Made by a program: the position numbers and the translations under genes. This document shows, one piece after another, positions 1-64,000 of a DNA stretch of 64,000 nucleotides (the first letter of the stretch is position 1; every line of letters starts with the position of its first letter). The notes below the pieces were generated by a model. It was not told the DNA's origin. It saw nothing but the letters and a program-made list of their open reading frames with translations, and did no database searches. This DNA comes from Octopus sinensis. Taxonomy: Eukaryota. The stretch is from positions 90,334,001 to 90,398,000 of the forward strand of contig NC_043004.1 of assembly GCF_006345805.1 (NCBI RefSeq), given 5' to 3'.

Positions 1-429
1 ATCAATCCCGAAAGGATGAAAGGCAAAGTCGACCTCGGCGGAATTTGAACTCAGAACGTAACGGCAGACGAGTGAGTAACAATGTAGTCTTCTACAACAA
101 GAAACCTGTTGTTTGGCATACAGCTGCCCCTCTCTCAACTGTAGCTCCACTCAGTCAAAGAGGATCTTAGTCTTGTAAGTTACATGGTGACCTCACTAGT
201 GCTGGTGCTATGAAAAAATCATCCAACACACGTAAAGTGATTGACATTAGGAAGGTCATTCATCTGTTGAAAACCTGCAAAAGCAGATACTGGAGCACAA
301 TATAGTCCTTAACCTCTCAGATCTTGTCAAACCATCTAATCCATACCTGCATAGAACATGGACAGTGAATAATGATGATGAGAATGACACTGAGGTTTCT
401 GAGGTAGAACACTGTTCTTTATTTCTTCT

Positions 430-640
430 ATCCATCTGATTATCAGGGAATGTCTTTACCTGTTATAAGATATTCACCTGATCATCTGGAAATGTGGTTA
501 CCTGTATTAGTATATTCACCTGATCATTTGGGAATGTAGTTAGCTAAGATAGTATATTCTGTATTCCAAGTATTCACTTGATCGTCTGGGAGTGTAATTG
601 CCCGTAAGAGTATATTCTACATTCCCTGAGTTCATCTGAT
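430..640. repeat. Degenerate tandem repeat (tattcacctgatcatctgggaatgt..acctgt), about 5 units
   Basis: Motif recurs at ~40-60-bp spacing. Confidence 0.7.
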
Positions 641-1588
641 CAGTGAATTTAAATCTATGCTTCATGCCTTGTTATATGTACTGGCCCTTGAAAAAAACTT
701 AAAGACCAATTTGCTTTTTATTTCCAAAGAAGTTAGGAGAACCTGAAACTCACTATTCTCTACCAAGAAAGCCATATACAGGATATGATAATATTGTTTT
801 AGTCATTGATAATTATTTTATGTTCTCCAAATAAACATATGTGTATGTACTATCTCTTATCACAATTATTCTCAACTATTTCTGTGACCTGTGCCTCTCC
901 TCACCTACTTCTTGAAAACAGCAGCAAGTACCCCAAGACCTCCAAACCATCTGCTTTTCCTCCTCCTACTCTTTAAAGCAAATCTTTATCTATTCTCAGA
1001 GTTGTTTATAGCCATCCAGATACAGGAGTAAAAAAAAAAGAAGTCTTTTCTGCTCTAATTACTAGATTTATCATTTCCACTAGTAATTTTTACATATTTT
1101 AAAGCTACTTACAACTTGTTAAAATAAAAACTATAATTTTTCTTTCAGATTTTAAAACGGAAAAATATTTCATGTTCCCTCCCTTTAAGTATTTTTTCCA
1201 CCCCTGTTTTCACTTCACTTTCTTGGGGTGCATTCTCTGACCCTGGACTTCATTGAGTTTAAGAACCACGAACTGGGTACTAGTTTTCATACATATTTCA
1301 GACATTGTAATAATTTTTAAGGGTAGTGGTAGGGGAATTGAGTGACCTGTAGTATTTTGTTATATTCTGAGTTCTGGTTTCAAATCCAGCCAGATAAAAT
1401 TTTGACTTTTGTCCTTCTAAAGGTTAATTAAATCAAAAATATGCCCACTCTTTCTCTCTCTCTCTTTTTCTCCTTCCTCCCTGTTTACCCCCTCCCTCAC
1501 ATCCTTCTCCTCTTTAACAATGACTTTACTCCTGCCTGCAACAACACATTTAACGACAGCTGGTAAGTCTGTTGAATTTCAACTGTTG

Positions 1589-1820
1589 TTATTTCTTTAT
1601 TGCCCACAAGGGGCTAAACACAGAGGGGACAAACAAGGACAGACAAACGGATTAAGTTGATTACATCGACCCCAGTGCATAAATGGTACTTAATTTATCG
1701 ACCCCGAAAGGATGAAAGGCAAAGTGGACCTTGGCGGAATTTGAACTCAGAACGTAACGGCAGACGAAATACAGCTACGCATTTCGCCCGGCGCGCTAAC
1801 GACTCTGCCAGCTCGCCGCC
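1589..1820 (-). mobile_element. SINE family B (GGCGGCGAGCTGGCAGA...; Meta-domain-like core)
   Basis: A-box-like head, GAGTTCAAATTC B-box, core gactttgcctttcatcctttcggggtcgataaa..gtacc. Partial copies at 1-72 and 14948-15123. Confidence 0.9.
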
Positions 1821-3425
1821 TTTTGTTGAATTTTAACTGTTGTATTGCATCAACACTTGCCCCCTCTACCTAAGAAGAATGACTTTATATGATCATTCAA
1901 CTTGCTAAATACAGCAGCCAAGTACCTCTCCAATCCAAATGATACTGTCTTTAAAAAAATGCATATTAGATAATCTTCTTTTGATTATAAATTTCTTCCA
2001 TTCTTTTGTCAAAAGGAAAGACAGTGTACCTGACCCTTTACAGGGCTTCTGTGACTGGCAAGCAGGATAATGGTGATATCTGCAAATTCTAGGCCTAACT
2101 TGAGTCCTTGCAACAAAAAGAATTCACTAAAGACACCCAAGGATCCAAATAGCAGACAGTGGATTGAGTCTACCACTCATATAGGCCATGGTAGGATATA
2201 AACTCAGAACATAAAGCACTGCAAGAAATCCAGTTTGGTATTCTTACAGTTCCACTAATCCACTGACCTGTATTGGTGCTTTATTGTGAACCACAAACAG
2301 ACGAAAGGCAGAGTTGACCTTAGTGGGGTTTGAACTTAGAGTGCAGAGAATCAGAGTTCCATTAGGTATTCTATCTGCCAGTTCATCTAGAGATTGGATG
2401 GTTGCAGCTGGAATGCTTTTAGCCTTATATCTACTTGATCAGGTTTAACCTGGGGCTAAGTTGTTACGACACCAATTGTCCCCTGTATTAAGTCTGTTTA
2501 TTAGCCACTCTTAAGACTGCACATGAAGCGGCTTATATATACATCTATATGGTTAGAGCATTAACATGTTCTGTATAACAGCTGACTTTTCCTTTTCTAT
2601 TTATTTTAACTCTATCCTTTACTTTCACAAAGATTATCTATTGTTATCTTCATTATCTGAGCGGCTGTCTTTTAATCCCTTGTAATTTGTTTATCCTTAT
2701 AATTTGTGGAAGAAAGCTACTTTTTGTCACTACCTACTCCAACACCTAAGGGGACCACTAAATGATCCCTCAACCTAGTAAATATAGCAGTCAAATTGCT
2801 TTAAGTCACATCCTACCATCTGAAAAAAGTGGACACATTAGATACTCTAGTTAGAGATATTTCTGAAAAGGAGACTGGATAGTCATGGTTGGAATATTTT
2901 CAATTATATGTCTATTTGAGATTTGTACAATCATATGTCTATTTAATTGAGATTTGTTCTGGTTATTTAGATTCTAAGTTCAATTCTAACTGAGATAAAT
3001 TTTAACTTTTATCTTCCATCTGGGATCATTAAAATAAAGTACCAAGTTCTGTCCCAAATTTAATCAGCAGTCTCCCTTGTCCTGAATTTCTGTTCTTGTT
3101 TGCTATGTTATTGTTACGTAGGAATTAGGACTCCAAATAAAATGCATTGCAGTATTTAGCTGTCCCTTTACACTGTTGTGTATCTTCCAGCCATGACCAT
3201 CATGTCTTTTATTGAGACATAGTAATCTAAAACCACATTATTCTTATTCTTAAGATGTTTCAGAGTAATTTGAGGGAGGTTTGGTTATTTCTGGCAGTCA
3301 GTGATCATATAGAATAGAAGTAGAGAAGTCCCTTAAAAACCCATACAGGAAAACTTTGTAACTCTTTTGATATGAACTTGCCTGAGACCACCCCTGGTTT
3401 TGAGATGCAAATCTTCCTATTTTAA

Positions 3426-3646
3426 CCCTTTAGCTTTTAAAGCCACCATGTTTGGACCAAATATTTTATTATGTTCAAACTGTCCAGATCTGGTCTCTCA
3501 CATATATCTTACAGTGTCATTCTAAAAATATACATACAATCATATCAAGATCTTGATACTACGAGATAATGCGTGATTTATTCAAAACAATGTGAATAAA
3601 TAAGCATTACATTTGTATTTGACAGAATAATCTGAATGTTAAAAGG
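3426..3646. mobile_element. piggyBac-type MITE (family of 12944)
   Basis: TTAA|CCCTTTAGC start and shared internal sequence. Confidence 0.7.
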
Positions 3647-3734
3647 TTGAAGTGATCTAAATCTTGCTGTTAAAATTTCATGTCAAGTTACAAACTCCAG
3701 CTTAATAATGACAAATTTGTTTTACTAGCTTATT

Positions 3735-4095
3735 CATCATCATCGTTTAACGTCCGTTTTCCGCGCTAGCACTGGTTGGACGGTTTGACCGGGGTCTGGG
3801 AAGCCAGGGGCTGCACCAGGCTCTAGTCTGATCTGGCAGAGTTTCTACAGCTGGATGCCCTTCCTAACGCCAACCACTCTGCGAGTGTAGTGGGTGCTTT
3901 TTACGTGCCACCTGCACAGGTGCCAGGGGGGGTCCGGCATCGGCCACGATTGGTTGGAGCTTTTAACGTGCCACCGGCACGGAAGCCAGCAAAGGCGGCA
4001 CTGGCAACGGCCACGTTCGGATGGTGCTTTTTATGTGCCACTGGCACAGAAGCCATTCGGGGCGGCGCTGGCATCGGCCACATTCGGATGGTGTC
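3735..4095 (-). mobile_element. SINE-like family C (RTE-like GGTTGGCGTTAGGAAGGGCATCC motif, (GAT)n tail, 5' tandem monomers)
   Basis: Multiple near-identical copies in the window. Confidence 0.85.
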
Positions 4096-4601
4096 AAAAT
4101 TGATTGAAATAAAGGCAGTGTATTTCAATGAGAATGTGGCTTTGAAGCAATGAACTTTCAGGACCTAAACAGTATATTGACAAACTAGTTAATTTATTAA
4201 TTACCTAATTAATAAAAGTGGCTGCATTGCCCTCTCAAAGTATAACAGTATCTAGTAAAGTTTACAACTTATGACTTCACTATTTTAAGATGTGATGTGA
4301 TCTGAGGGGAATTTAACTACATTTACTTGTAGTTTGAACCTTTACATGTAAAGGAATCTTTCATTGGCTATCCAGTTGAAATGTCTTTAGGCCCATGTTA
4401 TCCAATATTTTTTTATTCTTTTAAGATGGTAGGGTGCAATTTGAAGAAGACTTGGTTGCTGCTTCTCATTGGATTGATGTCAAAATTGAATGGCTGCCAC
4501 TGCAGATAGATTTATTGTTTCTCGTGTAATGCCATAAGCATGTGGAATCAGAGCTAGACTGTCATTTTTAAAAGTTTCATAAAAAACCAGCAATATATAA
4601 A

Positions 4602-4984
4602 TCTCTCTATATATAAACGGCAGTTTGTCTGTGCGTGTTTCTGTGTGTCTGTTTGCTTGTACCCTCACCCTGACCACGATTTTCAACCGATTCTGATGAA
4701 ACTTGACACACACATAGCCCAATGTCATAATTCAAAACTAACGCAGCGAAAATTTTGAAAAGTTCCCCCAGTTCTGAAAAAAATCGATAAATTCGACATG
4801 GGGTCGAGAATCAGAAACACAAACCGCAAACTGTCTAGGGGACGCAACTCCACCTTTTTTAACTAAAAAAAAAATTTACCATCATTTTTTTCCATTTTTT
4901 TGCTATTTTTTGGCTATAACTCTCTAAAAATGCTTCATAGTTATTTCCCTTACAAACCCGAGCAACGCCGGGCGATACTGCTAG
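4602..4984 (+). mobile_element. Non-autonomous Helitron
   Basis: A|TC...CTAG|T insertion, subterminal hairpin cccgagcaacgccggg; near-identical copy at 61777. Confidence 0.9.
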
Positions 4985-5021
4985 TATATATATACATTTA
5001 TAGATGTCTAAGTATAGATAT

Positions 5022-5382
5022 CTCTTTCTCTCTTTTACTTGTTTCAGTCATTTGACTGCTGCCATGCTGGAGTACCGCCTATAGTTGAGCAACTCAACCC
5101 CAGGACTTATTCTTTGTAAGCCTAGTACTTATTCAATCAGTCTCTTTTGCCGAACTGCTAAGTTACGGGGACGTAAACACACCAGCATCGCTTGTCAAGA
5201 GAGGACGAACACAGACACGCAAATACACACACAGTTTCCATCTACCAAATCCACTCACAAGGATTTGGTCGGCCTGAGGCTATAGTAGAAGACACTTGCC
5301 CAAAGTGCCACACAGTGGGACTGAACCCAGAACCATGTGGTTGGTAAACAAGCTACTTACCACACAGCCACTCCTGCACCTA
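5022..5382 (-). mobile_element. SINE family A
   Basis: Reverse complement of the family A sequence. Confidence 0.9.
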
Positions 5383-6464
5383 TCACCAGTAATATGAAAA
5401 TGAGCAGATATATTTCTTACTTGTCAATTATATTGTAAGTTATGTTAATTACTATTATATCGATGCTTTTGTGTATCAATAAATGAATTAATGGTTTTTG
5501 ATATGTGAGCAGCCATCAGCTTTTACTCATCCTTCTGTGTGTAATTTTTACTATGACCTTGTTGTTGTCCTCATCATTTACCGTATGTCTAAGAAGTTAG
5601 CTTTGCAGTTATTTTTCCAGCTTTGGTTCTTGTGTTATACCTCGAGTAAGTTTTTTTTTTTTGTCTTTTTTTAAACCATAACCTCAAGCCATCCAAATAT
5701 TCATGAATGAAATTGAGTTGATGAAAACCTGCCAAATGGACTGTATATGTTCTTCAGAGGTACACTTCATCCCTTACATGGTTTAATGCCCACCACTGGG
5801 CTGTTGGCTACTTTTAGCAAGTCCATCATGCTACCAGCATTTGAACCAGGTATTTGGCCAGAGGAACTCATTTACTCCTGCCTCACAGTCTTGGAGGTCT
5901 TGCATAAAAGTTATGGGTGTAATATTTCCTTAAATCTCATAAAAAAAAAATATATATTTTTTTTTTGAGACTAGTTGGAATGATGTGTCCTCAAACCTGA
6001 GACCTGGCTTGAATGCTTGTGACAGACTGGTATCTGTCTCTTAAGACACCCATGGACCAGGTGGTGGCATTAAACTGGACAACAAGTTGACCACCAATGA
6101 TTGTAATCCTAGTCCTTCCACATATTACCTTTTGTTTCTTCTGGGTGAGTCGAGGTTGGAGAGAGATCTACAAAACAGCCAACCCCCAACTCTGTCGTCA
6201 CTTTGACTCCTGTGAAGCTTATTCTTCACGTATCTTTTGTAATTTCTTAAATTTGTTGTCACCAGAAATTTGGTTTAAGATGGTAACCACCTGGTTATTT
6301 AGAATATATCTCTCTTCTGTTTCGACTGCTGTCCTCTCCAACCACACTCCTTCTCTAATGTATTTGTAAAAGTGCAGCAAAATCACGAGAACTTTCTATT
6401 AGATTGTGTTTTCCTACTTTATTACCTAAGATATTTGTAAAATTAAAGAATACTTGTACATATG

Positions 6465-6854
6465 GCGGGAGTGGCTGTGTGGTAAGTAGCTTGTTTACCA
6501 ACCACACGGTTCCGGGTTCAGCCCCACTGCGTGGCACCTTGGGCAAGTGTCTTCTACTATAGCCTCGGGCCGACCAAAGCCTTGTGAGTGGATTTGGTAG
6601 ACGGAAACTGAAAGAAGCCTGTCGTATATATGTATATATATATATATATATGTGTGTTTGTCCCCCAAGCATTGCTTGACAACCGATGCTGGTGTGTTTA
6701 TGTCCCCGTTACTTAGCAGTTCGGAAAAAAGAGACCGACAGAATAAGTACTAGGCTTACAAAAGAATAAGTCCCGGGGTCGAATTGCTCGAGTAAAGGCG
6801 GTGCTCCAGCATGGCCACAGTCAAATGACTGAAACAAGTAAAAGAAAGAAAGAG
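6465..6854 (+). mobile_element. tRNA-derived SINE family A (GGAGTGGCTGTGTGGTAAG...)
   Basis: A-box TGGCTGTGTGG, B-box-like GGTTCAGCCCC, internal microsatellite, A-rich tail; many copies in the window. Confidence 0.9.
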
Positions 6855-7578
6855 ATATCTATACTTAGACATCTATAAATGTTTTTGACTCTGCTCTATA
6901 GTGTACACACACACACACACACACAAATATGTTAGTTATGGTCTAATATTTTTTTCTTCTCCCCATAATTATTTCTAATTAGCATTCTAATGCTTCTTGC
7001 ATTAAATATTGCAAGCACTAACTTAATATTGAATGTCAGTCCCCTTCCCAGTAAAAGTGCATGGAAAATTAACATCCTTTCCGTTCAGGTAACATCTCTT
7101 CCTTTCACCGAAATATAAAACCCGACAGACAGTTTTAAAATAGGTATGAAGAAGGGCCCTACTTCATAGACCATTCCATTCCATTTCCTACTCGGCTCTC
7201 ACAGTCTCTCCCAGATAGCTAAGAGATACGTAGGCAACTAAATAGCCAGGACTTCTCATTGAATGTCAATCTCTCTCTCTCTCTCTCTCTCTCTGTAAGA
7301 GAAAGATAGAGGGGAGATAGTTTGGTTATAGCTGTAGAGAAACAGATGAGAGGCGGATATTTTCATAATTTATTAATTATTTTCCTGTTCTACTTCACGA
7401 CTCTAGTCGTGCTACTTGCCATATAGTGGGTACCACGCATGACTCTACTCCTACGTATACCTACTGCTATTCAAATCCTTCAAGCGTTATTATCTTTATG
7501 TATTTTCCTTATTTTCTTCTTCCCAAGTGCACGTGTGTGCGTCTATGCGCTCATATCTATGTATATGCACGCGTGTGC

Positions 7579-7636
<58 letters not shown>

Positions 7637-8446
7637 GTGTTTATTTTAGGATAAATGCTTCTGATTCAGTGCCTAGCCCCTTAATTTCTCGCTATGCTCA
7701 TTCAGGCAATGAATCTTTAAATTTTTTTTTCCTTCTGAATGGTTGCAAGGAGTATGAAACTCCGAGTTGCGATGTAGTGAATCGGAATTCCACCCTGATA
7801 CAAATAAACTCTATTACATTCTATTGAGTACTCTTTCTTATGCGTATGTCAGCTGCCCTTCTTTATTCGCTTTATCCTCGCATCTGTCTACCTGCTTGTA
7901 GAGAGAGAGAGAGAGAAATAGAAAGAGAGAGCTAATATTGTAAGAGTGGGTGGTCTTGAAGAAACTCCGCTTGTCATTATGTACATAAGAATGGTCTTCC
8001 TTGCTGCAACAGTAATTAGCCATGCTGGAATGAGGAAACTTTACTTTCACAATATCTTAAACTGTGTTGACGCTGCTGCTGCTGCTGTTGTGGTTGTTTC
8101 GCTTCAGGTCAACCTTGTTCTTTGATAGCAAACCTATTAATCAAAGACGGTTCCAGCCGTGACCATTCGCAGTATTATACAATAGGCGTTAAATTAACTG
8201 TCTTTCTCCACCTTAAAAAAAAGCAAGAAAAAGATGGATTAGTAGAATGTGATTTGGGGAATATTCGGCTACTATTGCAATCAGGTCGAGTTTACCGACC
8301 ACGATGTTCCATCTTTGGCTCCTATACTTTATATAATGCCACGTCTAGTGTACAATCAATAGCATAGTTTGTGTGTGAGTGTGTGTATATGTGTTTTTGT
8401 AAGAGTATTGCACGTTTAGTTATTCAGCTCAATTCTGATCCAGAAA

Positions 8447-8673
8447 ACCTTTGACTAAAAACGTTCCAACCGTGACCATTCCGTTGGCTACTGTAGTCCT
8501 TCCATTTACATGTCCTTCCTCTGTTATGACACTCATGAGTGATTTCAGGAAGATTAAGCTAGCTGCTAACCTTTGACTAATAACGTTCCAGCCGTGACCA
8601 TTCCGTCGGCTACTGTAGTCCTTCCTCTGTTATGACACTCATGAGTGATTCCAGGAAGATTAAGCTAGCTGCT
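8447..8673. repeat. ~120-bp tandem duplication
   Basis: aacctttgactaa..acgttcca..gtgaccattccg..ctgttatgacactcatgagtgatt..ttaagctagctgcta occurs twice. Confidence 0.85.
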
Positions 8674-9699
8674 ATTTCTAGCATGTTCAGCGGCCAAGTA
8701 GTCATTTCATTATCGAACCAATGACATACATTACCGCTGCTATTGACGTTTAGCCACAAGTCAACTCTGATCAAGCAGACATAGTGAAAGGCATTCCAGC
8801 CGTGACTCTCCCGTCTCTTGTTCCCTAAGCATTGCACACCCAAGACTGGTATTATCCAACGCCTCCTTTATTTTTTCTAAGACAGTTGGGTGTGATTTTT
8901 TAAGTTAGATTTGGCTGCTATTTCTAGCAGATGGAAACGATCATGTAGCACTTTTTTCACTATTGTTTGCTGCGATCGTCATCCCCCCACTGTTCATCCA
9001 CCCTCTTATTTCTTCCTTCTGCTACTAACTATTTATTATACCACTGCTAAGTCACTGAGAGCTTCCTTCTTCATCGTTTAAATGTTGCTCTCTTGACTTC
9101 TTTTTTTTCTTCATTTGTGTTCGTTCTGTCTTCCATTCATTCCTTGCTACTTCTGTCATTCATTCATATTGGCTTGTAAGATATTTAAGACACTAACACT
9201 TACTGTCGCTGGCATTATTATATATTTTATTATTACAACAGCTACTACTACCCTCTACTACTACCCTCTACTACTTAACCATCGCTGACTTTTAACAGTC
9301 GTATTGACACATGGTGTACATAAAACGTTTATTTTTCAAAGACATCATCACCATTAACAAGCGGTGTTGATATCGTTTATAGACATACCCTCGTTTTTGT
9401 TTTGGTACCTCACTCATTTACAGAAAATAAATCTAGTTTGTCACACCAACCATTATAAATTTTAACAAATATTCACATACGCTCGTGCATAAACACATAC
9501 ATACCCACATACACACGCATATGCATGAGCACACACACATGCAATCATATCCACATATGTACGCTTGCGGATGCACATATACACATAGACGCGTACACAT
9601 ATACACATAGACGCGCGCACATTCATGCACAGATGCGCGCACATTCATGCACAGACACGCACGCACACACACACACGCGCATGCAGAATCTCGCGCGCA

Positions 9700-9915
9700 C
9701 ACACACACACACACACACGCACGCACGCAGATACATCCGTAGAGGCGAGAGGGGGAGTGTGTATATGAGTGAGGAGGCGAAGGTGTTGGTGTCGACGGTG
9801 GCGGCGTCGTCAGTCGAGCTTTGCGAGGAGTTGGCAAGGTAAAAAAAGCGACTCTTCCTGATGTGAGTGCGAGACAAAGGCACCGCTGCCGCTACTCCAC
9901 TACATTGGGTTAGCT
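9700..9915 (+). promoter_or_regulatory. CpG-rich promoter/5'UTR region of the + strand gene
   Basis: Dense CpG (gtcgacggtggcggcgtcgtcagtcgag) against a CpG-depleted background, directly upstream of the candidate first exon. Confidence 0.55.
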
Positions 9916-10074
9916 ATGTCCCTCCCTGAACCGGGACATGGCTTCAGTGTGGAAGCCGACTTCATCGAGAAAAACGGCCGTCAGACTTGGATTACAAAAC
10001 TCTGCTGTTGTAGCCAAATCATGGCCAATGTGAAGATAACCCAAGCTAAACGGATATCCCGGACTCTCTCTGAG
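9916..10074 (+). CDS. Probable first coding exon of a long-intron host gene (MSLPEPGHGFSVEADFIEKNGRQTWITKLCCCSQIMANVKITQAKRISRTLSE); product not recognised
   Basis: ATG in good context (gctATG), 53 non-repetitive codons, ends at phase-0 donor GAG|gtatat, after which the sequence drops into AT/microsatellite DNA. Lies in a CpG-rich zone. The CCC cluster could be a palmitoylation site (inference). Confidence 0.7.
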
Positions 10075-10337
10075 GTATATAAATATATATTTGATGGTGT
10101 ATATATTTGCATATATGTGTATTTGCATCTGTTGTCTGTCTGTCTGTCTATTTATTTATATATCGCCAGCAGTTTGTGCATGCCTGTGTGCGTGCGTGTA
10201 ATTGGCTTCTAAAACCCCAGCCAGCCAGCCACATGAGCTGACAGAAAAGAGAAGAAACAGTCCCCTTTTCCTCAGGTTTTTCCCCCCATCTTCCTTCAAA
10301 ACAAAACTTGCAGATTTCATCTGTTTTATTTAGGCAG

Positions 10338-10355
10338 GTTGACCTTTTTAAAGGC
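10338..10355 (+). CDS. Candidate microexon A (VDLFKG)
   Basis: ttttatttaggcag|GTTGACCTTTTTAAAGGC|gtttgc, in phase with exon 1; donor is weak. Confidence 0.3.
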
Positions 10356-10708
10356 GTTTGCATGAATTGACGTCGAGATGGATGGATACTTACTTACTTA
10401 ACCCACCACAAACACAGACGCACACATCCATTCATACATGCATTCTTGCGTGCATTACAAATAATTCTTGCGTACCATACACAGACACACGCACACATTT
10501 GTTTGATAGAGGCAACCATTTGAGACGGGAAAAGGTAGCCCACTATTACATACACACACACTCACACACGTGTTTGTGTGTGTGCATGTCTTTGTTAGTA
10601 AAAACGGGAAGACATTCATTCCTTCCTGTGCTACCTTCTACAGATTGACGTACACAATGCCAAATAGCTTTCATTGCTTCCTAATTCTCGCTCTCTCTTT
10701 GTTTTCAG

Positions 10709-10723
10709 GTTGACATTTTCAAA
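10709..10723 (+). CDS. Candidate microexon B (VDIFK)
   Basis: Branch-like cctaat, long pyrimidine tract, ttttcag|GTTGACATTTTCAAA|gtgcaa; phase 0 like exon 1; donor is weak. Confidence 0.35.
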
Positions 10724-12943
10724 GTGCAAACTATCTTAAATATATTTCTTCCCCATCCACCAATTTTTTTTGGCTCAACCGTTTTAAGCTATGCCACGAT
10801 GATATAAATTTCCTGGTCATTATATTTATAAATATAAGAGAGGGGTTGTGGCAATACTGGGGCAACCCCACCTTTTGTGTGATTATTAGTTTCTTTTCAT
10901 TTCCACGTCCCCCTTCTCCATGTTTTTGTTTTCCAGAATGAGGGAGTTGGATAGCATCTCCCTCATATATACAAATATCAGAGCAAGTACTCAAAGCGTT
11001 TAGTAGAATTTATTTGTTCCAAAGCAGATGACTTTCTTCGTCGCTCGTGACCCCTTGAGCTACAAAATAAACGAGAGCAAATTTCGGTCAATTTTCTCTA
11101 CACCTCGGTGTTGTTTGTTTATTTCATTTATTTCTGAAGACTGGAACAACGATATGTTTATAAATTATAATATTTTGTATTAATAACAAATATCGAATAT
11201 CATGATATGAATACCGTATCGTGCTGAACGATCAGTATGATGGCATGTTTAGCAGTTTTCAGCTTTGGATATTATTTCCTCATTCTTACAAATATATGAC
11301 CAAATAACACCCACGTGTGTGCATGCCCATAAAATCATACACACACATGTATGAGTTTGTGTGTATTACAGAGCATGAGAAGCCTTGCTGACAGCAAGGC
11401 AACCTCAGTAGTGCTGGTGCCATTTTGTACTGTACTCTAAAGTGGTTAGTGTTAGGAAAGGCATTTAGCTGTAAGAAACCATGCCAAAAAGTGATACATT
11501 GAAGCAAGATGATCCTCTGACCTATTGAACCATCCTAGTCATACCAGTATGGAAAGCAAATGTCAAATGATATATATAATTTGCATTTATATATGTGTGT
11601 ATAAACTGTGCCCAAATCAGACTGGAACTTGATGCAGCCCTCCAGCTTACCCTTTCCAATCAAACTGTCTAACCCATGCCAGCATGGAAAGTGGACGTTA
11701 AATATAACACACACACATATTTAGAGAGAGAGAGAGAGAGGTGTATGTGTGTTTATATGTAAAAAAATATTTGTGAACATACGATGGTTAAAAGGTTAAG
11801 ATGTTCAGTCATGAGGTTCGTTCTAAGTTCAATTCTGTTACCTGGTATTTTGGACATGTCATTCACAAGAGTTCACTAGGTGATGGAAACTGTCAAGAAG
11901 CTCGCCAGATGGGTTGTCTATATAATTTTATAGGAACAACCTTGCTACACACTGTCACACTGATTCTCTCTGAGGATTCCATTAAGGATATACATTTCTG
12001 TGAAATGGTCAGGCATTTGCATGCTAATTCAGTGACCAGATAATTCAGTTGATCAATCAACTGAATCCTCTTCTTTGAGAGATCTTTTGATTTACTATGT
12101 ATGTGCATATATGGTACATTCCACAGTATTTTTTATGTTTTGGAAGGGAAAATCAGAAGTGTTTTTGTCATAATAATTTCTCAACATTTTTGACATTTGA
12201 GTCTGTTTGGGCTGTGTGACTTTTTTTTATATGATGATCTTCTGATGCTGTAGAACACAAAACGTGTGCTGTCGGGACAGGGAACAGAAAATTTCCTTTT
12301 TCTAAAGCTTCCATTTCAATTTTAAAATTCTCTGAATCTTGGAACAATATATAAAAACTAATTGAATGCTGAATTGCAATATTTTATGTTTGTCAAAGAT
12401 AACAAAGAAATCCCATTCTTTCAGGTTTTCTGAGTGGGACGGCACTTTATAAGATAGTATACTGTTGCAGAGGTGAAAATGTGTCCACTTCAATAGCTTC
12501 TTATAAATTAAACATTTATACTGCAAGTATATCAACAATATACTTTAATTCCTAAATTTGTTTCAACTGTGCAAAGTTTTCATAAATTTCCTCAAAGTTT
12601 GTAGCAAATCTACATTTAGATTTAAAATGGGAATCTATAAATATATATATACAGACGAGCATAAATTAAAATGAAAATATAAATAATCATTTAAGAACAC
12701 TCAATCTAAACTTTTTGTGCACATGGAGTTATTCTGACCAAATACATGTGTTACATACTCTAGCCCCTTTTTCAGTTTTGCTCTAAAAATGCGTAGTTAT
12801 TAAATATAAAAATTATGAATTATATATAATAAATATATAACTGTATACAAAGTCTGACTGATTACAAAAATCAATCATCAAATTGCAAATCAAAGAGGTA
12901 TAAGTTTTGTCTTTTAAGCTAGAATATTTTAAAATATCCTTAA

Positions 12944-13163
12944 CCCTTTAATGTTTGAATGGCCAAATCCAGCCCAATATATTCTACATATTTTATATTC
13001 AAACTGGCCAGATCCAGCCTCTCACACCTAACCTACATTGACAGTCTAAAAATAAACAATCACATCATTGAAACCTCAAAGCTATAAGATAATGCATGAT
13101 TAATTCAAAACAATTTAAATAAAAAAGCATTACATTTAACAGAGTAATCTGAACACTAAAGGG
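12944..13163. mobile_element. piggyBac-type MITE, second family
   Basis: TTAA|CCCTTTA...TAAAGGG|TTAA; relatives at 3426-3646, 27043-27180 and 34800-35370. Confidence 0.8.
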
Positions 13164-13167
13164 TTAA

Positions 13168-14670
13168 AAAACACACTTGGGGACGAAGGTCTGTTTGAAA
13201 AGGAAGAGACACCTGCATTCTCCAGTACGACAAATACTTTTACTGTGGCTTTTTGTGAGAAGAGCAAATGCTTTGTTGATGTTTTCTAGCTCAACTACTG
13301 TAAAAAGTCCAGTGCCAACCAACTGGATAGGACCATAGAACACATTATTTGTATGACAAGTGTCAATACCATCCCTTCTGAGCCAGTTAAAGGTGTTGAT
13401 ACCAGCAACAACAGGTCTATGAAGAAACTTGAACTTAATCAGACATATTCTAGGGCCCTGCCAATGTAGAACTGGCAAAGACAGTTGACAGCATGGTACT
13501 GCATCCACATGCACTGTGATACTGTTGAGAGAGCCTGGCTCTACAGGAACTGCTGGTTCTGTTGGGGTTGATCTAGTTTGCTCAAGTGTTGGCGACGAAG
13601 TGAATTCTGTGCTTGATGCTTGGACTTTGAATTGGGAATTCATGGCAGTGACGATTGAACCAGCATTGGCTTTTACAACAAAGTGGATGGCATGAGTATT
13701 TGGGATTGCCCTGCAATCAGTCCAACTTCTCTGAGTGACTGTTGATAGAGGATTGTGGAACAAAAAGTGTATGAATTTTTTTGCACAGTTTCTTGGTCAC
13801 ACTATAGAATTCTTTTGCATTTATCACAACCTCTTTATTTTGCAAAATAGATCTCCAAACTGCACACTTGACTTTGCCACTAGCACCATCCACAGGTTCC
13901 TTTCCATGTGCAGTCTCAAAAAAATAACCATGAATCTTCTGCACCAAAGTCATGCTCATGATCAAGCAACTTCGCCAGGGTGTACTTGTTTTTGAACTGA
14001 GAGCCAGCACCATCACTCCAGTCGTGTATTTTGGAGGCCTGAGTTAACTGCTTAGCCTCATTGATAACCGCTGTGTTTAAAGCATTGATACTGCACTTTT
14101 CGTGCTTCAATTCATCAGAAACAACTACATATGATGTATGCTCAAGCTCACCTTCTTCATACTTGAAGTAAGACAAAGCAGTGAAAAGAGTGACCATGTC
14201 ACTGGACCAGTGAGCTGCCATCACTTCTTTCTGGTGCTTCAGTTGAAAATTTTCTGAAAAATCTTGAATGATCACTTCACCAATTTTCAGGGTTTTTTCA
14301 GGAACTTGAGCTCTGCAAACTGCCACTTAACCCTTTCATTACCATATATATTTTGAGATGCTCTGTGTTTCTTTCAATTATTTTAAATATAAACAAAGAA
14401 TTTAATAGAATAACTTAGTTACCATTAAGCTAGTGTTAGGAACGTAAATTGTGACTAAGGTTTGGTGGAAGATTTTAATTAAAATCTTATGAAAATAAGA
14501 CATTTGTATTACAGAACCAGAGGAAGTTTTGGCCGGGTTGGTAACGAAAGGGTTAATGTTGTAAATGTGTCTTCTGAATGACTGTAGTTGCTTCACAAGA
14601 CCTTCTTTTGCCTCAGCAATTGTGCATTCCTCCAACAGCTTTCTCACTCTCTTATCTCTGCCAGTCCTAA
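13168..14670 (-). pseudogene. Decayed DDD-type transposase (DFSEN...SDG..SQFKN...HGK.PVDG family, probably Sola-like), interrupted by a MITE
   Basis: Fragments FRRHIYNI|KWQFAEL, QDFSENF..Q.EV.AAHW, VVSDELKH, WSDGAGSQFKN, FFETAHGKEPVDGASG spread over several frames. Superfamily assignment is from memory. Confidence 0.7.
14331..14552. mobile_element. TTAA-flanked piggyBac-type MITE
   Basis: TTAA|CCCTTTC(A)TTACC...GGTAACGAAAGGG|TTAA; removing it rejoins the transposase frame. Confidence 0.85.
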
Positions 14671-14769
14671 TGCACTCCTGCCTATCACATCCCATTGACC
14701 TATCCAACCCATGCCAACATGGAAAATGGGTTTTAAATGATGATGACACCTGAGCGAAATACACTAGAT

Positions 14770-14947
14770 CAGTGCTTTTCAAACTTTTTGCTGAAGCGGA
14801 ACCCCAAGGAGGCATTCCACTGGCTCGAGGAACCCCTGTGCAATAATTTAATAGTCTTATGCACACATATCTACACAGGAGAATTAAAAATTACTGCCGA
14901 TTTTAGCAGTTTTGTAACTTCTTGCGGAACCCTGATTGAAACCCACT
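14770..14947. mobile_element. hAT-type MITE
   Basis: CAGTGCTTTTCAA...TTGAAACCCACT ends with internal ggaaccc repeats. Confidence 0.6.
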
Positions 14948-16127
14948 TTCGTCTGGCATTACATTCTGAGTTCAAATTCTGCCGAGCTCGACTTTACCTT
15001 TCATCCTTTCGGGGTCAATAAATTAAGCACCAGTTACGCACTGGGGTCGATATAACTGGCTTAATCCGTTTGTCTCCTTGTCTGTCCTCTCTATGTTTAG
15101 CCCCTTGTGGGTAGTAAAGAAATAATGTTCTGAGACTGTTCTGCTTGCCTAATGCACATGTTGTAGATTTTCATGAATATGATATGTAGTGAGTTTGTAA
15201 AAATGTTAATTCACTGAGATTATCCTTGCAGCTAGAAGGAAAAAAATCCAACTATATAAGTGCTTCAAATCTAAAAGCAAAAAGCAAGAGAGGTAACTCC
15301 CATTACAATAGTTGATTGAAATCTTTCAATTCACTGTATTATGTACATACAAATCTGCAGTCTGTATATTTAGCATGTAGAGCACAGCTGAGATATTACT
15401 TCTTAGGGCCCATTCCCCCACTCCCACCCCGGTGCAAACACACTGATTTCTCCTGAATTTTGCCGACTGCTTTGAATAAGCTTCACCTATCCACATGGTT
15501 AAGAAGTTCACTTTACAACCACATGGTTTCAAGTTCAGTCCCTTTGTGTGACACTGAACAAGTGTCTTTTACTATAGCCCTAGACCAACCAACAACCTTG
15601 TAAGTGGATTTGATAGATGGAAATGAAAAAAGACCTTTGTATATATGTGCACACATATTGGCAGGGGCTTCTTTCTCCTTTGCATGCACAACAGTGGCAA
15701 ACAAGCATCACAGTCGTACAAATGATATCCCTCATTTCCAGTTCTCTATGAAAACAATGGCCATGAAGAAATATTACCCAGCTTCGAAAATAGGTGAAGG
15801 TTGGCAATAGGAAAGGCATTTGACCATAGAAAATCTACCTCAATTTCCGCCTGACATGAAAGCATGGAAAAGTAGACATTGCAGTTGATTATGATATGCC
15901 TATAGATTATTTTTTTTGGTTTGGTCAGAGGAACGAGCAGTTTTATAGAGTATTCACTTTGAATGCACATTTTATGCTTAAAGACATTTACATATGAAGT
16001 TCCCATATTATTAATCATATGCTAGGGTATTTGCATATATTTACATGAAATGAATGCAAAGGATAAAGTAGTCTATATTTTCAACTCCAAGTGTTCTCTG
16101 TTCCACTATAAATTGAGGAAAGGAAAG

Positions 16128-16357
16128 GCGGCGAGCTGGCAGAAACGTTAGCATGCCGGACGAAAAGCGTAGCCGTATTTCGTCTGGCATTACATTCTGT
16201 GTTCAAATTCCGCCGAGGTCGACTTTACCTTTCATCCTTTCGGGGTCGATAAATTAAGTACCAGTTATGCACTGGGGTCAATATAACCGACTTGATCCAT
16301 TTGTCTGTCCTTGTTTGTCCTCTCTATGTTTAGCTTCTTGTGGGTAGTAAAGAAATA
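16128..16357 (+). mobile_element. SINE family B with 23-bp TSD
   Basis: TSD actataaattgaggaaaggaaag at 16105-16127 and 16358-16380. Confidence 0.9.
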
Positions 16358-16569
16358 ACTATAAATTGAGGAAAGGAAAGTACAGGTAGAGTACTTAGTC
16401 GTGTAAAAAGTACAAGAAAACTATTTGAAGGAAGGTGAGATGGTCATCTGAAAACTTTACTACTTTTGCATTGGCTGCCTACTGGTGTTGGAAGAATGGA
16501 TCATGCATGAATCAACAGGAAGAGATATTCCCCGAGAGAAGCAGGAAAAGAAATAGCACAAATTATAAT

Positions 16570-17237
16570 TTGCATAAAAATTCTACTTAATAGAGGTATT
16601 TCAGCAGCACAGTTTGCAAAATGTTTTACTTCAATTAGGAGTAATAATAGTCAGCTATCAACTAATGCTGAGAGCGGCAGTGTTGAAATACAAGAAGAAT
16701 TGTAGAACAGTAAATACTTCTCAAAATGTTATTGGAAGTTTATCCTTGCCTCTCAAAAAATTAGGGAAACCACGAATGACTTTTTGAATGTGCTCCCAAT
16801 GTGCTTTTTGAATTGTAGCTCAAAAAAAAAAATGACATCATGCTGTATATATTATTGCCATTCAGCAAATTCCAACCCAGTCTAAATATTTCGATTCAAT
16901 TCACTCAGTAGTTGAAGTTTACAATGCTACTACTAACCATGCAATAGAATTTCTCAATTCTCTTCAACTCCTTACTGTTATTTCTTACAATATTTAACTG
17001 AGAGTAGGACCACTCTCTCTTTTACTCTTTTACTTGTTTCAGTCATTTTGACTGCGGCCATGCTGGAGCACCGCCTTTAGTTGAGCAAATCGTCCCCGGG
17101 ACTTATTCTTTGTAAGCCCAGTACTTATTCTATCAGTCTCTTTTGCTGAACTGCTAAGTGACGGGGACGTAAACACACCAGCATCGGTTGTCAAGCAATG
17201 CTAGGGGGACAAATACAGACACACAAACACACACACA

Positions 17238-17272
<35 letters not shown>

Positions 17273-17900
17273 CGACAGGCTTCTTTCAGTTTCCGCCAAC
17301 CAAATCCACTCACAAGGCATTGGTCGGCCCGGGGCTATAGCAGAAGACACTTGCCCAAGATGCCATGCAGTGGGACTGAACCCGGAACCATGTGGTTGGT
17401 TAGCAAGCTATTTACCACACAGCCACTCCTGCGCCTATATAATAACATGGCCAAAAAATTTGGAAACACAAAAACTCTCTAATTGTACAAGTTTAGCTAT
17501 TAGAGTCTTGTGCTCTATCTGATTGAAATCCCTAATTGTGCCGAGGGAGATGCCATGCAATCAACAAATCTCAGTTCCCACTCTAGAGTCCTAACCGAAT
17601 AAAATGCATTTCTTTTAGAATTGTTTGTTTTATTTGTTGCATATCGATAAGAATTACAAGGAAATATGTGTGTATATCTTCAGTCAAAAAGTGAAAATTA
17701 CCAACAGTTTCAAAATCTTCACATATAGGAAACTGGAAAACTATCAAACATCTAAACATTGTTCTCTCTCTCTCTCTCTCCACGCCCCACCCGCATACGT
17801 GTATGTAAATTAACGTGCAAAATGTACAAACTCGAAAACTTAGGTCAAATTTTAAAAAAATTTATTCGTCACCCGAGCAACACCGGGTATTTTCAACTAT
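16570..17900 (+). mobile_element. Decayed Helitron: PIF1-like helicase remnant and 3' terminus, interrupted by a SINE
   Basis: KYFDSIHSVVE..NHAIEFLNSLQ..YNI*LRVGP, then after the SINE NLETQKLSNCTSLAIR (cf. PTEFLNSL..L.LKVG..RNL..LCNGTRL). 3' hairpin acccgagcaacaccgggt plus CTAT at 17871-17900. Confidence 0.7.
17013..17436 (-). mobile_element. SINE family A (inserted in the Helitron helicase)
   Basis: Full-length family A copy. Confidence 0.9.
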
Positions 17901-18051
17901 TATAGTATGAGCGTGTGCGTAGGCGTATGTGTATACATAATTATGTATATGTGTGTAATGTATATATATGTATGTATATAAAAAATTCAGGGTGAATACT
18001 TGATAATTGTAAGCACCTGTATATGCCATTTAGTGGTGTAGGTGATAGAGT

Positions 18052-18145
18052 ATATTTATCAAAATAAAAACATGATGCAAAGGATTTAGCGGTACATATG
18101 TTTCTGGCTTCATCCTTTGCATCATGTTTTTATTTTGATAAATAT
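18052..18145. repeat. Perfect 34-bp inverted repeat with 26-nt spacer; the arm recurs near 18250
   Basis: atatttatcaaaataaaaacatgatgcaaaggat / atcctttgcatcatgtttttattttgataaatat. Confidence 0.9.
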
Positions 18146-18156
18146 GTATGTGTGTG

Positions 18157-18205
<49 letters not shown>

Positions 18206-18615
18206 ATACAACACACACATACACGATGTTAAAAATGTCTGTGATTGCTAAATCCTTTGCATCATGTTTTTATTTTGATAAATATGTATGTATGTATGTG
18301 TATATATATACGATGTTAAAAATGTCTATGTGATTGCTTCTAAACGAAAAACCAAATCAGCATTTCCTCCTATTTAATCTCCCGCGATGCTATTGTGAAT
18401 TAGATTCTCGCTTGGAAAACACCAAATTTAAAGTCATGACGAACCATTGTATGCCGCAAATACATTATAATATTACAAAGGATATTCGAAGAGCAGATGT
18501 AGTGTGCGATGTGAAACTGACTAAAAAGCCCGTGGAATCACCTACATAAACCACTAAAGAATATGTATGCGTGTGTGTGCGCGCGCACATATGTATGTGT
18601 ATATATATATATAAA

Positions 18616-19073
18616 CTAGCAGTATCGCCCGGCGTTGCTCGGGTTTGTAAGGGAAATAACTATATAAGCATTTTTAGAGAGTTATAGCCAAAAAATAGCA
18701 AAAAAAATGATGGTAAATTTTTTAAAAATCATTGACTCATCGTAGACATTTTTAGAGAGTTATAGCCAAAAAATAGCAAAAAAAATGATGGTAAATTTTT
18801 TAAAAATCATTGACTCATCGTAGACATTTTTAGAGAGTTACTTCCCTTATATAATAGCGAAAAAATGCATTAAAATGGAAAAAAAATGATGGTAAATTAT
18901 TTTTAAAATCGTAGACTCATCGTAGACGCGCGCTAATACCCAGAAGGGCTCGATATGAATCACGACTATAAGATACCCGGTTTTGGTTAAACTGCACCGC
19001 AAAATGTGGGAGTAGTTAGGAATCTAAATCGTAGGAGACAGACACCACACAACTTCACTTTTATATATAAAGA
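18616..19073 (-). mobile_element. Non-autonomous Helitron with internal ~78-bp tandem duplication
   Basis: Reverse-strand TC...CTAG; 3' end shared with the 4602 family, 5' half different. Confidence 0.85.
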
Positions 19074-19539
19074 TATATATACATACATACATGCATGCGT
19101 ATGTATACACGCACACGCGTGCTTCTAGCTTTATTAATCTAAAACAAAAGAAGCACCTTGGCAGTAAGAAGAAAGGAAGCATAGCATTTTCTTGTAGTTC
19201 ATATCAAATCACCTTATTTTTGTGTTTGCTTGCAGTTTTAATCCCTAACCCTTGTGTATTATTATATAACATTGTAACTTCTATTAGAGAATGGATGGTC
19301 TTAAATAATTCGTGTTGTTAGTTTAAGGAAGTCGGTTTCACTGTTGCTTTTAATTCGGCCATAAATATCTGCTTTCTTCATTAAAACTACCTGACAAACC
19401 TGTTTCCGTCTTTATTGCCTGATGTATTAAATTCTGTCGTTCCACCTTCTTTTGTCACCACTCCGCTTCTGATTGTTTATCAACAACCAGCACCTTATGA
19501 AATTAATAGCAGTTAGACATAGTTGTCAGTTTCGCAACA

Positions 19540-19872
19540 TATATATATATATATATATATATGGGTATTTATAAGTATGTACTTTATATATATATATATA
19601 ATATATATATATTATATATATATATACATACACACACACACACACTTACACATACATTTACTCACATAGGTACACACATTTTTTTTTATTTGTGTAGGCA
19701 TTTGTGTGTAATGTGCATTCTTTGTGTGAATTTTAAACAAATACTCATCACTGTTTTTACTAAATGTTTCTCTGTTCAGTATCATCCCTTTTGGCATTTC
19801 GATTTCGTATTTTTATGTAACACGCTTATCTCTCCCCCCTCTCTCTGGGTATATATACACACACATATATAC

Positions 19873-19903
<31 letters not shown>

Positions 19904-20150
19904 ATATATTATATATATATACACATATGCATACATATATGTATATATACATACATGTATATATACATACATGTATATATACATACACACACACACACAT
20001 ATATATATATAATATGAATACACACATATATATAAATACATATATACACACATATAAATATATATATATATATATATGAATACACATATATATAAATACA
20101 TATATACACACATATAAATATACATATAGATATAATATATATATATACAT

Positions 20151-20181
<31 letters not shown>

Positions 20182-20185
20182 TATA
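19540..20185. repeat. (TA)n/(CA)n microsatellite field
   Basis: Direct reading; similar fields at 9470-9730, 29890-30165, 31877-32250, 33670-33890 and 39870-39995. Confidence 0.9.
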
Positions 20186-20219
20186 ATACTGTTCTGTATT
20201 GAAGAGATGAGGAATTATG

Positions 20220-20290
20220 TACATTATTTACATTTGACGGATGTTAACAAACAAGATAAGGACAAATATCCGTCAAATGTAAATAATGTA
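20220..20290. repeat. Perfect 23-bp inverted repeat with 25-nt spacer
   Basis: tacattatttacatttgacggat / atccgtcaaatgtaaataatgta. Confidence 0.9.
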
Positions 20291-20306
20291 TGTATGTGTA
20301 CATGTG

Positions 20307-20362
<56 letters not shown>

Positions 20363-21569
20363 CGGTACATACACACGCACACAATACATTAGACATTAAA
20401 AATGTCAGTGATTGAACAGCCTTTTGTTAGAATATTTCTGTTGAAGTGTGCTTTGTTTATATTTAATGTTGAAATATAATGAAAAGTTTAGTAAAATAAA
20501 CTGATGTTTGAATCCTAAATTAGCATTAAATTTGGATGTGAGGTAGAATAACTTTAAAACAAGAAGTTTGTATGAGGATGAGGGTGTGGGTGGGTCTCAA
20601 CCTGTTTGGTATTCAAAGGGGAAGAGAAACGGCAATCACATAATTCGGAAGATGATTTCAATTAAATAAATTTGGCCGGAACGATGAAGTTGTAAAAAAA
20701 ACAAACAACAAAGGAAACTCAAAAATGTCACTATGGTCATACTGGACACACTTGTTTATGTCCACATCAGCCTGTTTGAGCAGACTTGATCTTCTAACAG
20801 AGACCATCCCGTCTTTTGTTTCCAGACATATCTGAAACGTTATGCAATGCTTCTAATGTTCTTCTTTACCTATTGTTTGTGGTGCGTGACTCTAAGGAAA
20901 ATTGGCTGCTACTTCTAGCAAACCATGTGCCGCGTAGAAAATTCCTTGTCACAAAGCGACTCGGTTCAGTCGGTAGATTTTTTTACAATGTTGGGGTGTG
21001 ATTGTAAAAAATTCACCGTTCTGTCTGCTTCCAACACATGTATATGTGGAATTAAATAGATCACTAAACAATTCATTCATGATTTGCTTATTCAAGGACG
21101 TTCTAAGTTCAAAACCCGCCCCAGTTGCTTTTGCCAAGTCGAATAAATTCCAAACATACTTTCAATCGACTACACACACCAGTCCTATTATTCTTACAAA
21201 TAAAGTAGCCTTGTGTGAAGTTGTAAGGCCTCAATTTTAGTTTTTGCTGGCAAAACAATGGTGAACCGTCATTCATAATTGTGCTCCGTTGTTCCATTTC
21301 GTTAACGACATTAACAATATATTGGAAGACTGCTGACAATGTCTGCAGAGGTTTTCCACGAATCTCTGTTTTTCTGTGTCAGGTCTATCGGGCTAACTGA
21401 AAGACTACATTTAATTACGCCTTTTTTTTTGTTTTGTAATTGCTTTTGCATTGTTTATTTGCGGTAATTTTTTTTTACGGGTTAATTATGATTGCCATAA
21501 ACTGATGTAAAACTTGAAGTTGTGAAAATATTTTCCTAGCCATACAAACACGCACACACACACACACAC

Positions 21570-21681
21570 ACATATACAGTGTATAAGAATACACACACAT
21601 ATATAGTGTATAAGAATACACACACATATATAGTGTATAAGAATACACACACATATATAGTGTATAAGAATACACACACAC
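21570..21681. repeat. 27-bp minisatellite x4
   Basis: atagtgtataagaatacacacacatat repeated. Confidence 0.9.
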
Positions 21682-21908
21682 CTATGTATGTTGTATTGAC
21701 AATCATTCACACATGATCACACACATTGTATGTATTTATATATACATGTGTGTATATATAAATATACGTTTAGTAATTCCAACAGGAAAACAGAACTCAA
21801 AACCTGGATGTGTGTGTGTGTGTGTGTATAAATGTACATATACATATACATTTATAAATATATATATAAACATGCATATATATGTATGTCTGTATGTATA
21901 TATGCATA

Positions 21909-22323
21909 CGAGGGGCGTTCAATAAGTAATGCCCCTGACCCACTTCCCATAGCAGTAGAGCAACGAAACTTGGCACAGTTATTAGTCTTTTTCTACATAG
22001 GAACCACCCAGAGTTACGCATTTCTCCCATCGTTTGATGCAGCTCTGGAGACCGTTTTTGTAGAAGACCCCAGCTTGGTCGTCCAACCATGACATGACTT
22101 CAGAAATCAAGGCTGCATCATCTGGGAAACGCTTTCCTTTCAAAAGCAACTTCATGGCTGGGAAGAGGTGAAAATCAGAGGGTGCAAGGTCAGGAGAGTA
22201 GAGGAGATGGGGGATGAGTTCATAGCCACACGCCTGTGCTTCTGATCTGGCGACATGCGAGTTGTGGACTGGAGCGTTGTCCTGCATGAGGAGGATGCCT
22301 TTGCTGATCTTGCCCCACCTCTT
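21909..22323 (-). mobile_element. Mariner (DD34D) element, 3' portion with one TIR
   Basis: TA|CGAGGGGCGTTCAATAAGTAATGC terminus at 21909; transposase C-terminal motifs with 34 residues between the 2nd and 3rd catalytic D. Confidence 0.9.
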
Positions 22324-23238
22324 GCTGCACCTCTTATGTGTCCATAGCTTACACTTGGTGCATCTTATAGAGTTTCTACCTATGCCTTTTCTACAGATTG
22401 AGCAGGGCCATCTACCTGAAGGGATTTGTGGTTTGCCTGCCTTCCTACATATTAGGGCTTTGGTTTTAGCTAGGTTGATTCTAAGGCCCTGAGATTCTAA
22501 CCCTTGTTTCCACACCTGAAACTTCTCCTCCAGTTCTGATAGTGACTCAGCAATTAGAGCAAGGTCATCAGCATAGAGGAGCTCCCAGGGGCATTCTGTC
22601 TTGAATTCCTCCATTATTGCCTGGAGGACTATGATAAATAGGAGGGGGCTGAGGACTGAACCTTGGTGGACCCCTACCTCTACTCTGAATTCTTCAGTGT
22701 ATTCATTGCCAACCCTCACCTTACTAGTAGCATCCCAGTACATGGCTTGCACAGCTCTCACTAACCATTCATCTATCCTTAGTTTCCTCATTGACCACCA
22801 GATAAGGGACCAGGGGACCCTGTCAAAGGCTTTCTCCATGTCAACGAAAGCCAGGTACAGGGGCTTATCTTTGGCTTGGTATTTCTCCTGCAGCTGTCTT
22901 ACCAGAAATATGGCATCAGTGGTACTTTTCCCTGGCACGAAACCAAACTGCATCTCATCCAAGCTGCCTCTCTCCCTAATCAGTTGGGCTATGACCCTTT
23001 CCGTAACCTTCATTACCTGATCCAACAGCTTGATACCTCTGTAATTATTTGTATTTAAAGCGTCACCTTTACCTTTGTAGCAGTTGACTATTATGCTGCT
23101 ACTCCAGTCTTTGGGTATGACTCCTTCGTGCATCACCTGGTTAACTATACAGGTGACTAGGCTATAGCTGACACTGCCAGATATTTTGAGCATCTCTGCA
23201 GTGATTCCTGATTTGCTGGGGGCTTTCCCTGTCTTCAT
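21982..23238 (-). CDS. Chimeric 418-aa ORF: RTE-clade reverse transcriptase plus Cys-rich finger, fused in frame to mariner transposase C-terminal half
   Basis: RT motifs NYRGIKLL, QFGF, FVDMEKAFD, QGSVLSP, YADD, then CSIC..C..C..H..C, then QDNAPVH...YSPDLAPSD (D34D) and the mariner C-terminus RWEKCV..GGSYVEK. Confidence 0.75.
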   Translation of the reverse strand: MKTGKAPSKSGITAEMLKISGSVSYSLVTCIVNQVMHEGVIPKDWSSSIIVNCYKGKGDALNTNNYRGIKLLDQVMKVTERVIAQLIRERGSLDEMQFGFVPGKSTTDAIFLVRQLQEKYQAKDKPLYLAFVDMEKAFDRVPWSLIWWSMRKLRIDEWLVRAVQAMYWDATSKVRVGNEYTEEFRVEVGVHQGSVLSPLLFIIVLQAIMEEFKTECPWELLYADDLALIAESLSELEEKFQVWKQGLESQGLRINLAKTKALICRKAGKPQIPSGRWPCSICRKGIGRNSIRCTKCKLWTHKRCSKRWGKISKGILLMQDNAPVHNSHVARSEAQACGYELIPHLLYSPDLAPSDFHLFPAMKLLLKGKRFPDDAALISEVMSWLDDQAGVFYKNGLQSCIKRWEKCVTLGGSYVEKD

Positions 23239-23251
23239 GCTTCTAATTGCC

Positions 23252-23256
<5 letters not shown>
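22324..23256 (-). mobile_element. RTE-clade LINE fragment (RT domain), truncated at both ends
   Basis: Non-LTR RT motifs; no APE endonuclease; abuts a (TATC)n tract. Confidence 0.9.
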
Positions 23257-23299
<43 letters not shown>

Positions 23300-23319
23300 A
23301 TCTATATATATATATATAT

Positions 23320-23835
23320 ACAACAGGCTTCTTTCAGTTTCCATCTACCAAATTGACTAATAAGGTTTTGGTTGTCCTGAGGCTATAGTAGAAGACACTT
23401 GCCCAAGGTGCCGTGCAGTGGGACTGAATTTGGAATCATGTGGTTAGTAAGCAAGCTACTTACCACTAGCCGCTCTGTTATTCTTTTATTTTTTTCGGCC
23501 ATGCTGGAGCACCACCTTTCAGTCAAACAAATCAACTCAGGACTTATTCTTTGTAAGCCTAGTACTTATTCTATCAGGATCTTTTGTCGAACCACTATGT
23601 TACAGGGATGTAAACACACCACCATCGGCTGTCAAGTGATGGTGGGGTGGGGACAGACACATGCAAATATACATATATACAATGGGTACTTTCAGTTTCT
23701 GTCTACCAAATCCACTCACATGGCTGTGGTTGGCCCAGAGCTATAGTAGAAGACACTTGCCTAAGTTGCCATGCAGTGGGACTGAACCTGGACCCATGTG
23801 ATTGGGAGGCAAGCTTCTTGCCACACTGTGCCTTA
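23320..23835 (-). mobile_element. Two adjacent SINE family A copies (one partial)
   Basis: Family A motifs at 23320-23467 and 23497-23835. Confidence 0.8.
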
Positions 23836-24226
23836 TACAAATACTACATAAATGTATGTCATGTATGCATATAGTGATATTTTCAAACTTAATTCATTTC
23901 TGGAATTTTATTGAATTTAACTATTGCAGTTGGAATGAATGCCACAAACTGTAGTGTTGGGAAATTGAATTTTTCTGGAAAATCTAATTGAAAGAATGTG
24001 TGTGTATGTTTATTAAACTTTTACTGGGAAAACATTTAAGGAAAACCTTGAAGGTCCAGCTTGTTCACTTTCTTTGGATAATTCTGCAAGCTGAAGTAAC
24101 TCAACCCTTTCTGTGCTCTACTGCTGTTTGAGTAACCCCTCAGTTTACTGGTAAATTGTTTTTTTTTATATTACTTGACATAAAGCAATCATATATATAT
24201 ATATATGTATATATATTATTTTCATT

Positions 24227-24462
24227 CTATTGTGTCGGGGGAGACTCATTTTCTTTTTGTGCCTTATAATTTAGCACACTCACTGGTAAAATTTCCACTT
24301 ATTTCTTAATTTTATTTTCCTAAAATTTTCATTGTGTTTTGCATGAAAAGGTTGCAAGACACAACAAAAATTTTAGGAAAATAAAAATAAGTGACAATTT
24401 TACCGGTGAGTGTATTAAATTATAAGGCACAAAAAGAAAATGACTCTCCACAGACACAATAG
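24227..24462. repeat. ~235-bp imperfect palindrome (fold-back)
   Basis: ctattgtgtc...gtgccttataattt...ttttcctaaaatttt mirrored by aaaattttaggaaaa...aaattataaggcac...gacacaatag. Confidence 0.85.
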
Positions 24463-24514
24463 GATATGCTTCAACACACAAACTCACATAAAGAAACTTG
24501 CAAACCAAAACGAA

Positions 24515-24550
<36 letters not shown>

Positions 24551-24552
24551 AT

Positions 24553-24942
24553 TACTCTTTTACTTGTTTCAGTCATTTGGCTGCAGCCATGCTGGAGCAC
24601 CGCCTTTAGTCAAGCAAATCGACCCCGGGACTTATTCTTTGTAAGCCCAGTACTTATTCTACCGGTCTCTTTTGCCGAACCGCTAAGTGACGGGGATGTA
24701 AACACACCAGCATCGGTTGTCAAGCAATACTAGGAGAACAAACACACACACACATACATATATATATATACATACATATATACGACAGGCTTCTTTCAGT
24801 TTCCGTCCACCAAATCCACTCACAAGGCATTGGTCGGCCTGGGGCTATAGAAGACACTTGCCCAAGATTCCACGCAGTGGGACTGAACTCGGAACCATGT
24901 GGTTGGTTAGCAAGCTACTTACCACACAGCCACTCCTGTGCC
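24553..24942 (-). mobile_element. SINE family A
   Basis: Full-length copy. Confidence 0.9.
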
Positions 24943-24950
24943 TATGTATG

Positions 24951-24989
<39 letters not shown>

Positions 24990-26335
24990 GTATATGTATA
25001 TGTAATATGCATTCAGGTATGTAAATGTGAGAAAAGGATGTCCTGTTTGGAGTCAAGACATAACAATCCATGTTCAGATATATTTGTGATAATATATTTT
25101 GCTGGCTGAACTTGTCAGTTTTTGCTTTGGTTTAACTGTCATTGAGAATAGACATATTCACTTAGTTAACTGACTTTCAATTTTTGTTGTCACTATTTGG
25201 AATGACAGTCATAATAATAATATATTTGTGTGTGTGTGTGTGTGTATATGTAGGTAGATAAAAAGTTGAGTAAAACCGTTTCATCTCTTGTGTATACCAC
25301 ATTTCTCCAGATATTCTGAACAGTCAACTGAAAAAATGTTTCATCCTTGTCTTGTCATGTATTGTATGGTAAATCTGTTAGCTTAACCTGGCTGTCCCTC
25401 TCTTTTCCACATTTTTCACTCACACTCACGTGTAGTTAGTCACAGATCTCTGTGGAGCATATCTTGGATCAAATGTATTCCAACTGCTGTCAATTTTTTC
25501 TTTTCTTTTTTTATCTTTTTTGTAATCCAATTGTCGAATGTCCTTCCTCTTTTAAGACACAGCAGGTTGAAGGAATTTAGTTGCTATTTTTACCATGTTG
25601 GGTGACAATGTACAGAATACCTTGTTGGCTGGAGTTTCTTCTAGTTGAACTTTCTTTGTATGACTTAAAAATTGATCTGTGCCACTGTGTGTGACTAAGT
25701 ATAAGTGCTGGAGTATGTCTCTCTCAGGGTGTATGTAACAGAGGTGGCGGAGGAAGTATATATTGTGAGCCTGCTTTTCCCTAACACTGTAAAATCATGA
25801 TCAAGTTCACTATTTCTCTCAAACTGGAAAATGAATTTTAAATAAAGTTTGCCATGTGGTTTATGTGGTTTACTTTTTGCAGTTGTTTATTATTATTGAA
25901 TCAATGAAGGACAAAATTGTATGCCTTGGGCAACTCAATTGCAGTTCCTTTTCATTATACTGGTTATACGTTTGAAAATATTTTTGCCTGTTTCCTATGC
26001 CTCCACAAACCTCTTGCTTCAAAGTATTGAAATTTATTGAAGATTGTAACAACTAAACTTTCATGCAACAGCCAACAAAATCCCCTCAAGCAGGGTTTTT
26101 TAAAATAAAATAAAAAAAAAATTTGTAAGCCTTAAACTTTTAACTAAAGAACTGCAAAGTAGTGGCAAAGGTGGCATTGTAAGAAAAAAAAAAATTGGCA
26201 ATTGTATTTCTTGAATAATGTTGACAAGTGTAAAATTCTGATGACTTGAAAACAAAAGACCTGACATCACAAGTAAGAACTTTAAATTTAGCTGAAGCCA
26301 AAAGAAATGCTTTCATTCATGACCAAAATGTCTTC

Positions 26336-26632
26336 ATCATCATCATCGTTTAGCATCTGCTTTCCATGCTAGCATGGGTTGGATGGTTCAACTGGGGTCT
26401 GGGAAGCCAGAAGGCTGCACCAGGCCCAGTCTGATCTGGCAATATTTCTACGGCTGGATGCCCTTCCTAATGCCAACCACTCCGTGAGTGTAGTGAGTGC
26501 TTTTTATGTGCCACCGACACAGGTGCCAGACGAGGCTGGCAAACAGTCATGATCGGATGGTGCTTTTTATGTGCCACCGGCACGGGACCAGTGGGGCGGC
26601 GCTGGTAACGGCCCGGCGCTGGCAATGGCCAT
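26336..26632 (-). mobile_element. Family C element
   Basis: Family C motifs. Confidence 0.85.
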
Positions 26633-28061
26633 AAATATTATTACGACTGCTTTGTATTTTTTCTTTTATTTGTGAGGTATAGAAATGACTAGAGAAAGTT
26701 CATCAAAAAGTGCCAGATGCCATGAGAAGGATTTTCTGTTCCTTGTGTGAAAAGCAGTTATAAACTCATCGCCAATGTATTAATTTCTATAACTTAAGTC
26801 TTTCATTTCTACTAGAACATCTTTTGTCTCGTTTGTTTCGTGTATTCATTATTGTTGTTGTTGAATGTAGCTTCTACTCTCAGTTAATGCAAGCTTTGAT
26901 TGACCGCGGAAGACTAATAATTTTATCAGAGCTAACATTAAGTGGAATGGTTTAGCCATTGGACCATTCTTGTGATGGCATCAACACTGCACGGTTCCTG
27001 AATTATGGGAATATGTGAAACACACTGAACAGTTTGTATTAACCCTTTAGCATTTAAACTGGTCATATCTGGCCCAGATATTCTACATTTTATATTCAAA
27101 CTAACCAACAGATCTGGCTTCTTGCACCTACTCCACAATGTCATTCTAAAAATGATCACATTGAAATCTCAAAGCTATAAAAGTTGAAACAGCAGTTCTG
27201 TGAGTTACGCACAGTCTCTGTTGGGGTGTAATACACCAGGGTTTGACTTTACTATATATTAACACTTAGTAAAAACGACTCAGGCTATAGAATCTGTCTC
27301 CTTGATCTTTGTTGGAACTTACTATTCCTATCTTGAAACATAATTTTTAGTGACTGTTGATGAATGCCCACATTACCATTTTATTTTTCCATGTGCTGAT
27401 ATCCAACTGTATCTTAATGTTTCCCAAAGCTATACTCTGTAGTTGGCACTCACAATGCTAACAGCAGTAAAAGATGAGTTCAAATCATGGAAGATTGAAA
27501 TCAACGAGGTATTTTGCTGAGTAAAACTCATCTTACACAACCAGTGGACAATTTGAGTAAACCCATTAAGCAATATGCAAGTTAGTATTGTTAGCTTTGA
27601 AGTCATAGATTCTAGAATCTCATTAATTAATGAATCTGCTCTTTACTGCTACCAATAAGGTTTCTCATGTTTCTCTAGTTGAGGTTTCTTTATTTTCTTT
27701 GCTGATTTCTCTTGGTCCTTTATATATGTAAATAAATATTTAAAAAAAAAAAAAAAAAAAAGAAACGTACGCAAATGCAGAAGTGATCCTTTCGTAGATG
27801 CTGAGCTACTAGAATGCGACAAGTCTGTCTATAGTTAGAGAGGCAATGAGATGAATAGCAGACTTGGTTTTTGGTTATGTCCCTTTAATCTTTAAGCTCA
27901 AACCATGCTGAAATTGACCTTACCTGTCATTCTTCCATGGTTGTTAAAAGAATCTAATTACCTATAGCTCTACCACTCCCAGATTTGTTTCCTTAACCTC
28001 TTATTTAATAAATTACTCCTATTATTGAATGTAGGGAATGTGGAATCATCAGAATCCTTAA

Positions 28062-28273
28062 CACCCAACAATTATTTTGAAAATAAATGTATTTTTTCAG
28101 ACATATTTTTTATATGACATATTTTTTATAATATGACATATTTTTTATAATAGACGAAGGAACTCGTTTGCTGTCGATTTTGGTGAGTCTATCTTTTGAC
28201 GAGTTAACTCGCCAGAGATAGAAAAAAACGATTTCGGTCAAAACGCATATATTCGTTTCTGCCGGGTAAGGGG
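28062..28273. mobile_element. TTAA-flanked MITE-like insertion
   Basis: TTAA at both ends, right end taagggg|ttaa, CpG-rich body. Confidence 0.5.
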
Positions 28274-29773
28274 TTAATTAAATACTTGCAGCAGTATTTT
28301 GTTGTCGCTTTACCTATGATTTCAAATCTTGCCTGAGTCAACTTTTTGTTTTATTCTTCAGAAAGTCAATAAAATAATTGGCAAGTAAAATAACATATAA
28401 TTTGTAGTTGAGCTGGCAAAATTGATAGAGCATCATAAAAAAATTAAATTAAATAAATGCCTTTTGTTTCAGGGTCTTTATGTTGTGAGTTCAAATCCTG
28501 CTGAGCTCAACTTTACATTTCATCTTTTTGAAATCAATAAAGTACCTGTTAAATACTAGGATAGATTGTAATGATTAAGCCATTTTTCCTCAAAATTACT
28601 GTACTTGCACCTAAATCAAAAACTGCTGCTGCTGTTCTTCTTCTTAATCATAATAATAATCCTTTCTACTATAGGTACAAGACTTGAAATTTTGGGGAAA
28701 AAGACTAGTCGATTACACCGCCTCCATTGCGTAACTGGTACTTAATTTATTGACCCCAAAAGGATGAAAGGCAAAGAAAGTCAACCACGGCAGAATTTAA
28801 ACTCAGAATGTAGCAGCAGACAAAATATGGCTAAGTATTTCACCCAGCGTGCTAACAATTCTGTCGGCTCATCACCTTAATCATAATAATAATAATAATA
28901 ATAATAATCTGACAGAAATGGTAAAATACTGGACTGCTCATCTGTATTTCATTTATTGTCCTATATCCTGTGTTCAAATCCTGCTGTGGCTGACTAATGA
29001 GATTGATAAAATAAGCAATGTACTGAGGGAATTTATGGCTTCATACAAATCTAAGAAATTCTTCTTCCTCTTCTTTTTCAAGCAGCGAGCTGGCAGAATC
29101 GTTAGCTCACTGGAAGAAATTCTTAGTATTTCGCCTGTTGCTACATTCAGAGTTCAAATTCCGCCATGGTTAGCTTTGCCTTTCATCTTTTCAGGGTTGA
29201 GAAACTAGGTACCAGTTGAGTACTGCAGTTGATATAATCAACAGGTCCCCTCACTCAAGATTGTTGCCCTTGGTCCTTTAAAAGAAAGGATTATTATTAT
29301 TTGTTTATCTGACATAACGAGAAACTGAGAAACAAACATTACAGTACAGAACAATTAAATTCTCCAAATAGATGGTTGTACAATGTTTATGTATGTATGT
29401 ATGTCTGAGTGTGATAACTTGTTCAATATTGTTCTATTGATTTTTGCTTTTTAAATAAGTTTTCTTGCCACTGAAGACTAGGTCTTTAAGCTTCACTCAT
29501 GCCTCACATTCTTTGCGCCAACATTAATTAGGTTTTTTTTTTTATTTTTAATCAGTCAGGTTTAGGATGATTAAAATAGTAGAATTTTTTTTTTTTCCTT
29601 ATTAAATCTCAGGGGGGGGGAAATGAAAACAATGCACGTAGGTGTTGAAGATGTCTCAAGCAACCAACCGACCCATAATTGTCTGTTAGATGTCTTTGTT
29701 CTATTGTAAGTGCTTTGCTGATGGAAAACAAGAGTTCTTTAAATAAACACTAACCTATTTTCTGATTGAACAG

Positions 29774-29887
29774 CTAGAATTATGTCACAGAAGACAAAGG
29801 TGGTTCTTATCGTGGTTTCTCTTGTCTGCTTTATTCTTAATTGTACATTCACTAGTCTTTCATATGGCTGCCTACTATCTTGGTATT
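29774..29887 (+). CDS. Candidate 114-nt phase-0 cassette exon with a hydrophobic segment (LELCHRRQRWFLSWFLLSALFLIVHSLVFHMAAYYLGI)
   Basis: Branch point cactaac about 20 nt upstream of aacag|, open frame, donor ATT|gtatgt. An overlapping frame (MSQKTKVVLIVVSLVCF) is also open and hydrophobic. Confidence 0.3.
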
Positions 29888-29998
29888 GTATGTGTGTATA
29901 TATATATATATGTGTATGTATATATATATATATATATATGTGTATGTATATGTATGTATGTACATATGTATGTATATGTATGCACATGTATATGTATG

Positions 29999-30029
<31 letters not shown>

Positions 30030-30166
30030 ATAAATGTATATATTTGTGTGTGTGTGTATAAATATATGTATATATGTTTGTGTATGTATATGTGTATGTA
30101 TATATGCATGTATATATGTATGTATATGTGTGTATGTATATGTGTGTGTATGTATATATATATATA

Positions 30167-30328
30167 GTGTGGAAGCAAGGATTAGAATTGAAGGGCCTTA
30201 GAGTCAACTTAGCTAAAACCAAAGTCCTTATAAGTGGGAAGGCAGACAAACCACAAATCCCTTTAGGTAGATGGCCCTGCTTGGTCTGTAGAAAAGGCGT
30301 AGGTAGAAACTCTATAAGATGTACCCAG
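30167..30328 (+). mobile_element. Short RTE LINE fragment, same family as 22324-23256
   Basis: VWKQGLELKGLRVNLAKTKVLISGKADKPQIPLGRWPCLVCRKGVGRNSIRCT closely matches the other copy. Confidence 0.85.
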
Positions 30329-30494
30329 TATAAAAGGTATATATTTTTTTCTATTTTCTCTTTGACAGAAAGGAACACAGGAATAAACAGGGAGAGAAAA
30401 TACAAAAGGTTTAGTGGCTAGCGATCTATCATGGTGAATGCCGGACAGAGGGGTCACATAGGGGACTAGGAAGAAGCGGAGATAATAAAGTAGA

Positions 30495-30541
<47 letters not shown>

Positions 30542-30601
30542 ATGTATGTATATGTATATCTATACATACGTATATCTGTACATATGTATATCTGTGTGTA
30601 A

Positions 30602-30642
<41 letters not shown>

Positions 30643-30643
<1 letters not shown>

Positions 30644-31876
30644 TGGGGTTGGACAAAATAATGGAAACCCTTTAAAATTTCAAACAAATCTATTTTAATA
30701 TGGGGTAGGACCGCCTTTGGCAGCAATTACAGCATGAATTCTACAAGGTATGTACTCATACAAAGTTTGAATTATTTCCAAAGGGATTTTTGTCCATCCT
30801 TCAGATAAAATAGTCTCCAGTTCTTGCAGTAATGATGGCAGAGGATATTGGCTCCTTACTTGTTTTTCTGAAATGCACCATAAATGTTCAATAATATTGA
30901 AATCTGGGGACTGTGGTGGCTAGATAAGATGTTCAACCTCACTAAAATGTTCCTCGTGCTATTCAGTAACAACTTTAGCTGTTTGAATTGCTGCATTATC
31001 ATCCTCAAAGATTGTGTTTCCCTCCAGAAACAGTTCCGCAACCATAGGATGAATTTGATCAGATAAAATGCTTAAATAGTCTTGACTGTTAATTCTTCCA
31101 TGAAGGGAAACCATTGGGCCAGTGGATTTCCAAGATGTAGCCCCCACAGAGCATCACAGATCCTCCATGTTTAACAGTTGGAAGTAGGCAGTCTGGGTCA
31201 AATGCTTCTTTTGACTGTTTCCACATGTATACTCAGCCAGTGGTCGGAAATAAGGTAAAGGATGACTTGTCTGAGAAAATAACATTCTTTCACAGCTCTA
31301 GGGGACCAATTCTGTAGGCTTTTACTCCACTCTAAACACTTTGCAACATTTGTTTTTGAAAGTAGTGGTTTTCTGATTGCAGCCCAACTGTAAAATCTGG
31401 TTTTATGCTGTTCCCGGCGAACAGTTTTTGTGGAATTTGGGTTCTTGAGGTGGTCATTAAGCTCTGCAGTAATTTTGGGAGTTGTACTTTTGTGATCCTT
31501 TCTAACGATCCGCGTAAAAGTCCGACAGTCCCTATCTGAAAGTTTTGGTTTTCTTCTAGAGTTTTGTTTTGACAAGGAGGTTTTTCCCTCTTTCTTAAAG
31601 GCTGTCATTACTTTTGAGACAGTACTTTGAGACCAAACATCATGCTAGCACCTGCCATACAAGGACCAACAATTTGTACTCTTCAAAAGTCCAATAGATC
31701 TGTTATTTTAATGAATTTTAACTACCTTTTTCTGATGATATCTGAAAGAAAAAAAAACAGCAATTTTAACAAAACACTAATAATAAATCAAAAAGCATAA
31801 AAATAAACAAGCTTTTGACGGTTTTGTAGATATTTCAAAATTATGATGCTATGATGCTTATTTTCTCCAACCCCTG
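30643..31876 (-). mobile_element. Decayed near-full-length Tc1-like transposon
   Basis: TIRs C(T/A)GGGGTTGGA(C/G)AAAATAA at both ends, TA at the right end. Frameshifted transposase pieces: RKPKLSDRD, TVRR, KPLLSK, FEDDNAAIQTAK, PDFNIIEHLW. Confidence 0.9.
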
Positions 31877-33059
31877 TATGTATGTGTATATATATGTATA
31901 TGTGTGTATATATATATGTATGTATATATATGTATTGTATTATGTATGTATTTGTATATATATATATATAATATATATATATATATGTATTGTATTATGT
32001 ATGTATTTGTATATATATATATGTATTGTATTATGTATGTATTTGTATATATATATATATATATTTGTATGTATGTGAATGTGTGTGTGTGTATGTATTT
32101 GTATGTATGTGTATACTTGTATGTATATATATGTGTTTGCATATGCGTATGCATACGTATGTATGTGTTTGTGTATGTATATAAATATGTGTATATAATA
32201 TACATGTGTATGTATATAAATGTATATATATATGTTTACATATATATATAGAGAGAGAAAGAGATACATAATGATATTGGGTATGTGTTGAGGCATGATT
32301 ATATTGCATTAGATTTTGATACATGATACATATAGATATAGTGTATGTATGATTTGTTGATACTTAATGATATTGTGTGTGCATTGATACATAAAAATAT
32401 TGGAGATGGGAGCCAGGTGTACATGAAGAGAGAAACGTATTGGATAGGGAGATGCATATTGATACACAATGTGTGTTTTATACATAATGATATTGTTTGT
32501 GCATTGATAAATTAAAATATGGTGGGGGTTTAGATGTGATGGCTAGATAGAAATTTGGAGAAGAGGTAGACATGTGTGTGTGTATTGACAGAAAAATATT
32601 GGGATGTGTATTGATGCATAATATATGATGTGGGTGTTAATAATAATACATAATATTGTGGGTGTATTGATACATAATGATATTGTGGTTGTATTGATAC
32701 ATAATGATATTGTGGGTGTATAATGATATAGTATTGCAAATATTAAAGCTTATGATGCAGCAATATGTATTGACAACGTATAATGATATTTTTTTTTATC
32801 AATTCATAATGTTATATTGTGTGTATAATGACACATAATAAAATATTGTTACGTGGATAACTCAGATGTATAAACACGAAGAAGCAGAGATGCATGTGCA
32901 TACTCAAATGAGTATGCATGCACATAATCACATGCACTCATTGTTCGAGCAGTCGTTCTTTATTTAAGCGTGACATGAACATACAGATATGCACAAAGGC
33001 ATGTTCCTTTTACATACACATGACCACACCTGTATGTGCATGCACATGTACTTACACAT

Positions 33060-33530
33060 ACAAGTACACACACACACAGGTACATGCACACACACACACA
33101 CACACACAGGTACACGCACACACACACAGGTACACGCGCGTGCACACACACACACACATACGCACACACACAGGTACATGCACACACACACACACACACA
33201 GGTACACGCGCGTGCACACACACACACACACATACGCACACACACAGGTACATGCACACACACTCACACTCACACACACACAGGTACACGCGCGTGCACA
33301 CACACACAGGTACATGCACACACACTCACACACACACAGGTACACGCGCGTGCACACACACACACACATACGCACACACACATACGCACACACACAGGTA
33401 CATGCACACACATACGCACACACACAGGTACATGCACACACACACACACACACAGGTACACGCGCGTGCACACACACACACACACACAGGTACATGCACA
33501 CACACTCACACACACACAGTGTACACAGGC
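33060..33530. repeat. Compound (CA)n minisatellite with caggtacacgcgcgtg / caggtacatg units
   Basis: Direct reading; source of the His/Thr- and Cys/Val-rich pseudo-ORFs. Confidence 0.9.
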
Positions 33531-33667
33531 ATGTGTACATAGTTATGTAGCATATCTGGAAAATATTTCAGAAATGTCAGATCTATGTGTAGTAACACAC
33601 CTTAAGCATAGTCTCCAGTATCTTTCTTTATTTCCTTCCTTCTTTCTTTCTTTAAATTGTCCCCTCC

Positions 33668-33760
<93 letters not shown>

Positions 33761-33846
33761 ACACACACACACACACATATACATATACACACATACATAT
33801 ATATATATATATATACACACATACATATATATATATATACACACAC

Positions 33847-33889
<43 letters not shown>

Positions 33890-34852
33890 AGGTGATCTTT
33901 TGTTCTCTCTCTCTCTCTATGTACTATCACATAAATTGCCCTATTTCTCCATCCAATCCATTAGCTTACTATTAATGTTCTGCTACTGCACTATATTTTC
34001 CAGGTTGCTTAGAACAAATTACACAGCCTTGGGTTTCTTTCTTCCCCCCCCCCCCCGCCTCACCTGCCATTTCTTTCTTTGTAACATTATCTACTGAGCA
34101 CCTTTTTTTTTTTTTTTTTTTTTTAACTTGTGTGAATCAAGGTTGATTTCTTTTCTATTTCAATTTTTTAATATTTATTTTGTTTCTGTTGCTTAAATAA
34201 GATCAGAATAGCAGAATTCTAGTGGACAGACTACAGTTTTGATTTCAAATTCTCTCTTGGCATTTCAGAGTATTTAGTTTGTGTGTATAGATGGATAATG
34301 TTTCTTTCCTGCCAACAACAGGCCTGGTCTCAAATGTTACTCTATTTGATCTCATGACACACTCCTTTGATATATTACATCTTTTTTTCTCTACAGCCAA
34401 TGAATGAGCCTCTACATAGTCACTTGATCTGCTAGAAATAGCAACCAGTCCCTCACAAATCACACTTTGTCTTTATGGAAAAAAAAAAAAAAAGGACATA
34501 TTAGATTATATAGCCCTAGGTATAGTCATCATCATGAATTGTTGTTTACATGATGGCAGTGTGATATGTGGGGGACTGACTGCTGTTTCTAGCAGGCTGA
34601 GTGGTCATGTGGAAACTTAGTTGTTCCACAAAGATTGGAATATCTTTAAGTCTGCTCAATCAAAGTTGATGTCAGGCTAAACAACAATGGTATGGATTAT
34701 TGCCTCTTCCTCTTGACCAAACCAATGATGCTACTCTACTCGTTTGAACCTTCTCTTCTGTCTTGTTTTTCATCCTTTTGTTATCTTATTTCTATTGAAA
34801 TAAACCAGATCCGACTTCTCCTACCTACTCCACAATGTCATTCTAAAAATAT

Positions 34853-35009
34853 GGAGTGGCTGTGTGGTAAGTAGCTTGCTTACCAACCACATGGTTCCGG
34901 GTTCAGTCCTACTGCGTGGCACCTTAGGCAAGTGTCTTCTACTATAGCCTCGGGCCGACCAACGCCTTGAGTGGATTTGGTAGACAGAAACTGAAAGAAG
35001 CCCGTCGTA

Positions 35010-35060
<51 letters not shown>

Positions 35061-35268
35061 ATGTTTGTGTGTCTGTGTTTGTACCCCTAGAATTTGCTTG
35101 ACAACCGATGCTGGTGTGTTTATGTCTCCGTCACTTAGCGGTTCGGCAAAAGAGACCGATAGAATAAGTACTGGGCTTACAAAGAATAAGTCTTGGGGTC
35201 GAGTTGCTCGACTAAAGGCGGTGCTCCAGCATGGCCACAGTCAACTGACTGAAACAAGTAAAAGAGTA
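34853..35268 (+). mobile_element. SINE family A
   Basis: Full-length copy inserted in a MITE. Confidence 0.9.
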
Positions 35269-35472
35269 TACCATTTAAATTTTGAAACTACAAAATAATG
35301 CGTGAGTAATTCAAAACAACAGGAATGAATAAGTATTACGTTTAACAAAGAAATCTGAATGCTAAAGGATTAAAAGGAATTCATCTTGTTTGTTTCTTGT
35401 TACAACTATTTTCTTGTCATAGCATTTAGATGAACATGTTACTGAGGTATCATTTTACAACCAGATGCCCTT

Positions 35473-35820
35473 CATCATCATCATCGTTCAATGTCCATTT
35501 TCCATGCTAGCATGGGTTGGACAGTTCAACTGGGGTCTGGGAAGCCAGAAGGCTGCGCCAGGCCCAGTCTGATCTGGCAGTGTTTCTACAGCTGGATGCT
35601 CTTCCTAACGCCAACCACTCCGAGAGTGTAGTGGGTGCTTTTTATGTGCCACCTGCACGGGGGCCAGACGAGGCTGGCAACGGCCACAATCGGATGGTGC
35701 TTTTTATGTGCCACCGGCACTGGTATCACAGCTACAATTTCCATTGATGTTGAACGATTTTGATTTTCACTTGCCTCAACAGGTCTTCACAAGTAGGGTT
35801 TGTGTCACAAGAAGGAAAGG
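35473..35820 (-). mobile_element. Family C element
   Basis: Family C motifs. Confidence 0.85.
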
Positions 35821-36164
35821 TATTTGTCAGTAAACATTACCTGTCTTTTAAGTAAGGGATCTCTTATTCTACATGTCTTTGAAAGTGCAGAGCCAACTGG
35901 CAATTTAACAGGAAAGTAACAAACTTCACTGCTTGTCACTCAACAAAGTGCATGAGATGTAATCATATGTGCATACACTTGCATGCACACTCACATACAG
36001 ACACACTCATATCACATTATACCCTGTCAGTTTTGTAAAGCACTATGAGCCAATGAGAAAACCTTTACATGGTTCTTGACTAGGAATAGCAACCAAATGA
36101 GCAGATGGACACATAGTGTAATCTTAAGTACGCTCTAAGAAAAAGACAGGATAGTTGTGGCTGG

Positions 36165-36564
36165 GGATCTTTTCTGTACGTATACGGAAAGCGTGTGTAT
36201 AAAATTATAGAATTATTTTGTTTATTAATTGTTTAGATTATTTTCCATTGCTTTCGTTTTTTTTACACGCGTAACAATTAAAATAATTTAACAATTAAGA
36301 AAAAAAATTTAGGGTTAGGGAGAGGTTTAGGGTTAGTGACAGGCTGTTGTCTCAGTTTTAGACGCAGCAAATGATTTTAGGTCAATTAGAGGCGATTCAT
36401 TGGTTAAAATTCGAAAAATTAAACTACGTTAAACAAACGAATTACAATTTTATCAAGAAAGCCAAGAGAAAAAAATGTTTTATTTTGACACATTCTACCA
36501 GTATACGAAGTTTTAAAGTGTTTAGTTAACTAGAAATTGTGTGCCGTTCAAAAGGAAAAGATCT
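36165..36564. mobile_element. MITE with short TIRs and 8-bp TSD
   Basis: GGATCTTTTC...GAAAAGATCT, TSD gtggctgg at 36157-36164 and 36565-36572; internal TTAGGG motifs. Confidence 0.8.
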
Positions 36565-36746
36565 GTGGCTGGAGTGCTTTCGGTCATAACTTTGCTCAAC
36601 AAGGGTTAACTCGGGGCTAAACAACGAAACATTTTGTACTGATTGATCTGTGATAATCAGCTGGTATATTTGACACACGCACATTTGTGCATGATTGGGC
36701 TGTGATTGGACTCAGATCTTTATTTCAAATAAAATCATCAAATTAT

Positions 36747-37149
36747 TACTCTTTTACTTGTTTCAGTCATTTGACTGCGGCCATGCTGGAGCACCGCCTT
36801 TAATCGAGCAACTCGACCCCTGGACTTATTCTTTTGTAAGCCCAGTACTTATTCTATCGGTCACTTTTGCTGAACCACTAAGTAATGGGGACATAAATGC
36901 ACCAGCATCGGTTGTCAAGCAATGCTAGGGGGACAAACACACACACACACACACACACACCACACATACATATATATATATTTATATATATACAACAGGC
37001 TTCTTTCAGTTTCCGTCTACCAAATCCACTCACAAGGCTTTGGTCGGCCTGAGGCTATAGTAGAAACACTTGCCCAAGGTGCCACGCAGTGGGACTGAAC
37101 CCGGAACCATGTGGTTGGTAAACAAGCTACTTACCATGCAGCCACTCCT
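36747..37149 (-). mobile_element. SINE family A
   Basis: Full-length copy. Confidence 0.9.
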
Positions 37150-37629
37150 ATTGGTCACAATTTGTCGAAAATTTGAAGTTGATCAAAATATCAACAATAA
37201 CAAATCTCTATTTAGTGAAGAACAAGAGAGTAGTAAGGGGGGAGATAATTATGTTTTGTCGGTTTCCCATCTTTAACTATAAATGTTTCTCCTCCCCATG
37301 AATGCAGCTGGGCTGACTTATTTCTTAACAAACTACATAAAGATGATTTTTATGTAAATCCAACAACTTGTTAATGGCTGTATGACATTTTCACTTCTCA
37401 TACTAGAACGTTGAATATTTTGTTAAGCTTCCAGTGCTGGGCTCAGATCCTTCATCTCCATTACCCATGGATGTAGTGGACTCTGCCAGGCTAACTTTCC
37501 TCAAGAATTATAGGAATAAAAACAAAGATTCCTGGTAGTTTACCAATTCTGTCTTTGGTTAGAGTTCTTAACTGAACAGTGTATCAGGAGGGTTGGACTT
37601 CTGATGCATATAAATGGAGCTATTTATAT

Positions 37630-37760
37630 CGCTCGGTTCAAAGTCTCCCTTGGCCACAAGTGGCCTGAACTCTTTACATGAACACCACCCTGTACATAAC
37701 TCCATGTCCCCCTACATGACCTTGCTTTTTGAGCCAAAAATTAACTAAACTAAACTAAAC
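37630..37760 (+). mobile_element. CR1/L2-type LINE 3' tail (same family as 41364)
   Basis: Near-identical to the reverse complement of 41364-41488; (TAAAC)n tail. Confidence 0.8.
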
Positions 37761-39580
37761 ATTATGCTACAAGAAAATACAATGCCTGATCTACGGGGTC
37801 ATTGGCTCTTGAACCTATCATGTCCCATGCTGCACTTCACATTGGTCCATTTACATGCACCATGTCTGCTCCTGATAAGTTGTCATCATAATTTAAAAAA
37901 AAAAAAAATTCTTTTAGGGTTAGGGCTTTAAGACAGTTTTGTAGCAAGATACTTTTTATGAGAAATGGTTGTTAGCTCCTAGCTCATTCCTCCTCTTGGG
38001 ACCAGTTGACATTCTCATTTGAATGAATAACCAGGCAGAGATCAGCTGGTTGTAAGAGAGAGAGAGAGAGGGTGGATTGATTTCAATAAATGACTGGTGT
38101 TTTATTTTGACTATGGAAATACAGGCAGGATTTGAATGAAAGAGCTGGAACATATACAGCAAAAGATCGACTGGACGTTCTAATGATTCCACTCACTGAC
38201 TTCTGTTTATATATTTCTATTTATATATCACTGGACTCCAGTTGATTGTAGATCAATCCATTAAGATTTCTTATAAAGCCCAAATTATATAATGAGTATG
38301 TTGTTTGCAGCTGTATTCATTCCATAAAAAATAAAATTTTGTTAAGCTTGGGTTTGGTGGATAAAGTGAGAAAGAATGAGAATAAAAATATACACACACA
38401 CAAAAAGAAAAAAAAGTCTCTTAAATTTGTGTCGCCTTTTGTTGACACACTTTCTGAAACCAGTAATGCCATAGAAAATTACACACAGCACCAACTAACA
38501 AGACCAGTTGCTGAAATCACCATCTTAGATTACAAATTATTATTATTCTAATAACAATAATTATTATTATTATTTTTATTTGTAGTAGTTAATGGCTGAA
38601 TTGGTAGAGGGTAAAATGCTTTGCAGTATTTATCTCCCTTTGTTCCGATTCCAAATCTCATAAAGGTTGACTGCCTTTCATTGCTCTAGTATTGGAGGTT
38701 AATTTGACTATACTTTTCCCCTGTAAAATTTGTGTCCCTGTGCCACTGGGATAGACTTTATCCATCATTTAGTTTAACACTACCATCAGGTTCTTAGGTA
38801 GCTTTAGTGGAGTCCACTCTGTTGCAAGTATTTGAACCAGCTCTTATCTGAAGATAGCTTGATATCCTATTGGAGGTCCTGTAATGTGATGTATGCATTG
38901 CCTTTCTTTTCCCATACCATAGAAATAAAACAAAAAATACTATTCTTCAGGCAGCAAACAGGTAGAATCATGACCGTGTCAGATTAAATGCTTAATGACA
39001 TTTCTTCTGAGTATTCTGAGTTAAAATTCTGCCAAGGTTGACATCGCTTTTTATCCTTGAGAGGAAGGGGGGGGGGGTCAACAAAACAAATTGACCTCCC
39101 TTACCCCTGAAATTAGCTAACCTTATGCCAAAACTTAGAATTATTATTATCAGGGTAGTGAGCTGGCAGAATCGTTAACATGAAGACAAACTGCTTTGTG
39201 ATATTTCTCACTTTTTACATTCTGAATTCAAATCTCACTCTGGTCAACTTTGCTTTTCATGCTTTTGGGATCAATAAAATAAAGTACCAGTCAAGTACTG
39301 GGGTTTATTGTAATCAACTAATTTCTTTTCCCCAAAGTAGAATTATTATTATTTTCCAAAGTTGTGACAGCTACAGCAATAAAAGACAAACTTTTTTGCA
39401 GTAAGTATTTAGCTATGTCCCTTTGTTTTGAGTCCAAATTGCATGAAGGTCAACTTTGTTCTGGGGTTAGTGTCAGTAAAGTACTTGAGGGTAGGGTTTA
39501 CTTGACCATATCAGCATCAGTACTGCACACAGCTAAGTAACATGAACACATGCCAGGTTTTTTTTTTCAAATGGTATTAG

Positions 39581-39802
39581 CCCTTTCGTTACCGTATTTA
39601 TTTGGAGATGCTCTTTGTTTCATTCAATTAATTTTAAATATAACAAAGAATTTATTAAAAGAACTTAGTTATCATTAAACTAGTGTTGGGAACATAAATT
39701 GCAACTAAGGTTTAGTGGAAGATTTTAATTCAATACTTATGAAAGTAAGACATTTGTACTACAGAGCCAGGGGCAGTTTTGGCCGGGTTGGTATTAAAAG
39801 GG
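39581..39802. mobile_element. piggyBac-type MITE (family of 14331)
   Basis: Same body, CCCTTT...AAAGGG|TTAA. Confidence 0.8.
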
Positions 39803-39872
39803 TTAAGGCAGAGACAGATATAGGAGCAGTTGCACATACACATAAGCATACACTAATATACACGAATACACA

Positions 39873-39997
<125 letters not shown>

Positions 39998-41363
39998 CCT
40001 ACCAATTTCATTCTCAAAGTATTACACTGATCAATTTAGGGCAAGACACTTAAGATAACACACTGAAACCATTCAAGATTATGTGGTTGTGGAGCAAACC
40101 TAATACATAACCATGTGTGTGCTTATGTACACATGCATACCTGCACATAGTTGCTCGTGCATACCAGCACACATACATGTGTATTTACACATATATGTAC
40201 ACATGCACTCACACTCACTAATAAATATCTATTATAAAAGAAAAATGTTATAACATCCACTGTAAACCATACAACTGTGCTAACTGCCTCCACATCTAAT
40301 GAGTTTACAGCTGTTGACCATCCTACATACACAGACATATGCTCTTTCTTTTTATTCTGTTACTAACTTCAGGCTGACATTAATAAATGAATTTTAAAAA
40401 AAAGATAAACAAACATGCTGGGAGTGTGGGTGGGAGATGCATTTTTATTCCTATATAAGATGTTTGTCCTTGAGGTTGAGTTCCTGGACTACCATCTACT
40501 TGGTACTAAGTTCAAATCATGAAAGGGGTACTCCTGAGCAAGGCATTTAATATTCTAATTGCTCCAGTTTGCATGAGTGACTCTATAAAAATAGTCTCTC
40601 TCTCTCTCTCTCTGTACTTCATGACAGTGGTTCCTTGAAGGAAGAAAGGCTAGGCTGGGTGGGCATTCATCAATTACTTGAACAACAAACAAATTATCTC
40701 AAAGAAGCAAGTTAATGGATACAACTATTTGTGGGTGTGGCCATGGATGTGGGTGTGTGTGTGTGTGTGTGTGTTTTGTGTTACTTAGGTGAACTAGAGT
40801 TGGGTGTGGTTTGTAATGATAGTATTGTAGCTAGACTATGAAAAAGTGACAGTGGTGGTGGAAGAGGGGGTTCGTGGGTGGGGGTGGGGGTGGGCTGTTC
40901 TGTTGGTTAGCGACAGTCTGTATAAGGCACATGTAAACTGGGTATAATGCTACATGGTAGGGAGGCATAGTGTAATAAGGTGGGCGAGACATGGAGTATT
41001 GAATGTGGCGGCTGGAGAGACATGTTGAGATATGATCCATTGAATTTGATGCTGTGATTTTGGAATGGATTACACAGGCATTGGGGATTGCGTATTAGTT
41101 TTAGATTAGTAATAGGATGTAGCAGTAAAGATGGGGAATGTGTTTGTTTCGGCCAAAGTGCTTTCTCCCCCACCCCCTGTCTATTTCTTCCTTCTATCTC
41201 TCTCACAACTTGTACAGGTTAACCTTTGCAATACAAACTTTCCTGACATTGCTGCTAGCTTTATAATAATACAGAAACCCTTATTTTAGAGCAGTGGTTT
41301 TCAACTGCTGTCCATATAAAATTTTGTTAAAAACTTATGTGCAATAAACTGGTTATACTTCTA

Positions 41364-41595
41364 GTTAGTTAGTTAATTTTTTGGCTCAAAAAGCAAGGCC
41401 ATGTAGGGGGACATGGAGTTATGTACAGGGTGGTGTTCATGTAAAGAGTTCAGGCCACTTGAGGTCAAGGGAGACTTTGAACCGAGCGGTCATCAGCATC
41501 TTCACCATCTCGTCTGGCAGTTTATTCCATGGATCCGCAACCCGGACGGAGAAAGCCCCCCTCCTTCGATTGAGATGAAATCGTCGCAGATAGAG
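41364..41595 (-). mobile_element. CR1/L2-type LINE 3' end
   Basis: Encodes RRGAFSVRVADPWNKLPDEMV..ARFKVSLDLKW*, (TAAC)n tail, possible TSD cttcta. Confidence 0.8.
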
Positions 41596-41639
41596 CTTCT
41601 AATGCTACACAAAATATTTCAACAATTTTTCAACAAATC

Positions 41640-42126
41640 AAAATAGATGAACATCAATGGAATTTGTATCTTTGTGGTACCAGTGCCGGTGGCACACAAG
41701 AAAATCATCCGAACGTGGCCGTAGCCAGTACCGCATAGACTGGCCTCCGTGCTTTGGGGACGTAACAAACACCATCCGATCGTGGCCGTCCGCCAGCCTC
41801 ATCTGGCACCTGTGTCGGTGGCACATAAAAAACACCATCCGAGCGTGGCCGTTCGCCAGCCTCGTCTGGCACTGTGTCGGTGGCACATAAAAACATCATC
41901 CGAGCGTGGCCGTTCGCCAGCCTCGTCTGGCACCTGTGTCGGTGGCACATAAAATCACCCACTACACTCTCGGAGTGGTTGGCGTTAGGAAGGGCATCCA
42001 GCTGTAGAAACACTGCCAGATCTGACTGGCCTGGTGCAGCCTTTGGGCTCCCCAGACCCCAGTTGAACCGTCCAACCCATGCTAGCATGGAAAACGGACG
42101 CTAAATGATGATGATGATGATGATGA
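41640..42126 (+). mobile_element. Family C element with about five 5' monomers
   Basis: Family C motifs, ~62-bp tandem units. Confidence 0.85.
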
Positions 42127-42381
42127 ATTCCTAACAGTACTCAATCATAAGAATACAATAGGATTTCATGTAAACGTCGAATGGCTGAGGGGGTCCACCC
42201 AAATAAAATAGGAATCAAAGGGGTCCATAGAGAACAAAAATTGTTGAGAGCCGCTGTTTTAGTGTTCATATTTAAATAAAACATTCTATTGTAAATTTTC
42301 CTAAGAACCTTTATATCAGCCACATCCCACATATCAGTTGAATTTTAAGTTATTTTATTTCTAATTATTTTGCAAAATTAA

Positions 42382-42855
42382 AAGGACACAGTAAATGTGT
42401 CGAAGCCGACAGGAACCGTTCGATGCTTCCTAGGGCTAAACAGCGGTGGTTTAATCCTCTACTGTCACGTTAAATTGACAGTATACAACTATTATATCGC
42501 CCCCACCATAGTACATATCTCTATGAGATATTTAGAAATTTAATATTTCTGATTTTGGTGATCAGTGAATATACTTCACTGAAAATTAGATATATATATT
42601 TACGAAGTCGAGACAGATATCTGCAGCTAGCAGGCTTCTGCTACTCTAGACCGATGATGGGCAAAGACCCTGAAACATGCGTGTCTCTAGATGCAGGCCT
42701 AGCTGTTGGGGGTATTTGTCTCCCCTTCGTATATATATAAGGACAGAGGAAAAAATGTGTCGAAGCCATCAGGAAGCGCCAATGCTTCCTAGGGCTAAAC
42801 AGCGGTGGTGCAATCCCCTACTGTCACGTTAGATTGACAGTATACAACTATTATA
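42382..42855 (+). mobile_element. Retrozyme/Penelope-like unit: ~360-bp monomer with ~115-bp terminal redundancy
   Basis: Direct repeat 42382-42496 and 42739-42855 flanking a long hairpin topped by a hammerhead core. Confidence 0.65.
42645..42691 (+). ncRNA. Type I hammerhead ribozyme-like motif (U4C variant)
   Basis: TCTAGA-CCGATGA-T-GGG caaaga CCC-T-GAAA-CA tgcg TG-TC^TCTAGA: helices I, II and III present, GUC cleavage triplet at 42683-42685. Confidence 0.6.
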
Positions 42856-43827
42856 ATTGAAGTTGTGTATTTCATATAAAAATAAAGATGGCCATAGGAG
42901 GGTTAAGGTCTTATAATTTAACATGAACACCGTGCTGCCTTCTTTTATTATGGTCTCTTTGAACAGATTAGCTAACTAATTGCTGGCTTTCTCTATCCTA
43001 CATATTTACCTCCCTTATGTTCATTATGGGCCCCACCTCCACCCACCACCTGTCTTCCTCTGAAGACTTCCCATTTGACTCCTCTCCTTGTCCATAGTTT
43101 ATCTTCAGACTGCAAACACACAGATGTTCAAAGTGAACACCAGCCCCCATCAATTTCACCAACCTGGGCTATTGGTGAATTTATGACCAATAATAATTAG
43201 TGCAGATATTGTCTATCAGATCTGTCATTGCAACTTTTGGACCCATAACATCACTACCGAATACCAACAAGCCAGTGACAGAAAGCTTGTTTCTGTGGTC
43301 CCTAAATCTGCTAGAAATAGCAACCAAATATGTCATGTCTTTAAAAAGGAAGTTCATGCTGGATGTGTTTGAAGAACATCATCAGAAAAAGAGAGAAACA
43401 AATGGTATGGTAAAAACTGCTGTATCAGGTCTGGCATCAATCACATGTTGGGTGTAGAAGAAACCCATTTCTTTGATGCTGTGATATGGGTGTTTCTCTT
43501 TTATATCAATTCTTTAGACTTTGCAGGGTTCACATGATCCTTTGACCATTCTGCCATCTTTAGCAATCTTCTCTTTCAAAAACCCTATCCTTTGAAATAG
43601 CAGTCACATAGTTTAAAGTGTTATATAGGAAAAAAAGAGAAAAAATTGGAAAACGTGTCAGTTTGGATTCAGATCAATTTGAAACAGTGAATTTGTATTT
43701 TAGAGCTAGGGTCTGTCCCAGGTGTGTTGGTATCAAAACAGTTAACTCTGAAATTGCTCTACCTACCCAGACACTGGAGATAGAAGCAACTTTCACAAAG
43801 GGGCTTGTTACCTCCTGTGGATATATG

Positions 43828-44059
43828 TATTTTTCTTGTTATTGCCCACAAGGGACTAAACATAGAGGGGACAAACAAGGACAGACAAACGGATTAAGTC
43901 GATTATATTGACCCCAGTGCGTAACTGATACTTATTTAATCGACCCGGAAAGGATGAAAGGCAAAGTCAACCTCGGCGGAATTTGAACTCAGAACGTAGC
44001 GGCAGACGAAATACCGTTAAGCATTTCCCCCGGCATGCTAACGATTCTGCCAGCTCACC
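43828..44059 (-). mobile_element. SINE family B with 18-bp TSD
   Basis: TSD acctcctgtggatatatg at 43810-43827 and 44060-44077. Confidence 0.9.
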
Positions 44060-45363
44060 ACCTCCTGTGGATATATGGTAGCTAGAAAACTCACTGTTGT
44101 TGCTATTGTTTAGCCCCGGGTCACTCTCGATCCTGACATAATGCATTCAAATTTTGGCACAAAACTAGCAAGTTCGTGGTAGGGGGATAAGTTGATTACA
44201 TCAACTCCAGTTTGCAACCGGTACTTATTTTATCAACCCCTGAAAGAATGAAAAGCAAAGTCAAACTCAGTGGAATTTGAACTCAGAATATAGAGATGAG
44301 CAAAATTCCACTAAGCATTTTGTCTGATGTGCTAATGATTCTGCCACCTCACTGCCTTTGATCCTGATATAATCAAGTGTTTCCTCTGTGATCTTCAGTT
44401 TTCTTTCTTGTACAGTGTGTCCTAGGACTGCATTATGTGTCCTTCATTTTTTTATGACGAGAAAGTGTGGCTTAAAGTTGATTTGGCTACTATTTCTTAC
44501 AGATAAAGTGACCACGAAAAGGTTGAGTGGTTGTAATCTACTGGTGTTACATTGAAATCAGCAGTTAATCATCCATTGATGGATACCTCTGACAGTGGGA
44601 AGTTAATTAATCCTCAGTAGGACAGACTACAGTTGGATTGATTAGAGAGTATTCTATTTGTAGATTTTGTCTTCATACATGCCGTTAAGATATTAGGATC
44701 TGTTGCTACCTCCCACTCTCTGGTTATCTGTCTCTATCCCACATAGACAAATCAATAAATTATGCAATGTGATCATCAGTAAAATAATTCAATAATGTTC
44801 TGTGGTAGTTTCAGTTCAGTTATTACAATAATACCATATCAGTGTTGTATATTAGTATATATATACAGACTAGTTTATATCACTATATCAGAGTTGCATA
44901 TATATAAGCATAGACTAAGGGAAATGTATCTCCACCACTTTCAACAATGACTTTTCAGTTTGGCCGACTGAACTACTTGCTTATTGAATTATCTTGTAAT
45001 TGGATGAGTATTCCACAGACATATGTATCCTTAATGTAAATCATGGAATGGGTCAGTGTGACACGATATGGGACAAAGCTGGAACTTTCTGATATGATTC
45101 ATTTGATTGACCTCTATGTAATTTCGATTTGCCCAGTTACATTTACAAAACTTCAGTTGACTTGAGACTAGGGTAAATGACTCTTTACCCAAGATGCTAT
45201 ACTGTGGAATTGAACCTGGGACTTCGATGTGAGCAGCCATGCTGTAATTGTATATTTTGCATATAATTTAATAACTATTTATTCTAACATATCAAGCATC
45301 AGTGGTATGTGCTAACTTGCAACACATGTATTTTGTATGCGTATGTGTGTGTATGTATGCGTA

Positions 45364-45683
45364 TCTCTATATATATAAAACTGAGAATGTCTGTCTGTCT
45401 GTGTGTTTCCCTAAAACTTGAGAACTACACAACCAATTTCATTCAAATTTTACACATGCCTTACTCAAGATACAATTGATCGAAATTGCAAGAGACGGGC
45501 CTACAATTCCAGTCTGTTATATATTTTGAGTATTGTTATCATTAGCGATATCAAGATATAACTTTGTATTTTATGTGTAGATGTATATATATAGATGTGC
45601 ATGTAATACGTACACATACATATATATACACATATATACATGCACTAGCACTATGATCCAGCAACGACGGGTCATAATGCTAG
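45364..45683 (+). mobile_element. Non-autonomous Helitron (another subfamily)
   Basis: A|TCTCTATATATATAAAACTG...atgatccagcaacgacgggtcat hairpin...CTAG|T. Confidence 0.75.
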
Positions 45684-45844
45684 TATATCTATATATGTCT
45701 GCATGACACAGAGAGAGATGGGGGGGGGTGATATTAGTGGTTAGGCACTGGAAAAATGGATCCATGGTACTAAAGAGCTCAGTTCTTTAATATGCTGCTA
45801 AACTCCAATACATTATTATTTCAATGTAATAGCCATGGAAACAT

Positions 45845-46681
45845 CTTTTTATCTTGTTTCAGTCATTAAACTGTGGCCATGCTGGGATACTACCTTAAAG
45901 GATTTTAGTCAAACGAATTGACCCCAGTACTTTTTTTTTACTTTTCTTTAAAGCTTGGTACTTTATCAGTCTGTTTTGTCAAACTGCTTAGTTACTGGAA
46001 TGTAAACACACCAACACTGGTTATCAAGCAGTGATGGAGGACACACAGACACGCACTCACAACTGGCTTCTGTCAGTCTACTTTTACCAAATCCACTCAC
46101 AAGGCTTTAGTTAGCCTGAGGCTGTAGTAAAAGACACTTGTTCAAGGTGCCACTCAGTGGGACTGAACCTGGAACCATATGATCAGGAAGTAAATTTCTT
46201 ACCACACAGCCATGCCTGCACCTGGAGAAAAACCACATGGCTACACCCTTACACACACACACACACACACACACTGCCTTATATATATACTCTTTTACTT
46301 GTTTAAGTCATTTGACTGTGGCCATGCTGGAGCACCGCCTTTAATCAAGCAACTCGACCCTGGGACATATTCTTTGTAAGCCCAGTACTTATTCTATCGG
46401 TCTCTTTTGCCGAACCGCTAAGTGATGGGAACATAAACACACCAGCATTGGTTGTCAAGCAATGTTGGGGGGACAAACACAGACATACAAACATACACGC
46501 ACACATATATATATACATATATACGACGGGCTTCTTTCAGTTTCCGTCTACCAAATCCACTCACAAGGCTTTGGTCGGCCCGAAGCTATAGTAGAAGACA
46601 CTTGCCCATGGTGCCACACAGTGGGACTGAACCCGGAACCATGTGGTTGGTAAACAAGCTACTTACCACACAGCCACTCCT

Positions 46682-46683
<2 letters not shown>
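45845..46683 (-). mobile_element. Two tandem SINE family A copies (older 45845-46222, younger 46289-46683)
   Basis: Family A motifs twice. Confidence 0.85.
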
Positions 46684-46733
<50 letters not shown>

Positions 46734-47640
46734 GTATATATACACACACAATCACACACAAATGCAACACATCTGTGGTATACCAGCATATAACAGTGGT
46801 TATATCTGTGTGAGTATTCGTAACTGTCAGCATTGTTGTAAGGATTGGTAAATGTCTGTTGGAACCAATAATATATGAATGAAACTAGTCTAATTATGTA
46901 TGTGTGTGTCTGGTCCATCCAGTCTGTGTATCTGATCTTTGTCTGGTTTCTGTAACTTTTCTGGGATAGTTTATTGATAAAAATGTTTAGATATATCTAT
47001 GCTGCAAATTTTAGCAGCAGCAGCAGTTTGCATACTGAGTCATCTGTGTTATTTCTAATGTTGTTGTTGTTGTTGCTTTTACTGCAGTTACTGCATTATA
47101 AATAATACAACTATTCAGGATAAGATAGACACAAGAATATTAGTGAGATGGAAGACTTTTAATCCTAGGATCTATCCTCCTGTTCCAATGCTGCCGTGAT
47201 TTCTCATGTACGTACAAGACCCTTTAATTATTCGGGAGGGAACAGTCTATTTGATTAACGCCACTACGTGAGTGATGCTTTTATATTGTTTCAAATATTT
47301 CAGTCAGGATGAAAGAAGGATTCTGCATATGATCTTTGCCGACTCTTTGGGGTCCTGTTAAAATCAGTGCAGTTAATGCTTAGTTTGAACCCTGTGTGCC
47401 AATGATTGGAGGAAAGGGAATCCCAGGGTGTGCATGATGTTCTAGGAAGGAGACACTTAGCAAAGTTGGTGTAGGGTCTAGGAAGTGAAGTGATGGGCTG
47501 TAATTATGACAGGAGTGCCTGGGTGAAGATATGTAACTAGTCCTGGGTATGGTCTTTAACTGCTTAGTAGCATTGAATATACAGTTACAGTATGGTCTTT
47601 GTGTACACAATGACCATTCAGTATACAAAGTATGGTTTTT

Positions 47641-47983
47641 AACGCCAGCGCCACCTTGACTGGCTTCTGTGCCGGTGGCACATAAAAAGCACCATCCGAA
47701 CATGGCCGATGCCAGCGCCGCCTTGGCTGGCTTCCGTGCCGGTGGCACGTTAAAAGCACCAACCGATCGTGGCCGATGCCAGACCCTCCTGGCACCTGTG
47801 CAGGTGGCACGTAAAAAGCACCCACTACACTCGCGGAGTGGTTGGCGTTAGGAAGGGCATCCAGCTGTAGAAACACTGCCAGATCAGACTGGAGCCTGGT
47901 GCAGCCCCTGGCTTCCCAGACCCCGGTCGAACCGTCCAACCCGTGCTAGCGCGGAAAACGGACGTTAAACGATGATGATGATG
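47641..47983 (+). mobile_element. Family C element
   Basis: Family C motifs, three monomers. Confidence 0.85.
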
Positions 47984-49877
47984 TGGCATCAAATATACAT
48001 AGTACTGGATCTGAACTTCAACAATCTCACTACATGTCAGAGATCTGCTCAGGTGGGTTTGACTCCAGGGTTTTTATAATAATGCCTAATTATCAATGTA
48101 ACCCCATTATTCCATTTTGCTGGATTATGCTTCCAACCAGTTGGTCAACACTTTTTTTTTTTTTGTATTTAGCAGGTGAAATAAATCTTGTTTCGGATAG
48201 AATGCCAGCTTGTCACACTTGACATTCTTTAGATTATCTGATACCAATTCTTATTGACAGCCAGGTGGATGAAGTGAATTAATGTAGAATTATGTGCATT
48301 CTGCCAGTTTACTTTGCCATATGCATCTTGAAACACTTTTCAAGTGGTTGCAACTAAGATGCATTTTGTTGTTGCACCAAGAATCCTTAATCTCATGTGC
48401 CTCTGTCAATAAGATCAATGTACTTCAGTGGTCTTCATCTTCTACTAACTTGTGGAAGTTTCCAAAATATAGCATCTGGTATAATCTGTTGTTCAGCACA
48501 ATGGCAGCAGCCAGCAAAGCCTGCCCTGCATTAAACTACTATAATAGAAATGGTTGCAATGTGCCCATAAATTTAATTTTTCAATCTTGGGCTCACACTG
48601 AGTTGTTTTCAGCCAGCATGAGAAACCTTTTGTTCATACAGTCAAGATGGTCATGAAGCTCTTTCTTCTGGGTGTAGTTCCTTCTTCAAAGTTTAGTTTT
48701 GGCTCTGTAGAGAAGACTGTTCTGAAGAAGGCCAATCTTGTTGATTTTGAAATCCTTGATTATTAGATGTTTTGAAACTTGGTGTAGGCACCCCATGATA
48801 ATATTCAGCCTTTTCAGAAAGACTCAAAACACTATTAATGGAATCAATCCAACTGTTTGAAATGTAATATGTATGTATCCATTGTCAATTGTACTTTGTT
48901 TGCAGATTGGTGCATTGGCCCAAGATAAGACAATAGAATTAATTATTATTTCACTGAAATTTTGGTAAGCATGATAAGCTGTGCATAACAAGTAACTGTA
49001 TTGGTAGGGATGTGTGGTATGAATGGTTGATAGCTGCTGATTGGAAAAAGTACTATGTACTGACAGTGAAAGTTGACATGTGGTAGATGACTAGAATAAA
49101 GGATGGGAAGATCATAGTCCCATATGTCAGATCATAGTCTGTTGCGCATCACACATGAGGTGACAAAAGATTTGGATTAAGTTGTGATTACTGTACAAGG
49201 AGGCTGGCTGGTGTAAACCCATACCAGTGTAGAAAAGCATGTTAAAATAGATGTTGATGAGTAGGGATCTGGAGGAAAGTGTTGAAAAAAAAAAAAGAAG
49301 AAATCTAGCCTCCCAGAAGTTGCCTCTCCACGCTGGTTTGACATTGAGAGTTTTAGTCAGTATTCTGTCTGGGACACAGATCATCTGTTGGCTGAGAGGA
49401 GCAGATAAGAAGTGGTTGCTTTTCAAAGATCTTAGTAGATAAAGCTGGTTGGTTGGTGGGTGGATGGTTGTTTGGGAAGGTAAAGTAAGGTGAGGGTGGT
49501 GTGCGAGACACTGGTGTATCAACCGAAGTGTAATGTTGTTTACAGTTGTGTGTAGAGCTGGGGTTTCTTTTCCACCCTTACCCAGCTCCCTAGTTGTTCT
49601 GAAGAAGGATGTTGCATAGATAACAACTCCCTGAACAAATTCCTTTATTGATGAGAAAGTCTAGATAGAACTCTCTATAAATAACATTTTTTCTACCTTT
49701 ATGCTGTTGAATGATGTAGATTTATTTATTATTATTAAGTCTCTCTGGCACATTTCTTTACCCTCTATACCATATTCTTCACATACACCCCCATCACTCT
49801 TTTCCATTCATTTTATTTTTGTGTAAATTCTCACACTTTTTTGACCCACCACTGTTACCCTTGTGGTAATGAAAGAA

Positions 49878-49915
<38 letters not shown>

Positions 49916-50810
49916 GGTGATGAGCTGGCATAACTGTTAGCAAGCTGGGTGAAATGCTTAGCAGTATTTCATTTGCCTTTACATTCTAAGTTCAAATTCT
50001 GCTGAGATTGACTTTGCCTTTCATCTTTTTGGAGTTGATGAAATAAAAATCAGTTGAGCACCGGGGTCAATTTAATCAACTAGCCCCACCCCCATCCCCC
50101 CAAATTTTGGTCCTTGTGCCTATAGTAGGAAGGATTATTATTATTATTATTATTTGGGTGGTTGATGGCAGATTAAATCTCTTGTATTTTCTCATTCCTT
50201 TATGTTCCATATTCAAGTCTTGCCCGATTCTTTGTCTTTCAGCCTTCCGGAATCAATAACATGACTACTAATCAGGGTTTGATATCCATTATATCACTAT
50301 ACCAGCTCCCTTAAAATGCATGTGCTTATGTTATCATCAAAATTGTCAAGACGGTAGAGCTTCAGACAAAATGCCTTGCAGTATGAGTTGTAGGTCACAC
50401 ATTCTTAGTTCAAACCCTGCCCAGGTCAACTTTGCTTTTCATCCCATTTTGGTTTAAACTCTTAAATTTTTATAATGCCTAAATTGTCAATATGCAGAAA
50501 CAAAAAAAAATTAATTTTTCCAGCTTATTTTAGGATAAAGTATAGTTTTTTGGTGTTACAAATTAAGTTTTCTTACACACATACATTGAGTTTAATATAA
50601 AAATATTTTATAACACATCAAATAACATAGATTAACTCCATATGATCTTAAAATCTCAACATTCTAATGAGTGTAACAAATAGTGCTATTGCTATCAAAA
50701 CGTATGTAAAGAATTGAAATTTTGTAAAATAATTTTTTTGTTTCTTATGAGCCTGACTCAAGCCTTGCAAGTGAATTCGGTAGACAGAAACTGAAGAAGT
50801 CTGTCATGTA

Positions 50811-50849
<39 letters not shown>

Positions 50850-50861
50850 CGTTATACAAAT

Positions 50862-51126
50862 AATGCCAGCGCCGCCTTGACTGGCTCCTGTGCCGGTGGC
50901 ACGTAAAAAGCACCAACCGATTGTGGCCGTTGCCAGCCTCCCCTGGCACATAAAAAGCACCCACTAAACTCATGGAGTGGTTGGCATTAGGAAGGGCATC
51001 CAGCTGTAGAAACACTGCCAGATCAGACTGGAGCCTGGTGTAGCCTCCTGGCTTCCCAGACCCCGGTCGAACCGTCCAACCCATGCTAGCACAGAAAACG
51101 GACGTTAAATGATGATGATGATGATG
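50862..51126 (+). mobile_element. Family C element
   Basis: Family C motifs. Confidence 0.85.
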
Positions 51127-52262
51127 TTGTTTGCTTCCAATCATCTGTGAAATTATGTCCTGTCTGGGGGGTTGTAGAGAAATATTACCGTTGTTGGTAA
51201 CAAATCAAGGTTATTGATAGACGGGCCATCCATCTGTAGAATATCTGCCTGAATTTTCATTTTGACCCTTGCAAGCATAGGAAAGTAAGAATCAAAATGA
51301 TGATGAAATTAATTCATATGTTAGTAATCCTGCAACAACTGCCAGATATTAAATGTTTGGGTTTATACACAACTATTTGTGTTAAGACACAAACGTGGTT
51401 TCAGGTTCAATTCCACCATGCTACAATTTGAGTAAATTGTGCCTTCTACCAAAATCTCAGTTTGACCAAAGCATTGTTAAATTTGATAGATGAAAAGTTT
51501 GTGCAAGAACAGCACTCTGTAAATATTCTGGTCAGGTTTCTATTCTGAGGATAATTTGGGAAGCCCCCAGAAAGAATAACTGCTGTCTTTACTCCTCTGA
51601 CTCAGCTATTAAATAAATGATACAAGATGTTAGTCAAATGTGAAGAATGCTTAGAGCTCATCCAATCTTTCAATTCTACTGGGTTTTTTTTTTTCCTTAC
51701 AAATTAACAATAGATATTACAGTGTAATCATTTAAGCTCCCTTCAACACACATGTACAATGGATGTCTCATATAAAATTTTATCTATATACAAACAGTCT
51801 CACAGTTAGATAAAAGCAAAATTTTTCTGTTCTAATTTATCATTTCCAATCTTGTGTTTTGCATTTTTCTTTATAAAACATCAAGAATCCAAAGAAAGCC
51901 TGTTTTTTTTTTTTAGCTTTTTTTAAAAATTTTTTTTTTTTATTAAGTAAAATGGTTTCACCCTGCTCAAGATATCTTTCACATGCATTACTCTGCTTCC
52001 TCAGAAATGAGTGCACAGCCCCTTTGCAAACAGGGTTTTCTGTTTATTTTATTCTTTTATTTTTTTTTATAGACAACTTTATAACTTTATTGAAAAAGTC
52101 ATTCTCAGTGACTAATGTTATAACAACAACTTCAACTGTTACAAGAGTAATTTAAAAATGTTCTAGAAACAAGCAACTATAGACACATCAAACTTGTTGG
52201 ACTAAATTGTATGAAGAATAAAGATTTGTAGCACAACTGATTTAAAAGAAAAAAAATTAGTA

Positions 52263-52417
52263 TCTCTTTCTCTTTTACTTGTTTCAGTCATTTGACTGCA
52301 TTGGTTGGCCCGGGGCTATAGCAGAAGACAATTGCCCAAGATGCCACGCAGTGGGACTGAACCCGGAACCATGCGGTTGGTTAGCAAGCTACTTACCACA
52401 CAGCCACTCCTGCACCT
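52263..52417 (-). mobile_element. Internally deleted SINE family A
   Basis: Tail joined directly to the tRNA head. Confidence 0.8.
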
Positions 52418-52862
52418 ATAGATAAAATGCAATTCATATTTGTGCCAGTATGGGGTGTTACTTGTACCATTTTTCTGGTGAGACAACCACAAGATAAGTG
52501 GTTCTTGGCAGAATAGCAAACCACCATATCTGTTCAAGAAGTCTTTACTAGGTGATACTATACTAATTCAGTCCAATAAACCAAATCCTGGTCATAGTTG
52601 ACTTAATCTAATTTTACCTCCCAAATCCTAAATAAATGTAAATAAATTTTCAGTTACCATAATTCTGATGAAATACTTCAAATTGTGTTTCATCTAATTT
52701 TGAAAATAGTGAAGAATTCAGTAAAATTACTGTCATTATTAAGATGGTGTTTGGAAAATAAATCATGAAATTTTGATTGAATGTTTTAATTTAGAGCTCT
52801 TGAAAACAAGAAGGCTGTGTGCCACTGAACTAGGGGTAGTCTCAGATGGGTTGGTATTAAAA

Positions 52863-53094
52863 AGGCGGCGAGCTGGCAGAAAAGTTAGCACGCCGGGCGA
52901 AATGTGTAGCCGTATTTCGTCTGCCGTTATGTTCTGAGTTCAAATTCCGCCGAGGTCGACTTTGCCTTTCATCCTTTCAGGGTCAATTAAATAAGTACCA
53001 GTTACGCACTGGGGTTGGCATAATCAACCTAATCTGTTTGTCTGTCCTTGTTTGTCCTCTTTGTGTTTAGCCCCTTGTGGGTAGTAAAGAAACA
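52863..53094 (+). mobile_element. SINE family B
   Basis: Full copy with TSD-like ggtattaaaaa(a)gg flanks. Confidence 0.9.
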
Positions 53095-54574
53095 GGTATT
53101 AAAAAAGGTCAACTAAGTCCTTGTAAGACCCACAATCCCACATTAGAATATCTTCACTGGTGCTACTACTCCTGCTGTGGACATATCCAAGACCACTTCT
53201 TAGCTGATATCATCTGATTGACGCAACAAGACATACAACCAGTAGCTTGCAAACACCCTGCTGTTTCTTTCTACTTCTTATACTATGGTATCTTCTATAG
53301 TGTCGACCCGAAACACTCTATCCTGGTCCACCCAACCCACTTATCTCTTCTTTTTTGCCCCCACTTTGTCATCCTGACTGTGTCTTTCCTCCTACACTCG
53401 CTCATTAAAAATCATATTTACCCAGTCCTCAGAAATGATGCCTTTTAGGATTTTTCCCACCCCTTGGTTTTCTTGTGGACATGGACCTTCAGGCATTAAA
53501 GATGGACATCAGCCATACCACAATGCTAACCTCACCAGTATAGACTGACTTTTTTAAAAAAAAAACAAAAAAGAAAATTAATAAAGCTATGTAGTAGGTT
53601 AGCTAAACAGTTTACAGATTATTAAATGAGTGTCTTAGGATTTATTGTCGAACTTTACACTGAAAATATTTATGAGTTTGAGTGCCTGTGTGCAAGGCAT
53701 GGTTTCTATATATACTTATGCATTACACATTCTCAAACACACAATGCATACACACTTATTTACACAAGTGTGCACATGCACAGACATATGCACACACAGA
53801 TACTCTCTCTCTTCTTCTTTCTCCCTCTTTTTCTCTCTTCTTCTTTCTCTCTCTCTCATGAACGCTCACACATGCATAGAGGTGGGAGTGAACATTCCTT
53901 CTCTGAAGGAATATCTGCCTTTCATCACAGTTTAATGATCTTTGACCTTGTCTTGACAGCAGTGAAAATATAAGTGACGAAGTAAATAGCAGGAAGGAAA
54001 AGATAAACTTAAGAAACAACTCTTTGTAAACTGGAAATTCAGAGGAGGCGAGCTGTTGATGTTAATTTCATACCAGTAATATACTGAGCTCCTCAGTTAT
54101 TGCAGTCATTGTTGTTCTCATTGTTGCTGTTCACCCTTTTGGCTTTATCACTAGCTGTTTCTTGGCTTATACATATTTTCTCCGTTTTGGCCTCCACATA
54201 AACTTTGCCAACTGGGGAAAATCATTGTGAACACAAAGTACCTTCAACCTCTGTACAAACTGTGTTGGGGGTTTTTCATTATAACCTTTTATGGACTGAG
54301 TTGAAATTCTTTTGAAATGTAGCACAGGCATCATTTACATGGAAGCAAAATTTCTCACACCAGAGCTGTACTACTTCTGTGATCGCAGACCTCAAAAACA
54401 ACCTCTCATAAGGACACAACAACTCTATCTCCTTCAACAATATTGCACTATCACTAAATTACTACAGGTATCAATAAAAAAAAAAAGCCTTGTCTTACAC
54501 CTTCTGTATATATAAACAACACATAATTAACACTCCTCAAAGTTAATACAAATGTTAAAATTCAAATTCTCTAT

Positions 54575-54607
<33 letters not shown>

Positions 54608-54609
<2 letters not shown>

Positions 54610-54895
54610 TGATCGTTACCAGCTTCACCTTACTGGCACTTGTGCAGGTGGCATGTAAAAAAACAGCATTTGAGTGTGGTTGTTGCCAGTACCGCCTGAC
54701 TGGCCCTCATGCCGGTGGCATGTAAAAGCACCCACTACACTCTCGAAGTGGTTGGCGTTAGGAAGAGCATCCAGCTGTAGAAACTCTGCCAGATCAAGAT
54801 TGGAGCCTGGTGCAACCATCTGGTTCACCAGTCCCAGTCACATCGTCCAACCCATGCTAGCATGGAAAGTGGACGTTAAACGATGATGATGATGA
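54608..54895 (+). mobile_element. Family C element
   Basis: Family C motifs. Confidence 0.8.
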
Positions 54896-56800
54896 TATGT
54901 ATGTGTGTATAACATTCTCAGTATTGTATCTTGATGATTATGCTTTTGCTCATGTCAGTTGCTAAAACTGTAACCCAAATTGGTGTATTGCTAACATAGC
55001 TGGGTTATTGCTATTGCTACAATAATTCTAAACGCATGTTGCAATAGTGTTCACTTATCTAGGACTGCAATTGCAGCAAAAATATTTTAGACCCTCATTA
55101 CAGTACTTGTTCACATATCTGGGGACAATGTCATTGATATTCGTAAACAGTTAGAGTATACTTTATGCCATCTTCATATCTGGGACATTGTTGTGGCTAC
55201 ACACACACACACACATGCATACAAACAGCCTTACCTCACATTAGATATTTCTAAGACAATGCTTCTGTTACATTGACAAACATGAAAGGCCATTCAAGTG
55301 CAAGGAGTCAATCATCAGTACTAACATATTTACTGTTTCTTCTTTCTGACTTGTTTATTTGCACATGTGTTGGCTTTCACCTGGAGTGATTGAGCTGGTT
55401 TCAAACAGTGAATCCATAGCAATGTAAACTGAAGCTAACCCCATCCAGTGAACATAGACTTTTCTGCCCCTTCTCTCTGAATTAGCTCACTATATGAACA
55501 TCTTTACCTTAGTTCACACAGTGCATCTGCTTCACACTTTCTTGTCCGTCTTACTGTATCAGTGTCATGCAGTAGGAAACTAAAACACTTTGCTTAATTA
55601 TATTCCCACTTTAGAACTTAATACTTTTCCAAGTACTAGTAACTCAAGTACTTGACTGTAGCTCCCCTCACAAAATCTGTGTATTGATTGTTATGGTAGA
55701 ATTGGTTGAGCATCAGATAAAAAGGTAAAGTAATACTTAGTTACTTCCTTCTTACATCCTAAATTTAAAATCGAAAACCCTTTTGATATCAACCTACCTG
55801 AAATAACCCAAGGTTCAATGACATAAGCTTCCTGCTTCAAAGTAATCTAAATTAAAATTCCCATCAAAATTTCATGCTAATGTTTCATACATCAGGTTAA
55901 TAATGAAAAGTTTACACTATAGTTTTCATTATGTTCAAAATTAATTGAAACAAAAGCAGGGTATTTCAACAGAAATATCTTTTATCTTTTAATTGTTTCA
56001 ACAATTGAACTATGGCCATGCTGGTGCACCACTGTGAAGGGCTTTAGTTGAATGAATTGACCCCATTGTTATTTTTTTTGTTTGTCTTATTCTATTGGCC
56101 TCTTATCCTGAACTGGTGTGGGAGGGACAAACACAGCTTCTACCAAATTCACTTGTAGGGCTTGGTTGGCCTATGACTGTGGTAGAAGGCACTGGCCCAA
56201 CATACTGCACAGTGGGACTGAACCCAAAACCTGATTGCAAAGTGGACTTCTTAACCATGGTAATCAAAAGGTTAAATTTTGCTGAATTAGACTTTGCTAT
56301 TCACACCCGTCTAGAGTAGTGAGGCATGAGAAAATTGTGGTGGATCATGGGGTCCCCAATTTTTTTTTTTTTTAGTGAGTCATGGAATTGTGAAGCAAAC
56401 ATAACACTGCACCTATACTGTGTGAAGGCTACAGTATAACGCCATTCTAATGCCCTGGTGTGGATATTTCTTTAACAATATTTCATCAATGAGGCATACA
56501 TTTTTCTGGAAAGTTATAGTGGAGTCTTGGGGAGAATAGGTTGGGAAACACTGTAGTAGAGTTAGTATAATAAATAAATACTAGTCATATACTGGATTCA
56601 GTTTAATTCTCTACATGCTTCTCTACATAATGGTGTCACCTTGTACCTATGTGAGAAACTATGACTAGTGAGATGAGATGGGTATGTGGTAGAGACTATC
56701 TTTTGAAGCCTAATTTCCTGAGATTTATCCTGAGCTTTTCTGGCCCCCTACACTTAACAGGTATGACCTTTTATAATAACTTTTTTCTTCGAAACTAAAC

Positions 56801-57050
56801 ATCATCATCATCATCATTTAGCGTCCGCTTTCCATGCTAGCATGGGTTGGACGGTTCAACTGGGGTCTGGGAAGCCAGAAGGCTGCACCAGACCCAGTCT
56901 GATCTGGCAATGTTTCTACGGCTGGATGCCCTTCCTAACGCCAACCACTCCGTGAGTGTAGTGGGTGCTTTTTACGTGCCACCGGCACAGGTGCCAGGCG
57001 AGGTTGGCAAATGGCCATGATCGGATGGTGCTTTTTACGTGCCACCGGCA
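56801..57050 (-). mobile_element. Family C element
   Basis: Family C motifs. Confidence 0.85.
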
Positions 57051-57548
57051 ATACCAGAGAACATTGAAGACATTAATGCAATTGTGCATTACAAACATCA
57101 GAATAGGAAAGATTTCAGTTGAATATTATTGATTATTATTATTGTTGTTGTTACTACTGGAGACATTACGAGTCATTTGATACTTGGGCATACCAAAAGC
57201 AAGTTTTTATCTTGCATAGGTATATGTGCCTGCATTTATGTGTACCTGTGTGTAATCTACTTTCAAGATTTGTTTGTTTATCTTTTTATTTGTTCACTCC
57301 TTTATATATTTTATTCTTCATATAGCAGCAAAGTCTGCTATTTTAGTATCCTTTTTGAAGTTCTAATCCGATCTGAAGTCTAAAATTAGCTTCCCCAATA
57401 CAGAATAGGCTCAGCTTTCTTTTCAGGTAACATTTTAGAGGTGTTTCCTGTCACCACCACCACCACCACCACCACCACCTTCTTCCTGTCTGTCTGTCTT
57501 TACCTACTTTCTGGCTTGCTGTGTTTCATTCCATCCACCTCCTCTTTC

Positions 57549-57583
<35 letters not shown>

Positions 57584-57791
57584 ATGTGCATTTTCTCACT
57601 AATATGTGTGTCATTCTAACTCTATCATAATATACTGTGTAGCTTCCCTCTCCTGGGGCAATTTTTCTTGTAATTTACTATATTTAAAACCTTATCTTTC
57701 ATATGATAACTTTGCCAAAATGTTTTACAAATCCATTGCTGTCTTACTTTCCTCAGTGTTCTCTTGAAAATGCCCTCTTGTCACTCGAAGC

Positions 57792-57827
<36 letters not shown>

Positions 57828-59880
57828 GGCAGCAAGCTGGTAGAACTGTGAGTTGGAGAAAACATTGTGCAATATTTGCTCTTGCTCTTTACATTCCGAG
57901 TTCAAATTCCATCAAGATTGTCTTTGCCTTTCATCCCCCCAGGATTGATAAAATAAAGTACCAGTCAAGTACTGGGGATGATGCAATTGGCTAACCCCAT
58001 CCTTAAAATTGCTGGCCTTGTGCTGCTGCTGTTGTTGTTGTTGTTATCATTGAGTGAGAGAGCAGTGCATGCCATCAAAGTGACACTGGTATAAAATATA
58101 CAAAACCCAGTATACTCTTCATGACTGTCTGCCTGATAAGGGTACACCAAGCACATGCATCACAGCCATATATGCGCAACATGATGGTCTCATATCAAGA
58201 CAAGCAGTGCATGACCTTGCAGATGGGACCCAGTTAGAATTTTCTTCAGGTTAAGTAGCTCATCTTGCTGGAAAGGTCTCTGAATAAGGGTTGCTTAAAG
58301 ATGTTGAATGAAACGCCCATGTTTCCTGAGGTGAATTATTCAAACGCCAAAAAATTCCTCTCAACACATGGCTATGATGCTCCTCCACTACTTCTGCTTG
58401 TGATCAGAGATGCACATATTGTCAGCCACCAAGGGACATGCTCAACTGGTGAAGGTCAAGCAAATGACAAGCAGATTTGTAGTATTGAACAGAATATTTG
58501 CTGTAGCCCATCTAGGATGACTTTGCCTTTCATCCTTTTGGGGTCAATAAAACAAGTATCAGTTAAGTACTGGGGGTCAATGTAATCTATTCTCCTCCCC
58601 AAAATTTCAGGCCTTGTGCTTAATTTAGAAAGGATTATTATTAAAGGCAGTGAGCTGGCAGAATGGTGAGCATGCCAGGCAAAATGCTTAGCAGTATTTC
58701 GCCTGTCTTTACATTCTGAGTTGAAATTCTGCCGAGGTTGACTTTGCCATTCATCCTTTTGGGGTCGATAAATTAAGTACCAGTTGAACATGGGGATCAG
58801 TGTAATTGACTATCCCTGTTCAAAATTTCAGGCTATGTGTCTATAATAGAAAGGATTATTATTATTAAGGGTAGCAAGCAGGCCAGGTCATTGAAGCATC
58901 TCAAAAATAGAAATATTCCTTACTGTATTTCTTCTGATTTTACGTTCCTTGTTCAAATCCAACAAAGATCAGCTTCACCTTTCATCCTCTTGGGGCCATT
59001 AAGATAAAGTACCTATCAAGTACTAGGGGTTTTGTGCCTTGTTTTTAAATCAGAAGTACTTGTTAAGTTGAAGGGCTAAAAGAATCTTACATTCAAAATT
59101 AAAATTCCATTAGAATTGACCTTTTGCACATTGTACTTCTGGGATCGTTAACAAAAAGTACAAGTTGAGTACTAAAGTCAATTTAATCAGCTCTACGTCT
59201 CCCACCAAATATTTAGTTTTTGTGCCCAAATTAGAAATTAATTGCTAGAATCATTAGAGCATGAAACAAAATACTTTGCTGTATTTGTTCCAATTCTTTA
59301 AGTTATGAATTCAAATCTGAATGAAGTGAACTTTGCCTTCCTCCTCCTGGCTTCGATATATTTTGTGGTTGCTAAATCCAATTAAACTCTTCCCTTCTTC
59401 ACCACTGGCCTTGTACCCATGTTAGAGATTATTATTATTATTACGAGGGTAGTGAGCTGGCAGAATTCTGCATATGTTTCTGGTTCTTGATGTTCTAAGT
59501 TCAAATTCTACAGAGGTCAGTTTTGCCTCTCGTCTTTTTGCCCTCAATAAAATAATGTACCAGCTAAGAACTGGGGTTGATGTCACTGACTAATCACCAT
59601 TTCCCTAAAATTGCTGGTCATTTGTCAAAATTTGAAATAATAGTTGAAAAAAATTATAGCAACAATCCTTTCTGCTGTTGGTACAAGGCTTGAAATTTTG
59701 TGGGTGGGAAGGAATTGATTACACCAACACTTGTATTCAACTGATAGTTATTTTATCTACCCTGAAAGGATAAAAGGTAAAGTTGACCGTGGTGGAAATT
59801 GAACTCAAAACATGACGAATGAAATGCCCCTAAGCATTTTGTCTGGCATGCTAACAATGCTGCCAGCTCTAATTATTATT
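57828..59880 (+). repeat. Cluster of old family-B-like SINEs, mostly head-to-tail, separated by (ATT)n tails
   Basis: Repeated gagttcaaatt..gtcaactttgcctttcatcc..ataaagtacc motifs; similar clusters at about 28300-29300, 38560-39480 and 49900-50450. Confidence 0.7.
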
Positions 59881-59887
59881 ATAAAGT

Positions 59888-60600
59888 GGCGGCGAGCTGG
59901 CAGAATTGTTAGCACACTGGTCAAAATACTTAATGATATTTCTTCCATTATAAGGTGGCAAGCTGGCAGAAACATTAGCGCACCGGGTGAAATGCTTACC
60001 GGTATTTCATAGGCGGCGAGCTGGCAGAAACGTTAGCACGCTGGGCGAAATGCTTAGCGGTATTTCGTCTGCGTTACGTTGTGAGTTCAAATTCCGCCGA
60101 GGTCGACTTTGCCTTTCATCCTTTCGGGGTCGATAAATTAAGTACCAGTTACGCACTGGGGTCGATGTAATCGACTTAATACCTATGTCTGTCCTTGTTT
60201 GTCCCCTCTGTGTTTAGCCCCTTGTGGGTAATAAAGAAATAGGTATTTCATCTGCCATTACATTCTGAGTTCAAATTCCGCCGAGGTCGACTTTGCCTTT
60301 CATCCTTTCGGGGTTGGTTAAATAAGTACCAGTTACGCATTGGGGTCGATATAATCGACTTAATCCGTTTATCTGTCCTTGTTTGTCCTCTCTGTGTTTA
60401 GCCCCTTGTGGGTAGTAAAGAAATAGATATTTCTTCCATTTTCACATTGAGTTCAAATTCCACTGAGGTCAACTTTGCTTTTCATCCTTTCGAGGTAAAT
60501 GAAATAAGTACCAATTGAACACTAAGGTTGCTGTAATCAACTAATCCCCTCCCTCAAAATTTCAGTTTCTGTGCCTGTAGTAGAAAGGATAATTATTATT
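59888..60600 (+). mobile_element. Three nested SINE family B copies
   Basis: TSD gatatttcttccatt (59935-59949/60426-60440) and TSD ggtatttcat (60001-60010/60242-60251). Confidence 0.9.
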
Positions 60601-60752
60601 AACGAGCTTGACACAGTTGTTTATGATGGATAGAATACTTTTTAGTAATTAAGTTAGTTGCCTTCTGTGTTTTGAGTTCAAATCCTGCTAGTGGTCTCAT
60701 CTTTCACTTTTCTCCTGAATTTGATAAATTTATTACTAGTTAAGCACTGTGA

Positions 60753-61082
60753 AGGTGCATGGCTCAATGGTTAGAGCGTCGAGCTTACGATCGTGAGGTT
60801 GTGAGTTCGAATCCCGGACTGGGCTGCACGTTATGTTCTTGAGCAAGACACTTTATTTCACGTTGCTCCAATTCACTCAGCTGTAGAAATGAGTTGTGAC
60901 ATCACAGGTGCCAAGCTGTATCGGCCCCTTTGCCTTTCCCTTGGATAACACTGGTGGTGTGGAGAAGGGAGGCCAGTATGCATGGGCGACTGCTGGTCTT
61001 CCATAAACAAACTTGCCCGGACTTGTGTCTGGGAGGGTAACTTTCTAGGTGCAATCCACCAAATGAGGGGTGGGGGTCTCAA
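60753..61082 (+). mobile_element. tRNA-derived SINE of a fourth family, 12-bp TSD
   Basis: A-box TGGCTCAATGGTTAGAGCG, B-box GTTCGAATCC, ttcttgagcaagacactt core; TSD taagcactgtga at 60741-60752 and 61083-61094. Confidence 0.85.
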
Positions 61083-61776
61083 TAAGCACTGTGATCATTT
61101 ATGGTGACATGGTGACAGTAAGAAACTATTGCTAGAAGTAGTGGAGTATTTAGCTGGACTAAATACCTTACAGTTTTCATTCAATATTTTGAGTCAAATG
61201 CTATCTGGGATGACTTCACTACCCAGGATTTACTAAAAAGAATGTGCCTGTTACATATTGAAGTTCAGTTCAGATTGACTATTCTCACAATATTGTGACC
61301 CTCTGTTAATGAAAGAACTAGTTAAGTTTGGAATTTCTCTCTTTGTGTTCAAATCCCACAATGGTCAACATTGCCTTTCATCCTTTTGGAGTCAGTTATA
61401 GTACTAGATTAGAGCAGTGAATGATGACAACGTTAGTATCAGCTGAAACGCCGTGTGGATGATATCAGTTCCCGCTACTTTGTTAAGTACTGCTTCTCTC
61501 AATACAATCATCCTTACAATCGCTATACAATAACAGCTGACATATGTCGGTTGAATTCTCCAACCTTGAGAGAGGAAGAGTAACAAAAAAAAAAAAAAAA
61601 AACACAGATACACAAGAGGTGCTGGATGTTGGAGAGAAATAATCATTGTGACAGAGTGACTAAATGGCAGTAGTGCGGCACAATTCTATTTTGCTGAGAC
61701 ATTTACTCAGTGATTTAAAAAATTTTTAAACACTACTTCAGGAAGTACAGCGAAATCTACACTGCTGATGAAGTCA

Positions 61777-62150
61777 TCTCTCTATATATAAACGGCAGCT
61801 TGTCTGTGCGTGTTTCTGTGTGTCTGTTTGCTTGTACCCTCACCCTGACCACGGCTTTCAACCGATTCTGATGAAACTTGACACACACATAGCCCAATGT
61901 CATAATTCAAAACTAACGCAGCCAAAATTTTGAAAAGTTCCCCCAGTTCTGAAAAAAATCGATAAATTCGACATGGGGTCGAGAATCAGAAACACAAACC
62001 ACAAACTGTCTAGGGGACGCAACTCCACCTTTTTTAACTCTCAAAAAAATTTACCATCATTTTTTCCCATTTTTTTTGCTATTTTTTGGCTAAAAATGCT
62101 TTATAGTTATTTCCCTTACAAACTTGAGCAACGCCGGGCGATACTGCTAG
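61777..62150 (+). mobile_element. Non-autonomous Helitron (copy of 4602-4984)
   Basis: A|TC...CTAG|T, same body and hairpin. Confidence 0.9.
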
Positions 62151-62904
62151 TAATTAGATAAAAACATTCCGGGGGTTGTCTCCTATACTCTATCTAATAG
62201 AACGTTTGCCATTGACGATCATTGTGACTAATATTGTTTTTATTTTCCTCCACCACAAAATTATTCCTTGTTAGCCTTTTAATGCTCAATGCATTAAACA
62301 TGTTAACACTAATGAAATAACAAGGAGTTCTCATTGACGATGTTTTATTATCGACCTCCTCTCTTCCCCCTTGCTCGCTGGAAGGTGTAAAGGGATGTAA
62401 CTAAACACCATAATGCTCTTTATCCATCACTCTACTCGGTATACCACTATTCCACCACCACCGCTGCTACCGGCGCCACCACCACCATCGTCTTATAATT
62501 AACAAATCACTAAGCACTACTAATGATGGCATCAACCTTGTTCCTGATTTCTTCAGATCTTTCTTTCGTGATTTTGGTAATGAGATAGTCGGTGGGACTA
62601 ATTCTAAGGGCCTTCTTGCAACACTTGGTTCTCTCTCTGTAATGTTCGATTGGACTCTTTTTTCTCCGATTAAGTGATGAGTTAATAAATGACACCACTC
62701 AGATCCCACCCCCCCAAAACCCCTCCATCTTTCATCTCATATATATATATATATATATATTGTATAGAGGGCATTATTACACATAAATGCCACACGCTAA
62801 GAGGGACATAAGTCATTACTACCCAAATTTAACTAATCATTAAGATTCCTTATTAAGATTTTATCCTTAATTGTTAAATATATATATATATATATATATA
62901 GTAC

Positions 62905-62935
<31 letters not shown>

Positions 62936-63208
62936 CATGTACGTGTATTTATACGCACTCCTCTATTATCCGTCTTTCGTTTCCTCAATCTCTCTCTTCC
63001 CGAAATATGCTTCTATCATTTCTAAACTCCCCACCATTTGTATTTTATCTGATCCTAGAAGGTAACACACACCGTGACTTCTTCTATGTTAAATGTTCAA
63101 ATACAGATGTAATACTACTATCACTCACTACATTTCGTTTGTTCTGTCTTTACATTCCTTCTTCCCTTTCTCTTTTAATCTGACCTGGATTTTCATTTTT
63201 ACTTCTAT

Positions 63209-63243
<35 letters not shown>

Positions 63244-63731
63244 GTAATATAATTCATCTCCCCCCGTCTCGCCCTCCACTCTCTTCATTTCCTTCCAAAC
63301 ACCATTGGCCAAATGAAGGAATGTAGTAGTAGTCGTCACTGCAGCTGCTTTCTTTATCGGGAGAGATGTGTTATCGCAACAACATCGCTATCTCTTCTCA
63401 CAATCACTACAACTCCGTACCTTCTCCCATGATATACGTACATACATATTTACACACACTCACACACACACACACACTAGCGCGCGCATCTAGATATCAT
63501 ATGTAACAGCCTTTTTATTGAAATCTTTAACAACACCCCCCCCTACACACACAGATTGATAAGGAAGCACTTGATTCCGTGATCAAGGAAGTAAAACTCT
63601 AAAGCGACTTCAATACTCGACATATTGACGAATATAGACCGGATAATTCTATTTTAACATATCTATTTGTTTTAATAAAGGAGCTATAGTTTCACCATAT
63701 GATATAGTTCTTCACACACACACTCACACAG

Positions 63732-63990
63732 CTGTATGGTAAGAAGTTTGCATCCTAACCACATGGTTCCGGGTTCAGTCCCTCTGCGTGGTACCTTGGG
63801 CAACTGTCTACTATAGCCTCGGGCCGACCAAAGCCTTTATGAGTGGATTTGGTAGACGGAAACTGAAAGAAGCCCGTCCTGTGTGTGTTTACGTGTCCAT
63901 CGCCGCTTGACCACCGGTGTTGGTTTCTTTACGTCCCCGTTATTTAACGGTTCGGCATAAGAGTCCGGTAGAATTATTATTATCAAGTCG
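63732..63990 (+). mobile_element. SINE family A
   Basis: Family A head and body near the window end. Confidence 0.85.
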
Positions 63991-64000
63991 AGTCGTTCGA

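What the first reader, a model, noticed from the sequence alone, without database searches (positions are those of the whole stretch)
42382..42855. Hammerhead-bearing ~360-nt retrozyme/Penelope-like unit in an octopus-type intron
Seen: a ~115-bp segment repeats with a 360-bp period (42382-42496, 42739-42855). Between the copies, 42590-42738 folds into a long imperfect stem (tacgaag/cttcgta, gagacagatatc/ggtatttgtctc, cagctag/ctagctg, tctaga/tctaga). The stem is capped by a type I hammerhead core CCGATGA-[GGG caaaga CCC]-GAAA-[CA tgcg TG]-TC^ with a short, near-palindromic helix III. The repeated segment has its own hairpins (aggaagc/gcttcct, tgtca/tgaca), and the two copies differ mostly in the loops. 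Established: metazoan non-LTR retrozymes and Penelope pLTRs are tandem or partially tandem units with type I hammerheads, and can yield self-cleaved circular RNAs. Inference: this is a 1.3-mer insertion of such a non-coding circular-RNA retroelement, sense to the host transcript. This copy has a U4C change in the core and may be inactive.
Basis: partly seen in the sequence, partly recalled or inferred. Interest (0 to 1): 0.8.

Follow-up and report, generated by a model that had tools for sequence, protein, structure and literature searches.

The report
Ribozyme mini-retroelement with its own parasite
This 474-base stretch is a truncated copy of a non-coding repeat found at hundreds of places in the genome; it carries a variant hammerhead ribozyme, is likely copied by Penelope-type retrotransposon enzymes and likely read from an snRNA-type promoter, and has one fixed site where a second retrotransposon inserts, likely because it is the transcription start.

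Summary
Repeat, long stem and hammerhead-like core are real. The stretch is a 5'-truncated 1.3-mer of a dispersed ~360-bp family with Penelope hallmarks: partial tandems, inverted 5' arms, two 3' ends ~56 nt apart (148 of 176 arms). U4C is not this copy's damage: 31 of 31 cores and 178 exact genome matches carry C4; sister families keep U4; helices co-vary. Tandem two-ribozyme copies are rare, and the window's two repeats differ by a shared variant, which points to a linear dimer template rather than a monomer circle. New: a motif found at -57..-60 in U1/U2 promoters sits at -58 from 42619. At that site an L1/Tx1-like LINE and an ORF1-only partner insert, in several diverged hammerhead families and at +1 of U1 and U2 genes; the composite is then copied Penelope-style. 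Cleavage, circles, transcription, the autonomous partner and the claimed intron were not shown.

The parts
42382..42855 (+). Whole insertion: 5'-truncated 1.3-mer of the ~360-bp hammerhead unit (subfamily A)
   Evidence: 64 matches from 40 scored of 3264 first-look candidates; best copies 87-95% identical, median 92% (29 loci); AT-rich flanks, at most a 4-bp AATT duplication
42382..42496 (+). 3' part of the upstream unit (first copy of the repeated segment)
   Evidence: differs from the second copy by a 2-nt variant common in the family, in the same order as in L004
42498..42553 (+). 'Tail' segment: lies between the family's two preferred 3' ends; internal in this copy
   Evidence: 3' ends of 176 arms: 81 at unit position 105-119, 67 at 165-179
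42561..42580 (+). PSE-like promoter motif (ATCAGTG at 42561-67, -58 from 42619); function inferred
   Evidence: ATCAGT at -57..-60 in 27 of 27 U1/U2 upstream regions; 53 of 127,956 window positions score as high
42593..42739 (+). Long imperfect stem that carries the hammerhead
   Evidence: outer helix has 9 of 24 pairs with changes on both sides
42619..42635 (+). Predicted transcription start (42619) and target site of the LINE and its ORF1-only partner; empty in this copy
   Evidence: 13-19-bp duplications beginning at the equivalent base in L107, L199, L200; leader evidence
42645..42691 (+). Type I hammerhead-like motif: helix I 6 bp, core with C4, U.U at 10.1/11.1, 3-bp helix II with hexaloop, predicted cut after C 42685
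   Evidence: activity untested
42675..42684 (+). Palindromic helix III, predicted dimerisation site
   Evidence: 10-bp self-duplex, -12.5 kcal/mol; stays palindromic in sister families
42739..42855 (+). 3' end of the unit; stops at the first of the two preferred 3' ends (no tail), next bases ATT

Best explanation
The stretch is a 5'-truncated 1.3-unit copy of a dispersed, protein-free ~360-bp repeat with a variant hammerhead motif, likely mobilised by a Penelope-like element's reverse transcriptase and endonuclease and likely transcribed from an snRNA-type promoter inside the unit. Shown: copy number, Penelope-type anatomy, two preferred 3' ends, co-varying helices, C4 fixed in this subfamily, promoter-like motif at -58, LINE insertions at one site. 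Inferred mechanism: rare tandem master copies are transcribed by Pol II from the base equivalent to 42619; the RNA runs through two units; the Penelope enzyme nicks AT-rich DNA and starts copying at one of two internal sites that bracket the tail, often from both DNA ends, giving inverted arms. The ribozyme is likely slow and needs a dimer through its palindromic helix III, so most templates stay uncut and the core is copied intact; occasional double cleavage and ligation could give circles that rebuild masters. An L1/Tx1-like LINE and an ORF1-only partner insert at the unit's start, likely use its promoter, and are sometimes carried along. The window copy has one promoter and one core and is likely a dead end.
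For: Anatomy: (148 of 176 arm ends at two sites; flanks often (TA)n), matching the tail, inversion and AT-rich cleavage described in PMC8557442 and PMC11167929. No ORF in the unit; the period recurs in families A, B, C and D, E. Structure: 93.5% of cells paired against 89.5% shuffled and 27-46% slid; 14 of 43 pairs change on both sides, 3 of 6 in helix I, 1 of 3 in helix II (44 of 83 sequences). C4. Promoter. Start site: a LINE in a U2 gene carries a 14-nt leader equal to the start of hammerhead family D; another carries an extra G plus the leader of a different A subtype (L116); another carries the first 16 nt of U1. LINE site: 21 of 30 ORF1-only and 16 of 20 LINE 3' ends sit 23-36 nt before a hammerhead core. 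Hitch-hiking: both inverted arms begin inside LINE-partner sequence in L112 and L113. Linear template. Uncut RNA is the main substrate for an Anolis Penelope enzyme in vitro. Autonomous RT-GIY-YIG frames of 775-781 aa exist in this genome.
Against: No autonomous element with homologous ends: none in 30 + 12 GIY-YIG loci nor in the 28 further loci (one, L049, holds a separate inserted copy). No direct evidence of transcription, start site, cleavage or circles. 5' ends do not pile up at the cut site (3 of 176 arms in the bin 300-309). The monomer hammerhead fold lies 4.5 kcal/mol above the best fold. Helix III is nearly invariant, so it gives no covariation; related sequences can beat the shuffle control; the structure was drawn from the window copy. 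The PSE-like motif overlaps an RNA hairpin, the 27 U1/U2 regions are mostly array paralogues, U6 upstream regions lack it, and 4 of 20 measurable LINE junctions lack it. In subfamily A the junction stays on the same bases while the spacing drifts from -56 to -61.
Confidence: 0.7

Rival explanations
1. Classical non-LTR retrozyme: an active ribozyme cuts multimeric transcripts to monomers, these close into ~360-nt circles, and the circle is the usual template for new copies, including this one.
For: Unit size, type I motif and strong self-pairing fit PMC7229834. The outer stem's 5' arm lies upstream of the predicted start yet co-varies, so it was selected in multimeric or circular RNA. L018 is a 2.1-mer that starts upstream of its first promoter motif. 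In 12 of 15 partial tandems the two repeats are of one subtype. A natural U4C hammerhead supports viroid infectivity despite low in vitro activity (PMC3088659).
Against: Only 2 of 97 loci had two same-strand cores and one of them is a local duplication. In the window, L004 and L029 the two repeats differ by common variants, which a monomer circle read twice cannot give. Two core deviations. No 5'-end pile-up at the cut site.
Confidence: 0.15
2. The unit is the left-over pseudo-LTR of an autonomous Penelope-like element that I did not find; copies are short because of 5' truncation.
For: All Penelope hallmarks are present; most copies of such elements are truncated; GIY-YIG searches scored only 150 of 5029 and 150 of 5718 candidates.
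Against: The unit's 3' end and tail run straight back into the same unit, leaving no place for an ORF. Every long insert I opened between two unit halves was LINE or ORF1-only sequence bounded by a target duplication.
Confidence: 0.08
3. The ribozyme is vestigial in subfamily A, the promoter-like motif is incidental, and the LINE picks its site by loose DNA sequence or by pairing of read-through RNA, not by the promoter.
For: C4 plus U.U or A-U at 10.1/11.1 in 29 of 31 cores, G-C in none. Family D's first 12 nt match U1 and U2 at 9 of 12 each (rows), enough for sequence-led choice. L303 and L201 hold full-length inserts with no promoter motif upstream. Ribozyme mutants do not block insertion in vitro.
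Against: The rest of the core and the helices stay conserved and co-vary across families ~75% alike. C4 recurs in family G and in L154. The ORF1-only partner enters targets that share little sequence (A, B, D, E, G, U2, a TATA promoter). In family B the junction shifts 3-5 nt, which restores the spacing to the motif. Leaders mark the site as an RNA 5' end.
Confidence: 0.2

Closest known systems
Metazoan non-LTR retrozymes (Cervera and de la Pena 2020, PMC7229834; Li et al. 2026, 10.64898/2026.07.22.740005)
   Same: 150-450-bp non-coding unit, type I hammerhead with 6-bp helix I and palindromic helix III, strong self-pairing, proposed dependence on Penelope-like elements.
   Different: Dispersed single cores and inverted pairs, hardly any tandem arrays; non-canonical cores that the published descriptors and Rfam would miss; explicit tail and inversion signatures; this copy points to a linear template; circles untested.
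Pseudo-LTRs of EN+ Penelope-like elements (PMC4209133, PMC8557442, PMC11167929)
   Same: Partial tandems, inverted 5'-truncated arms, tail at one end, two internal 3' ends, AT-rich and (TA)n targets, hammerhead in the repeat.
   Different: No ORF; tail ~56 nt instead of 30-40; full three-helix motif rather than the minimal one; no homologous autonomous element found; promoter motif upstream of the start instead of downstream.
Newt satellite 2 (snRNA-type Pol II promoter; seen only second-hand in PMC2220036, original not held)
   Same: A repeat unit with its own snRNA-type promoter; that satellite 2 bears a type I hammerhead is from PMC7229834 and recall.
   Different: Satellite arrays in amphibians against dispersed Penelope-type insertions here; promoter here inferred from sequence and LINE leaders only.
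Target-specific Tx1 LINEs: Keno, Tx1 of Xenopus, Tx1-Mar, SINEU (PMC4494074); ORF1-only 'half-L1' elements (name recalled)
   Same: APE-RT-zinc finger LINE with CCHC ORF1, target duplications, insertion into U2 genes and other mobile elements, tandem insertion at one site, U1/U2-derived heads.
   Different: Here the site is +1 of U1 and U2 and the equivalent base of hammerhead units of unlike sequence; the snRNA head is explained as the target duplication transcribed from the host promoter; composites are copied by a Penelope-type route. Keno's site inside U2 is recalled as further downstream. Clade not tested by tree.
Natural hammerhead core variants (PMC3088659)
   Same: U4C and U3-A8 are known natural variants with lower or kept activity.
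   Different: There U4C is one viroid case; here it is fixed in a family with at least 178 exact copies and recurs in two other families.

Membership tests
Non-LTR retrozyme | Non-coding unit of 150-450 bp with a type I hammerhead | tested here: met
   period 357-360, motif at 42645-91
Non-LTR retrozyme | Occurs as tandem dimers to multimers, each unit with a ribozyme | tested here: not met
   79 single, 16 inverted pairs, 2 same-strand pairs of 97 loci; true tandems seen: L018, L113; collapsed arrays cannot be excluded
Non-LTR retrozyme | Self-cleavage and accumulation of circular RNA | not testable with these tools
   only contigs of runs guessed to be RNA were available
Autonomous EN+ Penelope-like element | ORF with RT and GIY-YIG between the repeats | tested here: not met
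   no such frame in or between units
Penelope-type insertion (non-autonomous) | Partial tandem plus inverted 5'-truncated arm | tested here: met
   the window copy itself has no inverted arm
Penelope-type insertion (non-autonomous) | Tail: two preferred 3' ends; AT-rich targets | tested here: met
   81 + 67 of 176 arm ends
Penelope-type insertion (non-autonomous) | End homology with an autonomous partner | tested here: inconclusive
   none in the sampled GIY-YIG loci; small sample
Canonical type I hammerhead | Three helices supported by covariation | tested here: met
   helix I 3 of 6, helix II 1 of 3 pairs with both-side changes; helix III 99% paired but nearly invariant
Canonical type I hammerhead | Core with U4 and G10.1-C11.1 | tested here: not met
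   C4 in 31 of 31, G-C in 0 of 31; no Rfam hit
snRNA-type (PSE) promoter | Motif shared with U1/U2 genes at about -58 | tested here: met
snRNA-type (PSE) promoter | Start site mapped; distal element; SNAPc dependence | not testable with these tools
   only indirect leader evidence; distal element not looked for
Tx1 clade LINE (the inserting element) | APE + RT + zf-RVT ORF2, CCHC ORF1, target duplication, target preference | tested here: met
Tx1 clade LINE (the inserting element) | RT phylogeny within Tx1 | not tested
   35 of 36 homologues unnamed; the one named is a green-algal reverse transcriptase at 26%; no tree built

The most novel reading that the evidence does not exclude
A four-layer system: Penelope-like enzymes spread several families of promoter-bearing mini-elements whose hammerheads are each tuned down by a different core change; an L1/Tx1-like LINE and its ORF1-only partner find their site by the snRNA-type transcription start itself rather than by target sequence, use that promoter, and ride the mini-element's transposition. 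This would be a start-site-seeking LINE, and a direct explanation of U1/U2-headed LINEs and SINEs.
Probability: 0.45. Interest if true: 0.82.

Novelty: new variant of a known kind. Interest (0 to 1): 0.64.

Why it matters
Hammerheads in Penelope-type repeats are a known kind, so the bare finding is ordinary. Three things lift it. Whole families with non-canonical cores are invisible to Rfam and to published descriptors, so censuses of animal ribozymes would undercount, and natural U4/C4 sister families give a ready test of whether slow cleavage is selected. The copies let one ask whether retrozyme-like units travel as circles or linear dimers. And a LINE that lands at +1 of U1, U2 and ribozyme units of unlike sequence would be a natural model of promoter-directed integration and would answer how snRNA-headed retroelements arise and are transcribed, a question left open in PMC4494074.

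Tried and rejected
Rfam: no hammerhead in 40000-45000 at E 10 nor in 19 loci at the gathering score, where only U2 was found. GIY-YIG fragment beside the unit in L024/L025: belongs to another abundant Penelope-like family with its own 3' end; rejected as the partner. Inverted core pairs 2-3 kb apart, first taken for full-length autonomous copies: they hold LINE-derived inserts. Autonomous partner: not found. 5' ends at the cut site: no excess. Pol III reading: the only T4 run is at 42553, the tail end, but U6 upstream regions lack the motif and the LINE begins with a T run, so Pol II is preferred; Pol III is not excluded. Expression: no RNA holder listed on record; contigs of four runs guessed to be RNA cover most bins but show no start, end, strand or level; no evidence either way. 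Host gene: none found. Earlier scan notes: none. Protein atlas: generic LINE clusters only. Rows left out: L202 and L214 from the promoter profile; 39 of 83 stem sequences from the alignment; L123 unmeasurable; 8 of 140 frames. The tallies include the query loci and one local duplicate pair (L130/L131), and the ORF2 query came from a copy inside a hammerhead unit, which favours its subfamily. Of 31 junction matches I opened 6 besides those already held: 4 had LINE or partner sequence, 2 were chance, in line with the 3 control matches. Papers not held: Lunse 2017, Coats 1994. Repbase could not be searched; these families may be deposited there. Supplements were not read; those of PMC4209133 and PMC7229834 could list such motifs.

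Full report
Observation. The direct repeat, the long stem and the hammerhead-like core are in the sequence as described. The stem folds at -66.7 kcal/mol, z -6.2, the monomer at z -8.8. Rfam does not see the motif. I found no exon in the window, so the intron and its orientation are unverified.

A dispersed family. A search of the window's genome (2.72 Gb) gave 3264 first-look candidates, 40 scored, 64 matches; 29 loci match the monomer at 87-95%. Copies are partial tandems, often with an inverted 5'-truncated arm. Of 176 distinct arms, 81 end at unit position 105-119 and 67 at 165-179, mostly against (TA)n or other AT-rich DNA; 5' ends are scattered (whose row list was cut in the middle; the tallies were shown). 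This is the tail-and-inversion signature of Penelope-like elements (PMC8557442, passages), which PMC11167929 traces to two internal start sites of reverse transcription after cleavage of AT-rich DNA (parts 1-2 of 4). The window copy ends at the first site, followed by ATT. The unit's end runs back into itself, so there is no room for an ORF. Autonomous RT-GIY-YIG frames of 775-781 aa exist in the genome, but none sampled shares ends with the unit.

The core. All 41 rows and 31 of 31 distinct cores from the loci have C at position 4. Exact strict patterns give 178 matches with C4 and 72 with T4, controls 0. Of the 72, I count 17 with this subfamily's loop; C4-G5 is a CpG, so these likely are decay products (inference). 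The other 55 are a sister family B; a third family C with a shorter loop gives 228 matches, 3 of the first 100 listed with C4. On 44 of 83 stem sequences from A, B and C, 93.5% of cells pair, 14 of 43 pairs change on both sides, and slid controls fall to 27-46%; relatedness inflates such counts. More distant families found through LINE flanks, without any core filter, also deviate: U3.G8 (D, F), U3-A8 (E), C4 (G and L154). PMC3088659 (passages) reports U4C as a viroid variant, slow in vitro but viable; it was the only paper for 'hammerhead' plus 'U4C'. PMC4209133 (parts 1-2 of 4) describes 6-bp helix I, palindromic helix III, dimer folding and low activity for such motifs; PMC6765202 (passages) agrees. 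The monomer fold here is 4.5 kcal/mol above the best fold. I infer a slow, dimer-dependent ribozyme.

Circle or linear template. Retrozymes are defined as tandem arrays (PMC7229834, passages; 10.64898/2026.07.22.740005, parts 1-3 of 5, which also argues that they derive from Penelope repeats). Here 79 of 97 loci have one core, 16 an inverted pair, 2 a same-strand pair; one of those is a local duplication, and the true tandems are L018 and L113. In 15 partial tandems the two repeats are of one subtype in 12; in the window, L004 and L029 they differ by common variants, the window and L004 in the same order. A monomer circle read 1.3 times would give identical repeats, so this copy likely came from a linear dimer transcript with the second core uncut. 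Circles remain plausible for rebuilding masters: the outer stem co-varies although its 5' arm lies before the predicted start, and L018 begins upstream of its first promoter motif.

The second parasite. Loci with cores 2-3 kb apart held a 1.66-kb element with one CCHC-knuckle ORF, bounded by a 15-bp duplication that starts at the base equivalent to 42619. Its partner is a 5.4-5.5-kb LINE with APE, RT and zf-RVT in frames up to 1134 aa in the copies opened. Selected by their own sequence only, 21 of 30 ORF1-only and 16 of 20 LINE 3' ends lie 23-36 nt before a hammerhead core; 4 more are tandem inserts behind a target leader, 1 is at U2, 8 are elsewhere. Of those 8, one precedes a long-stem hammerhead, one lies 29 nt after a TATA box, one has its 5' junction in family E. 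Inserts stand at +1 of two U2 genes and one U1 gene. In L112 and L113 both inverted arms begin inside ORF1-only sequence, so RNA made of LINE partner plus unit was copied by the Penelope-type route.

The promoter. ATCAGT lies at -57 to -60 in 27 of 27 U1 and U2 upstream regions, mostly paralogues, and at -58 from 42619; a profile from them ranks the window site among the top 53 of 127,956 positions. The heptamer, with at most one mismatch, lies at -56 to -61 in 16 of 20 measurable LINE 5' junctions. Three full-length inserts carry a foreign leader at their 5' end: family D's first 14 nt inside a U2 gene, an extra G plus another A subtype's start (L116), and U1's first 16 nt at an unrelated site. 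The simplest reading is that LINE RNA starts at the target's first base, so that base is a transcription start. A precedent for an snRNA-type promoter in such a repeat is newt satellite 2, seen only as cited in PMC2220036 (passages). Against pure promoter targeting: two inserts lack the motif upstream, subfamily A keeps its junction while the spacing drifts, and family D's start resembles both U1 and U2.

What is known. Tx1 LINEs that target U2 or other mobile elements, some with U1/U2 heads of unexplained transcription, are described in PMC4494074 (passages). Searches (listings only) showed no paper on cephalopod hammerhead elements or on a LINE that targets snRNA-type starts; subscription journals and Repbase were not covered. 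The LINE's clade was not tested by tree.

Verdict. The feature is real and works like a non-autonomous Penelope-type element; it fails the tandem-array test for a classical retrozyme and the core test for a canonical hammerhead. New variant of a known kind; interest 0.64, carried by the family-wide core variants, the promoter motif and the start-site-seeking LINE. All function is inferred from sequence.

Noticed in passing
L194, L195, L196, L198-L201, L329 (G000:C3:19722500-19732499 and others): L1/Tx1-like LINE, 5.4-5.5 kb, with open ORF2 frames of 1134 aa in two copies, inserting at +1 of U1, U2 and hammerhead units, with no poly(A) tail after its AATAAA; tandem inserts at one site.
   Followed up: yes
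L107:1817-3474; L106; L330: ORF1-only non-autonomous partner (CCHC knuckle, ORF1 about 28% like the LINE's) sharing the target; L106 also holds a derivative joining the ORF1 start to the ORF2 end.
   Followed up: yes
L153/L196 (D), L117/L289 (E), L152 (F), L134 (G), L154, L294, L281: At least six further hammerhead-bearing repeat families with different core variants; two turned up by chance in 12 loci of 8 kb fetched for other reasons, so they are abundant. Rfam missed those tested.
   Followed up: partly
L295:830-940: ORF1-only insert 29 nt after a TATA box with a CCAAT box upstream, i.e. at a likely ordinary Pol II start; gene not identified.
   Followed up: no
L281-L288: Young autonomous Penelope-like families with a 781-aa RT-GIY-YIG frame preceded by an overlapping 479-aa frame, ending at (TA)n, with no hammerhead found by my pattern; a two-frame layout is unusual for these elements.
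   Followed up: no
L031-L060: A very abundant GIY-YIG family (5718 candidates) whose 3' end has a CTGATGA half-core far from its GAAA half and ends in (TAA)n/(ATT)n.
   Followed up: no
L225-L236 (G000:C1:141.92-141.95 Mb): A tandem array of variant U6 genes with TATA at -30 and an octamer-like motif but without the ATCAGT motif of U1/U2 promoters.
   Followed up: no
window 41683-42125 and 43895-44373: Common SINE-like repeats flank the element, one with 61-63-bp internal repeats ending in (GAT)n.
   Followed up: no
window 21982-23259 (-): 425-aa frame that reads by eye as a LINE RT fragment joined to a mariner-like transposase end.
   Followed up: no
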